Shown here one piece after another: positions 1 to 64,000 of a stretch of DNA of 64,000 nt. The translations under genes were made by a program, and so were the position numbers. The stretch comes from a virus (taxonomy: Duplodnaviria; Caudoviricetes): positions 2,918-66,917 of the IMG/VR virus record IMGVR_UViG_3300001528_000230, one strand, 5' to 3'. The notes beneath the pieces are model-generated. The model did not search any database. It was not told where the DNA came from and saw only the letters and a program-made list of their open reading frames with translations. Positions within the stretch are counted from its first letter, which is position 1. Each line of letters begins with the position of its first letter.

Positions 1-894
1 TTTATCGTCTTCTACATATACATAAAAGTTATTCGTATACTTTTTAAGTAAAGACAACTGTTCTACACTTAAGGCTAAACCAGAGAGTGCTACAGTGTTT
101 GAGATACCCTTCTCATGTGCTCTAATCATATCTAGTTCGCCTTCTACGATTATAACCTTTTTGTGTTCACGTATCGCATATTTAGCTTGATATAGCCCCA
201 TTACATGCTCATGTTTAGAAAATATAGGTGTATCTTGGGTATGTATATATTTTGGGTCGCCATCGTTGATTAATCTACCTGTAAATGAAACTATTTTACC
301 GTTTTCGTTAATCCTAGGTATTACAATCCTATTATTTCTAAAAGTTGAGTAATAATCACCGTTTTCACCCTCTTTTATAAGGTTGAGTTCAAAAAGTCTA
401 TCATCATGAGGTAAATTATTGATACCACAACCGATTTTAAACTTTTTGATTATATCCATTGAGAAACCACGTCTTTTGGTTATATAAGTTAAAGCTTGTG
501 CACCATCTGGAGTATACAAATTTTCTTGATACTTACGGCACATAACCTTATTTATGTTATAAAACTTTTTGTTTCTATCTCTTAGGTCTTGTTCTTCTTG
601 GGTTAAATGAAGTTGTACCCCATAGGTTTCAGCTATGGCTATTATGGCATCATGTTTACTCATATTGTAATATCTTGAGTAAAAACTAAAGATGTCACCA
701 CCTATTTGTTCACCCCAACATTTCCAGATACCTGTATTAACATTGATTTGAAAACTAGGTTTAGTTTCTTGGTGGAATGGACATCTTGCCCAGTAACTTT
801 TACCAATTTTTTTAATACCCTCTGCGTAATTACTGTAAAACTCATAGTAATCAACTTTGGATTTAATCTCGTTTATTACTTCATTGTCAAACAT
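1..894 (-). CDS. dnaG: DnaG-type DNA primase, 3'-truncated by the window edge (not in the supplied ORF track)
   Basis: Manual translation from ATG at 894: MFDNEVINEIKSKVDYYEFY...ARCPFHQETKPSF...WKCWGEQIGGD (CHC2 Zn finger), ...RIVIPRINENGKIVSFTGR...PKYIHT... (catalytic core), IIVEGELDMI (TOPRIM). The frame is open to base 1. Confidence 0.93.
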   Translation of the reverse strand, partial: MFDNEVINEIKSKVDYYEFYSNYAEGIKKIGKSYWARCPFHQETKPSFQINVNTGIWKCWGEQIGGDIFSFYSRYYNMSKHDAIIAIAETYGVQLHLTQEEQDLRDRNKKFYNINKVMCRKYQENLYTPDGAQALTYITKRRGFSMDIIKKFKIGCGINNLPHDDRLFELNLIKEGENGDYYSTFRNNRIVIPRINENGKIVSFTGRLINDGDPKYIHTQDTPIFSKHEHVMGLYQAKYAIREHKKVIIVEGELDMIRAHEKGISNTVALSGLALSVEQLSLLKKYTNNFYVYVEDDK

Positions 895-911
895 TAAGTT
901 TACCCTTCTCT

Positions 912-1268
912 CTAAACCATTTCTGATATACAGTTGTATAATACGTCTTTACAAACACTTGTTTCATCTATAAGTTGATTTAACATGTTTTTACGTTCGC
1001 TTAATAACAAGTGCTTCATACACCCCACTGGGTGTGACATAAGGTCTATTAACTCGTCTCTACAACATATATACACCTCTTCAATGGTAAATATATTTTC
1101 TCGTATACTTGTAAGATAATCGAAAAAGCCACACTTGTCAACCTTATCAAGTTTTACAAACTCTTCTCTAAAGGATAAAATCATTGAGGTTCTAAACTCA
1201 GATTTATCCTGTTCAGTTTTAATAAAGTTGGTTATTTTCTCAATATAGGTGTCATCTGGGATTAACAT
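912..1268 (-). CDS. Hypothetical protein (118 aa)
   Basis: Full ORF packed between tdk and dnaG on the same strand; no recognisable motif. Confidence 0.7.
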   Translation of the reverse strand: MLIPDDTYIEKITNFIKTEQDKSEFRTSMILSFREEFVKLDKVDKCGFFDYLTSIRENIFTIEEVYICCRDELIDLMSHPVGCMKHLLLSERKNMLNQLIDETSVCKDVLYNCISEMV

Positions 1269-1273
1269 TCGGT

Positions 1274-1852
1274 CTACCTCAATACGTCCAAACCTGTATA
1301 CTTTCTAAAACAATCTCTACATACAGCCTTATAAGTTACACTTGAGTTTTCTAACATAAGGGTATTAGAGTTATCATTGGTATCAACTACTCCGTCTATA
1401 TAGCGTATACTCATTGTGGCTCTACCCTTTTTACATTCACAAGTGGTATTACATCTTGTAATTTTATCTACATGAGGTAATAACCTTGAGATTATTTCAA
1501 AGGGTTCACCAAGGTAATCTGTGGCTAAACCAAACATATAAACAGTAACACCAAGCTTATCACAGTGTTCTATGAACTCCATAAACTCGGATATATACTG
1601 TCTACTACAAATGAATTGTACCTCATCTATGATTACAACATAATGCGTACCTAAATGGTTATATAAGTCAGTTATATCGAATATTTTGGTACTCTCTATA
1701 GGTTGGCTATTTCGGGCTAAATAGTTGTTTTTACTCTTATTGCTACACGCAGGATAATAAATGATGGGTTTTAGTCCTTCATTGAGTATATAAGTGGTTA
1801 TTACTGCATCGGTTTTATTTGAGTTTACACTACCTATGGTTAAATTTAGCAT
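1274..1852 (-). CDS. tdk: Thymidine kinase (type II/TK1 family) with atypical P-loop
   Basis: IIDEVQF Walker B, FGLATDYLGEPF, CEC...R, YKAVCRDCF Zn/lasso motifs; P-loop reads GSVNSNKT. Confidence 0.85.
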   Translation of the reverse strand: MLNLTIGSVNSNKTDAVITTYILNEGLKPIIYYPACSNKSKNNYLARNSQPIESTKIFDITDLYNHLGTHYVVIIDEVQFICSRQYISEFMEFIEHCDKLGVTVYMFGLATDYLGEPFEIISRLLPHVDKITRCNTTCECKKGRATMSIRYIDGVVDTNDNSNTLMLENSSVTYKAVCRDCFRKYTGLDVLR

Positions 1853-1884
1853 GGATTTACCTCTATATAGTTATCACTAATAAC

Positions 1885-1913
1885 AGTTTATCATAAGTTG
1901 AGTAATATGTCAA
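1885..1913 (-). promoter_or_regulatory. Sigma70-type promoter for tdk-dnaG operon
   Basis: Minus strand TTGACA (1913-1908), 17-bp spacer, TAAACT (1890-1885), about 30 nt upstream of the tdk ATG. Confidence 0.75.
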
Positions 1914-2009
1914 GGATTTAAAAATTGGGGTAATATCCTATTCAAATATTAAGAAAATATTAAGATTTTAAATTAGGGGTTGACAAGGGGTTGACAAAAT
2001 GGTAGTATA

Positions 2010-2560
2010 TATAAGGGTAATACTTAAGGGTATACCCTTTGGTTATACCTATTGGGTATACAGTTAGGTTATATATTAGGTTATACCCTATAGGTTAAAT
2101 CCTTAGGTATTACCTAAAGGGTATACCTTTAGGATATAACTTAGGTTATAAATAGGATTTACTTCTTTAGGTTATACCCTATAGGTTAAATCCTAAAGTA
2201 TTACCCATAGGTAAACCAAAAAGTATACCATAAAGTATAACTTGGGTTTATAATAGGTTATATATTGGTTTACCTATTAGGTTAAATCCATAAGTATAAC
2301 CTAAGGGTAAACCTAAAAGTAAACATAAAGGTATACCTAAAAGTAAACCTAGGATTTATAATAGGATTTATTATGGTTATACCTATTAGGGTAAATCCAT
2401 AAGTAATACCTAAGGGTAAACCAAAAAGTAAACTTAAGAATAAACTCATTTGAGTTATATTTATTGGGTTATATTAACCCTTTAAGGTATATCCTTGGGT
2501 AATACCCAATAGTAATACCCACAAGGTTTACCTCTAAGGGTAAAAAACTCCCCAAAAATA
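2010..2560. repeat. Degenerate ~12-bp tandem array (CCTAARRGTAWA-like) with longer direct repeats; candidate replication origin
   Basis: Exact 28-bp repeat TTAGGTTATACCCTATAGGTTAAATCCT at 2076-2103 and 2167-2194; near-identical ~54-bp repeat at 2271 and 2380; no ORF; lies between divergent replication operons. Confidence 0.7.
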
Positions 2561-2611
2561 AGAAGTTTTATTCCTTAGGGGTAAAAATAAAAAAAAGTTT
2601 ACTCAAAGGGG

Positions 2612-2640
2612 TTGACAGAAAAAATAAGATGTGTTATACT
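2612..2640 (+). promoter_or_regulatory. Sigma70-type promoter for ssb operon
   Basis: TTGACA (2612-2617), 17 bp, TATACT (2635-2640); AGGAG RBS before ATG 2687. Confidence 0.85.
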
Positions 2641-2686
2641 GTAGGTATACAAGCAATTAGTACAAAACATAGGAGATACACAACAG

Positions 2687-3466
2687 ATGTCTAATACTTT
2701 TGAATTAAACAATGTAAAAGTTTCATTTTCTACCCTTATGTGTAAAGAAGAAACATTACACAAGAAAAAGTGGGGTAAAGACCTAAAGATTTTAATCGCA
2801 GAGGATTCACCAGAGTATGAAATGTTGGATTCAGCCATTCGTGAAGCAATCCCAAAAGCTAAAGACTTGGTTAACAAAGCTGTAAACGATGCTATTAACG
2901 CAAGAAATGCAAACAAGGGTGAAGGCGAAGAGTTAGAAAAGCCAGTGGTAGTACGTAAGCCTGAATCACCTCTTAAGGAAAGCACAAGATTAGAAAACAC
3001 TTATGAAATCCCATTTAAGTTTTACTATTACAGTAAAAAAGATGATGAAGAAGTTGGTGAACTTGTGTTAAACAAAAAGGTTTATAAATCAGAAGAAGAT
3101 TTACCTGTGGTTTACATGAGAGATAAAAACACTGGTGAAAAACTATTTGAAACACCAAATGGTAAAAAATGGGTACCAGCTACAGATAATATCGTAAACT
3201 GTAAACTTGCACTTGTTACAGGTTATAACCGTAAAGATAAATCAGCTTCTTTATATTTTAAATTGTTAGAATGTGAGATTGTATCATCCGATTTTGGTAA
3301 AAGAAGTGGTGGTGGAGACTCATACGATAATACATACTTTGTTTTAGGTGATACCGAAGACGAAGTTAAACCTGCTAAGGTAGAAGCTTCTAAGGCTAAA
3401 CCTAAGGCTAAAGCTTCTAAAGGTGTAGAAGTAAGTGTAGAAGAGTTTGATACAATAGACGTTTAA
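2687..3466 (+). CDS. Probable single-stranded DNA-binding protein (T7 gp2.5/Enc34-like)
   Basis: OB-fold-like N-terminus (FELNNVKVSFSTL), Lys/Ala linker and acidic C-terminal tail (VEEFDTIDV); replication-module context. Confidence 0.6.
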   Translation: MSNTFELNNVKVSFSTLMCKEETLHKKKWGKDLKILIAEDSPEYEMLDSAIREAIPKAKDLVNKAVNDAINARNANKGEGEELEKPVVVRKPESPLKESTRLENTYEIPFKFYYYSKKDDEEVGELVLNKKVYKSEEDLPVVYMRDKNTGEKLFETPNGKKWVPATDNIVNCKLALVTGYNRKDKSASLYFKLLECEIVSSDFGKRSGGGDSYDNTYFVLGDTEDEVKPAKVEASKAKPKAKASKGVEVSVEEFDTIDV

Positions 3467-3471
3467 TAGGT

Positions 3472-4035
3472 ATGGATAAACTAATGAGTGAAAAAACTAT
3501 TAAAATAGCAAAGGTTATACTAAGTGTAACAAACAATGGTACACCAAGAGCGTATGTATGGGAAGAAGGGTCTAACATTGAGTCTCAAGCAGATGCACTT
3601 GATATCATAGGCGACCAATCCCTATATATAGCCACTCGACACATAGGTGAAGAAGTTGAGTTAATCATGGGTAAGTTTATAAATGTAAAAGTACCCAAAG
3701 AGTTCGTAGAAGCTTCTAGTAAACCTACGTATAAAAGAGTGATTGGTTTATACAAAAAGGCTATACAATCCATTGATTTTGCTATTAACGGTAGTAGAAA
3801 CACCATTAGTTTAGACACAGCTAAAGAGTTAATAACAGAAGATATTAACACCTTTTTAGATATACAGGACACTGTATACAACTTGGTAAGTGAGTCAAAG
3901 TCTAAGGTTTGTAGGGATGTGATGGTTAACTTAGGTAAACCTAAAGCTGAACAAACTTTAGACCCTTATCAGGTAATATTCAGTTTAACTAGGCAAGGGG
4001 TTAATAACATAACAAGGGATTATAAAATTGGATAA
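3472..4035 (+). CDS. Hypothetical protein (187 aa)
   Basis: Tightly packed ORF downstream of ssb. Confidence 0.7.
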   Translation: MDKLMSEKTIKIAKVILSVTNNGTPRAYVWEEGSNIESQADALDIIGDQSLYIATRHIGEEVELIMGKFINVKVPKEFVEASSKPTYKRVIGLYKKAIQSIDFAINGSRNTISLDTAKELITEDINTFLDIQDTVYNLVSESKSKVCRDVMVNLGKPKAEQTLDPYQVIFSLTRQGVNNITRDYKIG

Positions 4036-4240
4036 TAATACAACCCAAGGTATCAACGAAGAAGATTACCAAAAGCTTAAAAAAGAGATTTTAGACCAAA
4101 TTATTAAATACACAAAAGAACATACCATTGAGTGTAAAATATGTGGCTCAAGATATAAACAAAAACGTAAACCTTTGATTAAAACCGAAGACGGATATAT
4201 CTGTTCTGAGTGTAATAAAAAGGTAAACAATAGATTTTAA
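4028..4240 (+). CDS. Small Zn-finger protein
   Basis: CKIC...CSEC paired CxxC motifs; overlaps the upstream stop. Confidence 0.65.
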   Translation: MDNNTTQGINEEDYQKLKKEILDQIIKYTKEHTIECKICGSRYKQKRKPLIKTEDGYICSECNKKVNNRF

Positions 4241-4312
4241 ACAGACATTAAAACCTCCTCTATGTACTAACCTAGGTTAATATCATTTTGGTACTAGCCT
4301 AGGTTTTTCTAC

Positions 4313-4341
4313 TTGACAAAATTGACGGGATATGCTATACT
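4313..4341 (+). promoter_or_regulatory. Sigma70-type promoter
   Basis: TTGACA (4313-4318), 17 bp, TATACT (4336-4341); GAGG RBS before ATG 4373. Confidence 0.8.
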
Positions 4342-4372
4342 ATAGGTAATACAAAGTGAGGTAAAAAATTTT

Positions 4373-5059
4373 ATGAAAACAAGACTAGTAAAAACATTTA
4401 GTGTTTTTATACTATTAACTTTAATCTTTTCAGCTATCACAATTAAGGTAAACCAAAAATTAGGGTTTACAAGAAAAGATAAAATCAAAACATTAGATAA
4501 AACAGAAATGGTTATAACCAAAAAAGAGGGTAATACACAAAAAGTGGTTCAAAAAAGTGCAGATTTACCCCAAAAAGTCGTTCAAAAAAGTGTGGTAAAA
4601 ACGGCAGATTTTAGCCCAAAAACTGTGCAAAACAAGGCAAATACAAGCTCTTGTAATACCGATGAAATAGTCCATAGGTACTGTAAAACCTACGGTGTAG
4701 AGCCTCATTTGGTCAAAGCAATCATACATGTTGAAAGCAAGGGTAAACATGAGGTAAAATCTTCATCGGGTGCAATCGGAATTATGCAATTAACACCTTC
4801 GACTGCAAAATCTTTAGGGGTTAATCCATATAGTAAAGAAGGTAATATCCATGGTGGTGTAAAATACATTTCTTATTTACACAAAAAGTTTGACGGTGAC
4901 ATGGTTAAGATAATTGCATCGTATAATGCAGGTGAGGGAGCCGTCAAAAAATACAATGGGGTACCACCCTACAAGGAAACACACAAATATGTAAAATCTG
5001 TTTTACAAAAACGTGAAGAATACAAAAATGTAAAATCGCAGGAGGACGAAACTATATGA
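4373..5059 (+). CDS. Soluble lytic transglycosylase (SLT/GH23) with N-terminal hydrophobic anchor or signal
   Basis: AIIHVES (catalytic Glu), SSSGAIGIMQL, NIHGGVKY, IASYNAGEG, ETHKYV; N-terminal KTFSVFILLTLIFSAITI; VVQKS repeats in linker. Confidence 0.9.
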   Translation: MKTRLVKTFSVFILLTLIFSAITIKVNQKLGFTRKDKIKTLDKTEMVITKKEGNTQKVVQKSADLPQKVVQKSVVKTADFSPKTVQNKANTSSCNTDEIVHRYCKTYGVEPHLVKAIIHVESKGKHEVKSSSGAIGIMQLTPSTAKSLGVNPYSKEGNIHGGVKYISYLHKKFDGDMVKIIASYNAGEGAVKKYNGVPPYKETHKYVKSVLQKREEYKNVKSQEDETI

Positions 5060-5328
5060 CTACCAAGCAGGGGTGTTACTTCTATGCAATCAAACGAGTA
5101 GACGATAGCACTTACTATAACTATCTGTATAAAAACTTCATGAAGTTACATCAAACCACAACGTTGTATTCATCAAGGGGTAGAGCCTCAGAACAGCTCG
5201 ACCAATGTTTACAAGCTATGTATTATAGACATTTGTATCACCAAAACAAGGATTTAAAATTTAGTGATTTCTTAGAACAAAACAAGGGTAAACTTCAAGT
5301 TGCTACCCTTTGGTTGGGCGAGGTGTAA
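5056..5328 (+). CDS. Hypothetical protein (90 aa)
   Basis: ATGA overlap with the SLT stop codon. Confidence 0.65.
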   Translation: MTTKQGCYFYAIKRVDDSTYYNYLYKNFMKLHQTTTLYSSRGRASEQLDQCLQAMYYRHLYHQNKDLKFSDFLEQNKGKLQVATLWLGEV

Positions 5329-5330
5329 CT

Positions 5331-5957
5331 ATGGTTAAAGTCATGGGTGTCGACTATAGTGCAAACTTTACAGGTGTAGTCTATGATGGACCACAAGATA
5401 AATCCTATTGGTTTACATCAACTTTAAAACGAGATAGAGATAACTGTTTTAACTGTACATTTCTACCAAAGGATTTAAGTACGGTTGAAAAAGTTGACAC
5501 GGTTTGTAATAACATCTTTGGTATCATAAATGAGAGTAGACCCGATTTAGTAGCCATTGAGTCACCAGCCTTTATGGGTAGTAACCAAACAGCTGAGTTT
5601 CAAGATGGTTATGCTATTATTAAATATGTTCTACGCACTATGGGTATTAACTATATATTGGTTCCACCTATATCGTTAAAACTGTTTGCAAGTGGTAACG
5701 CAAAGGGTGAAAAAATAGATGTAGCTCAAGGGTTAAAACGAGATTATGGATGCGACTATTTTGAGGTAACATCACATTGGGATAACCTTTTTGATGCCGA
5801 AGCCTTGTATAGAATAGCATCTTGTTATAGTACCCCAGAGGTGATACCAGAGTTACAGTTGTATAAACAACAGGTATTATACGGATTGCTAGGTGATACC
5901 AAAAAGTTAAAAGAAGTTAAAAAGTTAAGACAAAAGGAGGGTAAAACAAATGGATAA
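5331..5957 (+). CDS. RuvC-like Holliday junction resolvase
   Basis: VMGVDYS, LVAIESP, VPPISLKLFASGNAKGEK, DNLFDAEAL acidic motifs. Start moved to ATG 5331 (GAGGTG RBS). Confidence 0.8.
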   Translation: MVKVMGVDYSANFTGVVYDGPQDKSYWFTSTLKRDRDNCFNCTFLPKDLSTVEKVDTVCNNIFGIINESRPDLVAIESPAFMGSNQTAEFQDGYAIIKYVLRTMGINYILVPPISLKLFASGNAKGEKIDVAQGLKRDYGCDYFEVTSHWDNLFDAEALYRIASCYSTPEVIPELQLYKQQVLYGLLGDTKKLKEVKKLRQKEGKTNG

Positions 5958-6552
5958 CACACAACAAAAACAAGACATAAGAGTATACCTCGGTGCACTT
6001 GGAAGTGGCAAGGACTTCTCTGCCAAACCGTATATCCAAAAGGGGTATAAGCATTGTGCTTTCGCTGATACACTAAGAGATATACTTTGGGATATCCTAG
6101 GGTATAAGCCAAAGAATTACGAAAAGTTTAAACTATCAGATGTGAGACTTGGGTTTTTAAACAAGATTTCTACAGGTCGCAAGTTGTTACAAAACTTGGG
6201 TAGTACCTTGAGAAAGTTTATAGCCGAAGATGTTTGGGTTGATATCTTGATTAAAAACATTGCTTTTGAACCAAAAGTGGTTATAACCGATTGTAGGTTT
6301 AGCAATGAGATAGCCAAGCTGTTAAAATATGCTGAAAAAGCAGGCAGTGATATTACCTTTATATGGTGTTGTTATCCTTCTAAGAAATACCAACAAGGGT
6401 TAAAAGAGACCCACGAGAGTGAGGCTCTAGCACAGTTTATCACCCAAAGGTATAACTTTAAAAATGGTGATACCATAAGTGTTGAACAAATAAAGGTAAT
6501 ACTTAAGGATTATAAGAGGTTCAGGTTGTCTAAAAGGGGTTCTACCCTATAA
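5950..6552 (+). CDS. Deoxynucleoside monophosphate kinase (T4 gp1-like)
   Basis: GALGSGKD P-loop, AFADTLRD, RKLLQNLG, VVITDCRFSNE, HESE motifs. Confidence 0.85.
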   Translation: MDNTQQKQDIRVYLGALGSGKDFSAKPYIQKGYKHCAFADTLRDILWDILGYKPKNYEKFKLSDVRLGFLNKISTGRKLLQNLGSTLRKFIAEDVWVDILIKNIAFEPKVVITDCRFSNEIAKLLKYAEKAGSDITFIWCCYPSKKYQQGLKETHESEALAQFITQRYNFKNGDTISVEQIKVILKDYKRFRLSKRGSTL

Positions 6553-6636
6553 TAGTGATATAGTATATACTATTAGTTTGAAAACACATAAATATACAAT
6601 ACAACCTGATTACCTCACAGGTTTGAACGTTTCTTT

Positions 6637-6672
6637 AGCTCCTAGTCGACTTATAATAAGGGGCTTTTTTTT
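6637..6672 (+). terminator. Possible intrinsic terminator of the replication operon
   Basis: AGCTCCT/AGGGGCT stem (one G-U) with a 15-nt loop followed by a T-run; lies where the two gene blocks converge. Confidence 0.45.
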
Positions 6673-6751
6673 ATGCCTGAGTTATAATCCTAAGTTATAC
6701 CTCATTGTGAGGTTATACCCCAACCTAAGGTGATACCTAAAAAGATATCAC

Positions 6752-7306
6752 CTAGATTGTAAAACCATCCTCTTCTGCTTCTACTTCTTTCATTTTCTTG
6801 TGTAGGTGATAATCCCAGACTTCAATGTCGTGTGGCATCCAGTCTGTAAAATCAAACCTCTGTATTACTCTTTTAGTTTTATTGAGGCTTCTAAGCATGG
6901 ATTTTAACATTTCTTTTATAGTCTCACAGGTAGTACCAGTAAGGTTGAAGAACTCTTTGGAGAGTTCGCCCAAAGTTTGGATTTGACCCTCTAGTAAATC
7001 CTGACGGTGTAACAAATGGTTTCTAAGGCTTTTAGCTTTGTATACTACAAACTCTGTAGTATTTTCAGGTACAAAGTCATAGTTGTTAATGCTGTTGTTT
7101 ATCAAATTAAAGTAAATACAGTGAAATTTTTTGGATAAGTGTCGGTGTACCCTCTTGAGTGACTGAATATTAGCTTTATGCATTTCGGCACTAGCAGAGG
7201 TGTTATACATGATTTGATGTAAACATATAGATGCTATATCATTGAGTACATCTTCTATGGTTCTCTCTTCTTGGTTATAAAATTTTGGGTCTCTCATTAT
7301 ATACAA
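6752..7306 (-). CDS. Hypothetical helical protein (184 aa), last gene of the unknown cassette
   Basis: Overlaps the upstream gene by 10 nt; no known motif recognised. Confidence 0.7.
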   Translation of the reverse strand: MYIMRDPKFYNQEERTIEDVLNDIASICLHQIMYNTSASAEMHKANIQSLKRVHRHLSKKFHCIYFNLINNSINNYDFVPENTTEFVVYKAKSLRNHLLHRQDLLEGQIQTLGELSKEFFNLTGTTCETIKEMLKSMLRSLNKTKRVIQRFDFTDWMPHDIEVWDYHLHKKMKEVEAEEDGFTI

Positions 7307-7818
7307 TCCTCTCTTAATACTACTACGTGTAAATACCTCATTAGTTTATCACTTGGTGCATCTTCGTCTTCTAACCAAGCTTTGGCTAGATGTGCGTAAA
7401 ACACAGGGTTATCAAGCACTGTTTGACGTAAAACAGAGCTTTGACTAAACATTTTAGTTAACTCTTCTAGGTTATCAGCTTTGCTCATATTCATAACATA
7501 GTTAAAGCTATACTTATTGTATTTCCACTCATTAAAGTTAATCCCTATTTGTTCACCCACTTTGGTTGTAGCTTCTAGGTTCCAGAAGTCATTGGGTTTA
7601 TAATCATCGTGTTTAATAAGCTCTAAGTATTTATTTAACTCGGCTTCACTCTCTATGTTAATCTTGCTTGTAAGTTTATTTATCTCTTTCATAAGGCTTT
7701 TATATGTATTTGGGTAATACTCCTCTAATTCTACAAAATAACTGTCTAATACCCCTACTAAATCATCTTGTTTACCCTCGGATATAATAGTATGGTAAAC
7801 CTCTTTAAAATACCCCAT
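7297..7818 (-). CDS. Conserved gut-phage protein of unknown function (possibly DUF7841-like)
   Basis: W-N-L-E-A-T...NKYSFNYVMNM...AKAWLEDEDAPSDKLMRY motif pattern recalled from gut-phage proteins; family name is unverified. Confidence 0.6.
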   Translation of the reverse strand: MGYFKEVYHTIISEGKQDDLVGVLDSYFVELEEYYPNTYKSLMKEINKLTSKINIESEAELNKYLELIKHDDYKPNDFWNLEATTKVGEQIGINFNEWKYNKYSFNYVMNMSKADNLEELTKMFSQSSVLRQTVLDNPVFYAHLAKAWLEDEDAPSDKLMRYLHVVVLREDCI

Positions 7819-7843
7819 TTATACCTGTACCTCCGTAATAAAA

Positions 7844-8086
7844 CTATTGGTTGAAAAACTCAGTTTTTATCTTATCTTTTTTAGCAACTTTGGTAATAGC
7901 CTCATTTAGTAGAGCTTCAAATTGTGGACTCTCGGCTAACATCTGAATTATAACCTCAGAGGTTTCCTTGCAGTTAGCTAAACAGTGGTTTAAAAAGTCT
8001 GCCATCATACTTTGGGCTTCATCACTCTGCATGACTTTACCGAAGATTTGCTTATAATTTACGTTTACTAAATCCATTATACTCAT
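7844..8086 (-). CDS. Hypothetical protein (80 aa, MSIMDLVNV...)
   Basis: Start moved to ATG 8086 (GAAAGGTGA RBS); the longer ORF call would overlap the upstream gene by 200 nt. Confidence 0.7.
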   Translation of the reverse strand: MSIMDLVNVNYKQIFGKVMQSDEAQSMMADFLNHCLANCKETSEVIIQMLAESPQFEALLNEAITKVAKKDKIKTEFFNQ

Positions 8087-8108
8087 AGTGTTATCACCTT
8101 TCTCGTCT

Positions 8109-8708
8109 TTACTTTTTGCTTCTACCTTTTGTAGTAGTAGTTTTGGTACTTTCTGGCAACACTGGGTTAACAGGTTGGATAACACCCCTGTTAGTAGTGT
8201 TATTGCTATCACCGAGAGGTCCAACTGTTGGAACTGGTTGTTGATTAGCCCCGATGATTGGTTGTACATTTGGTTGAACTGGGCTTGCTGGTTGTAATTG
8301 AGGTTGTACATTAGGTTTTACCTCTTTGGGTGGCACATTTGGATAAACTCCATTGTTTTTAATACGGGATTTCATAGACTCTAACTTGTTTCTACCTTGC
8401 TCGTCTTTAATCTCTTGTTTGGCTTGTAAAAAGAGCTTGTAATCATCAAAGATAGCTTTTTCGGTAATACCATAGTTTAAACGTAAGAACTCATCCCAGT
8501 CCTCTTTTATGCCACAATCAAGGTAATATCTTTGAGGTTGCATCATATTGGGTTGTGGAGCAGGTGACAACTGTGGTTGAGGTTGGTTTTGACCCTGTAG
8601 GTTGCCTGACATAAGTTTTAACTGATTGAGCTTTTCATATTGAGATTTTAAACTGGCTTCTAAATCCTGTATGGTATTAGACCCTTGCCCGTATATGTTT
8701 AAATTCAT
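8109..8708 (-). CDS. Gln/Pro-rich hypothetical protein
   Basis: AAGGAG RBS; QPQPQ/NVQP low-complexity segments around a small helical core. Confidence 0.75.
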   Translation of the reverse strand: MNLNIYGQGSNTIQDLEASLKSQYEKLNQLKLMSGNLQGQNQPQPQLSPAPQPNMMQPQRYYLDCGIKEDWDEFLRLNYGITEKAIFDDYKLFLQAKQEIKDEQGRNKLESMKSRIKNNGVYPNVPPKEVKPNVQPQLQPASPVQPNVQPIIGANQQPVPTVGPLGDSNNTTNRGVIQPVNPVLPESTKTTTTKGRSKK

Positions 8709-8720
8709 AAGTTCTCCTTT

Positions 8721-8750
8721 AAAGAAAACAGAGGGGATTTAACCCCTCTG
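8721..8750 (-). terminator. Intrinsic terminator or attenuator inside the unknown cassette
   Basis: CAGAGGGG/CCCCTCTG 8-bp stem, 6-nt loop, followed by TTTTCTTT on the minus strand. Confidence 0.7.
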
Positions 8751-8764
8751 GGTAATACCACTAA

Positions 8765-9439
8765 CTAAGCAGTAGTCGTAGTTGTAGTAGTAGAGTAAAG
8801 TTTAGCTAATATTTGTTGTACACCAGCACCTATTACCCCTAGGTTACTATTAACTGAGTTGAAACCACAAGAGTTTTCCTTCATGATTTCACGAATACGT
8901 AGTTGTTCTACTTGGTCAGCTAAATAGAAGTTAGTCATTTGTGGTACAATCTGTGCGATTTTAGCATCGGTATCACTAGCTGTCTTTTCTATTAAGCCTT
9001 GGGTTCTGCAACAACATAAATCAGCTTTGGCTGAAGCCTCAAGGATAGCCTTTTGGGTTGCATTTTCTTGCATTGCACCCTCATAGCCTAGGTTACAGAT
9101 AGCTGAAGCCAAGGTTGTATTATCCTTGTAAAGTTGACTTAATACGTTGAACTCAGTTTGTTGAGTAGCACTAAGTTGGGCATATTGTGCATCTTTAGTA
9201 GCAACAAGATTAGATACATCGGCTGTGTTATAACAATCATTGGCTATAGCTGTAGCTACACCCATTGGTGGATAAGGATAATTGTTAAACCCTCTGTTGC
9301 CGTATAATCCACCACCGAAAGCCCATCCAACTAAACCACCAAGGATAGCACCACCGATAAATCCCTCTCCATCAAACATACCATTACCTCCATCGTTTGA
9401 ACTTTCGCTGACATCATAGTGTTTACTAAATTCTGCCAT
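8765..9439 (-). CDS. Gly-rich hydrophobic N-terminus plus CCC/coiled-coil protein of unknown function
   Basis: GFIGGAILGGLVGWAFGGG segment, ADLCCCRT, coiled-coil QVEQLRIREIMKENS, poly-Thr tail; GGAGG RBS. Confidence 0.8.
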   Translation of the reverse strand: MAEFSKHYDVSESSNDGGNGMFDGEGFIGGAILGGLVGWAFGGGLYGNRGFNNYPYPPMGVATAIANDCYNTADVSNLVATKDAQYAQLSATQQTEFNVLSQLYKDNTTLASAICNLGYEGAMQENATQKAILEASAKADLCCCRTQGLIEKTASDTDAKIAQIVPQMTNFYLADQVEQLRIREIMKENSCGFNSVNSNLGVIGAGVQQILAKLYSTTTTTTTA

Positions 9440-9440
9440 T

Positions 9441-9580
9441 TTACCTCCATTGTGTTGTAACCACGAGGGTTACATAAGTTGCTATAGTCGACATAAACAA
9501 CATTGTGAACGCTAGGTTTTACACTCGTAGTAAAACCATTATGTTTTTACCTTATAGATAAAAACAAACCTCTTTTATAC
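9441..9580 (-). ncRNA. Candidate structured 5' leader RNA with complementary hairpin loops
   Basis: Stems GGTTTTAC/GTAAAACC (9515-9537, RNA loop UACGAGU) and TGTAACC/GGTTACA (9456-9474, RNA loop CUCGU); the loops can pair over 5 bp. Confidence 0.5.
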
Positions 9581-9613
9581 TTTTATTATAGTCAATGGAT
9601 TAAGAAAAGTAAA

Positions 9614-10117
9614 CTATAAAAGATTATTTTTTTTGTAATAACCCCATTTTTTACCGTATTTGTCTTTACCAAAGAGTTTTTGGTAGTTATCAACGGTATG
9701 AAACATGGTTGAAACCTTTAAGGTATTCATCTTGGTTGATTTACACAAAGAACATAATAACTTTGTGGATAAATACCTATCATCTCTACAAACCACGTGG
9801 TTTTCACAGCAGAAGTCGTGCACCATACTGGCTAACCTAACTTTAGGGTCGTCAGGGTTAGCGATTAAGACCCAAGCAAAACTAGGGATATTAGCCCCAT
9901 TCCAGCGATACCCCTGTGGTATAGTAATGAAAGTGGTATCATTTTTGTATTGAACCTTAATTTTAAGCTCTTCGTCTAAAATATAAGGCTTATTATCTAT
10001 ATCTTTTATATCATCAGTAGTAGACTCAGGAGTATATTCAAGTGTACTATGATGAGGTATACAGTTAAAAGATATAGCTATGTCTGGGTCGTGATACCAT
10101 AATATCCAATTATCCAT
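9614..10117 (-). CDS. DUF1353-family protein
   Basis: IPQGYRWNGANIP...W...ASMVHDFCC motif typical of DUF1353. Confidence 0.8.
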   Translation of the reverse strand: MDNWILWYHDPDIAISFNCIPHHSTLEYTPESTTDDIKDIDNKPYILDEELKIKVQYKNDTTFITIPQGYRWNGANIPSFAWVLIANPDDPKVRLASMVHDFCCENHVVCRDDRYLSTKLLCSLCKSTKMNTLKVSTMFHTVDNYQKLFGKDKYGKKWGYYKKNNLL

Positions 10118-10184
10118 GAAGATTTATCCTTTCGGGCTTAATCCATAGGTTGTTCACCACCAGCACCACCACCAGAGGAGCCAC

Positions 10185-12488
10185 CTACCCCCCCAGTTTA
10201 GTAACTCCATAGTATAAATCACTAGCAGTAATACTGTCTGGGTTGCCAAATATACCAATTTTAATCTCGTATCTACCAGCACTTGCTATACTTGGGGTTA
10301 TATCATTGATATAATTTGTAACAGTAGCACCGTTGCAATCTATAGTTAGGGTCAAGTTATTTGTTGTTACATTGGCTTGTACTATAGCTGTAGCAGGATA
10401 TGTATAGCATTTTGGGTTATACGGAGATATTTTTATAGTAAGGTTGCTTGAAACATTGGTTAAACATGTTGTTCTACCAAAATCAGGGTAATAAAGTATA
10501 CTTGTAGCACTTGTAATGGTTAGTATATCTTGTGCAGGTACCTGTAATACCCAATTAGACCACTTAGCTCCCTCTACATCTCCATCACCAGAGGAGCTAC
10601 CAGTACCCCAATATTGGTAAGATGGGTTTGAATATACCCTAGTGTAAGTTGTACCAGAAGCAAAGGTTAACTCTTGCATTAACATAGAGAAGTTTTCCCA
10701 ATACAGGTCTTCGCCATAGCCCACTTTTTTAACAGTTAAACCAAAGGCTTTAGAATAAGTGCCTACATTTGATGGTTTATTAGTACAGGTATTATCCTCT
10801 TGAGCAAAATAGGTTTTACCTTCTGTTTTTAAAGTGTCTAGGTCTTCATTGGTAAGCTCTATTGGTTCGTTACTATCACTACTACTACTAGCTTTGCTAG
10901 ATATTATCCCATCGGATATAGTGATTGTACTACCATCTACTTTTACGCCACCTAAAGTAGTTGTAGAAGCTGTAGGAAGGGTATATGCTGATGGTATATC
11001 AGATATTTTAGCTATTTTAGTCCAAGACCCCCAAGTTAACTGTAGACTATAAAAATCTATGGATAAAGTACGAGTGTATATACTTCCACCCAATATTGTA
11101 CAAACCTGAGTATATGTTTGGTTGTAACCACTTCTACCCGTTGGGTCTGCACCTGTTGAGTAAACCTGTAAGAAAAACCCATATTGTGCATCAGATGTAG
11201 GTGTATTAGTACAAGTGTTTTCTAGTGCATAATAGGTTTTACCATTGGTTTTAAATGTGTCTAAATCCTCGTTAGTTAACAAAGTGGGTTCTATATCAGT
11301 AGATTTAATAAAGCCAGAATCATTGGTTAACTGAGAGGTAGTAATCGGAATTTCGTCTACATCAGCTTTATCAACCAATAGGTTATTTACTTCTGTTTTA
11401 GTATACGCATCAGGTATATCCTCTTTAGTAGCTAAATCATAGTTACTAAACAATGTAGCTAAATCTGTTTTAGGGAAATAATCAGTGATAGCTGTACCCT
11501 CACTGTTTAACATTATTTTACCTATACTACGCATATAAGTAAACCCTGTTGGTAGATTATTACCTATAAACACATCAGCTGTACCATCTTCTTTTTCAGC
11601 TATGTTTATACTATGGGTTGTAACTACTGGACTTTTGATAGTAGCTTCGTGAATATAATAACTATAATTAGTAGCACTTGTGACTTTAAATTTAATCGCT
11701 TTAAAAGGTCGGTTAATATTAACTAGTTCATCATTAATGATTACTAAACCAGTTGTTGCAGAAGTACCTGATGGTAATAAGGCAAAATCTGACTTAGTTA
11801 ATACAACTTCTTCAGAGTTGTCAGTATATACTACGATTACAGCTATACTACCTGTGCCAGTATATCTATCATTAGCCGTAAGGTATATCTGGTATTGCCC
11901 AGCAGGGAGTTCACTGTCAAAGGTATAACCTACATATTCATCTACACTTACACTATATGAGTTATCACCCCAAGAAGGTTCATCACTAACTTTATCAAAA
12001 ACTCTGTATGTCCAAATACCTAGATTACTAGCTATTACATTATCAGTATTCTCAGTCAACTTAGGTATTAAATCACCACTTATACTACTAAGTGCACCAC
12101 CGTTATTACCCTCACTGAATATAGAAATAGTTTTAGTCAAGGTATCATCTAAGTTTAATACCCTTGCGTTAGTAGCATCAACACAGTACCCTGCTGATAC
12201 ACTAAAAGAGGTATCAGAAACCTTAGATATTGATAACCCTGTAGCTGTATTAGGTGTTGCTGTTACAGTTTCAGGTAACATAGCTGAGTCTACTTTACCA
12301 TTGCTATTTAACTTTAAAAGTGTATCAGCTTGGTTAAAAGTATTACCCTGTGTTGTAATATTCTTGGTTTCAAGTGCACTATCTAGTGAATCCACGGATA
12401 AATAATTTGTATCTATCCTTTTACCTTTACCATCACGGATTGCACCACCTGCTATTATACTGTCTTGATATATTTTATCTACTGCCAT
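10185..12488 (-). CDS. Tail fibre / receptor-binding-like protein with two knob-like repeats
   Basis: Two copies of LTNEDLDT.KT.GKTY.A..NTCTN.P...WS.W; TTLGGVKVDGSTITISDG fibre shaft motif; N-terminus paralogous to 24387-25208. Confidence 0.7.
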   Translation of the reverse strand: MAVDKIYQDSIIAGGAIRDGKGKRIDTNYLSVDSLDSALETKNITTQGNTFNQADTLLKLNSNGKVDSAMLPETVTATPNTATGLSISKVSDTSFSVSAGYCVDATNARVLNLDDTLTKTISIFSEGNNGGALSSISGDLIPKLTENTDNVIASNLGIWTYRVFDKVSDEPSWGDNSYSVSVDEYVGYTFDSELPAGQYQIYLTANDRYTGTGSIAVIVVYTDNSEEVVLTKSDFALLPSGTSATTGLVIINDELVNINRPFKAIKFKVTSATNYSYYIHEATIKSPVVTTHSINIAEKEDGTADVFIGNNLPTGFTYMRSIGKIMLNSEGTAITDYFPKTDLATLFSNYDLATKEDIPDAYTKTEVNNLLVDKADVDEIPITTSQLTNDSGFIKSTDIEPTLLTNEDLDTFKTNGKTYYALENTCTNTPTSDAQYGFFLQVYSTGADPTGRSGYNQTYTQVCTILGGSIYTRTLSIDFYSLQLTWGSWTKIAKISDIPSAYTLPTASTTTLGGVKVDGSTITISDGIISSKASSSSDSNEPIELTNEDLDTLKTEGKTYFAQEDNTCTNKPSNVGTYSKAFGLTVKKVGYGEDLYWENFSMLMQELTFASGTTYTRVYSNPSYQYWGTGSSSGDGDVEGAKWSNWVLQVPAQDILTITSATSILYYPDFGRTTCLTNVSSNLTIKISPYNPKCYTYPATAIVQANVTTNNLTLTIDCNGATVTNYINDITPSIASAGRYEIKIGIFGNPDSITASDLYYGVTKLGG

Positions 12489-12554
12489 TTATTTATATCC
12501 TATTCTGGGGTTTAAAAGTTTGTATATACTACTATTATAGAGTTTAAATAAGTC

Positions 12555-14468
12555 TTATTCATCCCAAGTATCTACAGACATTGATACACCACTTTGTTTA
12601 GCTGAGATTACACCATCATCGTTTATCTCAATGGTTGTACCATCTACTTTAACCTCACCTAGTGTATCTTGAGTTGCAACTTGTGGTTTACTTGTAAACT
12701 CTACCCAATTAAAGTCACTACCTGTTTTATATCCTCGGGTATATCCATCAGATGTTCTTTGAGATACTACTAATTGCTTGTCTGTTGCATCAAAGTTAAC
12801 AAAGGTATCATTCATGTCGTTAAGAGTGGATTGTACCCCCGTTAAATCAATAGGTTTATCTGCTGTACCAGTTAAATTACCACCAGTTCTAACATAACGC
12901 ATCCCATAGGTTGCAACTGCTGTACCATCCTCATTTAGTGTGCCCTCTGGGGTTTTAACATAGGATAGAGAGTCACCTAAGTCACAAAAATAAGTGTTGG
13001 CTCCGATGGTGTTATGAGTGCAATATCTACCTGCTGTTACACACATCATTCTTTTACATGTATTGTTAGCGAAATTATACTTTAAATTACACCCTGTAGT
13101 ATATAAAAAAGAATTATTTTGCGCATATCCTTCAATAGTATTACTCTGGAAGTGATGACCTATTGTATTGCCAGAGAAAGCATACCCAATAGTATTACCT
13201 GTAACGGCGAAACTACCTTTGAAGGTATTTTTCTGAAAGTATCTACCTATAAGGTTAGCAAAAAAGTAGTAGTAGTTAGTGCCAGTAAGTTCAATAACAT
13301 TATTTATAAAGTTCCCATAAATAATGTTATAATACATGTGGTTAAGAGTATTGCCATAGGTATACCCCTGAAAGGTATTATAAGCGTTTTCATCGCCCAT
13401 GACGTTATCACGAAACGCTAATCCAAAATTATTACCTCTTATTTGTGAACCAAAGGTATTATTATAACAGTCTTTACCAAGGGTGTTACTACTATAATTA
13501 CGACTATTGCCCTGAATTGTGATATTATTATTCAATTTTTGAATATTGCTAGCCGTATAACTACCCATAGTGTTATTACCAGTATAATCTCCAGTCAACA
13601 AAGACATATCACCATATTTACTTGTGTCTGTACCTTGAGTAGTAGTAAATGTATAATAATACCCATCTTCTATTTTCATTTGGTCAGCAATACAGGAATA
13701 CTTATCTAGGGTTTTATCACGGTAGAACTGTATGTTTTTAAAATCGTATGGTAGGTCATTCTGACGTTCATCTATCATACGGTATATAACCCCTTTACCT
13801 GTACCATCAGTTACAGCCCACTCGTATTTAGTAGTATCATTGTTGATATCATACCAGATTTGCCAAGCACCTACGTTTTGTTTAGCAAAATAAGTATCAC
13901 CCTCATGTAGTGAAGCACTTGCGATTTCAGATAAAGTAGAACCACTGGTAGCTCTTACAATTATATCAAATTGGTGCCCTGCTGAGCGTGAAGGCTCAGT
14001 ACTAGTATTAGCACTTTTACCATTTGTGGTTGTAACATAGTCAGTAATCTTATAATATGTACCCTCAACAAGTTCACCTGCTTCTTTTAAAGCGACTAGG
14101 TTTGAATAAGTGGTTGATACATATTGTAAGAAGCCTTTAACTAAGGCATTTAATTCCTCTTTGGTATAATAATCGGTTAAATCCTGTGATACTTTATACC
14201 AAGTGCCGTCTTTGTAAAACCATAAGGTTTGTGTCTCCAAAACAAAGTAAAACTTGTTGAGTGGAGCAAAAAGTATAGAAGTGCGTTCAGCCTCTTTTTG
14301 TAAAACAAGAATGTCTTTGACTTCGCTCCTTTTGGAGTCGAAGTCAAAAAACAATTCTTTAGTATCTTCAACAAAATAGACACAACCGTTAGAAACCTCG
14401 GTTGTACTCAACAAGGATTTGTTGGTTTTAACTAATTCAACTCTAACATCTGTGTCTGTTTTAGCCAT
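12555..14468 (-). CDS. Tail fibre-like protein with Asn/Gly beta-helix repeats
   Basis: NxFGxxxxxN repeats; TLGEVKVDGTTIEINDDG shaft motif; N-terminal VYFVEDTKELF module shared with 14481-15554. Confidence 0.7.
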   Translation of the reverse strand: MAKTDTDVRVELVKTNKSLLSTTEVSNGCVYFVEDTKELFFDFDSKRSEVKDILVLQKEAERTSILFAPLNKFYFVLETQTLWFYKDGTWYKVSQDLTDYYTKEELNALVKGFLQYVSTTYSNLVALKEAGELVEGTYYKITDYVTTTNGKSANTSTEPSRSAGHQFDIIVRATSGSTLSEIASASLHEGDTYFAKQNVGAWQIWYDINNDTTKYEWAVTDGTGKGVIYRMIDERQNDLPYDFKNIQFYRDKTLDKYSCIADQMKIEDGYYYTFTTTQGTDTSKYGDMSLLTGDYTGNNTMGSYTASNIQKLNNNITIQGNSRNYSSNTLGKDCYNNTFGSQIRGNNFGLAFRDNVMGDENAYNTFQGYTYGNTLNHMYYNIIYGNFINNVIELTGTNYYYFFANLIGRYFQKNTFKGSFAVTGNTIGYAFSGNTIGHHFQSNTIEGYAQNNSFLYTTGCNLKYNFANNTCKRMMCVTAGRYCTHNTIGANTYFCDLGDSLSYVKTPEGTLNEDGTAVATYGMRYVRTGGNLTGTADKPIDLTGVQSTLNDMNDTFVNFDATDKQLVVSQRTSDGYTRGYKTGSDFNWVEFTSKPQVATQDTLGEVKVDGTTIEINDDGVISAKQSGVSMSVDTWDE

Positions 14469-14480
14469 TGATTATACCCC

Positions 14481-15554
14481 TTAAGCCATAGCCTTCCAAG
14501 TTGTAAACGCATCAACTTCAGCTTTTGTATAAGCATCAGCGATACCATAACCAGCTAATGTAGTAGCTTTATCAGCCTTTTTGTTAAGCTCTACGTTTAC
14601 TTCTGCTTTAGTATAGTAATCGCTTAAATCTGTATCTGGTACAAACAAACCATCGTCTTTAGCTTCAAGTTTATTACCTTCTTCATCTGAAATGTTAACT
14701 GTAGCAGTTAAAGCACCTTCATCTGAAACAGCTAGGTTAGCAGTTGCTGTATTAGTTACTGATTTAACCAAAGCTTCTGGAACGAATAAACCATCAGCTG
14801 ATAAAACCAATGCGTTTTTAGCTGTAGCTGATTTCTTAACATTAGCTGTGATTTTATTGCCAGTCATAGCAAGTTCTACAGTAGCTGTGCTTTCAACTGT
14901 ATACTCATCAATCAACTCAGCTAGGTCTACATCTACGGTAGTACCATCAACCAAAGTCATAGTCAATGTGTGGGTATCAGCATCGTATTTAGCTGAAGCC
15001 AAGAAGTTTTCCTTAGGTGTATTAACAACAATAGACTCACCATTAGCTACTGTAAAAGTAAAGTTGCCAGTGTCTGAATCGTAAGATGCACCTGTAACCA
15101 AGTTTTTAAGCTCTAGTTCAGAAGTTGTGTTATTACCATAAGTTACAGTAAACTTTTGAGCTGTTTCGTTGTACTCAACATTTTTGACAGCGTTGTTGTT
15201 TAAACCTGTTACATAGTCTCTAATAGCCTTAGCTGTAACCAAGTTAGTATCAACAGTAGCTTCAGTTAAAGTTTCAGCGATAGGTGGTACAATAGTGTTC
15301 CATTTAGTACCATCGTAAACTTTAGTTTCGTGGGTAGAACCGTTTACATAGATAATACCTTGAGATGGTGCATCAGGAAAAACTGTAACAAATTGTACTT
15401 GACCTGTGTATAAATCTTCACCAACGTATAACTGTTTTGTATCTGTAATGAAGTATAAATCATTAGCAGAGATAGTACCTGCTGTTTTTAAAGCCTGGTA
15501 TTGAGCTTCAGTACCAAACAGGAAGTGGTAGTGTTCACCAACTGTAATTGCCAT
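14481..15554 (-). CDS. Virion fibre/adhesin-like structural protein
   Basis: LYFITDTKQLY module, repeated YD..T..LT.T beta segments, TTLAGYGIADAYTK fibre motif. Confidence 0.65.
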   Translation of the reverse strand: MAITVGEHYHFLFGTEAQYQALKTAGTISANDLYFITDTKQLYVGEDLYTGQVQFVTVFPDAPSQGIIYVNGSTHETKVYDGTKWNTIVPPIAETLTEATVDTNLVTAKAIRDYVTGLNNNAVKNVEYNETAQKFTVTYGNNTTSELELKNLVTGASYDSDTGNFTFTVANGESIVVNTPKENFLASAKYDADTHTLTMTLVDGTTVDVDLAELIDEYTVESTATVELAMTGNKITANVKKSATAKNALVLSADGLFVPEALVKSVTNTATANLAVSDEGALTATVNISDEEGNKLEAKDDGLFVPDTDLSDYYTKAEVNVELNKKADKATTLAGYGIADAYTKAEVDAFTTWKAMA

Positions 15555-15583
15555 TCTGTGTTACTCCTTAAATTAAAATGTTA

Positions 15584-15925
15584 TTAACCATTGAGAATAT
15601 CACCCATACTTATCCAACTTGGCTGATTCTCGTTAATTTTACTGTCTACTTCGTTTTTATTATAATAATTGGATAAATCACCTGCTGTTCCACCTGTAAA
15701 TTCTACCCAATTAGGTCTACTATATATGTATACTTTGTTGTTTTCTACTACACTAACAGCCATACCGTTAGCTCTACGAGCCTCTGGGATATTATCTCTG
15801 TCAGCTATAGTAGCTACTTCATGCCACCCACCTTTACCATATTCTGAATAATGAGTGGGGTATGTATCTTCTGTGGTAAAAGGGGTTATACCAGCCGATA
15901 GGTTAGTACCTTGGATATCTGCCAT
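15584..15925 (-). CDS. Small fibre-associated structural protein
   Basis: GKGGWHEVATIADRDNIPEARRANGMAVSV module recalled from phage fibre proteins; DLSNYYNKNEVD repeat. Confidence 0.6.
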   Translation of the reverse strand: MADIQGTNLSAGITPFTTEDTYPTHYSEYGKGGWHEVATIADRDNIPEARRANGMAVSVVENNKVYIYSRPNWVEFTGGTAGDLSNYYNKNEVDSKINENQPSWISMGDILNG

Positions 15926-16867
15926 CTATAGTACCTCCACCATTATACTTGACCCAGTTTGTATATTAGTAGGTCTATAAATATTATAGCTTGCAGTATG
16001 ACCACTAGCATTTACCACATCTCGGGTTATTACTTCCATAGCACTAAATGCTAAACCACCTACTTTAAACGCTATGTTGTCACAATATTGAGTAGGTATT
16101 ACAAAATAGAAATATTTACCACCAGAACAGTTAAAAGTTCTAGTTTGTATCTTACCTGTTGAAAACTCTTGACTTATTCCCAAAATGTCTGCATCTGTTA
16201 AAGTAGCATTCTCAGATACACCCCAATAGCGTTTTTGAGAGAAGGTAATAGTCGTGGACTTTGAAGCCGTATTAGTACCATCTGAAACAGTCAACGTATA
16301 TGTTTTATTAGCTGTTATACCTGCATCAGTAATACTATAATTTCTTAAATCTTTATCTATTGTACCGATACCTTGGTTTAAAGATTGAGATACAACTTGT
16401 TTATTTAATACCCATTTTAGGTTTACTGTATCAATAGTTGAACCCAATTCGTATGTACCACCACCTGTAAAAGTAGTAATACTAGGTTTAACATATAAAA
16501 GTGAGTCCAGTGCTTCTTGTACAGAGGTAAACCCATTATTGTTATATTCTACGTTACTAGCTTGTACCTCAATAGTTTCAGAAAGTTTATCCCATTCGGT
16601 GCCAGTCCAAGAGTAATTAGCCCCTGTGTCAGCTACATTATAGGTATCACCTATTTGTGCATCACTAGGTAAATCAGACACAGTGTCTACCGTGCCTTTA
16701 TATTTATAAACAGTTGACAACCCAAGTTGAGCTAAAGTGATATTACCTTGAACGGTAACACCCTCAATGCTAGGAAGATTGGTTAAATCATTGTAGTTGG
16801 TAGTACCACCAGTGCCGTTATTACCATTAGGAATAGCCCCACCAGCGTAAAAGACCTTCCCTGTCAC
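15926..16867 (-). CDS. Virion structural protein with Ig-like C-terminal domains
   Basis: GTG start; N-terminus GKVFYAGGAIP shared with 20611-21684; YKYKGTVDTVSDLP, KPSITTFT and YFYFVIP modules. Confidence 0.65.
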   Translation of the reverse strand: MTGKVFYAGGAIPNGNNGTGGTTNYNDLTNLPSIEGVTVQGNITLAQLGLSTVYKYKGTVDTVSDLPSDAQIGDTYNVADTGANYSWTGTEWDKLSETIEVQASNVEYNNNGFTSVQEALDSLLYVKPSITTFTGGGTYELGSTIDTVNLKWVLNKQVVSQSLNQGIGTIDKDLRNYSITDAGITANKTYTLTVSDGTNTASKSTTITFSQKRYWGVSENATLTDADILGISQEFSTGKIQTRTFNCSGGKYFYFVIPTQYCDNIAFKVGGLAFSAMEVITRDVVNASGHTASYNIYRPTNIQTGSSIMVEVL

Positions 16868-16868
16868 C

Positions 16869-17150
16869 CTATTCTACCTCGCTGACTTCAATCTCACACT
16901 CATTGCGATATAGTGAATCTTGAGTTGTACATACCCAAAGTGTACCAGTTACTTTTTCATATATTAGCTGGTCTCCACTCCATAAGATACAACCTTTATC
17001 AGTAGGCTCATTTTCTGAAACTATATAATATAAACCGTTTCTACTTAAATTATTAATGGTATAAGTATTACCTACGGTTAACTCCATAGGTAGTAAATCG
17101 TCTAACTTTTTATACTCTGTGTTAGCAACCACTACATTAGCTATATGCAT
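16869..17150 (-). CDS. Hypothetical protein (93 aa)
   Basis: First gene after the promoter motif at 17210. Confidence 0.7.
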   Translation of the reverse strand: MHIANVVVANTEYKKLDDLLPMELTVGNTYTINNLSRNGLYYIVSENEPTDKGCILWSGDQLIYEKVTGTLWVCTTQDSLYRNECEIEVSEVE

Positions 17151-17248
17151 TTGTTGTTTACCTACTGTTTAAAATTCTGTACTATTCGTTGGAGAGCCAA
17201 CTTATACTACTATTATAGTAACACCCCTTGGTTTTAAAACAGAGTCAA

Positions 17249-17518
17249 TTATCTCTTTCTAAGCTGTTCGGCTAACAATCTATTGGCTTTACTGATTGTT
17301 TTTACAACAGTTTTGCCTATCTCTTCATAGGTTTTATCAGGGATATCTATACCATAACGTGATATAGCAAGTTTAATACCCTTTTCGATTAATATTATTT
17401 CTAGTTTGTCAATTTGGGTATTTTCATCTATCTTGTCTAGTACCCCTGCGAATACATCTTCTAGGTCTTCTCTAAAGTTATCAACTCTAGTAAACAATCT
17501 TTTGATAAATCCAAACAT
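17249..17518 (-). CDS. Hypothetical protein (89 aa)
   Basis: Adjacent to the holin-like gene; amphipathic helices. Confidence 0.65.
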   Translation of the reverse strand: MFGFIKRLFTRVDNFREDLEDVFAGVLDKIDENTQIDKLEIILIEKGIKLAISRYGIDIPDKTYEEIGKTVVKTISKANRLLAEQLRKR

Positions 17519-17519
17519 G

Positions 17520-17912
17520 TTAAGCCCTCCCCATAAACAAGTTGACTAATATATTAACTATATATCCTGCAATTCCACCTATAGTTGTAACAATCGTGAT
17601 TAACCAACCCCAGTTATTTTTAACTTTACCCACATCTTGTTCAAGATGGTATACACGATTTTCTAAAGCTTGGAAAGACTTTTCGTATTTATCAATGAAG
17701 TTTTCAACCTTTGCCATTAATATCTCAAGCTTTTCTTCACGCTCGATATGTTTCTCATCGTGTTCCTCAAGCTTTTTTAATCTATAGGAAAAATCATCGA
17801 GTTTAGAAAGAGATACGTCTACCTTACTATTGGTATCATAAATAGCATCTTTTACATCGTCCATTTTATTAAACAAACGGGATATATTCGCATCTCTTTG
17901 TGAATCTGGCAT
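17520..17912 (-). CDS. Coiled-coil plus single C-terminal TM protein (XhlA/holin-like)
   Basis: Start moved to ATG 17912 (AAGGAG RBS); long heptad region then WGWLITIVTTIGGIAGYIVNILVNLF. Confidence 0.55.
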   Translation of the reverse strand: MPDSQRDANISRLFNKMDDVKDAIYDTNSKVDVSLSKLDDFSYRLKKLEEHDEKHIEREEKLEILMAKVENFIDKYEKSFQALENRVYHLEQDVGKVKNNWGWLITIVTTIGGIAGYIVNILVNLFMGRA

Positions 17913-17925
17913 GGTATACTCCTTT

Positions 17926-18429
17926 TTAAACATTAAGTTTATAATCAATGTTTAAATTCTTTAAGGTTTCAATATTATCAGCCGTGTTTATAAGCTGTTT
18001 GTATGTTAGCCAGATAGGTCCTACATTTGATACTTGTACAAATTTGGCTAAAATTGTTATCACATCTTCTAGTTTTAAGTTAAGTTCAATCTCGTTTTCG
18101 GTTAAATACCCACCATAGATATAACCACTACTTGTAATAGCATAAGCTGTTAATAAATCAAGTTGAGTTTCTACATCAGTTTTAAACTCACAGATTTTAC
18201 CTTGTATAGTTAAAGTAAAGGTGTTATCATACCTATGCTTAACATACATGGCTTCGTTTTCATCTAGTTTACTAGCTCTTACATCTGCAAGGGTAGGTTC
18301 TTGAACTTCTTTATCCAAAGCGATTAAAGCTTCTGGGGTTTCCTGTATGGTTAAACCTTGGACTTGTTCGTACTCATGGATAAAATCAGTTCTTTGTTGT
18401 AATGTACATGGTTTATCTAATTTAAACAT
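17926..18429 (-). CDS. Tail fibre assembly/chaperone-like protein (DUF4376-like C-terminus)
   Basis: Start moved to ATG 18429 (GAAAGGGTG RBS); ends LKQLINTADNIETLKNLNIDY; directly follows a fibre gene. Confidence 0.55.
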   Translation of the reverse strand: MFKLDKPCTLQQRTDFIHEYEQVQGLTIQETPEALIALDKEVQEPTLADVRASKLDENEAMYVKHRYDNTFTLTIQGKICEFKTDVETQLDLLTAYAITSSGYIYGGYLTENEIELNLKLEDVITILAKFVQVSNVGPIWLTYKQLINTADNIETLKNLNIDYKLNV

Positions 18430-18440
18430 AATCACCCTTT

Positions 18441-19169
18441 CTAATATCCACAAGCATACCACTCGATGCTTTTAATGGTGGTTCCTAATTCTGTGTTCCA
18501 TACTACCCCAACATTGGTTTTACTTTGATAGCATAAATCAGAAGGGTTAGTAATAGCTGTATTACCAGCTTCTATAGCCACTGTAAATACATAGTCGGTG
18601 CCAGTATAAGGGGTATAAAAAGTTATGTTTTTAGTTGTGGCTTTACCCCATTGTTCTTTTTTACCGTCAGACCATAAACAATATTTACTACTACCATTAT
18701 GATAACACTCGGTTACATAAGGTTTTTCACAGTTGGATAAATCCTTATTAACTTTATTATCAAGGCTAGTTTTTAAATCAGCTTGGTTTGTGATAGTACC
18801 TGTGATTTTACCCCATTCGCCTGATGTAAACGTATTGGATATTACCCCATCTTGTATAGCTATACCTACACCAACAGTTAATTCGTCTTGTTTAGTATTA
18901 AGTTGTTTTAATACATCAACAGTTTTAGCATAAGGTCTTAACTCATAGTTAACAACAAAGTTAGCATTATTTGTTAAATCAGAGGTATCGCTAGGGATAA
19001 ACGGCACATCTTTTAAATCTTTGTATTCACCAGTAAAAGCTACTGTGGCTAAATCCTTTGAGTTTGCCTTTTCGGCTAACAACTCATTGGTTTCAATCTT
19101 ATTGTAAACATCACCTTGTACTACTTCGTAGCAACCTGCAATGATTTTATCCCCAAGTCTAATAGACAT
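18441..19169 (-). CDS. Short tail fibre protein with gp53-like/H-type-lectin-like C-terminal domain
   Basis: DLATVAFTGEYKDL shaft motif; YCLWSDGKKEQWG...ITFYTPYT...IEWYACGY C-terminus. Confidence 0.7.
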   Translation of the reverse strand: MSIRLGDKIIAGCYEVVQGDVYNKIETNELLAEKANSKDLATVAFTGEYKDLKDVPFIPSDTSDLTNNANFVVNYELRPYAKTVDVLKQLNTKQDELTVGVGIAIQDGVISNTFTSGEWGKITGTITNQADLKTSLDNKVNKDLSNCEKPYVTECYHNGSSKYCLWSDGKKEQWGKATTKNITFYTPYTGTDYVFTVAIEAGNTAITNPSDLCYQSKTNVGVVWNTELGTTIKSIEWYACGY

Positions 19170-19224
19170 TAAGCTATCTCCACGAACTGTTATATTACTA
19201 TTATAGTTGACACCCAGCTAGGCT

Positions 19225-20601
19225 TTAATCTTCAAGCTGTATCTTACCCTTGCCGTACATCTGACTAGGTTGTAACCCTTCTATAGTATAGGTTGTAGTG
19301 CCTTCGTAAATTGGTAAGTCGGGCAAATCCACCTGTTGTATCAAAGGTTGTGATAACTCCATTAGACTATCACAAATAGGTTTACAACCTGTGTTATCAA
19401 TAAGTTGTAATTTACGCACAACACATTGTTTTTTAAAGTCAAGGTAGTCGCAACAAGTTTCGGTTTTATACAATGGTTTATCTAAAACAATAGGTATTAC
19501 CTCAGTTATAGTATTATCCTCATTGGTAGCAGTTATATTGATTTTATATCCGTATTGTTCATAATCTGTGGCTGTATTACCTTCTTCAAGTTGTAAAACA
19601 TTAAGGTCTTCATTGCTTTTGTTTATACTGAAACGGACAAATTTAAGGGGTTTATCTGTTGTAATATTAACCACTCTGCTATAATTATACATAGTTGCAA
19701 CCACAAGTTTTTTATCGGCATCATAGCCTATTAAACATGGGGTTATACCGAGTTCACTATCTCTGGTTAAAGTAAAACTATTACCGTTTACAGGTATATA
19801 ATCAGTAACACACCAAAAGTTATTATTAGTTATAGTACCATCAGAGTTTAAATAAGTATTATCGGTTAAAGTCTGGGTTTTATCAAATAGATTTTTGGTC
19901 TGAACTCCTACTCCTTGGATATCAATAGGGGTATTAACTGTAGGTGCTACATCACCCTGTATAAACTCGTTTGTACCACTATTGGTATAAAAGTGGGTTG
20001 AAACAACATCATACATACCTAACTTATTATCAGAGTTGCGTTTAGCAGGGATTAAATCCATGATTAACTGATTGCTATTATCATAGGCTTTAAATCCATA
20101 GAGGTTTGCACTACAATAATAGTTTGAGTTTTTAATATGTAGTAAACAATAGGTATCAACTATACTAGATTTGCTGTATGTGATATTACTACCTTCTGTT
20201 TCTAAACTAAAAGTATCACCCAAAGTATTATAAGTTATGGTTCTTCTATGGGTAATAGGTGCTGTGATAACATTGATGCCTAGCTCATAGTTAATCCCAT
20301 CTTCTCTTGTGCCCCAAAAGGTACCAGCAGTGGTTGAAAACCCCATTAGATTGCGACCTAGGCTAAAACTTATGTCGTGTACAAATTTGCCACCTTTTAA
20401 CCCTGTGTCAATATATTGGGTACCGTCAGAGGTAATACATTCTAATTGGGTGTACTCATCGGGGATATTAGCCTGTTTTGAATTACCATAGATTTTATAA
20501 TCTACAAGGTTACTAGCATCTTTTATACCCTTTAAGGTTAAAGGATATCCGTATGCTTCTACAAATTGTTTTAAAGCCATCAAGAGTTTAGTAAAAATCA
20601 T
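19225..20601 (-). CDS. Fibre/adhesin-like structural protein (lectin-like modules)
   Basis: YTQLECITSDGTQYIDTG...DLIPAKR...GMYDVVSTHFYTN module and KNLFDK...VLQLEEGNTATDYEQY module, both typical of gut-phage tail proteins. Confidence 0.65.
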   Translation of the reverse strand: MIFTKLLMALKQFVEAYGYPLTLKGIKDASNLVDYKIYGNSKQANIPDEYTQLECITSDGTQYIDTGLKGGKFVHDISFSLGRNLMGFSTTAGTFWGTREDGINYELGINVITAPITHRRTITYNTLGDTFSLETEGSNITYSKSSIVDTYCLLHIKNSNYYCSANLYGFKAYDNSNQLIMDLIPAKRNSDNKLGMYDVVSTHFYTNSGTNEFIQGDVAPTVNTPIDIQGVGVQTKNLFDKTQTLTDNTYLNSDGTITNNNFWCVTDYIPVNGNSFTLTRDSELGITPCLIGYDADKKLVVATMYNYSRVVNITTDKPLKFVRFSINKSNEDLNVLQLEEGNTATDYEQYGYKINITATNEDNTITEVIPIVLDKPLYKTETCCDYLDFKKQCVVRKLQLIDNTGCKPICDSLMELSQPLIQQVDLPDLPIYEGTTTYTIEGLQPSQMYGKGKIQLED

Positions 20602-20610
20602 GGTTTACCC

Positions 20611-21684
20611 CTAACTGTCTATCTCACCTGCTACCATGATGTTATTATAAATGGCTAATATATATTTTTTACCTTCTACAAAAGTAGGATTACCTATAGT
20701 TCTTAAGCTTCTTGGGTAAGTAACAGAAATGTCTTCACCTGCTGTAAACTCAATGGTACACTCAATGGTTGATTTCTCAACGGTTTGAATAGCAAGTGAG
20801 GTTACAACCCCATAAGTATAAGCTGTGCTAGGTGCAGTTTTAGTTATAACTACTTCAGTTGCACTGTCTTCTAAAACTTTAGGCTTTTCTAAAAAGATTT
20901 CATCATCTAAGATACGATTACCTAGGTAGTCAACTCTTGTTATAGTTGTACCATCTGTGTGAATATGGGCAAGTTTACAAGCTACAAGAGGTCTAAACAC
21001 ATTGCCTGACTCATTGGATTTAAACTGCCATTTACCTAGAGACGGTTTCCACCAAGCTATATAGTTGGTAATACCGTTTTCGGGTTCTTCCTCTTGGTAG
21101 AAAACCTCGCCACACTCTAAGAGTTCACCATTTGCGTAAAACAAATCTATATCATCAGTTGATGTAATAGTGTGTTGAAGTGGACCAGTGGTAATAGTTT
21201 TGGCTTCTTGACCTGCACATTGCATTACAACCATAGGTTGAAGCGTTACGGTCATACCTTCAACGGTTAATATACCATTAGGGCACTCCAAGATGCCATA
21301 TTGAGTTGCATAATCGCCTCTTATACCGTGTCGTTCTATCTGAGAGATGATACCGTCTTCTGTGATACTAATGGTTGTACCGTCAGGTTTGACAACACCA
21401 ACTTCATCTTTGGTTGCAATAGGTAGGGTATCAACAGTGAGGTAGTTTCCTTTGATGTGCAATACATCACTAGCAATAGAGTTTACCTCATTACCTAACT
21501 CATCTAAGTTAGCACAAAGTTCACCATTTGAGTTAACCTGTAGGGTTTGATTATCATAGGCTAGGCTTATTACCTCATTGGTGACACTAATAGGTTTAGC
21601 ACCAGTATAAGGGATATCAACCCCAGTGCTATCACCGTCTCCTTGTGGGATTGCCCCACCTGCGTAAAAAATCTTGCCTGCCAC
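20611..21684 (-). CDS. Tail fibre-like structural protein
   Basis: GTG start; AGKIFYAGGAIP N-terminus; GVVKPDGTTISITEDG shaft motif. Confidence 0.65.
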   Translation of the reverse strand: MAGKIFYAGGAIPQGDGDSTGVDIPYTGAKPISVTNEVISLAYDNQTLQVNSNGELCANLDELGNEVNSIASDVLHIKGNYLTVDTLPIATKDEVGVVKPDGTTISITEDGIISQIERHGIRGDYATQYGILECPNGILTVEGMTVTLQPMVVMQCAGQEAKTITTGPLQHTITSTDDIDLFYANGELLECGEVFYQEEEPENGITNYIAWWKPSLGKWQFKSNESGNVFRPLVACKLAHIHTDGTTITRVDYLGNRILDDEIFLEKPKVLEDSATEVVITKTAPSTAYTYGVVTSLAIQTVEKSTIECTIEFTAGEDISVTYPRSLRTIGNPTFVEGKKYILAIYNNIMVAGEIDS

Positions 21685-21739
21685 TCTGTATACCTACTAC
21701 TCGTACAACTATATAACTATTATAGTAGCCACAAGGGTT

Positions 21740-24385
21740 TTAGACATTGGGTTCGACTAAACTATCTTCTACGGTTTGCATTTTAATTCTAGTGATAATA
21801 AGCCTGTCTTCACCAGAGTTAGTTAATAAGTTTTTGGCATACCCAAAAGATAAATAAACATTGCCGTAAGTACCTGTAGTTTTTTCACCGATACCAGTAT
21901 CATCTGTTGATTCACTCATTAGGTTATAATCAACGGTGTATGTTTGAAGGGCATTGTCTGTGCCACTCTGACACATTAGGTAGTTCCAATAGTCTGTATG
22001 AGTTAGGTTTTTCATTTCGGCTACAGTAGGATTTCCTGAGGTATTACCTATCATTATACAACCATAGTCTCCATTTTTTTGGCTACTTACATAGGCATCT
22101 ACCTCAACATGTACTAGCTGAGGCTTATTACTTCTTGAGTATATCACTCTGTTTAAATAACCATAAGATGTACCGTAACTTTTATGGTATGATCTTTGGC
22201 TGACCAAAGCATTTAGTGTATTATTTACTGCATATGAACCATCTTCTAAACCTAGATGAGATTTATCATCTCGTCCAGTAAAGGTGTCAAACGGATAGGT
22301 ATATTCTAGGTTTATATATGGGTATATTCGAATATCTATATAATTGTCTTCTACAACTCTCGTCCATCCATCAACAGTATAATATCCGTCTTTTTCTACT
22401 TTGTAGTATACTAAGGTGTTTTTATCTATCTTTTTGTCGAAATATACAGTATTATTACCACTTAGGGGCTCGTCATAGGATTCACCATTGGTAAAGGTAT
22501 ACTCTGCATCTTTATATTTTAAGGTAATAGTAGTATTAGGTGTATTGATATCAAAACCAAGCTTATATTGTTCCCAATCCTCTGGTTTATCAATTAGTAT
22601 ATCTAAATAGTTAACCCCGACAGTAAATTTGGGTTCTATACTTGAGTTCTCTTGTGTAGGTGCATCTACAAACATGTTTAAATAATAGGCTTTATTTTCG
22701 TCTATATCTAATGATATACTATTATTATCTTCTATTATATCATCGGCTGTAGTAGTTGTGTATATACCTACAAATTGTCCATCACTAGCAGGTGTACTAC
22801 TTGATATATTCTCTTTGGTTAATGTATAGTTGGACTCCCCAAAGTGGAACGCAGAAGTTAATCCAGCAAAGTTTTTGCATTTACAAGCTGTACTCAAAAG
22901 TAGTCTAGGATTGCCACTACTTATAGGGTTTACTACAATGTGTGCAGTGTTTTGATAACTACCTATTCTATCTTGATTACGGTAAACGCTTTGGTTTATA
23001 AATGCCTTAGTAGTAAAGAATATAGAATCTTGGGTTGTATCATCACCGTGTACATTAGTAAGGTCAAACCCACTTTGTAGTTCATCTGATGATGTATTTA
23101 AAGTATAAAGCGTAACCTTTTCAGTGTAATCTAAATCTTTAGTAGTGTCTGTTTGTATATTTGTGATTGTACCTTGTTTTGAACCATAATAGGTTGATAC
23201 AGCATCGTAAGACACATCAGCACCTTGGGCTACTTTAATGCTATTACCCTCTGTGGTTTCTCCATAGGCTGTAAGAAATACTTTTACACCGTCAACACTA
23301 GGGTTAACTGTAACAGTAATATCTTTTTCTTGTAATACTATATCTAAAGTATTTTCTCCAGCATCAACTGTGCCCTCTTGAGTTACATAACCCTCTTTGT
23401 ATATCTTATATTTAAAACTACTATAATAAGTAGCACCCATATAGGTTGTACCTTCTACTTTTGAAACCTGACCATAAGGTACTGTACACTCAATAGTTGC
23501 ATCGCTAGGTGTTACATTAAAGGTTACTCTTGAAGGTCCACCCCAATCATAGGGTACATCTGTGTAGTTTTTACCAGCTGTAGCGTTTTGAAAGCATGAG
23601 CTATAGTTGATTACATTTGTGCGTTCCCAGAGTCGTGGGAGTGTTACTCTTGATGATACACTACCGAAGCAGGTTGAAAAATCTGTAACCTTAGTGCATT
23701 TATCAAATATATTAGAACTCATAGTGTCGATACCATAGAAGGTGTTTAGTGCACTAGCAAAAGTAGTAACCTCGGTGCACTTGTCAAATATTCCATCAGG
23801 TAATACCCCAAATCTTGCATAACTAAATAAAAACCTCATATCTGTAACATTTGGGGTATAATGAAATAAATCCGAAGGTATAAACCACTGACCCGTCCAG
23901 CCATAAAACTGAAAAGTTGAGTTCATAGATGTAATCTGTGGGTTTTTAACAAAAAACTTTCTAGGTAAACTTCTACAGTTAGACTCATTGCGTAAAAATT
24001 CATCGAAAGTTTTACGGGGGTTATTACCAGTATAGCAGGTCAACAATGGAGTTAATATTCTTTTTACAACCCCAGTAGGTGAACAAGTAAAGTAAGGCAT
24101 ATTACCTGTTGTAGATGATATAGTAATTTTATAATCACCTTGGGTAGTATAAGTATGACTCATATCGCCAGAGCTGTACTCTTCTGTGGTTTCATCGCCC
24201 CAGTCTACAGTTATTGGGTTTATATATGTGTCTGTAGCATCCATAGTATATGCTTTATCAGATGTAGCCACCCTTAGTGTAAAAGCATAGTTATCAGAGG
24301 GTATAGACGCCTCAAAGCTATAATGTTTTTCATCCCAACGGCTTCCAGCTCCACCCAAAGGATTAAACTTAGAAACTAAAGACAT
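21740..24385 (-). CDS. Large surface/adhesin-like protein: PKD-like domain, BspA-type LRRs, PEGA/Ig-like repeats
   Basis: ITVDWGDETTEEY (PKD), PSDLFHYTPNVTDMRFLF / PDGIFDKCTEVTTF (BspA-like LRR), VTFNVTPSDATI...YKIYKEGYVTQEG (PEGA-like). Confidence 0.7.
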   Translation of the reverse strand: MSLVSKFNPLGGAGSRWDEKHYSFEASIPSDNYAFTLRVATSDKAYTMDATDTYINPITVDWGDETTEEYSSGDMSHTYTTQGDYKITISSTTGNMPYFTCSPTGVVKRILTPLLTCYTGNNPRKTFDEFLRNESNCRSLPRKFFVKNPQITSMNSTFQFYGWTGQWFIPSDLFHYTPNVTDMRFLFSYARFGVLPDGIFDKCTEVTTFASALNTFYGIDTMSSNIFDKCTKVTDFSTCFGSVSSRVTLPRLWERTNVINYSSCFQNATAGKNYTDVPYDWGGPSRVTFNVTPSDATIECTVPYGQVSKVEGTTYMGATYYSSFKYKIYKEGYVTQEGTVDAGENTLDIVLQEKDITVTVNPSVDGVKVFLTAYGETTEGNSIKVAQGADVSYDAVSTYYGSKQGTITNIQTDTTKDLDYTEKVTLYTLNTSSDELQSGFDLTNVHGDDTTQDSIFFTTKAFINQSVYRNQDRIGSYQNTAHIVVNPISSGNPRLLLSTACKCKNFAGLTSAFHFGESNYTLTKENISSSTPASDGQFVGIYTTTTADDIIEDNNSISLDIDENKAYYLNMFVDAPTQENSSIEPKFTVGVNYLDILIDKPEDWEQYKLGFDINTPNTTITLKYKDAEYTFTNGESYDEPLSGNNTVYFDKKIDKNTLVYYKVEKDGYYTVDGWTRVVEDNYIDIRIYPYINLEYTYPFDTFTGRDDKSHLGLEDGSYAVNNTLNALVSQRSYHKSYGTSYGYLNRVIYSRSNKPQLVHVEVDAYVSSQKNGDYGCIMIGNTSGNPTVAEMKNLTHTDYWNYLMCQSGTDNALQTYTVDYNLMSESTDDTGIGEKTTGTYGNVYLSFGYAKNLLTNSGEDRLIITRIKMQTVEDSLVEPNV

Positions 24386-24386
24386 T

Positions 24387-25208
24387 TTAACTCCATTTAC
24401 CCTGTAGGTTGCCTATCCAAGTATTACCTAAATCAAAAGTTCTAAACACAAGTAAGTAATTACCATCGCTTGACATTTCTGGGGTATAACCATCTAACCA
24501 TACTACATTAGGAAATGAGCTCTGAGTCATTTGTGGGTCAGCTGTACCCTCTAAAGTTAGCAACAACTCAAAGGTATATACATCACGGAACCCAACATAG
24601 GTACTAAAATCTATATATTGTGTATCAAACGTGAAAGAAGGTAATACTGATGAGGTACTAGACATTTTTACCTTATATAGTGAAGCACAAGAACTCAAGT
24701 TTATAGTGCAAGATATACCAGTATCATTAGTTATATCTGGTAATGTAACAATAGGTTGTATACCCTCTTTGGATAATAAAGCCCAATTAGTCCATGTATA
24801 ATTAGTAGTACCACGAGCGAACCTTGTGTATGTCTTACCTTCACAAAACAAGCGTTGTACAATCTTAGAAGGTGTACCAGTAGAGGTATCACCACATTTT
24901 AAAACTTCTAAGTTGAAATTTAAACCTTGTACACCATAATAGGGTATATTAGTACAAGTATTACCATGTCTAGCAAAGTAAACCTTGTTGTCTTGAGTTA
25001 AGCTGTTTAAATCCTCTGTAGTTAACTCAATGGTGTTAATACTTATATTATTTAAAACACTTTGTATACTTTCTAGGGTTGTATCTGTAGCTGATACATA
25101 AGACTCAAAATCAGTTTGAGTTGTATAAGTTGAGCTAATACGCTTGCCTTTATCATCACGTATTGTTGCACCAGAAACTATATTATCTAAATATGTTTTA
25201 TCAGCCAT
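24387..25208 (-). CDS. Tail fibre-like protein with knob domain
   Basis: MADKTYLDNIVSGATIRDDKGKRI and IELTTEDLNSL..DNKVYFA..GNTCTN are paralogous to 10185-12488. Confidence 0.7.
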   Translation of the reverse strand: MADKTYLDNIVSGATIRDDKGKRISSTYTTQTDFESYVSATDTTLESIQSVLNNISINTIELTTEDLNSLTQDNKVYFARHGNTCTNIPYYGVQGLNFNLEVLKCGDTSTGTPSKIVQRLFCEGKTYTRFARGTTNYTWTNWALLSKEGIQPIVTLPDITNDTGISCTINLSSCASLYKVKMSSTSSVLPSFTFDTQYIDFSTYVGFRDVYTFELLLTLEGTADPQMTQSSFPNVVWLDGYTPEMSSDGNYLLVFRTFDLGNTWIGNLQGKWS

Positions 25209-25210
25209 AG

Positions 25211-28165
<2,955 letters not shown>

Positions 28166-28183
28166 TTATACACTCCACTGTAC

Positions 28184-28543
28184 TTAAGGGTAGAAAATAG
28201 TAAACGGACATAAGTCGTTGTTACTAGAGGATATAATCTTTTTACAACTATTTTTGATTAACCAAACTGTAAGGTAATACACTCTGCCTTTGTATAACTT
28301 TTCGTAGTCTTCATCTGTAAAAACTACAAAGAATTTACCTTTGGTTGGATTACTTATACTACCTATGTTGTTTAACTCATCAGATTTATCTGCAAAGGTT
28401 TTACTGATGATTGGTTCTTCGTCTGTTACTTCATCGTATAACTCAAATAGGATTTTACAATTAGTTAAATCTACAGGATTACCTTGTTTGTCTTTACAAG
28501 CAAATTTTAAAGGGCAGGTTTCACCATATTTTATACCTAACAT
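28184..28543 (-). CDS. BppU-like Ig-fold baseplate/fibre adaptor
   Basis: GET..LKF.CKDKQGNPVDLTNCKI.F...GKFFVVFT pattern. Confidence 0.55.
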   Translation of the reverse strand: MLGIKYGETCPLKFACKDKQGNPVDLTNCKILFELYDEVTDEEPIISKTFADKSDELNNIGSISNPTKGKFFVVFTDEDYEKLYKGRVYYLTVWLIKNSCKKIISSSNNDLCPFTIFYP

Positions 28544-28553
28544 GTTCTACCCC

Positions 28554-28805
28554 TTATTCAATGTTTTGCTGTTTAACTATATAGTCTATTACTTCGTTGA
28601 GGTATTGAACCTGAGTACATAAATATCTAAGTAAATAATCCTCTTTGTGAACATTAGGTATACTAGATAGTAAAGTTTCAGTTTCACCCGTCATGTTTCT
28701 ACCTTGTCTCATTTCTTCATCGGTCATGACGTTTACATTGCTGTTAATAGCATAGATATATTTTCTTAAAGCGTAATCTCCAGTTGGTTTTTCTGGTAAA
28801 GCCAT
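28554..28805 (-). CDS. 83-aa protein paralogous to the N-terminal domain of the main tail fibre
   Basis: MALPEKPTGDYALRKY...IPNVHKEDYL aligns by eye to MAYPSNKPSGIYDLREY...VPDAHQANWL of 30149-31525. Confidence 0.7.
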   Translation of the reverse strand: MALPEKPTGDYALRKYIYAINSNVNVMTDEEMRQGRNMTGETETLLSSIPNVHKEDYLLRYLCTQVQYLNEVIDYIVKQQNIE

Positions 28806-28817
28806 TAAGGTGTACTC

Positions 28818-29537
28818 CTATTTTTTAAGCCAAGCTTCATAGGCTTTTACTAATTTGTTATAATCGTTTTGTTTTAATAAATAGTCGTATAAATCTTGTT
28901 TATCTAAATAAATCTGGTCTACCACATCGGACATACAAGATATGATTAACTTCATACTGTTTTTATCAACTACGTTATACTGACTATGGTTATCACGCAA
29001 ACGGTAGTTCTCACGGATATCATCTCTTAGCATTGTATAGATTTCGTTATACAATGTTTTCCAACTTGGGAGATAGTAAAACCCGTTGAACTCAAACTCT
29101 TTTTCAAACTTTGCGTTCCACTCGTCAGGTATTAAATCTGTGATTAAATGTTTTTTGTATTCCAAAACATTTGCTACCCATTGGTTTGTATTTGAGTCAT
29201 ACTCCCAGTAGTCTCCATCAGGTTTATTAGCTCTAACCGAGTCAGTTGAGGCATATATTTCAGGGATACTACCCAAAAAGTTTATAACTTCTTTTGACTC
29301 AGTGGTGGTATTATAATAGGTTTCACCTCTGTGGTCTTCAAGTTTTTTCCATTTGTTGCCAGCCCATACGATAGCATACCCTTCGGTTAACTCTGGAGGT
29401 GCTACTGTTGTTGCATAAGCTGGGATTATAGGCTCATCAGGATTAAGTGGGTTTTTATCCGATGTGCTTTTATATAAAAACTCTTTACTTATAGGGTCGT
29501 ATAAATATATGTCTACTTGTTTATATGTTTCAACCAT
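28818..29537 (-). CDS. Tail fibre assembly chaperone (lambda Tfa-like)
   Basis: YLYDPISKEFL...IPAYATTVAPP..GYAIVWAGNKWKKLEDHRGETYY is the Tfa signature. Confidence 0.85.
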   Translation of the reverse strand: MVETYKQVDIYLYDPISKEFLYKSTSDKNPLNPDEPIIPAYATTVAPPELTEGYAIVWAGNKWKKLEDHRGETYYNTTTESKEVINFLGSIPEIYASTDSVRANKPDGDYWEYDSNTNQWVANVLEYKKHLITDLIPDEWNAKFEKEFEFNGFYYLPSWKTLYNEIYTMLRDDIRENYRLRDNHSQYNVVDKNSMKLIISCMSDVVDQIYLDKQDLYDYLLKQNDYNKLVKAYEAWLKK

Positions 29538-29649
29538 ACAGTTTATCCTTTGTTATATCTCTATTATAGTGCTACAAATAATGTTCACAAACCGACTATA
29601 TTACAGGGGCAGGTGTAATTCACAGTGGTTTATCGCTAATTTAGACCGA

Positions 29650-29877
29650 TATCAACCTGATGGTTTACCAAACCTAGAGGGTAGATTCTGGGGTGGTATG
29701 GGTACCGATATGGATGGTAAACTATTTGCAAATCAATACAGAGTTAACTCTTATGATGGTAATGGTCCATACGGTTTTGCTTATAGCTTTAATGCCTCTA
29801 GGTATAACTCAATCTATGGTAACTCTACACACGTACAACCTATGAATGTTAGTATGTTACCTATTCTAAAATATTAG
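29650..29877 (+). other. Silent alternative tail-fibre tip cassette A (75 aa, no own start)
   Basis: YQPDGLPNLEG...NASRYNSIYGNSTHVQPMNVSMLPILKY*, inverted relative to the fibre gene; begins at the shared 18-bp site. Confidence 0.88.
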
Positions 29878-29903
29878 GTAAACATTAGCGTGTGATACCT
29901 CGA

Positions 29904-30152
29904 TATCAACCTGATGGTTTGCCTGAAATCTCTGGTTCAGCTGGTAATATATCTCAAACTTTCGCAGAAGACGGTTGGACCAATGGCTGTTTTTACAAAG
30001 GTGAATCTAGTGCAGGTCATACCCCTGTTAAAGTTGATGGTAGTAGAACAGGGATTTTAAATTTTCAAGCTTCACGTTCTAGCTCAGTTTACGGTAAATC
30101 CAGCAATGTACAACCTAAGAATGTGTCAATTCTACCTATCTTGAAATATTAA
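29904..30152 (+). other. Silent alternative tail-fibre tip cassette B (82 aa)
   Basis: YQPDGLPEISG...QASRSSSVYGKSSNVQPKNVSILPILKY*; stop codon overlaps the stop of the expressed fibre tail-to-tail (AAATATTAATATTT). Confidence 0.88.
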
Positions 30153-31525
30153 TATTTAAGGATTGGCAATACGTTAACGTTTTTAGGTGTTACATAATTT
30201 GATTTACCATAGATTGAGTTACTATTTGAAGCGTTAAATCCTACGATATCACCATAATTATTACCAGACGAATACTCAGGATATGTATTATTAGTAACTG
30301 TATAAAATGCCCCTTGTGGATTTACCGTCTCAGCTTTAAATCCTATAGAGCCTGTAATATTTGGTAAACCATCAGGTTGATATGCACCCACTGTGGTTGC
30401 ACCTCTATCGGATTGTAAATCTGCCCCTCTTCTAAACACACCTCTTAAATCAGGGATTGTAAATGTGGTTGTGCCGTTGCCTGTACCATAATAAGCGTGA
30501 GCTGTAGAAGGGATATCACTTTGTTCTTTAATCAAATTGTTTGTTACAGCCCAAGTGTATAAATCTGAGAAAGTATCACGAGAAAGCTCTGCACCATTTG
30601 CGATAATAAACCCATCAGGTGCTTGTGTTCCTGTATAATCCATAACACTACCAACTGGAACGGTTTTATTAGGTGGTGTAGCTTTAGCTTTTAAAATAAG
30701 TTTAAGTGCTATGTTTCTCGGTGTTACCCTAGAAGAACGACCATAAATACCGTTAGACCAAGATGCGTTAAAAGATAAGTCACCAGAAGCAGGTGCACCA
30801 GAACCAGCATTACCACCGTGAGAAGATGAACGCAAAGCTCCACTAGCTTGGCTTGGATTTAGCCCTGAGTAAAAACCTAACCAACCAGTTATGTTAGGTA
30901 AACCCTCTGTTTCTTTTCTACCCACATTATCTGTGCTAGATGCGATTTTAACAAACTGGTCTCTCAAATCAGCTATAGTGAATGTGGTTGAACCATCGCC
31001 TGTACCAAATAGTTTACTATCACCGATTAACTCGTTATCAACAGCGTATTGGTATAAGTCTGCATAGGTTTCACGAGATAAGGTTTGACCTGTTGGTTCA
31101 ATAAAGTATTCAGGTGGACGTGTACCACTCCACAACATCATACTACCTACTGGTAAATCATAAGAGATAATACGAGCATCTTCTGCTACCCCTTTTGATA
31201 CAGATAGTACACCACTGTTGGTAATATCTAAACCGTAGCCTACCTTGATTTGACCAATGGTTGTAGGTGTAGCTATTTTGGTTTCTAACAACAACTTGTT
31301 TTCATCTGCTGTTTTTTCAGCATAGTTAATATGTTGGTTAAAATAATTGTATAACCAGTTGGCTTGGTGTGCATCGGGTACTGAATCAGTTAAGGATTCA
31401 TCCTTGTTTCTAAAACCTTTTTTAAAGTTGTACTCATCAAGAGGTATTAACTTAGGGTCGTCTAAACCGAAGTCATATTCTCTTAAATCGTATATTCCAG
31501 ATGGTTTATTACTAGGGTATGCCAT
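30149..31525 (-). CDS. Main tail fibre with two tail-collar domains and a variable C-terminal tip
   Basis: Two Phage tail collar motifs (PVGSMMLW...TLSRETYADL...GDGSTTFTIADLR; PVGSVMDY...GNGTTTFTIPDLRGVFRRG), each followed by a GLPNITG...NAS...IYG..S..VTP.N domain. Confidence 0.9.
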   Translation of the reverse strand: MAYPSNKPSGIYDLREYDFGLDDPKLIPLDEYNFKKGFRNKDESLTDSVPDAHQANWLYNYFNQHINYAEKTADENKLLLETKIATPTTIGQIKVGYGLDITNSGVLSVSKGVAEDARIISYDLPVGSMMLWSGTRPPEYFIEPTGQTLSRETYADLYQYAVDNELIGDSKLFGTGDGSTTFTIADLRDQFVKIASSTDNVGRKETEGLPNITGWLGFYSGLNPSQASGALRSSSHGGNAGSGAPASGDLSFNASWSNGIYGRSSRVTPRNIALKLILKAKATPPNKTVPVGSVMDYTGTQAPDGFIIANGAELSRDTFSDLYTWAVTNNLIKEQSDIPSTAHAYYGTGNGTTTFTIPDLRGVFRRGADLQSDRGATTVGAYQPDGLPNITGSIGFKAETVNPQGAFYTVTNNTYPEYSSGNNYGDIVGFNASNSNSIYGKSNYVTPKNVNVLPILKY

Positions 31526-31538
31526 TTGTTAATATCTC

Positions 31539-33482
31539 CTAATTTATTATTATCTTGGCTGTGTCACTAATACTAGATGGTACAGTTATAAACTTAGCCC
31601 CACCGTTATTAGTATGAGGGTAAACCCCATGGTTTATAGTTGTCTCAAAAGGTAGCTCTAATTGGTATAAATCTGTTTGTAAACTAAAATTACTTATAAT
31701 ACCATTATAGGTATCACCTAGTGTAACCGTATCACCTAAGCTTTCAAGAATAGGTACACTATAAGTTAATTCATTTCGAGTATTATCTATATAAAGTAAT
31801 AAGTTTTCAGGTGAAATACTTATGTTTACCTTATGGTATTCTTCTATAGTTATAGGTAAAGTGGCTACCGATGATACGGTAGTGGTGTTACCTTCTTCGT
31901 CTGTATCGTCACAGTTTAATACAACACTTAGGTGGTCGTTAGCTAGTAACACTTTGAGTAAATCTGTAGTATTATCACTCTTGTATAATCTCAAAATCTG
32001 TTGTTCTTCATCAGGATTACTAAATGAGATATACAAGTCAAATGATAACTCTATATGTTGGTTATCACCACTCACAGTATTATAAACTATGCTGTCACCT
32101 GCTTCTAACATCATTTGTCTTTTATCGTGGTGGGTTAACTCATATTTAAAAGACGATTGAGGTTCATATAAGTTTTCATCTAAGCGTTTAGCCATATTTA
32201 TTTTAAGGTGGTCGTTATTATCCACCACGTTAAACAATATCTTGGTTTCACCATAGCCTGTAATATAATATTTAGACAAAGTGGTTTTATTATCTATGAT
32301 ATCACCTATAACCATATTATAATAGATAAAATCACCATAGCTTAAATCGTCAATTTTACCCTCATCGGTTATTAATCCATTGATATAAATACTTGAGTTA
32401 ATATCAATAGCAGGTGTATCTATGTCTATATTAGGTGCGTAATAGTTAATTAAGCTGTTAATATAAGATACATCGCTATCGTAATCACCAGTTAATTTAC
32501 ACTCATTGGCTAACCATACTTGATTTTGATAATACACGATAGTATAATCTTGACCTACTACCAAAGGGGTACCATAAGTATCTGTTACACCATCTACAGT
32601 TATATTTAACTTGTTTTCACTATCTATAAATATAGATACAGAGTTTGTACCATCGTTGCTAGACATAATGGTAGAATAAGTATCTATATCCTTGTATAAT
32701 CTACCACAGGCTACAAATAGCTTGTTTGTATCAAGATAAGAGTTGGTTTTACAATACATTTTATTATCAGAGGTAAACTTGATACATTTACCCTTAAAAG
32801 TTATAAGGTCGAGGGTATCGGTAATAAGTGCTGGATATCTAGTATCACCAAAAGCTTGTTTACCATCATATTTAAACACATTAAAGGTATTATTATCAAG
32901 GAATATATTGTTGAGTTTTACACCTCCAGCTAATAAAGCCTTAATTTGTTCATACATAGCCGATGAACTAACTTCTATGCTACTACCCTTCATCATAACA
33001 CTTACGGCTAAAGGGTAAGACTCAGAGATTATAACTTGGTCTGCGTTAAACAAAAGTTGTATAGCTTTGATAAACGACTCTATGGTTCCATCAAAGTTGT
33101 TTCTAATAATCTTGGATTTAATCCCACGGATTTGCTTTTGTTCTGAAATCGTTAGGTTAGTACCTGAGATATAGTTAGCTTGTGAATAATAGTGACCTGC
33201 ACCATAACCTTGTAGTTCAGGTTGGTCTGTACCATAAGTAAACGCATCTTTGGCTATATCCGTATAGATAATATTAGTGGCTGTATTCTTGGTTTTAGCA
33301 TCTAGCCATACACCCCTTGAGTCGTCTAACCTTAGGTTCGTAGCTAGTTCCCATACAACTTTTTCAATCTCTTGGTATCTATCAGCACCCTGTTCAACAA
33401 TGGATATAACTTGTGGAAATTCTAACAAATAGGGTATTAACATATTGATTGCTCTTTTTTTATAATCTAGGATTTGATACAC
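31539..33482 (-). CDS. Baseplate wedge protein (DUF2612-like N-terminus) with LamG-like C-terminal domains
   Basis: GVWLD...IKSKIIRNNFDGTIESF...LAGGV; follows baseplate J; beta-sandwich extensions. Confidence 0.75.
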   Translation of the reverse strand: MYQILDYKKRAINMLIPYLLEFPQVISIVEQGADRYQEIEKVVWELATNLRLDDSRGVWLDAKTKNTATNIIYTDIAKDAFTYGTDQPELQGYGAGHYYSQANYISGTNLTISEQKQIRGIKSKIIRNNFDGTIESFIKAIQLLFNADQVIISESYPLAVSVMMKGSSIEVSSSAMYEQIKALLAGGVKLNNIFLDNNTFNVFKYDGKQAFGDTRYPALITDTLDLITFKGKCIKFTSDNKMYCKTNSYLDTNKLFVACGRLYKDIDTYSTIMSSNDGTNSVSIFIDSENKLNITVDGVTDTYGTPLVVGQDYTIVYYQNQVWLANECKLTGDYDSDVSYINSLINYYAPNIDIDTPAIDINSSIYINGLITDEGKIDDLSYGDFIYYNMVIGDIIDNKTTLSKYYITGYGETKILFNVVDNNDHLKINMAKRLDENLYEPQSSFKYELTHHDKRQMMLEAGDSIVYNTVSGDNQHIELSFDLYISFSNPDEEQQILRLYKSDNTTDLLKVLLANDHLSVVLNCDDTDEEGNTTTVSSVATLPITIEEYHKVNISISPENLLLYIDNTRNELTYSVPILESLGDTVTLGDTYNGIISNFSLQTDLYQLELPFETTINHGVYPHTNNGGAKFITVPSSISDTAKIIIN

Positions 33483-33493
33483 TATGTTAACTC

Positions 33494-34669
33494 CTAATTG
33501 TTAAAAATAACATCTATATTATCTTTAGATAGTTTAGCTATTTGACGAGTGTTGATATCTAGGGTGTCATACTTAGTATGGGTTTCATCGTCAATGTTTT
33601 CTATCTTAACGGATTGAATATCGTCTATATTACCGATGTCAGTTAATACTGTGTAATAGGCATAAGCCTTAACAGGTACACCTATCTTTTGTGTTTCTTC
33701 AAATTTTTCAACAATGCTGGATTTAAGTGAGTCGGTCCAAGTATCAGTTTGTGCACCAGAGGTTGTAATATTTATGGTGAACTTGGTATTGACGTGTTGA
33801 GCTTTAGTATAACCGATTTCGTATTTATTACCTTGGCTATCCTCACGGGTATATGTTGAGCTACCAAATGGTTTTACCCCTAAGGTTTTTTTCTCAAAGA
33901 TAATATCCACGATTTCATCTTCGTCTCCACCATCAACTATGATTTCAAACGATTTAGGTGGTAATCCGTCTTCTTCAACCTCATTGTAGTTCTCAAGGTA
34001 TTTACAGTCGATGATACCATCTAGGGTAAAAATGCTAGAACGGATATTATCCAAACTGTATGCACCAGTGGATTGTATAGCTTCTCTTCTACGGTTGCGT
34101 AACTCTTTGTCGGTTTCAGCATATCGTCCTATAATCAAATTGTTATCATCTAGGCTTGAAACCGATGTAATACCCGACAAAGGTGTCATAATAGTGATTT
34201 TATTAGTTGAGTTATTACCTATCGGTCCGTATTCGTTGTTTATAAATTGGGCTTCAATCTCACCTGTATCACCAATAGTTATATCCTCGTTTAAAATCCA
34301 GAAAGCACTGGTGGATTCATCTTTAATTCTTAAATCCTCTGCTGTAACACTTGTGTTAGGTGTACCAGTGATTTTAAAATCGCACAAGGATTTAGCAGAA
34401 GGGAATCTATAAATGTTGTTATACTCACAGATACAATCTAAGAAGTAACCCTCTGCTGTTTCAGAACTTAACTGTGAAGCTAAATAGGCTACTACCTCAT
34501 GGATTAACTGTTCATTGTTAGCATCTGAGAGTTCCATGTTGCCGATTGGCGAAGTTCTATCAATTTCAAAATCTTCACCAAGTACACTCAAAAGGTTAGA
34601 CTGTCTCTCGTCTAATATCTCTTGTAATGTTTGGATTTGTACACCGTTGGCATCTATCTTAAGTGTCAT
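33494..34669 (-). CDS. Baseplate J-like protein
   Basis: AEGYFLD...RF, GRYAETDKELRNRR, LPPKSFEIIVDGG motifs. Confidence 0.9.
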   Translation of the reverse strand: MTLKIDANGVQIQTLQEILDERQSNLLSVLGEDFEIDRTSPIGNMELSDANNEQLIHEVVAYLASQLSSETAEGYFLDCICEYNNIYRFPSAKSLCDFKITGTPNTSVTAEDLRIKDESTSAFWILNEDITIGDTGEIEAQFINNEYGPIGNNSTNKITIMTPLSGITSVSSLDDNNLIIGRYAETDKELRNRRREAIQSTGAYSLDNIRSSIFTLDGIIDCKYLENYNEVEEDGLPPKSFEIIVDGGDEDEIVDIIFEKKTLGVKPFGSSTYTREDSQGNKYEIGYTKAQHVNTKFTINITTSGAQTDTWTDSLKSSIVEKFEETQKIGVPVKAYAYYTVLTDIGNIDDIQSVKIENIDDETHTKYDTLDINTRQIAKLSKDNIDVIFNN

Positions 34670-34674
34670 TAAAG

Positions 34675-35028
34675 TTAAACCCCTATTATAGTAACTTCTC
34701 CGTTTTTAAGCGTGTATACGGTATCACCAAAGGTTAAGTTACCAGTTATATTATAAACGGTTAACCCATCGACTATACTTTCGGTTAAATCAAGATTACT
34801 AACTTTTGTTATACCGTCAACGGATAATATAGCGTTTTCTAAATCGGCTAATAACATGGGTTTATTACCGAAACGTCTACGATAGTCTATACCGTTTGAG
34901 TAATCAAGATACCAGTCGTTTTGCCATATCTGTACAACGACCTTAACTTGTTGAAGGACTAAATCCCTATCGGTAATAAAAGTGTTTAAAACCTTTTTGT
35001 TTTCAAAGTCGAGGGTTAAATCTTTCAT
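34675..35028 (-). CDS. Baseplate wedge/sheath initiator (gp25/W-like)
   Basis: EWYLD..GIDY-type motif (DWYLDYSNGIDY), AILSVDGITKV; precedes baseplate J. Confidence 0.75.
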   Translation of the reverse strand: MKDLTLDFENKKVLNTFITDRDLVLQQVKVVVQIWQNDWYLDYSNGIDYRRRFGNKPMLLADLENAILSVDGITKVSNLDLTESIVDGLTVYNITGNLTFGDTVYTLKNGEVTIIGV

Positions 35029-35054
35029 ATTACTATTATAGTGGTGACAAGGCT

Positions 35055-35606
35055 TTAGGCTATTACATCGTCAATGGTAAACGGTTCAATGTCTATCTTT
35101 AGTTTATCAAAACTGATATCTGTACCATCGGGTAAATTAGGCATACTAGGTTGAAGTGTAGCTAGATTAGTAATGTTCGTGGTTAAACGAGCTAGTCTCG
35201 GAGTTAACTCAACTACAAAGTTAACAGCACTGTTGTATGGACCCAAGAAATAGTTTAACCAAAAGTTAGCTACGTTTTTAAGCCAAGATACTACACTATC
35301 AATGTTAAAATCCATACGTAATATATCTATGAAGGGTTTAATAAAGGCTATAAACTCTTGGCAGGCTACATACTTTTGTTTTAAACTTTATAAAACTTGT
35401 TCACGTTTTCTAGCTAAAATAGGGTTAACACTATTATTAATAGATATACATATTTTATCAACTTGGGCTTGTATAACTTCTTTACTTTGCTTAGTTAAAT
35501 CCAAAGAAGATAAATACTCAAACTTATCGTATACTTGAGCTTCTAAATCCTCTAGGGTATCATTAAATGAGTCCAAGCCACTAAATAAAGTCTGGTTATT
35601 CAACAT
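35055..35606 (-). pseudogene. Single 183-codon reading frame interrupted by one in-frame TAA (35388-35390)
   Basis: The two supplied ORFs are in the same frame (291 nt apart) and read ...REQVL*SLKQKYVACQEFIAFIKPFIDILRMDFN...; the downstream ATG has no RBS. Confidence 0.6.
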
Positions 35607-36621
35607 TGGTTAATACTCCATTTTCAAATGTTAAGGTTTTGCCATTGGCTGATACAACTCCTGTGGCACCATAGCCCACATTCAAAGTCTTGGTTACATT
35701 AACGGTGGGCGAGTCAAGGTTAACCTCTAGACCCGATATATTCACATTATCACCTTTTATGTTTATATCACTGGCTTTAATCTCGAGTTGACCTGCTTCG
35801 TTTACAGATAGTGTAAAAGTCTGATTGTTTAAGCCTATGGTTATAGGACAACCTATAGAGTTGTAATACCTGTCTTGGTCATTATGCAAGGCAATAGCAT
35901 AAGTGGTAGCACTTTCGGGGTTTTCAAACACACCTAAGTGTTGACCTGTTTTATAGTAATACTCAACGGCTTCACTTTCTGACATCTCTTTACCATCTGG
36001 TGAAATCGTTGGGATTAAAACTTCTTTACTCTTGTATTTACCTTCTTCGGGTGAAAAACTCATAGATTTAACTGTTTCTATAGCTCCACCCTCGGTTTTA
36101 ACTACGGGGCGATTATACAAATCTATATTACCTGCAACAATCATACCTTTGTTAGCTGATACATTGTTAAGCTTAGGGTCTGCTGTATATATTTGAGTTA
36201 CATTACTTTGTGGTATATATCCGTTTATAAACACACTTGAGTTAATACTGTGAAACTCAGGGTCTTCAGTGGGTTCTGTATTACCATCTGCGTTAAAATT
36301 AGAACAGTTAAAATCAAGAAATTCTAACATGCCTGTGTCGCCACTTTTTATAGGTGTAAGGATATAAGCCCTGCTTGTACGGTGGGGTTCAAGAATGGGT
36401 ATATCAGACAACACAGGAAAAGCCTCATAAGCTCCATATCCCATATCTTGTTTACCTTGGATTTCAACACTTACGGTACCAGCCCCATAGTCAACTGAAA
36501 CGACTTTACAAGGCAGGTGACATCTAAGTTTGGATAATAACATAAAGTCTTTTATCTCTTGAAGTTCACTAACGGTTGATGCTTCCATTAAACGTTTATA
36601 TAAAGTTTTGGGATTAGCCAT
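35596..36621 (-). CDS. Baseplate central spike (gpV/Gp138-like OB-fold) with a ~90-aa internal inserted domain
   Basis: LPCKVVSVD..GTVSVE...PVLSDIP...PIKSGDTGMLEF.D...HSINSSVFI; short beta-helix C-terminus; insert GNIDLYNRP...HNDQDRYY. Confidence 0.8.
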   Translation of the reverse strand: MANPKTLYKRLMEASTVSELQEIKDFMLLSKLRCHLPCKVVSVDYGAGTVSVEIQGKQDMGYGAYEAFPVLSDIPILEPHRTSRAYILTPIKSGDTGMLEFLDFNCSNFNADGNTEPTEDPEFHSINSSVFINGYIPQSNVTQIYTADPKLNNVSANKGMIVAGNIDLYNRPVVKTEGGAIETVKSMSFSPEEGKYKSKEVLIPTISPDGKEMSESEAVEYYYKTGQHLGVFENPESATTYAIALHNDQDRYYNSIGCPITIGLNNQTFTLSVNEAGQLEIKASDINIKGDNVNISGLEVNLDSPTVNVTKTLNVGYGATGVVSANGKTLTFENGVLTNVE

Positions 36622-36622
36622 G

Positions 36623-37549
36623 TTATATATCCTTTACAGTTAAAATAGTTTCGCAGTCTTCGTCGTGGTTAGAGAAGTTGTGTTCTACCTCTAAAACTCT
36701 GTATCCATCGTCCATGCGTAATATCTTATTGGTGATATAAACATACTCATTAGGTACTATCTCAGGGGTAAAAATAGTGTGGATTTCTATTTTTTTATCC
36801 TCTTTAAATTCAGGAGTTGGGATATTATCCTCATCGTATTTATGAACAATTCTAGTACCACTTGAGCTATTAGGTGCAAAGTAAATATTGCCGTTTACGA
36901 TTGTAACCTTGGCATCTAAATACCTTGCCATTTTATGTAAACAGTTTAATCCAATGTTATACATAGGGATATTAAAGTTCATCTCTTTGTCTTTTAATCC
37001 ACCGATAAACAAAACAGGCATATCCATATTGCGTGCTAAGTCTCGGATTATATCAAAGGCTTTTTGACCACTTTTGTAAGACCTGCTGATAAAAAATGAG
37101 GTTTCTATCCCGTTGCCTTCTTGTAACTCTAGTGTTACATAGGTATCGGGTTCATCACCACTATATTGTATACTTGGGGCATAATATCTGGCTACAGGTG
37201 CTTTAGGTGGTTTCTTAGATTTACGCTTGGTTGGTTTTCTAGGTTTGCGTGGCTTTAACACCTCTCGTAACATACCCGTGAATACGTTTTCCCAAATAAG
37301 TTCACCATCTGGGGTTCTAAGGTCATATTGATTAGTGTATATTTCAACACTATATATACCATCATATAATCTTGAGACATCGGTATCGTTTAGATTATAA
37401 ATGGTGAGTGAGCAAGTATTGGGTTCTTTTTCATTGGTACGCTTTATGTTAAAGTTTACAGGTGCATTAGTAAACTCTAGGTTAGCACCATTGATTCTAA
37501 CCTTTATCTTATTCTCAAAAACAACGTTATTAGTAGATGATTCGCTCAT
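36623..37549 (-). CDS. Baseplate hub protein (Mu gp44/gpD-like)
   Basis: FNIKRT...PNTCSLTIYNL...TLELQEG...YRVLEVEH; canonical position before the spike. Confidence 0.75.
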   Translation of the reverse strand: MSESSTNNVVFENKIKVRINGANLEFTNAPVNFNIKRTNEKEPNTCSLTIYNLNDTDVSRLYDGIYSVEIYTNQYDLRTPDGELIWENVFTGMLREVLKPRKPRKPTKRKSKKPPKAPVARYYAPSIQYSGDEPDTYVTLELQEGNGIETSFFISRSYKSGQKAFDIIRDLARNMDMPVLFIGGLKDKEMNFNIPMYNIGLNCLHKMARYLDAKVTIVNGNIYFAPNSSSGTRIVHKYDEDNIPTPEFKEDKKIEIHTIFTPEIVPNEYVYITNKILRMDDGYRVLEVEHNFSNHDEDCETILTVKDI

Positions 37550-37562
37550 AGATTATATCTTT

Positions 37563-37931
37563 CTATTCATTATCCCAGCTATAATCTGAGGTTAATACAT
37601 TTTCAAATTCTATCAAAAATTGGCTTGATACTGTTTGTGGTGTTAAAACTGTGTCTAACTCATAGGTATTAATACAGCGTACACCGTATGGAAAATCTAG
37701 TTCATAATTAGGTAAACACAACATTGCGTTTTCAGTGAGTTTTAATCCTGAATAGATTTTATTAGCCGAGTTTAATTCATCTCGGTATATATCCACTAGA
37801 ATTAAATCTGGGTCTCTATATGTTGTTCTATAAACAAATATAAATAGATTGTCTTCTACACTATAGGGTTGTATAATGTAGTTTTGTTGGTATAAATCTG
37901 GGATTGTAAAAACAAATGTTTGTATATTCAT
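37563..37931 (-). CDS. Baseplate/tail-tip small protein
   Basis: Synteny between tail initiator and hub in myoviruses. Confidence 0.55.
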   Translation of the reverse strand: MNIQTFVFTIPDLYQQNYIIQPYSVEDNLFIFVYRTTYRDPDLILVDIYRDELNSANKIYSGLKLTENAMLCLPNYELDFPYGVRCINTYELDTVLTPQTVSSQFLIEFENVLTSDYSWDNE

Positions 37932-37934
37932 GGT

Positions 37935-39383
37935 TTATTTTCGTTTAGGTGATTTGGATTTAGATGTGGCTTTACCATAGTCACGCTTTGTATTTCGTAC
38001 CGTATCGTAAACTTTGAGTTTATATTGTAGAGATTCTAAACCAGTAGCTCGACCAGTTGTTACGTACTTATCGAAGTTTTTATCCTTCATAGCCATATTA
38101 TTAATCCGTTTTAAATAATTTTCTTGCATACCCCTTGAGCTTAAACCAGCTTTACTAGGGTCTATTCCTGTCTTTACACATGTTTGATATATAGTCTCAT
38201 CGCTAAGCTTACTAAAAGGATTACTAGAGGTAGGTTTTTTAATAGGTTTACTTACCGAATTAGATTTACCCCCAGATGTTCTACTTTTATTACTTGATGT
38301 ACTACCATTACCTTTAACTTTAGTGCTACTAGCTGGTGGTGTAAATACATAGGTTTTAGGTATATACTCATATACTGGTTCTATAGTACAGTTAAAATCA
38401 TAAGATAAACCCGTACTACTTGTTTTATCAAAAGCTAAACTAGAAAACATTAGGTCGGTATAGCACTTATACTGTCTATCAGATAGTTTTAAATATATAT
38501 CGAATCGAGTTTTACTCTCCACTATATTCTCAATAGTGGTTCTAACCTCTTCAATGTTTTTAACCTCTTCGATAGCACTCAAATAGGTCATATCTGAATT
38601 GTTTAAATTATAGTTAATAGCTTTATTAGTTAATCTAAGTTTTAAATCTTTTTTAAATGGATTTACTATTACGTGAGATGTATAGTTGTACCCTGATTCG
38701 GTTCTCTTTCTAGGTATTTCAACTTCTATACTATGGGTATCGCTTTCAGTTATACCTAAAAGTAAGCCATCATAATTGCTGGTAATTGAATCGCCAAAAT
38801 ATGCTAATTGTTTACCTTGTTGGTTAAGTGAGGTTTCAGCCTTGTCGGTCCAATCCTTAGTTTCACGACAAAAGCTTTCTAAAAACTTAAATGGGCTAAA
38901 ACTAGACAGTACACTTTGACCTGCTAATTGCTGAATAAGTGGGTTTATATCATTGATTCCAAAATCTTTAGCTACACCCTTAAGTAAATCTCCTGAGTAA
39001 TACAAGAAAGCATTAAGTACATTATCCTCTTGGATTTTACCGTCTTCTAAGATATTAATTAAACCAGTAACAGCTTGTCTAGCACCGTATGAATCAAACG
39101 CACTTTGTGCAAAATACTTAGCTACACTACCTAGGTTTAAATATTTATTGTTAATAATTTTGTATAACCCAGAGGTTTTAGCTGTGTTTACATTAGCCTC
39201 TAAAAAGCCGTTCATGCTTTCGTATTTATTTAAGTCTATTTTGAGGGTAGTAACACGAGATTTTGTATCACCCAAACCCTTCCACATAATAGTTAAATAA
39301 TTATTAGGTGCTAAATTATCTGGCGATAATTCACCCTTGGATGCGCCTGCTTGTAAAACTGTGTTATCTTGATTATCTGCCAT
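37935..39383 (-). CDS. Tail tube initiator / Dit-like baseplate protein
   Basis: SDTHSIEVEIPRKRTESGYNYTSH motif, Ser/Lys-rich linker; follows tape measure. Confidence 0.6.
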   Translation of the reverse strand: MADNQDNTVLQAGASKGELSPDNLAPNNYLTIMWKGLGDTKSRVTTLKIDLNKYESMNGFLEANVNTAKTSGLYKIINNKYLNLGSVAKYFAQSAFDSYGARQAVTGLINILEDGKIQEDNVLNAFLYYSGDLLKGVAKDFGINDINPLIQQLAGQSVLSSFSPFKFLESFCRETKDWTDKAETSLNQQGKQLAYFGDSITSNYDGLLLGITESDTHSIEVEIPRKRTESGYNYTSHVIVNPFKKDLKLRLTNKAINYNLNNSDMTYLSAIEEVKNIEEVRTTIENIVESKTRFDIYLKLSDRQYKCYTDLMFSSLAFDKTSSTGLSYDFNCTIEPVYEYIPKTYVFTPPASSTKVKGNGSTSSNKSRTSGGKSNSVSKPIKKPTSSNPFSKLSDETIYQTCVKTGIDPSKAGLSSRGMQENYLKRINNMAMKDKNFDKYVTTGRATGLESLQYKLKVYDTVRNTKRDYGKATSKSKSPKRK

Positions 39384-39391
39384 TAGTTAAC

Positions 39392-40951
39392 CTATTTACC
39401 TATTCCACCTATTGTATTAAGCACATTTTGTTTATCTCGCTTAAATGCTTCTTGCGTTAAACGAGTTACGTTTTCTACTATAGGCTGTTGCTCACTGACA
39501 GGTACACCGTCTATACGGAAAAATACTTGTTTATTATCATTAATGTCTCGAACATAGCGTGTACCGTCAGCAGTATAATATTTTTGTTTAGCCAAAATAG
39601 GTCTCAACTCTTGAACACCTAGCTCTTTATGAGCATCAACCATCTTCTGAGTATCACTAAGTATATTTTGTAACTGTTCAGGGGTTTTAGCTTTAAATGT
39701 TGTGCCATACCATTTAGATATACCTTCTGTCATAGCGTTCCAAATAGTAGGACCAAACCTAAGTAAAGCCGACATGATAATACCGAATAATATACCCTGC
39801 CAACCACCAAAAAGTTTAAGTAAGTTTTTAAACAAAGGTACTATAACATTTTTTCTTAATAAAGCTATATAAATAGGTATACCCTTTTGGATATATGCCA
39901 TTGGGGTCAACGGAACTCTAGGACCAGCCATTGCACCTAATTTACCCAATCTTGTTAACTTGCTAGTTACAGTACCTACAACTAATGCTATAATTAAAGC
40001 TCTAATACTAGATATAAGTAAAGGCAAATGAGTAGCAAAAAAGCTAAATACTTTGGATATTACTTTGGTTAACAGTGCTAGATTTTTAGCCAAATGGTTT
40101 AAGTCAATTCGTTTTAATCCTTCAAGTATACTTTTAAGAATTGTAACAGTGGCTTCATGACCACCCTCTTGACTAAATACAATACCCATATCTTGAACTT
40201 GGTTTTTAATGGTTTGCATTAAAGCATCGGGTTGTTCCATTGCTTTTTTAAGAGCTTCGGGTGAACCATATCGTTGTTCAGCTACTTTGGTAAATTCTTT
40301 CATGAACTCACCAATCATTTGTAGATTACCTTTGGATTTTTTCTGGAAGGTTTCTAAATCCTTAACCCCGTTAATATTAAGGTTTTTAATAGCTTCTTGG
40401 GCTATACCTACAGCATCTGGCACGTGGGTACCTAATTGCATTTTTAAATCCTGAGAGTAAATCGCACCTTTAGAAGACATTTCTCTTAATGCATAGGTAA
40501 CACGCTCCATTTGGTACGGTGTAAAGTGTAATACACGACCTACTTTAGACCATGACTCAAACATTGATTGTGCACCCTCTTCGCCTAAAGTCTTGGCTGT
40601 ACCTGCAAAGAAGATTGAAAACGCATCGGCTGTAGAAGTCAAGTCTAAACCGAGGTCTTTACTCATCTGACGTATATCTTCAAAGTGTTTATTAGCTTTA
40701 TCAGCATCGCCAGTAATAGCAAAAAGTCTACTGTGGATAGCACCTAGGTTTTTCTCAAACTCGAAATAATCACGTAAAGCCCTTTGACCACCAAAGAATA
40801 AACCTGCAAGGGATAAACCTTTGAGCCCACGCTTAAAGTTATCAATACGTTTTTTACTTTTTTTGAGTTGACTATCTACACGTTTTAAACCCGATACATC
40901 AGCTTGGGTTTTAAGTAATATTAATAATGTGCCTACTATGCCGTTTGCCAT
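39392..40951 (-). CDS. Tape measure protein
   Basis: Helical; YALREMSSKGAIYSQDLKMQL tape-measure motif; hydrophobic middle segment; follows chaperones. Confidence 0.85.
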   Translation of the reverse strand: MANGIVGTLLILLKTQADVSGLKRVDSQLKKSKKRIDNFKRGLKGLSLAGLFFGGQRALRDYFEFEKNLGAIHSRLFAITGDADKANKHFEDIRQMSKDLGLDLTSTADAFSIFFAGTAKTLGEEGAQSMFESWSKVGRVLHFTPYQMERVTYALREMSSKGAIYSQDLKMQLGTHVPDAVGIAQEAIKNLNINGVKDLETFQKKSKGNLQMIGEFMKEFTKVAEQRYGSPEALKKAMEQPDALMQTIKNQVQDMGIVFSQEGGHEATVTILKSILEGLKRIDLNHLAKNLALLTKVISKVFSFFATHLPLLISSIRALIIALVVGTVTSKLTRLGKLGAMAGPRVPLTPMAYIQKGIPIYIALLRKNVIVPLFKNLLKLFGGWQGILFGIIMSALLRFGPTIWNAMTEGISKWYGTTFKAKTPEQLQNILSDTQKMVDAHKELGVQELRPILAKQKYYTADGTRYVRDINDNKQVFFRIDGVPVSEQQPIVENVTRLTQEAFKRDKQNVLNTIGGIGK

Positions 40952-40965
40952 TTATAATCCTAGTA

Positions 40966-41349
40966 TTATAACTTGCGTGTATTACAATCTTGTTTTATCT
41001 TTTGGTTGGACTCATACATAGAATACATCTCTACGTCCATCTTTGAGATTAAATCAGTGTACATATATATAACATCTGATAAAGACCAAGTTGAAACTTC
41101 TTGGGGTGACAGCTTAAGCTCTCTAGCCAAGTTTCTGATTAAACTTCCAATGGTTTCTTCACCGAGTGTACGCTTTCTGCTGTTGAAGAAGTTGAGTCCA
41201 CTGGTTGATTTATCTTCTCTTGAGTTGAACTCGGAAAAAGTGCTAAAATGTGAGGGGGAAGTTCTATCCCGTAGTTCTGCAAGCTCTCTGTTACCTCTTT
41301 CAAGTTGATTCCATTTAGCATCTCGGTCAGCCATCCAGAGGTAAAATCG
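40966..41349 (-). CDS. Frameshifted extension of the tail assembly chaperone (GT)
   Basis: The -1 frame opens immediately at the slippery heptamer (TAA and TGA just upstream) and ends with a GT-like LARELKLSPQEVSTWSLSDV segment. Confidence 0.6.
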   Translation of the reverse strand, partial: RFYLWMADRDAKWNQLERGNRELAELRDRTSPSHFSTFSEFNSREDKSTSGLNFFNSRKRTLGEETIGSLIRNLARELKLSPQEVSTWSLSDVIYMYTDLISKMDVEMYSMYESNQKIKQDCNTRKL

Positions 41350-41693
41350 AAAAAATCTTCACAGTTAAACTTTAGAGCTTCAATCCCAAGTTTAAACAAT
41401 GTCATTGGTTTACGTGAAAATTCAACCTTCCAGTCTGTAACAAGTTCGTTGTTTTTCTCAAGTAAATCCACGTTTATAAGCTTGGTTAACATATCCATAA
41501 GCTTTTCAGAGTTAATAGAAGTTCTAATCTCTTTGTTTAACAACTCAAAGTTTCCATCAAATGCAGAGGTTAACAATGGCATAATATCACTGAGTAAATC
41601 AATAGAGATAGGACCAGATATGCCAGCTTCAACTGCTGTTAACTTATAGATATCTTTACCTATTTTTACATTTCTTGTTTCTAAAGTTTTCAT
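41139..41693 (-). CDS. Tail assembly chaperone (G)
   Basis: Position between tube and tape measure; contains slippery T TTT TTC at 41355-41349. Confidence 0.75.
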   Translation of the reverse strand: MKTLETRNVKIGKDIYKLTAVEAGISGPISIDLLSDIMPLLTSAFDGNFELLNKEIRTSINSEKLMDMLTKLINVDLLEKNNELVTDWKVEFSRKPMTLFKLGIEALKFNCEDFFDFTSGWLTEMLNGINLKEVTESLQNYGIELPPHILALFPSSTQEKINQPVDSTSSTAESVHSVKKPLEV

Positions 41694-41750
41694 GTGTCAC
41701 AACCTTTCTAAATTTATACTACTATTATAGTGCACGGGGTTTTACCCCAA

Positions 41751-41780
41751 AGTAAAACACAGGGGCGATATACCCCTGTG
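41751..41780 (-). terminator. Intrinsic terminator after tail tube gene
   Basis: CACAGGGG/CCCCTGTG 8-bp stem, 7-nt loop, followed by TTTTACT on the minus strand. Confidence 0.7.
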
Positions 41781-41840
41781 CTATTTTGGTACCGAAATTG
41801 ATTTCGGTACCAAATTTATAAAATAGAAAGATGTGAGCTT

Positions 41841-42245
41841 CTATCTTTGAGTTTCTACCTCTGTACAACATTCGATTATGATATCAACTGCATCATTAGA
41901 ACCAAATGTAATTTCAGGGATAGATTTAACCTGTGCGATATCAATCTTATAGGTTTCAGCGATATCAGGGTTAGTATCTCTGATAACTAAACCACCACGG
42001 GTACGATTTTCAAAACATTGTTCCAAATATTTATAACCATCACCAGTTCTAAATACTGATAGGGTAACACTTCTATCGCCTTCATACTCTTGTTGTGATT
42101 CTGAGTACCCTTGGCAACCAAATGTAGTAGAAACCCTTGATGGTCTTTCTGCTAATTTAGGTCTATCTGCTAAACCAGTAATTGATTTACCAGCAAATGA
42201 GATAAAAACCTTGGCTGTATCGTTATTTCCTGCCATCTGTGTCAC
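41841..42245 (-). CDS. Tail tube protein
   Basis: 134 aa beta-rich protein directly after the sheath gene. Confidence 0.8.
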   Translation of the reverse strand: MTQMAGNNDTAKVFISFAGKSITGLADRPKLAERPSRVSTTFGCQGYSESQQEYEGDRSVTLSVFRTGDGYKYLEQCFENRTRGGLVIRDTNPDIAETYKIDIAQVKSIPEITFGSNDAVDIIIECCTEVETQR

Positions 42246-42254
42246 TCCTTTTTA

Positions 42255-43373
42255 TTAGTATGCTAGTACCAACTGAACTCGTTTACCTGTTAATGCGTAT
42301 TCAACAGTAGTGTCAACAATCCATGATTTTTGAGCGAAATACTCAGGGTAATATCTCTTAGTTTCAGCTCTTGTTAATACATTGATTGTATAGCCTTTGA
42401 TTACTTCGTTTGTTTCAGGGTCGATAGAATCCTCAGCTATTACCCCTTCACGTTTTAACTGTGCGAATACAGAGTTAACAGCATCGTATATTACCGTACC
42501 ACCGTTATCATCATAAGGTAAATCCTGAACTATAGCGTCCATCAAACCTGCTTGTAATTGCAACACGGTTCTATCCACACAGATAACCTTTTGGATATCA
42601 TCACCGTTTGCCATAACGCCGTTGTCAGATGTAAGCTGTCTAGTACCATAATCACCAGATGATGCTATATAATAGGTAAAGAAGTTTGTGTTTTTAGCTC
42701 TTAGTGCTTCTTCTTCGGTATCAGTCAAGGTGTCAACTGTAATACCAGAAGGTGTTTTATAAGAAGCTGATTTAGTACCAACAGGTGTACTAGCTAGGAT
42801 AGCCATGATTGAACCTGCAAGAGCTTCTGTTTCTATCTTGTGATAAAATACGCCAGTTCTACCAGCATTTTTAGCTTTTAAAACAGATGCTATATCACTT
42901 GAGCTAGAACCATCTTTGATATCATCGTCACCTGCATCATATAGTTGGATTTTTCTTCTGGTACCTACCCAATCGTTAACGGATAGGGCATCAGCATCAG
43001 CATTAGAGTTAACCAAAGTGTAATAACAGTTCTTATACCCAATACGATTTAAACATTCTAAATAACTCTTGTCATTTTCAGTTTTTTGCACAATTACTAA
43101 CTTCTTCATGTTAGATTGGTTAACACCATTGTTGTATTTCTGAGCAAACAGGTTATTAGCCTTTTTATAAATAGTAGAGGTAACTTTGAACTTAGCACCT
43201 ACAGCATCTATAGACCCAAATTCTTCATACCCATTTGGGCTGAAACTTTTACCTGCTTGTAAATCATCAGGGTTAATCTCAGTTATCATTAGGATATTAA
43301 GCATATAGTCTAATATGCTAGTAGTGATACGTTCTTCGGTTTTTATTACAATAATGTCTTCTTGGTATGCCAT
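42255..43373 (-). CDS. Tail sheath protein (DUF3383-like)
   Basis: SASYKTPSGITVDTL...NTNFF...G.MANGDDIQKVI..D..V..LQ...LPYDDNGGTVI motifs. Confidence 0.85.
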   Translation of the reverse strand: MAYQEDIIVIKTEERITTSILDYMLNILMITEINPDDLQAGKSFSPNGYEEFGSIDAVGAKFKVTSTIYKKANNLFAQKYNNGVNQSNMKKLVIVQKTENDKSYLECLNRIGYKNCYYTLVNSNADADALSVNDWVGTRRKIQLYDAGDDDIKDGSSSSDIASVLKAKNAGRTGVFYHKIETEALAGSIMAILASTPVGTKSASYKTPSGITVDTLTDTEEEALRAKNTNFFTYYIASSGDYGTRQLTSDNGVMANGDDIQKVICVDRTVLQLQAGLMDAIVQDLPYDDNGGTVIYDAVNSVFAQLKREGVIAEDSIDPETNEVIKGYTINVLTRAETKRYYPEYFAQKSWIVDTTVEYALTGKRVQLVLAY

Positions 43374-44008
43374 TATGTTTTATCTCCTATTTTAAAATAT
43401 TGTATCACTTCATCTTTATTAATCTTGAGTAGAAAACCTTTGCCTTTATCGACATGTACATAAGAGATATCATCCCACCCAAATTCTACATCGAAGGTAT
43501 ACCTGAATTTTGTATCAGTGTCACTCCAATCTGGGATAGCTGTTATCCTGCCTTCTACTTGTGAGCTAATTTGATTAGGGTAATACTCGTTGCCTGCAAA
43601 CCATTCAAGTTTATCTTCACAGTTAAAATAGGACCTTAGTTGTCTAGCTACTTTGTGTGCAAAAACATCGGCTTCAAGTTGAGTTATACCTTCTTTGATA
43701 TTAGCCATATTTGCGATTTCTATTTGTACTACGATAGAACAGTGTTTGATATACTTTTTGTAGATTTCACCATCTTTTTTAACATAAGATAGGTCGTCAT
43801 ACCCACCAAGGTCGTCTTGGTCGGTGCTAAGTATACAGTATGGGTATCTCGGTTGGAAAGATATAGTGTCCTCCCAGAATACCTTAGAGCATGTACCATT
43901 GCAGTCTTCATAATCCCCAAATTCAACTGGATAGGCTTGTATTAGCTCGTTCCTAATCCCCATAAGGATTGAGCTTTTAACTTCTGCTATACTGTCTTGT
44001 CTTAACAT
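43373..44008 (-). CDS. Neck/tail terminator protein
   Basis: PRYPYCIL motif; canonical position before sheath. Confidence 0.7.
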   Translation of the reverse strand: MLRQDSIAEVKSSILMGIRNELIQAYPVEFGDYEDCNGTCSKVFWEDTISFQPRYPYCILSTDQDDLGGYDDLSYVKKDGEIYKKYIKHCSIVVQIEIANMANIKEGITQLEADVFAHKVARQLRSYFNCEDKLEWFAGNEYYPNQISSQVEGRITAIPDWSDTDTKFRYTFDVEFGWDDISYVHVDKGKGFLLKINKDEVIQYFKIGDKT

Positions 44009-44389
44009 CTACACCTGTACATCTTTAAGGGCTATAAAAGCCACGTTGTATATATTTACACCGTTGAACAAGTTTTCAACTGGTGGAACTACTATTTTGT
44101 ATTCCTTATTGTTGTAAGGTCTTGTAATAGTTATATCCTGTAAGGGTAAATCCTGATAAAAGAACACTTTGCGTATGTCTTTATCTCTTAAACCCTCGGG
44201 TAGTTTCTCGTAATCGGTTTTATCAGTTTTACGTATTAATATTTTAAAGTCACTAATAGTAAAATCCTGATAGGTTTCACCATTTATAGGGTCATAACCT
44301 TTACGTTTTTTATACGTAATAGTTACGGTTTCACCTATGGTATCTATTGTGGTTTTAATTCTGTTAGCGTAGTGTTCGCCGTTGTACAT
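44009..44389 (-). CDS. Head closure (stopper) protein
   Basis: GETVTITYKKRKGYDPING pattern; start moved to ATG 44389 (GGAAGG RBS, after the promoter motif at 44413). Confidence 0.65.
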   Translation of the reverse strand: MYNGEHYANRIKTTIDTIGETVTITYKKRKGYDPINGETYQDFTISDFKILIRKTDKTDYEKLPEGLRDKDIRKVFFYQDLPLQDITITRPYNNKEYKIVVPPVENLFNGVNIYNVAFIALKDVQV

Positions 44390-44454
44390 AATATATCTAC
44401 CCTTCCATAACACTATTATAGTGATTATCCCCAAAAGTTTTACAAACAGTGGAT

Positions 44455-45213
44455 TTAATCAAAAATGTATAAAATGTTGTTTTTGTAAATCTTTTCAGCT
44501 ATATTAGCTGTAGCTATATCAAGCTTTTCGCCTGCTGTACCAGTTTTGTTATTAATATAAGATTTAACTCTAATGTTTTTAGCCAAACGGTTATCCTCAT
44601 CTCTTAATGGCTGGTTATAACCTTTCATTTTAACTGTGATACTGTGGTTAGGTGGTTTCGCACTATAGATGTTTTTAACTATATTGAACCCAACTTCTCT
44701 ACCCATGCTATCCCATGCACCCTTTAGGGTATTATTCGACCAAAGTAAATACTCTTTCATGTAGAATAAAATCTTATTCATGTGGGCTTGGTCAGGTCTA
44801 ACTATGGTATTACGCATAAATCTACGTGCAGGTATATTTATAGATGAACCAGCAGGAAAATAAGTTACAAATTCACCACGTTTGTTAATCAAGAGTAAAC
44901 CCTGCTTCTTTTTACGTCTTATTTTACCAGTATTGTTGTTAATTAAAAACTTGGTACGAATATCAATAGTTGCACCATACTCATTTTGCCAAGCAAGTTT
45001 AGCAATATTAAACTGAGAGCTTACACCTGCTCGGTGTACATGACCTTTTCTATCATAATATCGTCTTAAAACAGGTTTTTGACCCTCTGTACGGTGAATA
45101 CCTATGGTAGCAAAGCTTTTAGATAAACCCATAAGCCTTTTTAAAAACTCTTTATACTCTTTGTTTTCAAACTTAACCTGCATATCGAAGGTTATATTGT
45201 TGTTATTATTCAT
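44455..45213 (-). CDS. Neck/virion morphogenesis protein (HK97 gp10-like)
   Basis: IAKLAWQNEYGA...IPARRFMR...PPNHSITVKMKGYNQPLRD motifs. Confidence 0.7.
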   Translation of the reverse strand: MNNNNNITFDMQVKFENKEYKEFLKRLMGLSKSFATIGIHRTEGQKPVLRRYYDRKGHVHRAGVSSQFNIAKLAWQNEYGATIDIRTKFLINNNTGKIRRKKKQGLLLINKRGEFVTYFPAGSSINIPARRFMRNTIVRPDQAHMNKILFYMKEYLLWSNNTLKGAWDSMGREVGFNIVKNIYSAKPPNHSITVKMKGYNQPLRDEDNRLAKNIRVKSYINNKTGTAGEKLDIATANIAEKIYKNNILYIFD

Positions 45214-45219
45214 AGGGTA

Positions 45220-45759
45220 TTACTCGTTATAGCTATCATCATCTAAGTCGTCTATGTCGTCCTCAGCGTTATAGTCAAGGTTTTGAGTATATCTCTCAGG
45301 GTATTTACGATAGGTTTTCTGAGTGTTATACTTGAGTTGGTTAGTAAACGATTGGGTATAAGCCCCTTCGGATTGTAACACATCTGTTGTAGCTGTGTCG
45401 CCTGCGTATACACCACCAACATAAACATAAGTTGACTCAACATCGTCAGGTAAATTACCGTCTAGTAAATCTGATTTTAGTTGATTAGCCAGATTAAGGT
45501 AATACTTAGACTTATTACTATTTTCGGAGATTGTAACATCGCCAATCTTAAGGGTATCACCCATAGATTGACTATAGCGTGTAGCTAAGGTCATATAACA
45601 GTAATATAAAGCCCAATTAATACTACCCCTAGAGATTTCTAAGAAGTATTTTAACTCTTCGTCTTGAAATATGGTAGGGTCCATACCATCAGCCCCAAGT
45701 CGTAATCTCACTTGGTTAGTCGGGATATCTAAACGGGTTGGGTCATAAGTAAATACCAT
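45220..45759 (-). CDS. Head-tail adaptor
   Basis: FTYDP...NQVRLRLG...IFQDEELKYFL motif typical of adaptor proteins. Confidence 0.75.
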   Translation of the reverse strand: MVFTYDPTRLDIPTNQVRLRLGADGMDPTIFQDEELKYFLEISRGSINWALYYCYMTLATRYSQSMGDTLKIGDVTISENSNKSKYYLNLANQLKSDLLDGNLPDDVESTYVYVGGVYAGDTATTDVLQSEGAYTQSFTNQLKYNTQKTYRKYPERYTQNLDYNAEDDIDDLDDDSYNE

Positions 45760-45779
45760 TGGGCTTTATCTCCTGTTTA

Positions 45780-46331
45780 TTATAATGCTTTTAAAATGTC
45801 TTGGATATTAGCTTCAGTTACTTTTCTAAGGTGTAATCCTACTTTTCTAACACCTAGTTTTTCACAAAACTTGTCTACATCTAGGCTATAGGTTGTGCAT
45901 ACATCTTTGAATGTCATACCCATGATTTGAGCTTCTATTTCTGAGGTATCAATAGGTACTTCCTTTGGGTCAGAAACATAGTGTACGTCTGGTTTTACCT
46001 CTTTTAGTTCCTCTGGTTTGAACTCATCTTTTAAATCTTTGCTTATAATACGTTGTTTGATAAACACTTCTAGTTCTCTATCAGATAGGTTTGACACATC
46101 TACGTCTTCACCAAACTCGTATTTTTTACCGTGGATAGTATAAGTTTCACGGTTGATATATTTGTATTCGTACATCTCAGGGTCGAACTCAGAGATAGCA
46201 CCACTTTCTAGTAATCTTCGGTGGGCTGGACAGAAGTTATACTTAATGATTTCACCTGCTTTATGTAAGCCACAGTATACAAACTCTCTGTTGACTTTAA
46301 CTGGATATCCTACTATATCTGTATTAATCAT
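45780..46331 (-). CDS. Hypothetical head-region protein (183 aa)
   Basis: Between capsid and adaptor; internally repeated YGE/AGE-type small module. Confidence 0.65.
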   Translation of the reverse strand: MINTDIVGYPVKVNREFVYCGLHKAGEIIKYNFCPAHRRLLESGAISEFDPEMYEYKYINRETYTIHGKKYEFGEDVDVSNLSDRELEVFIKQRIISKDLKDEFKPEELKEVKPDVHYVSDPKEVPIDTSEIEAQIMGMTFKDVCTTYSLDVDKFCEKLGVRKVGLHLRKVTEANIQDILKAL

Positions 46332-46351
46332 AGTTTCTCACTTTCTTGTTT

Positions 46352-46385
46352 ATATTAAATGAGGGAGGGATAAATCCCCTCCCTC
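46352..46385 (-). terminator. Terminator-like hairpin after major capsid gene
   Basis: GAGGGAGGG/CCCTCCCTC 9-bp stem, A/T-rich tail. Confidence 0.6.
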
Positions 46386-46413
46386 AAAACTTGTGTACTA
46401 TATCTCTATTGGA

Positions 46414-47379
46414 TTAAACGCACTCTTTTAACAAAATACCTGCTTCTTTATATTGGATAATAGGAGCAAATCTTTGTTTTACTCTTAATACGTCACAATC
46501 AATAGCTTCTTCACGTCTTGTGTAAACACCTAAGCCTGAAGCACTGTTGATATCACCATAGTTAACTCTAACGATTTTCATAGCACAAGGTGCAGTAATA
46601 GAGTTTCTAGCGTTATCACCATTCCAGTAAAGAAGAAGTTTACCACTAGAGATGTTAGCCATTTCTTTTTTACCGTAGTTAGCTGTGTTAACGATTGTTT
46701 CGGTAACAAAGATGTTTTTCAAACCAAGAACTCTAGCTAAGAAAGTTTGGTCGATGATTTGGTCTCTAGTTGATGCAATCATATCACGGATAAAACCGTT
46801 TTCCATTAACGCATCGTATACGTCTACTGACATTAAAGCTGTGTCAGGCATTCTACCACAAGCAAGTTTTACTTTGCGTTTTAGAGCTTTGAATAAAGCT
46901 GGAACGTTAGCTGTAGCATCAGTAAACTTAGTGAAAGTAGTAGTTCCGTTAGCACCGTTAGCTACACCTGACATAGTGTTAGCCCAAGCATCGTCAGCAA
47001 AAGCGATTTCAGCAACAACTTGGTCATAGTTTCTGTAACCTTCTTGCATTAACTTGTCTGCGATTGATTGTTCGTAGCCTTCACCCATTTCAGCTTTAGT
47101 TTCATCTGCGATGAACTCTTCTACACCATATTCTTGAGCTGTATATTGTTTCATTTCAATATCAGTGTTAGTTTTAGCGTAGTTAGCTTGAGGTGCACGT
47201 TTTTGTAAAGTGTTTCTGTATAAATCTTCGATTTTGAATACAGGGTATTCACCTAGTCTCTTAGTAACTGTAGCAACTGGGAAAGCTTTTAACGCAAAAA
47301 AGTCGTTATTATCTTCAAATAAACCTTCTGCTTTATCAGTTAAGAGTCTGTTAAATGTAGCTTTTTCGTTTGTAGCCAT
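46414..47379 (-). CDS. Major capsid protein (HK97 fold)
   Basis: 321 aa, strongly biased codons (GCT/AAC/TTC), strong RBS, position after decoration gene. Confidence 0.9.
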   Translation of the reverse strand: MATNEKATFNRLLTDKAEGLFEDNNDFFALKAFPVATVTKRLGEYPVFKIEDLYRNTLQKRAPQANYAKTNTDIEMKQYTAQEYGVEEFIADETKAEMGEGYEQSIADKLMQEGYRNYDQVVAEIAFADDAWANTMSGVANGANGTTTFTKFTDATANVPALFKALKRKVKLACGRMPDTALMSVDVYDALMENGFIRDMIASTRDQIIDQTFLARVLGLKNIFVTETIVNTANYGKKEMANISSGKLLLYWNGDNARNSITAPCAMKIVRVNYGDINSASGLGVYTRREEAIDCDVLRVKQRFAPIIQYKEAGILLKECV

Positions 47380-47427
47380 TATGTTATCTCCTATTTATTA
47401 AAATACTGCTTGTTATCTGTGGGTTAA

Positions 47428-47775
47428 CTATTTCAAGAAAGCCTTGATGTAATCACCAGCTACACCAGTTTGGTATGCTTTAGCAACTGCAACACCTGCA
47501 TCTTTCTTAACAAAAGCACCATCATCGATTGAAAGTTCATCGTTAACGGTAACAGCACCAGCTAGTTTAACTAATGCGAAATCACCTTTTAACATAACAG
47601 TTACAGGTTCACCAGCTTTAGCAGGTTCTACAATAACTCCGTCAATGTCTTCGTCTTTACCTGCTTTTTGTACTTTAGGTAAACCACCAGCCATTTCAGC
47701 AATCATTTTAACACCATATCCCATTAAACCAGATAGGTCTTCTTTAGCGATAAATGTTGTTGTTTTATTGTACAT
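47428..47775 (-). CDS. Capsid cement/decoration protein (DUF2190-like)
   Basis: AKAGEPVTVMLKGDFALVKLAGAVTVNDEL...AVAKAYQTGVAGDYI pattern. Confidence 0.75.
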   Translation of the reverse strand: MYNKTTTFIAKEDLSGLMGYGVKMIAEMAGGLPKVQKAGKDEDIDGVIVEPAKAGEPVTVMLKGDFALVKLAGAVTVNDELSIDDGAFVKKDAGVAVAKAYQTGVAGDYIKAFLK

Positions 47776-47804
47776 ATTTATAATCTCCTATTATTATCTT
47801 TGGT

Positions 47805-49130
47805 TTAAACTTCTCTAAGTGCCTTATTGATAGAAATATTTTTAGCTTTAGCAATGGCTTCAGCCTTTTTGTAAATATCTCTTACTTCTAGCTCTTCGTT
47901 AGAAAGTTCTATATCAGTCGACCCTGTACCAACCTCTTTGGTTAATTCAGCATTGCTTTTAGATATATTTTTTAGGTTTTCTAAAATAAAGTCTTGAACA
48001 TCTGCTGGTAAATTAGATTTAGAGATAGAGTATAACTTTTCTCCAATCTCTTCTGGTGTACCAACAAGCATAGAAAAGTCAGCTTTAGCTTGTTCTACAA
48101 ACTTAGCTTTTTCTATTACTTCAAGGCTTTCTCGTTGAGCTTTTTCTAACTCAGCGATTTTAGCTTGAGCTTGTTCTAGCTCTTGTTTAACAATAGAAGC
48201 CTTTTCAATTTGTTTAGGCTCATCCTCAATAGCAGGTTCTATTGCTTCACCTGCACCTGCACCTTCTTCACCTTCTGGTTTAGCTTCTGGTGCTTCCTCA
48301 GCTTCAACTTTTGGTTCTTCAGCTTTTTCAATCATTTCTTCTTCAGCTTTAGGTTCTTTGGCTGGGTCTTCATCTTTAGGTTCTTCAACTTCAGGTTTTT
48401 CTTCTTCAGATTCTTCAGCCTTAGGTTCTTCAGCTTTAGATTCTTCCTTAGGTGCCTCAACTGCTGGTTCTTCAACCTTAGCTTCTTCACCCTCAGCTTG
48501 TACCTCTGGTTCTACAGCTGGTTCTTTAGATTTTTGAGTTGGAGAAATTAGAGATTTAAGACTTTCTACGACACTTTTAATAATGCCCACTTGTTTTTCT
48601 TCCATATCGTCTCCTATTTCTTCTACTGTTTGGGGATTAACCACACTTTTACTAGGAAGTGCTTGTTTAGTATTACTTAACACAAATTCTCCGTTTACAC
48701 TTTTAGTAATAGGAGAATTTTCATATTGTCTTACAAATTCTTTAAATAAGTCTTGGTATAACAAAATTTTAGACTCTTTAGATATATCCATGTATTTAAT
48801 ATCACACAATGCACTTCTCAACGCATCAGTTAACAAACAGTATAAAGCATTGTTAATCTCGTCTTCTGCATGATATGCGATATAATCCAAGAATGTTACA
48901 CTAGGAATAACATTATCATTGATACCCACGGGTTTTCCACAAGGGTAGCAACAATCTAAACCATATTTGATAAACTCTTGGAAGTCGGTATTATCAAACT
49001 GTTTTGCATTCTCGTTTTTAACAATTTCAAAAGAAGTCTTTTTGTTGGCACCAGAATTGTCTTTACTACAAAGTGATACCTCATTTGCTATAGCATTAAT
49101 AACTTTAAACTTTTTTTTCATTATTACCAC
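47805..49130 (-). CDS. Capsid scaffolding protein with protease-like N-terminal strand
   Basis: N-terminal NEVSLCSKDNSGANKKTSFEIVK; acidic EEPK repeats; C-terminal coiled coil. Confidence 0.7.
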   Translation of the reverse strand: MVIMKKKFKVINAIANEVSLCSKDNSGANKKTSFEIVKNENAKQFDNTDFQEFIKYGLDCCYPCGKPVGINDNVIPSVTFLDYIAYHAEDEINNALYCLLTDALRSALCDIKYMDISKESKILLYQDLFKEFVRQYENSPITKSVNGEFVLSNTKQALPSKSVVNPQTVEEIGDDMEEKQVGIIKSVVESLKSLISPTQKSKEPAVEPEVQAEGEEAKVEEPAVEAPKEESKAEEPKAEESEEEKPEVEEPKDEDPAKEPKAEEEMIEKAEEPKVEAEEAPEAKPEGEEGAGAGEAIEPAIEDEPKQIEKASIVKQELEQAQAKIAELEKAQRESLEVIEKAKFVEQAKADFSMLVGTPEEIGEKLYSISKSNLPADVQDFILENLKNISKSNAELTKEVGTGSTDIELSNEELEVRDIYKKAEAIAKAKNISINKALREV

Positions 49131-49201
49131 TGCTTTCCGTTTACTTGTTTTGACGTTATACCCTTATTATAGTAATAGCCAAAACCAAGTAAAATCAGGG
49201 G

Positions 49202-49774
49202 CTATTCTTCAACCTCAAAAAGCTCCTGTATTAAGCCTAATCCACCAAAGCTAAAACTATTGATTTCACCGTTTTTGATTTGTTCAAAGAGTTCATAACA
49301 AACGATAAAACCTATTTTCCAAGTATTATCTGGATATTCTACACCATTAAAGGTAATAGTTTTGCGTTCAACTTCTGACTCAACAGGGTCGCCTAAATCC
49401 TCATTAAAATACATGTGGGTATAACCTACGTGGTATTTAGATAATTTAGAAATCTTAGATAGTATATCATCGACAGGTACATCTTGACCCTTCATAAAGT
49501 CAAGTACCATACTACTTAACTTATTAACCTCTTTTGTTTTACTACTTATATTACTTAGGTAAGACCATGCAAGCTCTTCAACGGCATCAGCTGTGATTAA
49601 CTCTCTATGGTAATCACCAAAGTCTTCACCACACTTAGAACACTTGTAATGGTCTTCATCAATGTATTCTATGTTTCCACATTTTAAACATTTGGTGAAA
49701 TACTTACCTGTAGACTCTTCTTTCCACAATGTAGTCTCATACACGATGCCTTTTACAAAGTTTTTTTCTTCCAT
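49202..49774 (-). CDS. Prohead protease (XkdF-like) with Zn-ribbon insertion
   Basis: VKGIVYET, ITADAVEELAW, GYTHM (His), TWKIGF, IKNGEINSFSFGG (Ser); CxxC-CxxC insert. Confidence 0.75.
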   Translation of the reverse strand: MEEKNFVKGIVYETTLWKEESTGKYFTKCLKCGNIEYIDEDHYKCSKCGEDFGDYHRELITADAVEELAWSYLSNISSKTKEVNKLSSMVLDFMKGQDVPVDDILSKISKLSKYHVGYTHMYFNEDLGDPVESEVERKTITFNGVEYPDNTWKIGFIVCYELFEQIKNGEINSFSFGGLGLIQELFEVEE

Positions 49775-51246
49775 TATCTTACAACTCCACCGTAATTACC
49801 CTTAGGTTTACTGCTTGCATCAGGTGACTCAGGTTCAGTTAACTCACCCATGGTATTACCTTTCTTACCGTCTAGGTTTAAATAATCTGGTTCTTGCATA
49901 GCTGGGTAGTTCAAGTTGTTAATACTATTGATTTCACCTCTAGCCTGAGCCTTTTCGTATTCCTCAATAGATGGAATAGGTGATAGTTTACCCAAGAATT
50001 TACGTTGTAAATAATTATTAAGCTCATAGGTATTAGTAAGAAGTGGACCACAACTTTTACCAACAGACTGTATAAACCAGCTTACAGCCGTTAGGTCTAA
50101 ATCGTCTAGGTTTCCATACTCAAGGTACGGCATATAATTAAAATCTAAGTTGTTTACCTCAAAGATTTGTGGTATTAACTTAGTATTAATCTGCTCTTTA
50201 ACCTCTTCAAATAACAACCCAAGGAAGGATTTAAAGATGTTAGTTTTAGTAGAACCACCTTCACTTGCTTGGTATACCTTGGATTTACCCAAGAAAGAGT
50301 CAGCCAATAAGACTAACACAATCTCTGTATTGTATCTGTCTATCATGGTATCAGGGTTCAAACCTGTGCCAGCTTTACCTTCATTAAGTGTAATCGCAAA
50401 GTCTTTTAATGCTGGTCGTAATATCCCTGCCTGTTTACCCTGTTTTACGTTTTTAATAAAGGCTTCTAAGTTTTTAGCTAGTTCACTTGGGGTATTAGTG
50501 ATTGGGTCTTTAACCAAGTATTTAGATGGGCACGCAATATCTATAAACCCACCAAAACCACGTTCGAAAGCCTCGGATTGTATTCGTTGGATATTCTTTT
50601 TATACCAATAAGGCATAAAACACCCACGTAATACAGATTCACCCTCAGGGTTTTCATTATATGATTTCATCTTGAAGTGTAATAACTTCTCATAAGGTAT
50701 ATCTATATCGGCTGTATTAGTGGCTTGTTTAACACTTTTGATTTCACCTTGGTCGTTTATATCCCACTCTACAATAGAGCTTTGATATCTAGGTGAAAGT
50801 TTAGCGATACCAAATAATCCATCGTTAAACAGGGAGGATTTATTAGGGTTTTTGTTTTTACCCAAACGCTTTTTCCAAACTATTTCAGCTAAAGAGAACC
50901 CGTATTCAGACATCGTAAAAGCGTTGATTAGGAAGTCATTAAAGGATATACTCATATCTTTTAACAACATACCCTTAATAAGTTCGGCATACTCAATGGA
51001 TTTATCATTAGTTGCATCGCTAGGTAGTACATCCCAATCAGGTTTACAAGCGATGGCTTCCTTTGAGTTAATCCATGCACTTACATAAGGGTCGTTTTTA
51101 GAAATCTCAAGGATAAAATTCTTTTTTTTGTTACCCTTCCATAAATCTGATGGGTCTAAATTTACTTTTCCGTTAACATTGGCTAAATATATACCAGTTG
51201 AGCCTATTTCTTTTTCACTGGCTATGTTTTTACGACCTCTTGGCAT
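49774..51246 (-). CDS. Portal protein (Mu gp29/DUF935-like)
   Basis: YGFSLAEIVWK, NPEGESVLRGCFMPYWYKK, MIDRYNTEI motifs; follows TerL. Confidence 0.88.
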   Translation of the reverse strand: MPRGRKNIASEKEIGSTGIYLANVNGKVNLDPSDLWKGNKKKNFILEISKNDPYVSAWINSKEAIACKPDWDVLPSDATNDKSIEYAELIKGMLLKDMSISFNDFLINAFTMSEYGFSLAEIVWKKRLGKNKNPNKSSLFNDGLFGIAKLSPRYQSSIVEWDINDQGEIKSVKQATNTADIDIPYEKLLHFKMKSYNENPEGESVLRGCFMPYWYKKNIQRIQSEAFERGFGGFIDIACPSKYLVKDPITNTPSELAKNLEAFIKNVKQGKQAGILRPALKDFAITLNEGKAGTGLNPDTMIDRYNTEIVLVLLADSFLGKSKVYQASEGGSTKTNIFKSFLGLLFEEVKEQINTKLIPQIFEVNNLDFNYMPYLEYGNLDDLDLTAVSWFIQSVGKSCGPLLTNTYELNNYLQRKFLGKLSPIPSIEEYEKAQARGEINSINNLNYPAMQEPDYLNLDGKKGNTMGELTEPESPDASSKPKGNYGGVVR

Positions 51247-51314
51247 ATTATATTAAAGTTCTCCGATTACGCATCTATATAGCTATTATAGTAGGGGTGC
51301 TACTTTGGGTAATT

Positions 51315-54185
51315 TTAGTTCCATTTACCGTTGCTTACCGTAATAATAGGTATATCTGGGCAGGCACTATAACCGATTTCACCCACTGGTGCAAAAGCCA
51401 TTAAAACAGCATCGGCTAAATCTGGTGATTCTTTAATCTTGAGTCTCATACTGTCTTTGTCTAAAACTTGGATTTTACCCGTGTTGTTTTTCTTCCAAGT
51501 AGCACACAATAGGTGTTTCTTGAGTTTATCACTATTAGGTAGTAAAACAGGGTATTTAGTCGTATACTTATTGAGTAAATTACGCATATTAAACCAGAGT
51601 TCATCCCTCTTACGGTTATATGTTTGTTTTAATACTTTATCGTTTTCTTCATCCTCATAGGATAATAACTCTTCTTTTGGTAGACCTGCCCCACCCCCTG
51701 ACTGAATAGGATTTACAACCATATCGTATACCATAGCAAGGTGGTCATAAACTGGTTTACCAACACCATCTCGTTCAATATTACAGTAATCACAATGGTA
51801 TTCACGGTATAGCTTTACAACTAATTCTTCAAACTCAGGTGCAGACACATTGTTAATCCTTTCGAGGTATATAACTTTGTTCCCATCTCGTATACAAATA
51901 GAGTAGAAGTCTCGACCTGTACCACCCGAGATGTCTAATCCCATACTTCTTATACCCGATACGTGAAAACTAGGGTTATTATAATTGTTCATGCTGGTTT
52001 CCAAGTCTTTGCTACTAATAACGTTAGCACTGTCTGCTGTTGGAAACTCAGCTAAAACACGGGTTTTAAACTCATAGGATTCAGGGTTCATACCACATTT
52101 TACAAGTGTTTGGTAGGCAGAAATAGGGTTAATCATAGTATACGGAAGCTTGTCTAGGACTGCATCTTCCCACAAACCAGCTTCACCCCTTGCTTTACTA
52201 GCGTAGTAGTCTGTACCACAGTATCTATCCAGCTTTTTAATCCAGTGGTTATAATCACCCTCGGGTGCTAACATATCCTTGAGTGTAATCCCAGTTTCAA
52301 CAAAATTCGGGGTTTCAAAAGCAGAGACGGATATTTTAGTAAAAGGAGAATCTGGGCTAAAACTATTATAGAAGTTACCCGAAGGTCCGTCTGGGAGGGT
52401 TGTATTACCTAAGAGTATAAATTTACATTTACCACCTTGGAATACACCTTCAAACCCCGAATATGTTGACTCTGGTATACCTTGAGCTTCATCAAATACA
52501 ACCATAAGGTTTTTTGCGTGAATACCTGAGATTGCGTTACAATTATCGGTTGCAATACCCATGATGTAAGACTTTTTGTTGAACCAATACTCTGCTACAT
52601 TGGCTGATTCACTAAAGTTCTTGGATAAAAACGAAGCATTTTCACCGAATTGGGATTTAACATAGTTGTCTGCCCTGTCTGCAAAATCCTTGATATTAGC
52701 GAAAATAGAACGTCTAATCTGTGAAAAGACAGGTGCAGTTATAATAATTATGGTATCATTATCTGGGAGTTTAGACACGTTGGTAAAAAAGTACCAAAAG
52801 GCTGTAGCACCAACGATAAACGAGTTATGGTCATAAACTTCTGTTAAATAAGTATGAGTATTATCTACTTCGATACAAACAGTGGGTTGTAATCCAACAT
52901 TTTTAATGCTTTGAATACGCTCCCACATAAAATCGGGTGGGCAATTCAAGTATTGATACTTTTTGATTCTACGAGTGGATTTTAACCTAGCTGACTCTAA
53001 ACACTTATTAACAGCTTTTTCCTTACCGTAAATCCCTATTTGTTCACAAAAATCTATAATACTTTCTCGTTTAGCTATGGATAATTCCCAAGCATCGAAA
53101 ACCTTGCCACCACATTTAGAAGGTTTATGTCGAGTCCACGCTTCGATGCCAAAACGCATGAGTAATAACCTAATTTGTTGAATCAAATCGTAATTAGCGA
53201 GGGTAATACCTATCTTTGGTTCTAAAAAATCCGATTTCCATTCAGGGTGTCCTTCGTGTACTCTTTTAACTGTTCGGGTAACAGCATACCCGTCGCAAGC
53301 AAAAAACCTATTGAGTATTAATGCAATTTGGTGCAAAGGAAGACGTCCTACAAACTCTGGCATTAACTTTTCGGTTGACTTATGACCTGCTAAACCCCAT
53401 TGTCTAACAAGTTCTAAAACAGGGTTGCCACCTTTGGTTCCATCGCCTCTAACACTATAAGTATACTCTCTAGTTTTATTAACTTCTGAACCCAAGTTTT
53501 CACAAATCTGGATAAATTCTTTAAGCTGTTTGTTGTCTTCTTGGGTAAAAACAACAGAGGTTGTAGCTCCACCATCACCCAATATATAACCTAATAGTTT
53601 GGCTTCGTCATCTGTAAAATCAAACTTTGTAGGCTCTACTCTGTGGATTTTAGGAACCAAGATATAGTCACCTACTTCTAAATCCTCACAAGCAGTCCAA
53701 TCGTAAATAATAGGTTCTAGTGTTAATCTTCTACCATCAGGTAATACCCTATTACTTTTCTCTATTCTGGCTTTATAAAGTGGGTGGTTGTGGGTTCTGG
53801 TTATAATCTTGCCTGATTGCAACTTGATTTCGTAACACTCTTTTTCGCCATTATCTATAGCACGAGCTGTTTCGGAATATTGGGTATCAGTGTCTGGGTT
53901 GTAACTTAAAATATTAAACTCTTTGTCGATTAAGTCATAATTTTTAACTATTGTTCCATCGCCCAAAAGGCTGAAACCCTTGCTACACGGGCATTTCCCA
54001 ACACTATTACTGGTTTTAATACTTATCCTGTTGTTTTTACAAATGGTGTCTAACATCTTTCTTTGGTGTAACGGCATAGTAATACCTAACACCTCTTTAA
54101 AAAACATTTCTGGGTTCTTCTTCCATATAACCCTCTTTTTAGCAAACTCTCTTAGGGTTTCTTCTGTTGTCGGTTTTTTAGCCAT
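51315..54185 (-). CDS. terL: Terminase large subunit precursor containing an intein
   Basis: Spliced Walker A NSVGK|SF, Walker B VVFDEAQG, nuclease MGLDISGG and PDLADAV. Start ATG 54185 fits the AAGGAG RBS better than TTG 54194. Confidence 0.92.
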   Translation of the reverse strand: MAKKPTTEETLREFAKKRVIWKKNPEMFFKEVLGITMPLHQRKMLDTICKNNRISIKTSNSVGKCPCSKGFSLLGDGTIVKNYDLIDKEFNILSYNPDTDTQYSETARAIDNGEKECYEIKLQSGKIITRTHNHPLYKARIEKSNRVLPDGRRLTLEPIIYDWTACEDLEVGDYILVPKIHRVEPTKFDFTDDEAKLLGYILGDGGATTSVVFTQEDNKQLKEFIQICENLGSEVNKTREYTYSVRGDGTKGGNPVLELVRQWGLAGHKSTEKLMPEFVGRLPLHQIALILNRFFACDGYAVTRTVKRVHEGHPEWKSDFLEPKIGITLANYDLIQQIRLLLMRFGIEAWTRHKPSKCGGKVFDAWELSIAKRESIIDFCEQIGIYGKEKAVNKCLESARLKSTRRIKKYQYLNCPPDFMWERIQSIKNVGLQPTVCIEVDNTHTYLTEVYDHNSFIVGATAFWYFFTNVSKLPDNDTIIIITAPVFSQIRRSIFANIKDFADRADNYVKSQFGENASFLSKNFSESANVAEYWFNKKSYIMGIATDNCNAISGIHAKNLMVVFDEAQGIPESTYSGFEGVFQGGKCKFILLGNTTLPDGPSGNFYNSFSPDSPFTKISVSAFETPNFVETGITLKDMLAPEGDYNHWIKKLDRYCGTDYYASKARGEAGLWEDAVLDKLPYTMINPISAYQTLVKCGMNPESYEFKTRVLAEFPTADSANVISSKDLETSMNNYNNPSFHVSGIRSMGLDISGGTGRDFYSICIRDGNKVIYLERINNVSAPEFEELVVKLYREYHCDYCNIERDGVGKPVYDHLAMVYDMVVNPIQSGGGAGLPKEELLSYEDEENDKVLKQTYNRKRDELWFNMRNLLNKYTTKYPVLLPNSDKLKKHLLCATWKKNNTGKIQVLDKDSMRLKIKESPDLADAVLMAFAPVGEIGYSACPDIPIITVSNGKWN
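52824..53993 (-). mobile_element. Intein (390 aa) with LAGLIDADG homing endonuclease in the TerL P-loop
   Basis: Starts Cys (CPCSKG), block B TRTHNHPLY, LAGLIDADG blocks LLGYILGDG and LNRFFACDG, ends His-Asn followed by Ser+1. Confidence 0.92.
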
Positions 54186-54245
54186 AGTATACAATTCTCC
54201 TTAGTACCCCTATTATAGTAAAAACTATCACTTTACCAATTAGGG

Positions 54246-54274
54246 TTGACAACCCAACGTTTACACCCTATAAT
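54246..54274 (+). promoter_or_regulatory. Consensus sigma70 promoter, back-to-back with the terL promoter
   Basis: TTGACA (54246-54251), 17 bp, TATAAT (54269-54274); ATG only 9 nt downstream. Confidence 0.85.
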
Positions 54275-54283
54275 ATAAATAAG

Positions 54284-54778
54284 ATGTCAAGATACTTAAA
54301 TGCGTTAAAACAAATAGATATTAAATCCTTATTCGGTAAATCAAGGGGTCAAAACATTAAGGTTCCACCCGAATTTGTACAAAAGTTTGTAGAAATCTGG
54401 AATATTAACCACCCCAAGAATAAAATAAATGAGGATTTAGCCGTATTAGGTATTACTCATTTATGTCATACCGTAACGGCTATATTAGACAATGGGTTTG
54501 ACGTATTTATGCACCCTGTTTTATACTTTAAAACGTGGATACACGAACAAATCCTACCTTTAAACCGAAAAGATAGGGTTTATAAGAGTCGCATCTTTAA
54601 AATAAGATGGGTTGAAGTCATGATAATGGGTAGACTCATGACAGATTTACGCAGTTTACTTAATCCTAACGAGGAATACCAAGAGTTTATAGCCCAAAAG
54701 CAAGAAGTTTTTGAGCTTATGAACCAAAAAAGGTTTACAGAAAGATGTAAACGCAGAAAGTTGGCACGATATGTATAA
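54284..54778 (+). CDS. Divergent HU/IHF-like DNA-binding protein (weak)
   Basis: Helix-helix then LDNGFDVFMHPVLYF beta-arm and closing helix RLMTDLRSLLN; parallels the next gene. Confidence 0.45.
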   Translation: MSRYLNALKQIDIKSLFGKSRGQNIKVPPEFVQKFVEIWNINHPKNKINEDLAVLGITHLCHTVTAILDNGFDVFMHPVLYFKTWIHEQILPLNRKDRVYKSRIFKIRWVEVMIMGRLMTDLRSLLNPNEEYQEFIAQKQEVFELMNQKRFTERCKRRKLARYV

Positions 54779-55199
54779 CTATGAGAAGAACCCAACCCAT
54801 TTTAATTACACAGATATCGTTGACAACATGCACAGATTAGACCCGAGGTTTAGCAAAACAGTGTGTAGGTGGATTTTATCCACATTTATTGTTACCGTGC
54901 GATATTTTTTAAGGCATGGTATTACAATGCGTATCAAAGGGTTTATCCAGTGGTCAACCTTTAGAATATCAGCTCAAAAGATTGTAAGTGATAGCACTGG
55001 AGCTGAATATGATAGACCCGAGTATACAAGCATAGGTGTAAAAATTGATAGAGTATTAAAAGATACTTTAAATCGCAGAAGAACAGGTGAACGATATGGT
55101 GAACCCGTGGAAGTAGTAAGAGAAAGGGAATTATACAATGGACCAAAACGTAAACACAGACGTAAACAAAGGTATAGGTTCAGGGTTAAACACGATTAA
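54771..55199 (+). CDS. HU/IHF-like DNA-binding protein with basic tail
   Basis: LRHGITMRIKGFIQW...SDSTGAEYDRPEYTSIGVKIDRVLKDTLN matches the HU pattern G..v.i.gF...TG..i..p....lk..ln. Confidence 0.7.
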   Translation: MYNYEKNPTHFNYTDIVDNMHRLDPRFSKTVCRWILSTFIVTVRYFLRHGITMRIKGFIQWSTFRISAQKIVSDSTGAEYDRPEYTSIGVKIDRVLKDTLNRRRTGERYGEPVEVVRERELYNGPKRKHRRKQRYRFRVKHD

Positions 55200-55446
55200 G
55201 TATATACCAAAGGGTGTATGCTCAAAGTTTATCACTGTAGAAATAGAAGACAACATTATTAAAAGCATTGATTTTAAAGGTGGGTGTAACGGCAATGCCC
55301 AAGGTTTAACAGCTTTAGCCATAGGTCTACCCATAGATGAAGTCATAGAGAAACTCAAGGGTATCTCTTGTATGGGTAAAGGCACAAGTTGTCCAGACCA
55401 GTTAGCTCAATGCTTAACCAATTATTTAGAAACACAAAGAGGTTAA
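55138..55446 (+). CDS. TIGR03905-type TSCPD-domain protein
   Basis: PKGVCSK.I.VEIE...F.GGCNGN.QG...L.GI.C..KGTSCPDQLA. Confidence 0.88.
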   Translation: MDQNVNTDVNKGIGSGLNTIKYIPKGVCSKFITVEIEDNIIKSIDFKGGCNGNAQGLTALAIGLPIDEVIEKLKGISCMGKGTSCPDQLAQCLTNYLETQRG

Positions 55447-55447
55447 A

Positions 55448-55945
55448 ATGGCAGGATTAACACGTATAATTTTGCACTGGACAGCAGGTGCACCAAAACC
55501 ATGTAGTGCAGATTTAACGCACTATCACTATATTATAGACCAAAACGGGGTAGTACACACAGGAAAATACAAGCCTGAGGATAACCTCAACTGTGGTGAC
55601 GGCAAATATGCTCAACATACAGGGGGTGGAAACACAGGTAGCATAGGTGTTTCAATGTGTGGCATGTATAACTTTAGTAGTAGGACCAAAGTTGGACCAT
55701 ATCCGTTAACCAAAGTACAGGTAGAACGCTGTTTTAAACTTGTGGCTGAGTTATCTAAGAAGTATGGTATACCTATAACCAAAGACAATGTTATGACTCA
55801 TTATGAGTTCGGCAAGGCTCACCCTAAGACTACATCAGCAGGTAAAATAGACATTGTTTACTTACCTTGTTATCCAAATGTACAACAAGCTGAAGTAGGC
55901 GACTTTATTAGAAGTAAAGCCAACTGGTACAAAAGCAAAATTTAG
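55448..55945 (+). CDS. N-acetylmuramoyl-L-alanine amidase (Amidase_2), candidate endolysin
   Basis: RIILHWTAG, YHYIID, HTGGGNTGSIGVSMCG, VMTHYE...KID Zn-amidase motifs. Confidence 0.85.
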   Translation: MAGLTRIILHWTAGAPKPCSADLTHYHYIIDQNGVVHTGKYKPEDNLNCGDGKYAQHTGGGNTGSIGVSMCGMYNFSSRTKVGPYPLTKVQVERCFKLVAELSKKYGIPITKDNVMTHYEFGKAHPKTTSAGKIDIVYLPCYPNVQQAEVGDFIRSKANWYKSKI

Positions 55946-55978
55946 TAAAACCAAAAAGGGTTAGATAAACCCTAAGGG

Positions 55979-56007
55979 TTGACAGAAAATTTAACTTATG
56001 TTAGGAT
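55979..56007 (+). promoter_or_regulatory. Sigma70-type promoter
   Basis: TTGACA (55979-55984), 17 bp, TAGGAT (56002-56007); ATG at 56014, so near-leaderless. Confidence 0.65.
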
Positions 56008-56013
56008 AAGACC

Positions 56014-56682
56014 ATGAACGAATTTTATCAAATCTTAAATTTAGACGAGCGTGCAAGCCTCAAAGAAGTATGTCTAGCCTTTGATGTTTTAACCAAGGAT
56101 GAAAAAGACGTGGATAAACTCAAGGATTATAGACGAGCTTTTGAAACTATTATGTATGACAGGGCACCCGAATTGTTTGAGGGCGACCCTACCATATATA
56201 AAACCAATGAAGGTGAACCTATTTTGGACGAACCAGATTTTGTAGAACCAAAACTTGTAGAGTCAAAAAACTGTACACAAGAAACTTTTAGCATAGGTGA
56301 GCAAATCCCTGTAAATCTACTGAAAACGTTTCTACAAAAGGTAGAACATAAGGGTATTTTCTCCTCAAACAGTGTAAAAACAAAGGATTTAGAAACGTTT
56401 ATAGAAAACCTTGTAATCCATTATGATACAATGGCTGTGTTAATCCCTTCTTGTAGATGTGATGTCAAAGACATCAAAAAGGATTTACAAGCTATGTGCA
56501 AACCATTGAGTGAACAATATGGTATAGACTTCAAAATGACTTCATCTGGCGATATAATCTGTGTTAAAGCTGTACTACCTTATGATATATACTGCATGTT
56601 TACATCAATATTAGAAGGGTATTGTTCTAACACAGCGAATAAATACAACATTAAAGCTAGGATTACAACCTTAGGTGAATAG
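56014..56682 (+). CDS. Hypothetical protein with degenerate J-domain-like N-terminus
   Basis: FYQILNLDERASLKEV...DKLKDYRRAFETI resembles J-domain helices but has no HPD. Confidence 0.5.
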   Translation: MNEFYQILNLDERASLKEVCLAFDVLTKDEKDVDKLKDYRRAFETIMYDRAPELFEGDPTIYKTNEGEPILDEPDFVEPKLVESKNCTQETFSIGEQIPVNLLKTFLQKVEHKGIFSSNSVKTKDLETFIENLVIHYDTMAVLIPSCRCDVKDIKKDLQAMCKPLSEQYGIDFKMTSSGDIICVKAVLPYDIYCMFTSILEGYCSNTANKYNIKARITTLGE

Positions 56683-56697
56683 AAAGAATTAATCATA

Positions 56698-57432
56698 ATG
56701 CAAGTAAAAATAATAAGTGAACCAAACAATTTACTAAATGCCGTATATATAGGGGCTAGAAACTGCTATCACGCAGGTTCACCCTTAGATATAGATGTGG
56801 ATAATATCCCAAATGATAAGAAAATCAAGCTTGTAACCCAAATTTTAAAAATGGGTCATACCTCTATAATTGAGCACAATGCTATAACCTTTGCTATAGA
56901 GGGTATATCTCGCTCGTGCCTCGCCCAACTAACTCGCCACAGGGTTGGTTTCTCTTATTCGGTACAATCTCAAAGATATGTAGAGCTCAAGGAAGACCGA
57001 GAGTATATCCGTAGGTTATTAACTAAGTATCCATACGATGAGTTAACAGAACTAGCTGAAAAATACTTTGTATTAGACTGGGCTGACAACCCTTGTATTT
57101 ACTTAGAAAAGGGTGAAATCGCAAAGCTTTTACTTAAGTCGATTGATAATTATCTGTATGCTATCGAAATGGGTGCACCAGCAGAAGATGCACGCATGTT
57201 TTTACCTAATGCTATGAAAACCAATGTAGTTTTAACAACAAATTTACGAGCTTTGTCTAACTTTTGCAATGAAAGACTATGTGGTAAAGCCCAAGCAGAG
57301 ATACGTCAACTGGCTAATTGCTTAAAACAAGAGGTTTTGTTACACTATGAATGGTACAAAGATTTCTTAGTACCCAAATGTGTAAAAAACGGTAGATGTA
57401 CCGAGAAAGTGAGTTGTAAAACAAATGGTTGA
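56698..57432 (+). CDS. thyX: Flavin-dependent thymidylate synthase
   Basis: GHTSIIEH, TRHRVGFSYSVQSQRY (RHRx7SxR), EDARMFLPNA, AQAEIR. Confidence 0.95.
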   Translation: MQVKIISEPNNLLNAVYIGARNCYHAGSPLDIDVDNIPNDKKIKLVTQILKMGHTSIIEHNAITFAIEGISRSCLAQLTRHRVGFSYSVQSQRYVELKEDREYIRRLLTKYPYDELTELAEKYFVLDWADNPCIYLEKGEIAKLLLKSIDNYLYAIEMGAPAEDARMFLPNAMKTNVVLTTNLRALSNFCNERLCGKAQAEIRQLANCLKQEVLLHYEWYKDFLVPKCVKNGRCTEKVSCKTNG

Positions 57433-57586
57433 TATTACATCAAAGGGTAAAAAGCTATATATATCGCAGAGATACAGTGGTATCTGCGTGGATATAACCG
57501 AGTTGTCAAACAACGATTTAGAAAACCTAACTAATTTATTACTTGCAGAGCTACAGACTAGAGAGAGGTTGACCTATGTTAGATAA
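57425..57586 (+). CDS. Small hypothetical protein (53 aa, not in ORF track)
   Basis: ATG overlaps the thyX end; MVDITSKGKKLYISQRYSG...TYVR*; fills the gap exactly. Confidence 0.5.
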   Translation: MVDITSKGKKLYISQRYSGICVDITELSNNDLENLTNLLLAELQTRERLTYVR

Positions 57587-57797
57587 AAACAAAACAGTTG
57601 TGTGTTGTCCTATGTGTAAAACTTATTGGGTAGGTGAAACACTAGATAATACCCATGTTTATACAGAATATGGTATCACAGACATCTCTAAACCTATCTC
57701 TTGCATGAAATGTGGAACTCCTTACATACCTTTAACCCAAAGTGTAACCATGTATGACTTTGTAGCCGATGGGTTTACAAGGGTGAAAGGTGGCTAA
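57576..57797 (+). CDS. Small Zn-ribbon protein
   Basis: CPMC...CMKC; GAGG RBS. Confidence 0.65.
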   Translation: MLDKNKTVVCCPMCKTYWVGETLDNTHVYTEYGITDISKPISCMKCGTPYIPLTQSVTMYDFVADGFTRVKGG

Positions 57798-58023
57798 AAT
57801 GAAAGTTTGTGAATTAATCAAGCTTTTAAGCATGATGTCTAACCAAAATGCTGAAATCACAGTTAGTACCAAGGGTTGTACCCATGATATAACTAACATG
57901 GTTTACGATTTTAAGCACAACAGGTTAAAACTCATGTTATCCCAAGAGAAAACCTCTAGTTTTATAACAAATGAGGGTAATTCTAGTGGTTATACGAACA
58001 TTTTTGACAACATAAAAGTATGA
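57790..58023 (+). CDS. Hypothetical protein (77 aa)
   Basis: MKVCELIKLLS N-terminus common in small phage proteins. Confidence 0.6.
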   Translation: MAKMKVCELIKLLSMMSNQNAEITVSTKGCTHDITNMVYDFKHNRLKLMLSQEKTSSFITNEGNSSGYTNIFDNIKV

Positions 58024-58058
58024 AACAGGGGTTTAAGCCCTAAAATTTAGCAAATGAG

Positions 58059-58508
58059 GTGAAAACAAGACAAATGACAGACAATTTAACACAAAAAGTA
58101 TACTTAGTGCTTAAAAATGATGATGTAATCGCTGTTTTTAGCACTTATGATAAAGCAACTCACTACTGTGAAGTCCAAAATGAGGTAATACCTAGCTTTG
58201 CTAAACAAGATGAAGAACTCTATGTTTTAGAAAAAGAGGTTGATAGCCTTGAGATAGCTCCTAACAAAGTGGTTAAAACCTGTTGGGATTACGTTGTTTA
58301 TATCGACAAAGATGTATCAACCTATGGTGAAATCAAATATCTTGGCACCAAAAAGGATGTAGTAGACAACTCTAAAACCAGAGATGTAGAACACTTTGAG
58401 ACATACATAGGTTGTAGGTCATACATTTCTAAAGACCATGCGTATCAAACAGCTATGTTAGAACTTCAAATGTACGAACAACAAGCTTTGGTTACAGCAG
58501 GGGTGTAA
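58059..58508 (+). CDS. Hypothetical protein (149 aa)
   Basis: KVYLV...VIAVFSTYDKA motif common to phage proteins. Confidence 0.65.
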   Translation: MKTRQMTDNLTQKVYLVLKNDDVIAVFSTYDKATHYCEVQNEVIPSFAKQDEELYVLEKEVDSLEIAPNKVVKTCWDYVVYIDKDVSTYGEIKYLGTKKDVVDNSKTRDVEHFETYIGCRSYISKDHAYQTAMLELQMYEQQALVTAGV

Positions 58509-58513
58509 TTCCA

Positions 58514-59026
58514 ATGTGTGCACAGTTTTTGAACTCCAAGCTTATTAAAACAGAGCTTATGAAACACTATAGGTTTGAGCTAAGCTATCCTTATGTGGCA
58601 ACCGAATGTATAAAATACAGCGATGTTAACGCTTGTAATGACAAAGTCCTTGTTGAAATCGAAGTCAAGTGTTCACTTCAGGATTTGAAAGCAGAGTTTA
58701 AAACAGCTGGGAATAAGCACAACAAGCACTTCGTTGTGTATTGCAACCCAAGTGTTAGACCTTATGCTATTATCCCTAATTATTACTACATCGCTGTACC
58801 CGAGGAGTTGAAACAACATGCAGTTGAAATAGTAAAAGAGATAAATCCTAGATATGGAGTACTAGTTTGTAAAAAAGATAGGGTATCGCCCTCGGGGTAT
58901 AAAATAGCTTGTGCTAAACGTGCTACCAAACTACATAGTAAAACCCCCGATAATAGAACAAAATCTATTATAGCCAAACGTATCACAAGTGAGTTAATCA
59001 CTTTAAGACAGAAGTATTTGAGGTGA
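58514..59026 (+). CDS. PD-(D/E)XK-fold nuclease-like protein (MmcB-like)
   Basis: SDV...VEIEVKCSLQDLKAE...PNYYYIAVP...YGVL. Confidence 0.65.
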   Translation: MCAQFLNSKLIKTELMKHYRFELSYPYVATECIKYSDVNACNDKVLVEIEVKCSLQDLKAEFKTAGNKHNKHFVVYCNPSVRPYAIIPNYYYIAVPEELKQHAVEIVKEINPRYGVLVCKKDRVSPSGYKIACAKRATKLHSKTPDNRTKSIIAKRITSELITLRQKYLR

Positions 59027-59409
59027 AAACAATGTGTAAACCAAACGATTTTATAACCTTTGAGGTGTTCGAAAACATAATAAATAGTATTCAATCCTTT
59101 GATGCTAAGAACAAAAAGATTAGTGAATTTATACAGGACAACCTATGTGAGTCTAGCTTTGTGTATATAACCCATGGTGAAACATTAAGCAATTTACTCA
59201 TTATGATACTCTGTAAGTATTTCCACTTAGAAACAGATGATAAAATCCTCTCTGATGATATAACTTGGTGGTTGTACGAGCTATCTGATGACAAAAAAGT
59301 GTATTACCAAGACGGTAGTGTAGAAGATTTGAATGACATCCATGATTTCTACAACTATTTGTGTAAACACAAGGCTGAACACGAAGAGATTTTGTGCAAC
59401 CAAGGGTAA
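59023..59409 (+). CDS. Hypothetical protein (128 aa)
   Basis: DDITWWLYEL...DFYNYL conserved-looking motif; overlaps the upstream stop. Confidence 0.65.
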   Translation: MKTMCKPNDFITFEVFENIINSIQSFDAKNKKISEFIQDNLCESSFVYITHGETLSNLLIMILCKYFHLETDDKILSDDITWWLYELSDDKKVYYQDGSVEDLNDIHDFYNYLCKHKAEHEEILCNQG

Positions 59410-59576
59410 AAAAACATAATCCCCCGTCAACAAACATGTCTAAACATTTAATCTAAGGTGTCTAGCAGAGGATTTATAAAGAATTTAAGTGTTATCATAG
59501 GTATTTATACCTTTGGTAGCACTTTTCTGTTAAAAAGGATTGTAAATCTGTTTTTATTCACAATTATGTTGTGGGG

Positions 59577-59605
59577 TTGACAGAAACTTACATCCGTTGT
59601 AAACT
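59577..59605 (+). promoter_or_regulatory. Sigma70-type early promoter
   Basis: TTGACA (59577-59582), 17 bp, TAAACT (59600-59605); GAGAGGT RBS. Confidence 0.8.
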
Positions 59606-59638
59606 AGAAATGTACAAACACAAGAGAGGTAAACCACA

Positions 59639-60367
59639 ATGGGTATAAGTTTTGACGAACTACAAAAGATTGATAAAACTCTGGAGAGGGTAAACAACAT
59701 TTTGCGTAAACGATATGACAACCATGTGTTTCGTACTAAAGCACACTATGGTTTCGGTGGAATCATACGAGAGGGTGAAACCTTGTCTTTATACAAGCCT
59801 AGGGTAGAAATGTTATATCTTAAAAAAGATGGGAGCCAATACGTGTTTAGACCTGTGGTCATTTTTAACCAGTGTCAAAGTGAAAATCTATGGTTTCTAC
59901 ATAGTACATGGTTGATACGCAAACCTTTTGAAGCATCTTTTAAACAAAAGTTGGGTGAAATCTATAATGCTGTAAATGGGTTAATAATAAACTTAACTTT
60001 TATACAGCACGTATTGTACAAACACTTTTTAGAAGACAGTTGGGTCAATAACTGTAGGTGTTCAACACTAGGTTGTTCGCCACAAGAGTTTTTCAACAGC
60101 TTTGGTTCACCCGATTATAAATCTATACCTTTAAGTAGTGTACTAGAGGGTGGGTTGATGGGTATTATAGACACAACTATTTTTAATGAATACTGGGAGC
60201 CACCAGTTTCTGTAAACACACAAAGCTCTACTAGTCTACAAAACGTGTTTGTATACAATGGATTACGCAACTGTTATAGCCTAGGAGCCTCTGTAGAGTT
60301 TAACTCTACTAGTAAAGCCATGACTAAATGTCAAGTTTCGCAGGCTCAACATATAAGAGATTACTAA
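59639..60367 (+). CDS. Hypothetical protein, paralogue 1
   Basis: Shares L..iD..L.R.N..L....DN.VF...LYKPRV with the next gene. Confidence 0.75.
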   Translation: MGISFDELQKIDKTLERVNNILRKRYDNHVFRTKAHYGFGGIIREGETLSLYKPRVEMLYLKKDGSQYVFRPVVIFNQCQSENLWFLHSTWLIRKPFEASFKQKLGEIYNAVNGLIINLTFIQHVLYKHFLEDSWVNNCRCSTLGCSPQEFFNSFGSPDYKSIPLSSVLEGGLMGIIDTTIFNEYWEPPVSVNTQSSTSLQNVFVYNGLRNCYSLGASVEFNSTSKAMTKCQVSQAQHIRDY

Positions 60368-61089
60368 TGAGAGAGTCTAACATCAGTAAAACCTTAGAAT
60401 ACTTAGATAGTTACCTACAAAGAATAAACCGTGTTTTAGAACGCAAGCTTGACAACACTGTGTTTTATGTGCCTTTCTTTAGCAACAGCAGAGAGTGGAC
60501 TACTCCTCTATACAAGCCTAGGGTTAACATAGTGTTAAAAAAGATAGACCCTAATGATACAGAACTATGGTTTACAACAATTATAACTCTTGCTGAATGT
60601 CAAAAGGATAGACCCTTTATGTTTTACATAAAGTTTGGTTTACCCATAGAAGATACATCAGAAGAGATTTTAAACCATCTTAAGCTTAATTTTCGTCTAA
60701 ACTTTGGGGTATTAACCTATAGTAGTTTTACCAAAGCTTATATTCAACATGTGTTAGATGTGATAAAAGGTGCACACCCAAGCAATCACGTAGTTTGGTA
60801 CTCTAACCTAGGTATGACCTTTGGGCAGTATTATCGAAACTATGGTTATGCTCAAGGTTGTAATCCTAACAGTGTAATACGTTTGATATCTCTACCAAGT
60901 TTAAAACAAAGTGTGTTAGAAAGCTATATGATACAGGTAGACCTTTTTAAACCGTACTACCGAGTTGTAACTGGTGGCGAACCCCTGTTTTTGACTTTAA
61001 CCCATGATAAGTTTAAACATGTATACACATATAGTAAAATTTACAATGCTTACACATTGGGATACAACAGTTTGGCAATAGAACCGTAG
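60367..61089 (+). CDS. Hypothetical protein, paralogue 2
   Basis: Start moved to ATG 60367 (TAATG coupling); LYKPRV and VY.Y....N.Y.LG motifs shared with paralogue 1. Confidence 0.75.
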   Translation: MRESNISKTLEYLDSYLQRINRVLERKLDNTVFYVPFFSNSREWTTPLYKPRVNIVLKKIDPNDTELWFTTIITLAECQKDRPFMFYIKFGLPIEDTSEEILNHLKLNFRLNFGVLTYSSFTKAYIQHVLDVIKGAHPSNHVVWYSNLGMTFGQYYRNYGYAQGCNPNSVIRLISLPSLKQSVLESYMIQVDLFKPYYRVVTGGEPLFLTLTHDKFKHVYTYSKIYNAYTLGYNSLAIEP

Positions 61090-61115
61090 AGTCAAGCTCT
61101 ACTAACACTCAAATG

Positions 61116-61144
61116 TTGACAAAAGGTTGAACTTGTTGTAAACT
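61116..61144 (+). promoter_or_regulatory. Sigma70-type early promoter
   Basis: TTGACA (61116-61121), 17 bp, TAAACT (61139-61144); GAGAGGT RBS as at 59.6 kb. Confidence 0.8.
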
Positions 61145-61169
61145 ACAAGTAGAAAGAGAGGTATAATCC

Positions 61170-62054
61170 ATGCTTTTACATTATAATGAAGACACAAATG
61201 AATTGACAAGATGTTATATCACAAGTATAAACGACGACACGTTGATATCCAAACTCAACACTCTTGACAAAACACTAGAAGAGTACAACGAAAAGCTGTG
61301 TGAAAATCCCAGCAAGGTTTGGCATAGCAAAAACTGTAGTACCTCTGCTTTTTATGAACCATACTTGTATTCTTGTGTGTGTAGACAACATGATGGTCAA
61401 ATCAATGTTTACCTATGCTTAAACATCAAGGTTTGTAACAAACTTATAACCATCATGTGTGCACCAACTGTTGCAGGACAAAGTGTAGCCTATGGATTAT
61501 ATTTGGATGGTGTACTTAATGACGAAGCCTCTACTATTGTACAAGCGTATTTAGACAACTATTGTAGAGAAGAGAAGTTGAGTCAGTTGTCAGACGACAG
61601 GCATTATAACCCTTGGGGGGATATTAGTTTTAGCCAAGGCGAGGTAAACCTAGATGGTGAAGATTATATTATAAACAGAACTGACGACATCTCTCTTTGT
61701 AAACCAAGTGAAGACTACATCTTTAACTATGTATACATAGAAGACCGTTATACCTATGTGTTACCACCAAAGGGTAGCAACATTTTGGAAAACCTTGTCA
61801 AGTCTATAGATGTGCCAGAAATCACTGTACAAACAAGTGGTATAACCGAAAGCTATGAACAAATAAGTAGAGCTCCAAATGTAACAACTGATGAGCTAGC
61901 AATGTTATTAGGGTTTGACCCAAGTGCATACAACTCTGCTAGAATAGAAGTGATTAACTTTATGGACGAGCTAGAAAACGAGGGTTTAGTTGTAAGAGGG
62001 GTGCCACCAATAGATGTTTTACCCGATGTTTCTATCCTAGATGAGTTGAACTAA
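61170..62054 (+). CDS. Acidic hypothetical protein, distantly similar to the paralogue pair
   Basis: LNTLDKTLEEYNEKL resembles LQKIDKTLERVNNIL. Confidence 0.7.
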   Translation: MLLHYNEDTNELTRCYITSINDDTLISKLNTLDKTLEEYNEKLCENPSKVWHSKNCSTSAFYEPYLYSCVCRQHDGQINVYLCLNIKVCNKLITIMCAPTVAGQSVAYGLYLDGVLNDEASTIVQAYLDNYCREEKLSQLSDDRHYNPWGDISFSQGEVNLDGEDYIINRTDDISLCKPSEDYIFNYVYIEDRYTYVLPPKGSNILENLVKSIDVPEITVQTSGITESYEQISRAPNVTTDELAMLLGFDPSAYNSARIEVINFMDELENEGLVVRGVPPIDVLPDVSILDELN

Positions 62055-62284
62055 TGGGAACCTACATAACTTCTACACCCTACAAAGGTGGAACAATCTA
62101 CGATGTTTTAATCTTTGGTTTACCCACTTATGAATACAACATTTTTTGTTTCAAAAATAAGGTCATAAAAATCATAAAATTTTTACCCTGCGACTACAAC
62201 CAAAGGGTAAATCTTTATGATTTATGTCTCAATTACTGTGACAGAGAGGGTTTGAACACATTTTTACTACAACTTATGATGTAA
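62054..62284 (+). CDS. Hypothetical protein (76 aa)
   Basis: TAATG coupling to the upstream gene. Confidence 0.6.
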   Translation: MGTYITSTPYKGGTIYDVLIFGLPTYEYNIFCFKNKVIKIIKFLPCDYNQRVNLYDLCLNYCDREGLNTFLLQLMM

Positions 62285-62393
62285 AGAAAACATAAAGATT
62301 TGTAAAAAAGTAAACTTTTTTTTAAAATCTTTTTTCGCTTGTCACCACTGGGTTAGAACCTAATTGGGTGTATCTCAAAATGGTAAGGGGTGG

Positions 62394-62421
62394 TTGACTT
62401 TTTCTGAAAACTGACTATAAT
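62394..62421 (+). promoter_or_regulatory. Sigma70-type promoter facing a long non-coding region
   Basis: TTGACT (62394-62399), 16 bp, TATAAT (62416-62421); no convincing ORF follows. Confidence 0.55.
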
Positions 62422-63492
62422 ACTAGTGTAACGGGATTCAAACTTGAAAGGGAAAAGTTTGGTTATACTGTTTTTGAGGTAAAAAAGAGGGGTTGTAAAA
62501 ATAGGGTTGTAACCCAATAGGTATAAGCCTTAGAAGGGGTTTATAAAAAATTGTCTAAAATTAGAGTTTTTACAAAAAAAAGTATACATACTTTTTGTAA
62601 ACTTTTGTGTAAATTTTTTATTAGGGTATTACCTTGTTGTTATAAAAAAGGGTGTGCTGGAATGCACTTTTAACCTATGGACAACAAGTATATACTTTTT
62701 TGTTGGTAGACTTATCCCTAGGATTTAAACCCTAGGGTTGTGAACTAAAAATAAAGTCTACTTTATAACATAGTTAACCTTGTTGGGTAAAAAGAGTTCT
62801 TTGAACTCGGTGAAACAACAATATGAACCCTTGAGTAGAACTTATGTTTACGGAGGTCCTTACGGACCTCCTGTTAGGGTAGCTCGCAGGTTGTTGAAAA
62901 CAATCCTGCTCTCTATTTTATGCCCGAAGTTTTATATAGTCAAGTCGTTAACTTTTAGGCTTCAACTTGGTAAAACCAAAAGTTGTTTCACAACATAAGA
63001 TGTTGTTCGCTATTTTCGCCCGAAGTTCACAAGGGTAAACCTATGTTTATAAATTTTGGGGGTTAACCATTGGGTGTACATTTTACACTATAAAAAAGAG
63101 GGGGGTATAGCAACAAACGGGCAAGAGATAGAGTTTGTTGCGAACCTATAGTCAAACTTTACACGGTCTATCTCTACACGGTTTGACAATTAGGTGTGTT
63201 ATTTACACTTGTTCTACAAGATTTGCATGCAATGCCAAATCTACATCTACACGGTAAATCTATAAGGGTAAACCTTTGGGCGAAACCCTATAAGGATAAA
63301 TATTGTTCTGTATTGTTGAGCCTGCGAAATCGACACTTGTATGCCGAGCTTGCGAAGGCTCAGTTTACCCCATAGGGTAGAAATTTTGGGTGTACCGTAT
63401 GAACAAGGCACATACACCCTCTCCCATAAACCCCCGTCTTTAAAGGGTTTGGGGGGTATACCTTATAACCCAGTAAAAACGCATGTTTAGCT

Positions 63493-63646
63493 AGTGTAAA
63501 ACATACACTTATTAAAAATTGGGTGTACAGACTACACTTAATCCATTTAGTGTATAACCTACACTTTAAAATGAGTGTAAAAACTACACTATATACCCTT
63601 TTAGTGTACATCTTACACTATATATATTAAGTGTATTATCTACACT
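63493..63646. repeat. Array of six palindromic sites RGTGTA-N5-TACACT
   Basis: Copies start at 63493, 63522, 63549, 63574, 63603 and 63630; isolated copies at 63073 and 63193 (one mismatch). Confidence 0.9.
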
Positions 63647-63850
63647 TGTTTACCCATAGGTTTACCCATGATTTTGTACAATCTCAAGGGTATAGCATGC
63701 CCATGGTTGAGCGTTTGGATATAAGCCTATATAAAAGCATATGTTTATACCCTTGTTTGGTTTATGGGCTTGCTAATGGGCTTAGAATTGATGTGTGGTA
63801 GTGTGGGTATATAGTTAAGGGCTATGGGCGTGGGTGGTGCTTATTCAAAC

Positions 63851-63925
63851 ATAGTATATCATAGAGTATATACCAATAGTATATCATAGAGTATATACCA
63901 ATAGTATATCATAAAGTATATACTA
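63851..63925. repeat. Three tandem 25-bp repeats ATAGTATATCATAGAGTATATACCA
   Basis: Units at 63851, 63876 (identical) and 63901 (two mismatches). Confidence 0.9.
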
Positions 63926-64000
63926 ATAAGCGTAAACATAGTTAGTATATGTGTTTGCGTTATAACTACGCATAACAAAAAGACTAGCTTATAAGCTAGT

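Follow-up and report, generated by a model that had tools for sequence, protein, structure and literature searches.

A probable three-way switch of receptor-binding tips in the tail-fibre gene of an uncultured gut phage

An invertible cassette array very probably gives one tail-fibre gene of an uncultured gut phage a choice of three alternative receptor-binding tips; we put the probability at roughly 0.88, a figure that refers to the switch and not to its catalyst. The DNA analysed here (the window, 64 kb) belongs to a record of 66,917 bp, about 62% of a genome of ~110 kb from what is apparently a large, virulent-looking myophage. Beyond the window, the other 2.9 kb of this record contain only a gene for a DnaB-type helicase, the remainder of that for a primase and a 137-codon frame without annotation; no tRNAs were found within the window itself. 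The phage is without a cultured relative, in that GenBank phages gave no DNA match and protein identities of at most 35%, and relatives are almost absent from IMG/VR. Naming a host from one binned phage contig (species-representative genomes; MAG labelled Oscillospiraceae) proved too weak to keep.

The fibre gene comes after the genes for baseplate J and a DUF2612 wedge protein, and its constant part begins with an N-terminal region for attachment, followed by two Collar domains, with a fixed internal tip-like domain after the first Collar (Table 1). Past the last Collar domain, the protein closes with a flexible linker and a small tip of beta strands, 75-82 aa long. As a first-pass annotation of the DNA had described, the translations give an expressed tip of 77 aa and, downstream of it, two start-less cassettes of 82 and 75 aa, all three tips sharing a C-terminal LPILKY followed by the stop. 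Computed over whole tips, pairwise identity is 44-47%. Tip B and the fibre gene converge, and their stop codons overlap. The assembly gene is located outside the invertible DNA and is therefore common to all three tips; in the cassette-less relatives L006, L007 and L012, it directly follows the fibre gene. Just upstream of the assembly gene, a promoter-like site might spare it the need for read-through across the array, a weak suggestion given that promoter-like sites are no more numerous in this region than in shuffles.

Table 1. Features of the tail-fibre locus (positions in the window)
Feature	Position	Strand	Description
Expressed tail fibre	30149..31525	-	458 aa, 77-aa tip starting YQPDGLPNITG
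Fibre constant part, residues 1-381	30384..31525	-	PF07484 Collar E=9e-20; PHROG tail fibre / tail collar fibre
Tip E, expressed	30149..30365	-	77 aa including site codons; stop 30149-30151
Tip B, silent	29921..30152	+	82 aa including site codons; ORF 29904-30152
Tip A, silent	29673..29877	+	75 aa including site codons; ORF 29650-29877
Repeat E	30360..30383; 18-nt core 30366-30383	-	YQPDGL(PN) codons of expressed gene; L013/L014 inversion breakpoint
Repeat B	29903..29920	+	second L013/L014 inversion breakpoint
Repeat A	29649..29672; 18-nt core 29649-29666	+	24 nt perfect with E
Tail-fibre assembly (chaperone) gene	28818..29537	-	phrog_105 tail fiber assembly, E=7e-23
Promoter-like site, just upstream of assembly gene	29563..29590	-	TTGTGA-16-TATAAT, 10 of 12

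The proposed exchange would run through the codons of the YQPDGL linker, which form an 18-24-bp repeat present once in the gene and once, in inverted orientation, at the head of each start-less tip. The 18-mer ATATCAACCTGATGGTTT occurs exactly at the three sites listed in Table 1, as had been claimed, and, allowing up to 3 mismatches, nowhere else in the 64 kb; none of 100 shuffles gave three matches, and the 11-nt core GATGGTTTRCC is found at the same three places only. The inverted repeat formed by A and E is perfect over 24 nt, again as first reported, while B and E agree perfectly over 18 nt (78% over 36 nt), and sites A and B are direct repeats (22/23 nt) 254 bp apart. Apart from these crossover repeats, the window's array contains no perfect inverted match of 14 nt or longer. 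No copy of the site is present in the first of the fibre's tip-like domains (near residue 208, GLPNITG), also in agreement with the first-pass annotation. Codon usage sets the site apart from the remainder of the tips: pairwise comparisons give 6/6, 5/6 and 5/6 matching codons within the site, whereas conserved residues beyond it use the same codon in just 15/30, 15/35 and 16/31, so that the reported divergence of synonymous codons outside the site holds. Given phage codon usage, agreement of all three copies at YQPDG plus the TT of the Leu codon would be expected by chance with a probability of ~0.0017. The repeat drifts between lineages, yet its copies are identical within each genome (TATCAACCTGATGGTTT, TACCAACCAGATGGTTTACC, TACCAATCTGATGGTTTACC).

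Two features of the site were considered as hints of a recombinase and set aside. The dyad AACC-TGAT-GGTT is not counted as evidence for a recombinase site, because preferred codons yield it and because one array, in L037 (CAATCTGATGG), has lost AACC/GGTT. A likeness to gix through GGTTTAC, which we take to be a gix half-site, did not reach significance; the best ungapped alignments with the Mu G-segment boundaries matched 13-15 of 28 positions and were equalled by 13% of shuffled sites, in keeping with the earlier remark that the site resembles no recognised one.

Reciprocal recombination between the gene repeat and repeat B would flip 480 bp (29903-30383) and fuse tip B in frame to the fibre, and recombination between the gene repeat and repeat A would flip 735 bp (29649-30383) with the same outcome for tip A; in both cases the displaced tip would turn silent. 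A single assembly chaperone may act on the conserved C-terminal frame NAS..IYG.S..V.P.NV..LPILKY, which is common to all tips. The tips themselves would presumably differ in receptor specificity, and tip A is presumably used.

The E × B inversion is found in nature. In a strain ~94% identical to the window (L013, ENA ERZ27279254; L014, Logan SRR11880841), window positions 29921-30365 (445 bp) align in reverse at 94.4% identity, against 55% in the forward direction. The flanks on either side match forward at 93-95%, and the breakpoints lie within the 18-mers. The fibre of this strain has 463 aa and carries tip B in frame (78/82 identity in the tip), and tip E is silent in the B slot (P0123). 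An assembly artefact seems unlikely, because the repeats are shorter than the assembler k-mers (k141/k119 in the contig names) and reads should span the junctions; Logan assemblies use k=31. A third strain (L040/L041), about 91-92% identical, has the arrangement of the window, and the constant part of the fibre is 92-97% identical in L013 and L040. Tip A in the expressed position was not found among these strains of the window's lineage (window, L013/L014, L040/L041). Of the two fusions that the first-pass annotation had predicted, the one with B is thus borne out and the one with A was not encountered.

Further inversions are seen in a sister lineage (L016-L021 and L032; contigs of 110-117 kb, fibre about 51-55% identical to that of the window), whose four-tip array has a repeat of its own, TACCAACCAGATGGTTTACC, in three copies. 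Its inner segment of 473 bp is inverted in L016 and L021 relative to L017-L020, with flanks that are 99.4-99.8% identical, and in L032 the entire 1.05-kb array is inverted, making three arrangements in this lineage and two in that of the window. Strains L016 and L017 differ by 0.34% in the flanks and show opposite states, whereas L016 and L021 differ by 1.9% and share one; this disagreement between arrangement and flank relatedness requires at least two independent inner flips. Comparing cassette order in relatives, the check suggested at the outset, has therefore turned up inversions in both lineages. The sister-lineage array also contains direct repeats at tips 1 and 3, as well as an inverted match of 18 bp, free of mismatches, that pairs tip 1 with a site-less orphan tip; no flip across it was seen in the seven contigs. 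A DGR (RVT_1 plus an Mtd-like gene) of the sister lineage acts on another gene, ~2.5 kb from the array; as no RVT_1 match was obtained among the window ORFs scanned, the window's array is not classed as a DGR target.

Related contigs in ENA include ERZ27279878 k141_543865 (115.7 kb), ERZ28653713 scaffold_389 (117 kb) and ERZ914863 scaffold_261 (110 kb). Beyond these lineages, L037/L038 carry a version of the array with two tips. An exact-site scan of IMG/VR returned chance YQPDGF matches in unrelated proteins plus two single-copy loci without tips, and the same scan of JGI metagenomes returned one relative, L012, without cassettes. A candidate fibre array, P0168, turned out to be a set of small paralogous ORFs of a 233-kb phage.

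Could the array be a fossil, its tips paralogous remnants of one or a few ancient rearrangements, with states that differ only by descent and no ongoing switching? In the window's lineage, both states are indeed seen only between strains ~6% apart in DNA, and the cassettes are absent from the closest other relatives (L006, L007/L008 and L012), so that the array is dispensable. However, the silent tips have remained intact: across strains, all three tips show pN/pS values of 0.03-0.20, the always-silent tip A included, with no stops or frameshifts in any strain. Tip E gives 0.03-0.09 between strains. Tip A keeps its position in three strains, any two of which differ in it by 7-10 synonymous and 1-2 non-synonymous substitutions, and gives 0.03-0.08. 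Judged by these ratios, the silent tips, tip A among them, are under strong purifying selection, as had been proposed from codon patterns at the protein level. Repeat identity kept against synonymous drift, and sister-lineage states that disagree with flank relatedness at 0.3-1.9% divergence, likewise speak against a fossil, which we consider improbable. Even less credence goes to the idea that the cassettes are independent small genes for free-standing tip-like proteins. Gene callers do annotate about 480 short ORFs of this sort besides P0123 to P0125, and the tip-like ORFs of a distant group (L027-L031) have a TTG of their own, inside the repeat, as start. Yet the only start available to cassette B is a GTG four codons upstream of the repeat, and cassette A has an ATG 23 codons upstream; no ribosome-binding sequence was seen before either start, both cassettes lie head-on to the fibre operon, and in L013 cassette DNA is fused in frame to the fibre.

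A more serious contender, though we would still bet against it, accepts the switch as real and dispenses with a dedicated invertase: general recombination would flip the 18-24-bp perfect inverted homology, with flips made by the phage's recombination-dependent replication, by template switching or by host RecA, and host-range selection would keep the repeats identical and make rare products visible. The failure to find a recombinase in 67 kb of this record and 30 kb of the sister lineage suits such a mechanism, as do the RuvC-like resolvase encoded in the window (5310-5957) and the PDDEXK nuclease of the sister lineage. So do the drift of the repeat between lineages with identity inside each genome and the restriction of perfect inverted matches to the repeats; at 18-24 bp, moreover, these are longer than the 11-bp rix of a recombinase-driven shufflon (PMC6109161). 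Direct repeats (A/B in the window, tips 1/3 in the sister lineage) should nevertheless be deleted by general recombination as readily as inverted ones are flipped, and all strains retain them. In addition, 18-20 bp is no more than the shortest length at which homologous exchange is usually efficient, and may fall short of it. The unflipped repeat between tip 1 and the orphan tip in seven contigs also counts against general recombination; such a flip would be selectively silent, however.

The search for a catalyst covered several sets of sequences. A six-frame search of all 66,917 bp of the record (~62% of the genome) gave no match to PF00239 or PF00589, while control genomes responded to PF00239, and seven family scans found no recombinase-like Pfam or PHROG match in 60 window ORFs. 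The 30 kb surrounding the sister-lineage array likewise yielded no serine or tyrosine recombinase; there, a walk out from the array in a relative of 115.7 kb reached DnaE, DnaB, TK and primase; PF00239 was absent among array neighbours in L016-L019, L032 and L039, and PF00589 among the annotated neighbours of related arrays. The earlier statement that no recombinase is visible thus extends to the full record and to the arrays of relatives. With no such enzyme found and a site unlike gix, the exchange would be made by a recombinase acting in trans or by short-homology recombination. We regard as an even bet a dedicated site-specific recombinase supplied in trans, either by the host or by a gene in the ~38% of the genome that lies outside the record; general machinery of phage or host acting on short perfect homology comes behind as a tentative option, and an enzyme overlooked among the unannotated ORFs seems rather unlikely.

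The nature of the exchanged domain was approached with an AlphaFold model of fibre residues 284-458 (mean pLDDT 84). In this model, repeat E encodes a low-confidence linker (pLDDT 63-65) between collar and tip. Structural alignment (VIA-align) gave Z 10.4 and rmsd 2.4 over 92 aligned residues with the cyanophage A-1(L) fibre, and Z 8.3-8.7 and rmsd 2.8-2.9 over 94-99 aligned residues with the receptor-binding domain of T4 gp12 (residues 332-525). The modelled tip is thus similar in fold to the receptor-binding domain of gp12, the short tail fibre of T4. With a PF07484 match above the cut-off and a predicted C-terminal receptor-binding domain after it, the protein would be a Collar-domain fibre of the T4 gp12 type.

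The locus shares its logic with the Mu G/Gin, P1 C/Cin and p15B Min systems, in which the 3′ end of a fibre gene is likewise exchanged in frame, the repeats lie in coding sequence and silent alternatives follow inverted downstream; here, too, inverted repeats sit inside fibre coding sequence and the C-terminal part is swapped in frame. More than two alternatives, as here, are also known from p15B Min. Those systems differ in having an adjoining serine invertase gene and 26-bp gix/cix/mix sites (Mu, on inspection, showed S/S′, U/U′, gin and a 34-bp repeat), whereas here no PF00239 match was found and the site is not gix-like. They also have an assembly gene per variable part in segments of at least 3 kb and fibres of the S/H type, in contrast to the 75-82-codon cassettes, one fixed assembly gene outside and a Collar/gp12-type fibre here.

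Among shufflons, R64/IncI1 (Rci, sfx, pilV) likewise uses multiple inversions to pick the C-terminal adhesin segment of a single gene, with repeats of 19 bp, similar in length to those described here; it concerns a plasmid pilus adhesin next to the tyrosine recombinase Rci, whereas here a phage fibre is affected and no PF00589 match was found. The Rin shufflon of Bifidobacterium dnaJ2 prophages, too, has short repeat-headed C-terminal receptor-binding cassettes behind a constant part. Rin arrays, carried by temperate actinobacterial siphophages, are flanked by a tyrosine recombinase and use an asymmetric 11-bp rix (Mavrich et al. 2018, PMC6109161), and their variants were seen by comparing related genomes (PMC6109161). 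By comparison, the array here has no PF00589 gene that we could find, repeats of 18-24 bp and a large, virulent-looking myophage as its carrier. The same study describes ~500 bp inverted at an 8-bp repeat between Bb423phi2 and 689b-1 with no adjacent recombinase, for which an invertase in trans was proposed; that segment comprises a small gene and its neighbour's 3′ end, with two alternatives and gene functions unknown (PMC6109161), whereas the present case has a clear fibre gene, three tips, and documented selection and recurrence. Three repeat copies in the window and several natural arrangements uphold the likeness to a shufflon drawn in the first-pass annotation, but the word serves here purely as an analogy: the recombinase that defines such systems, Rci or Rin, is absent from the DNA that could be searched.

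The principle is not new: Mu and P1 had already shown that phages exchange the ends of their tail fibres in a programmed way. As a host-recognition switch, the present one belongs to a familiar class and stands out solely for having no flipping enzyme encoded nearby. It nonetheless offers a clean natural example, with documented and recurrent flips, in a clade of large, apparently lytic, uncultured gut phages, including strong purifying selection on a tip (tip A) that was never caught expressed. Public assemblies contain 484 short tip-like ORFs, a subset of 120 inspected examples starting 2-7 codons before the motif, and silent tips there are called small hypothetical proteins, an annotation error. 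It is possible, if doubtful, that the same layout recurs in these related gut phages and that this virulent-looking, uncultured myophage clade (~110 kb) flips a gp12-like tip without a dedicated serine or tyrosine invertase, through general recombination or an unrecognised recombinase. The lack of an invertase beside the array or in 67 kb raises the prospect that lytic phages may rely on trans-acting or general recombination for a programmed switch. The unit that moves is minimal: a single small domain, with the cut placed precisely at the post-collar linker and one fixed chaperone to serve it. The cut point would mark a natural joint for tip exchange on gp12-type fibres.

An inversion exchanging the tip of the tail fibre had been predicted by the first-pass annotation, which proposed that the expressed fibre end (tip E) could be replaced by either of two silent cassettes downstream (tips A and B). 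Indeed, a protein-collection search with the short translation of cassette B retrieved P0123, an 81-aa ORF in which tip E follows the four residues that stand before cassette B in the window. P0123 lies on L013 and L014, contigs with ~94% identity to the window across 9 kb; from repeat B to repeat E they match it at 94.4% identity when reversed versus 55% forward, and both flanks align forward at 93 to 95%. Their 463-aa fibre ends in tip B (78/82 identical). Fibre and silent tip together are thus exactly the product expected from inversion between repeats E and B, and the tip-switch reading was correct. A third strain (L040/L041, ~91 to 92% identical) is arranged like the window, with all three tips intact. 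Judging by the contig names, the assembly k-mers (k141, k119) exceed the 18- to 24-bp length of the repeats, and so does the k=31 of Logan; the flip is therefore unlikely to be an assembly product. The tip array is real.

In the window itself, the 18-mer occurs exactly three times, a number reached in 0 of 100 shuffles. The minus-strand copy provides codons 382 to 387 (YQPDGL) of the fibre gene, while the plus-strand copies open one frame of 75 aa (A) and one of 82 aa (B). As had been described, these are start-less cassettes in the same frame: their translations have a common beginning and a common ending, LPILKY plus stop, around centres that are very unlike. The perfect repeat spans 24 nt between A and E and 18 nt between B and E. 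The claim that DNA identity is confined to the crossover site, with synonymous codons elsewhere, likewise holds, conserved residues using the same codon in 16 of 18 pairwise comparisons inside the repeat versus about half outside it; under the codon usage of this phage, such agreement within the repeat would have a probability of ~0.002.

Tip A is silent in all three strains, between which it shows 7 to 10 synonymous and 1 to 2 non-synonymous differences per pair (pN/pS 0.03 to 0.08). The corresponding ratios are 0.03 to 0.20 for tips B and E and 0.10 to 0.15 for the constant part of the fibre (residues 1 to 381). DNA that is never translated would not show such values, which argues for tip A being a working alternative, even though it was not found in the expressed position among the strains seen. 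Judging from these substitution patterns, the silent tips are probably used.

An AlphaFold model of fibre residues 284 to 458 (93-row alignment, mean pLDDT 84) comprises a collar domain predicted with confidence, a linker of low confidence holding YQPDGL (pLDDT 63 to 65) and a four-stranded tip. Using VIA-align, we matched it to the tail fibre of cyanophage A-1(L) (Z 10.4, rmsd 2.4, 92 aligned), the receptor-binding domain of the T4 short tail fibre gp12 (Z 8.3 to 8.7) and the gp37 tip (Z 8.2); Foldseek alone gave weak matches to the same three. Model and matches together place the crossover point at a domain boundary and identify the exchanged unit as the receptor-binding head. The array is followed, outside the invertible DNA, by the gene for a tail-fibre assembly protein (phrog_105, E=7e-23), which we infer to serve all tips via their common C-terminal frame. 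Tips fall into two classes (noted for L016/L017, L037, P0045, P0064, P0073, P0078, P0090, P0096, P0097, P0100 and P0113): most begin GLPNITG and a minority GLP(N/T/D)HxH, and one array can hold both. The latter start resembles the HxH motifs with which T4 gp12 and gp37 bind metal.

Inversion is also evident in a sister lineage (L016 to L021 and L032), whose fibre is ~51 to 55% identical to that of the window. Its array holds four tips, namely tip 1 (+), an orphan tip without the repeat (-), tip 3 (+) and the expressed tip (-), with three copies of the repeat TACCAACCAGATGGTTTACC. One tip is expressed in L016 and L021 and another in L017 to L020, an inner 473-bp segment being inverted between the two sets with flanks 99.4 to 99.8% identical. 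In L032 the entire 1.05-kb array is inverted, the counterpart of an inversion between repeats A and E in the window. L016 and L017 are in opposite states and differ by 0.34%, whereas L016 and L021 share a state and differ by 1.9%, and the nearest relative of L021 is L018, which is again in the opposite state; this incongruence implies at least two flips among the six contigs. Tip 1 and the orphan tip have in common a perfect inverted repeat of 18 bp, TACCCAATATTACTGGTA; the ends of the orphan tip are conserved and its central loops vary between strains. A diversity-generating retroelement (DGR) ~2.5 kb from the invertible array gives this lineage two different systems varying receptor-binding proteins; no window ORF in the scanned set matched RVT_1.

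L037/L038 have an array of two tips, in which the repeat reads TACCAATCTGATGGTTTACC and the motif YQSDGLP. In the nearest other relatives (L006, the closest without cassettes, L007/L008 and L012), the assembly gene directly follows the fibre, so cassettes have been both gained and lost. A tip-profile search of public assemblies returned 484 short ORFs; among the 120 inspected, ~10 with a YQPDGLP-type motif begin 2 to 7 residues ahead of it and resemble silent cassettes that gene callers took for genes. A third, distant group (L027 to L031, contigs of 1.4 to 2.2 kb, plus a 13.3-kb contig) has three tip-like ORFs of 84 to 92 aa on both strands, each with its own TTG start inside a 21-28-bp repeat, TTGAAGGTTTTAATTGGACAA (LKVLIGQ..), and coming unfused after a 627-aa gene. 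The middle cassette is shorter by 77 bp in L030 than in L027, and in L030 it carries no gene call. This group may represent either a shufflon or several small genes.

As for the phage itself, no close cultured relative was found (best protein identity 35%). Relatives come from pig gut (L008) and other assemblies, and related contigs of 110 to 117 kb look like whole genomes. The window encodes primase, thymidine kinase, SLT lysozyme, a RuvC-like resolvase, dNMP kinase, ThyX and an amidase, with a DnaB-type helicase gene in the record's 2.9 kb beyond it. A long minus-strand structural block comprises an intein-bearing large terminase, Mu-type portal, tail, baseplate J, a DUF2612 wedge protein and several fibres.

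Features of the tip array, its surroundings and related contigs
Feature	Location	Strand	Details
18-mer repeat	window 29649	+	opens a cassette frame
18-mer repeat	window 29903	+	opens a cassette frame
18-mer repeat	window 30366	-	within fibre gene
Tail fibre	window 30149..31525	-	458 aa; two Collar domains (PF07484, E=9e-20)
RuvC-like Holliday-junction resolvase	window 5310-5957	+	phrog_159, E=1e-18
Large terminase	window 51315-54194	-	959 aa; split by intein with LAGLIDADG homing-endonuclease domain; PF14528 E=1e-12; Intein_splicing E=1e-7; Terminase_6C at C-terminus
PDDEXK_1 nuclease	L016:363-1439		place corresponding to RuvC-like resolvase
DGR	L016:4311-7517		384-389-aa RVT_1 gene, 351-aa Mtd_N-like target gene; also L017, L018, L019, L032, L039
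Orphan tip cassette	L017:10237-10509	-	head ..AKRVPNITG
Orphan tip cassette	L032:10566-10826	+	head ..AKRVPNITG likewise; also in L015
IS605-type OrfB/TnpB gene	L006:3643-4878		411 aa; inserted in baseplate module; absent from window
Adjacent 76-77-aa ORFs scoring against tip profile	L035:9763-10231		233-kb phage contig; among small early-type genes, away from any fibre

Searches for a catalyst of the inversion were negative throughout. PF00239 and PF00589 are absent from the six frames of the whole 66,917-bp IMG/VR record (35% G+C, estimated 62% complete), a scan of 60 window ORFs, which include most that reach 100 aa, gave no match to a site-specific recombinase family, and no invertase lies in the 30 kb around the sister-lineage array, which encode DnaE, DnaB, TK, primase, SLT, a PDDEXK nuclease and the DGR. 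The crossover site scores no better than shuffled sequence for likeness to Mu gix, in keeping with its earlier description as not a recognised site. The repeat varies at 2 to 3 positions between lineages, yet its copies are identical inside each genome; the small dyad noted in the first pass is lost in L037.

We favour, at roughly 50%, a trans-acting recombinase that either tolerates the changes in the repeat or evolves along with them, as the homology is short and directly repeated sites are retained though these ought to delete. That no enzyme was found and that the repeat sequence drifts would instead favour exchange on short perfect homology, a reading we consider less likely. The RuvC-like resolvase and the PDDEXK_1 nuclease are general recombination functions and bear on this homology-driven exchange.

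The array operates in the manner of Mu G, P1 C and above all p15B Min, and the bifidophage Rin shufflon (PMC6109161) is comparable too. It belongs to none of these, because tests for the defining recombinase and site were negative. Its nearest precedent is a recombinase-less inverted locus for which an invertase in trans was proposed (PMC6109161). In a bacterial survey, tail-fibre, tail-fibre-assembly and DUF2612 genes were enriched at programmed inversions (PMC9881135); the window fibre is flanked by a DUF2612 gene on one side and the assembly gene on the other. The interest of the array lies in its missing recombinase, as a variant of a kind of system that is already known.
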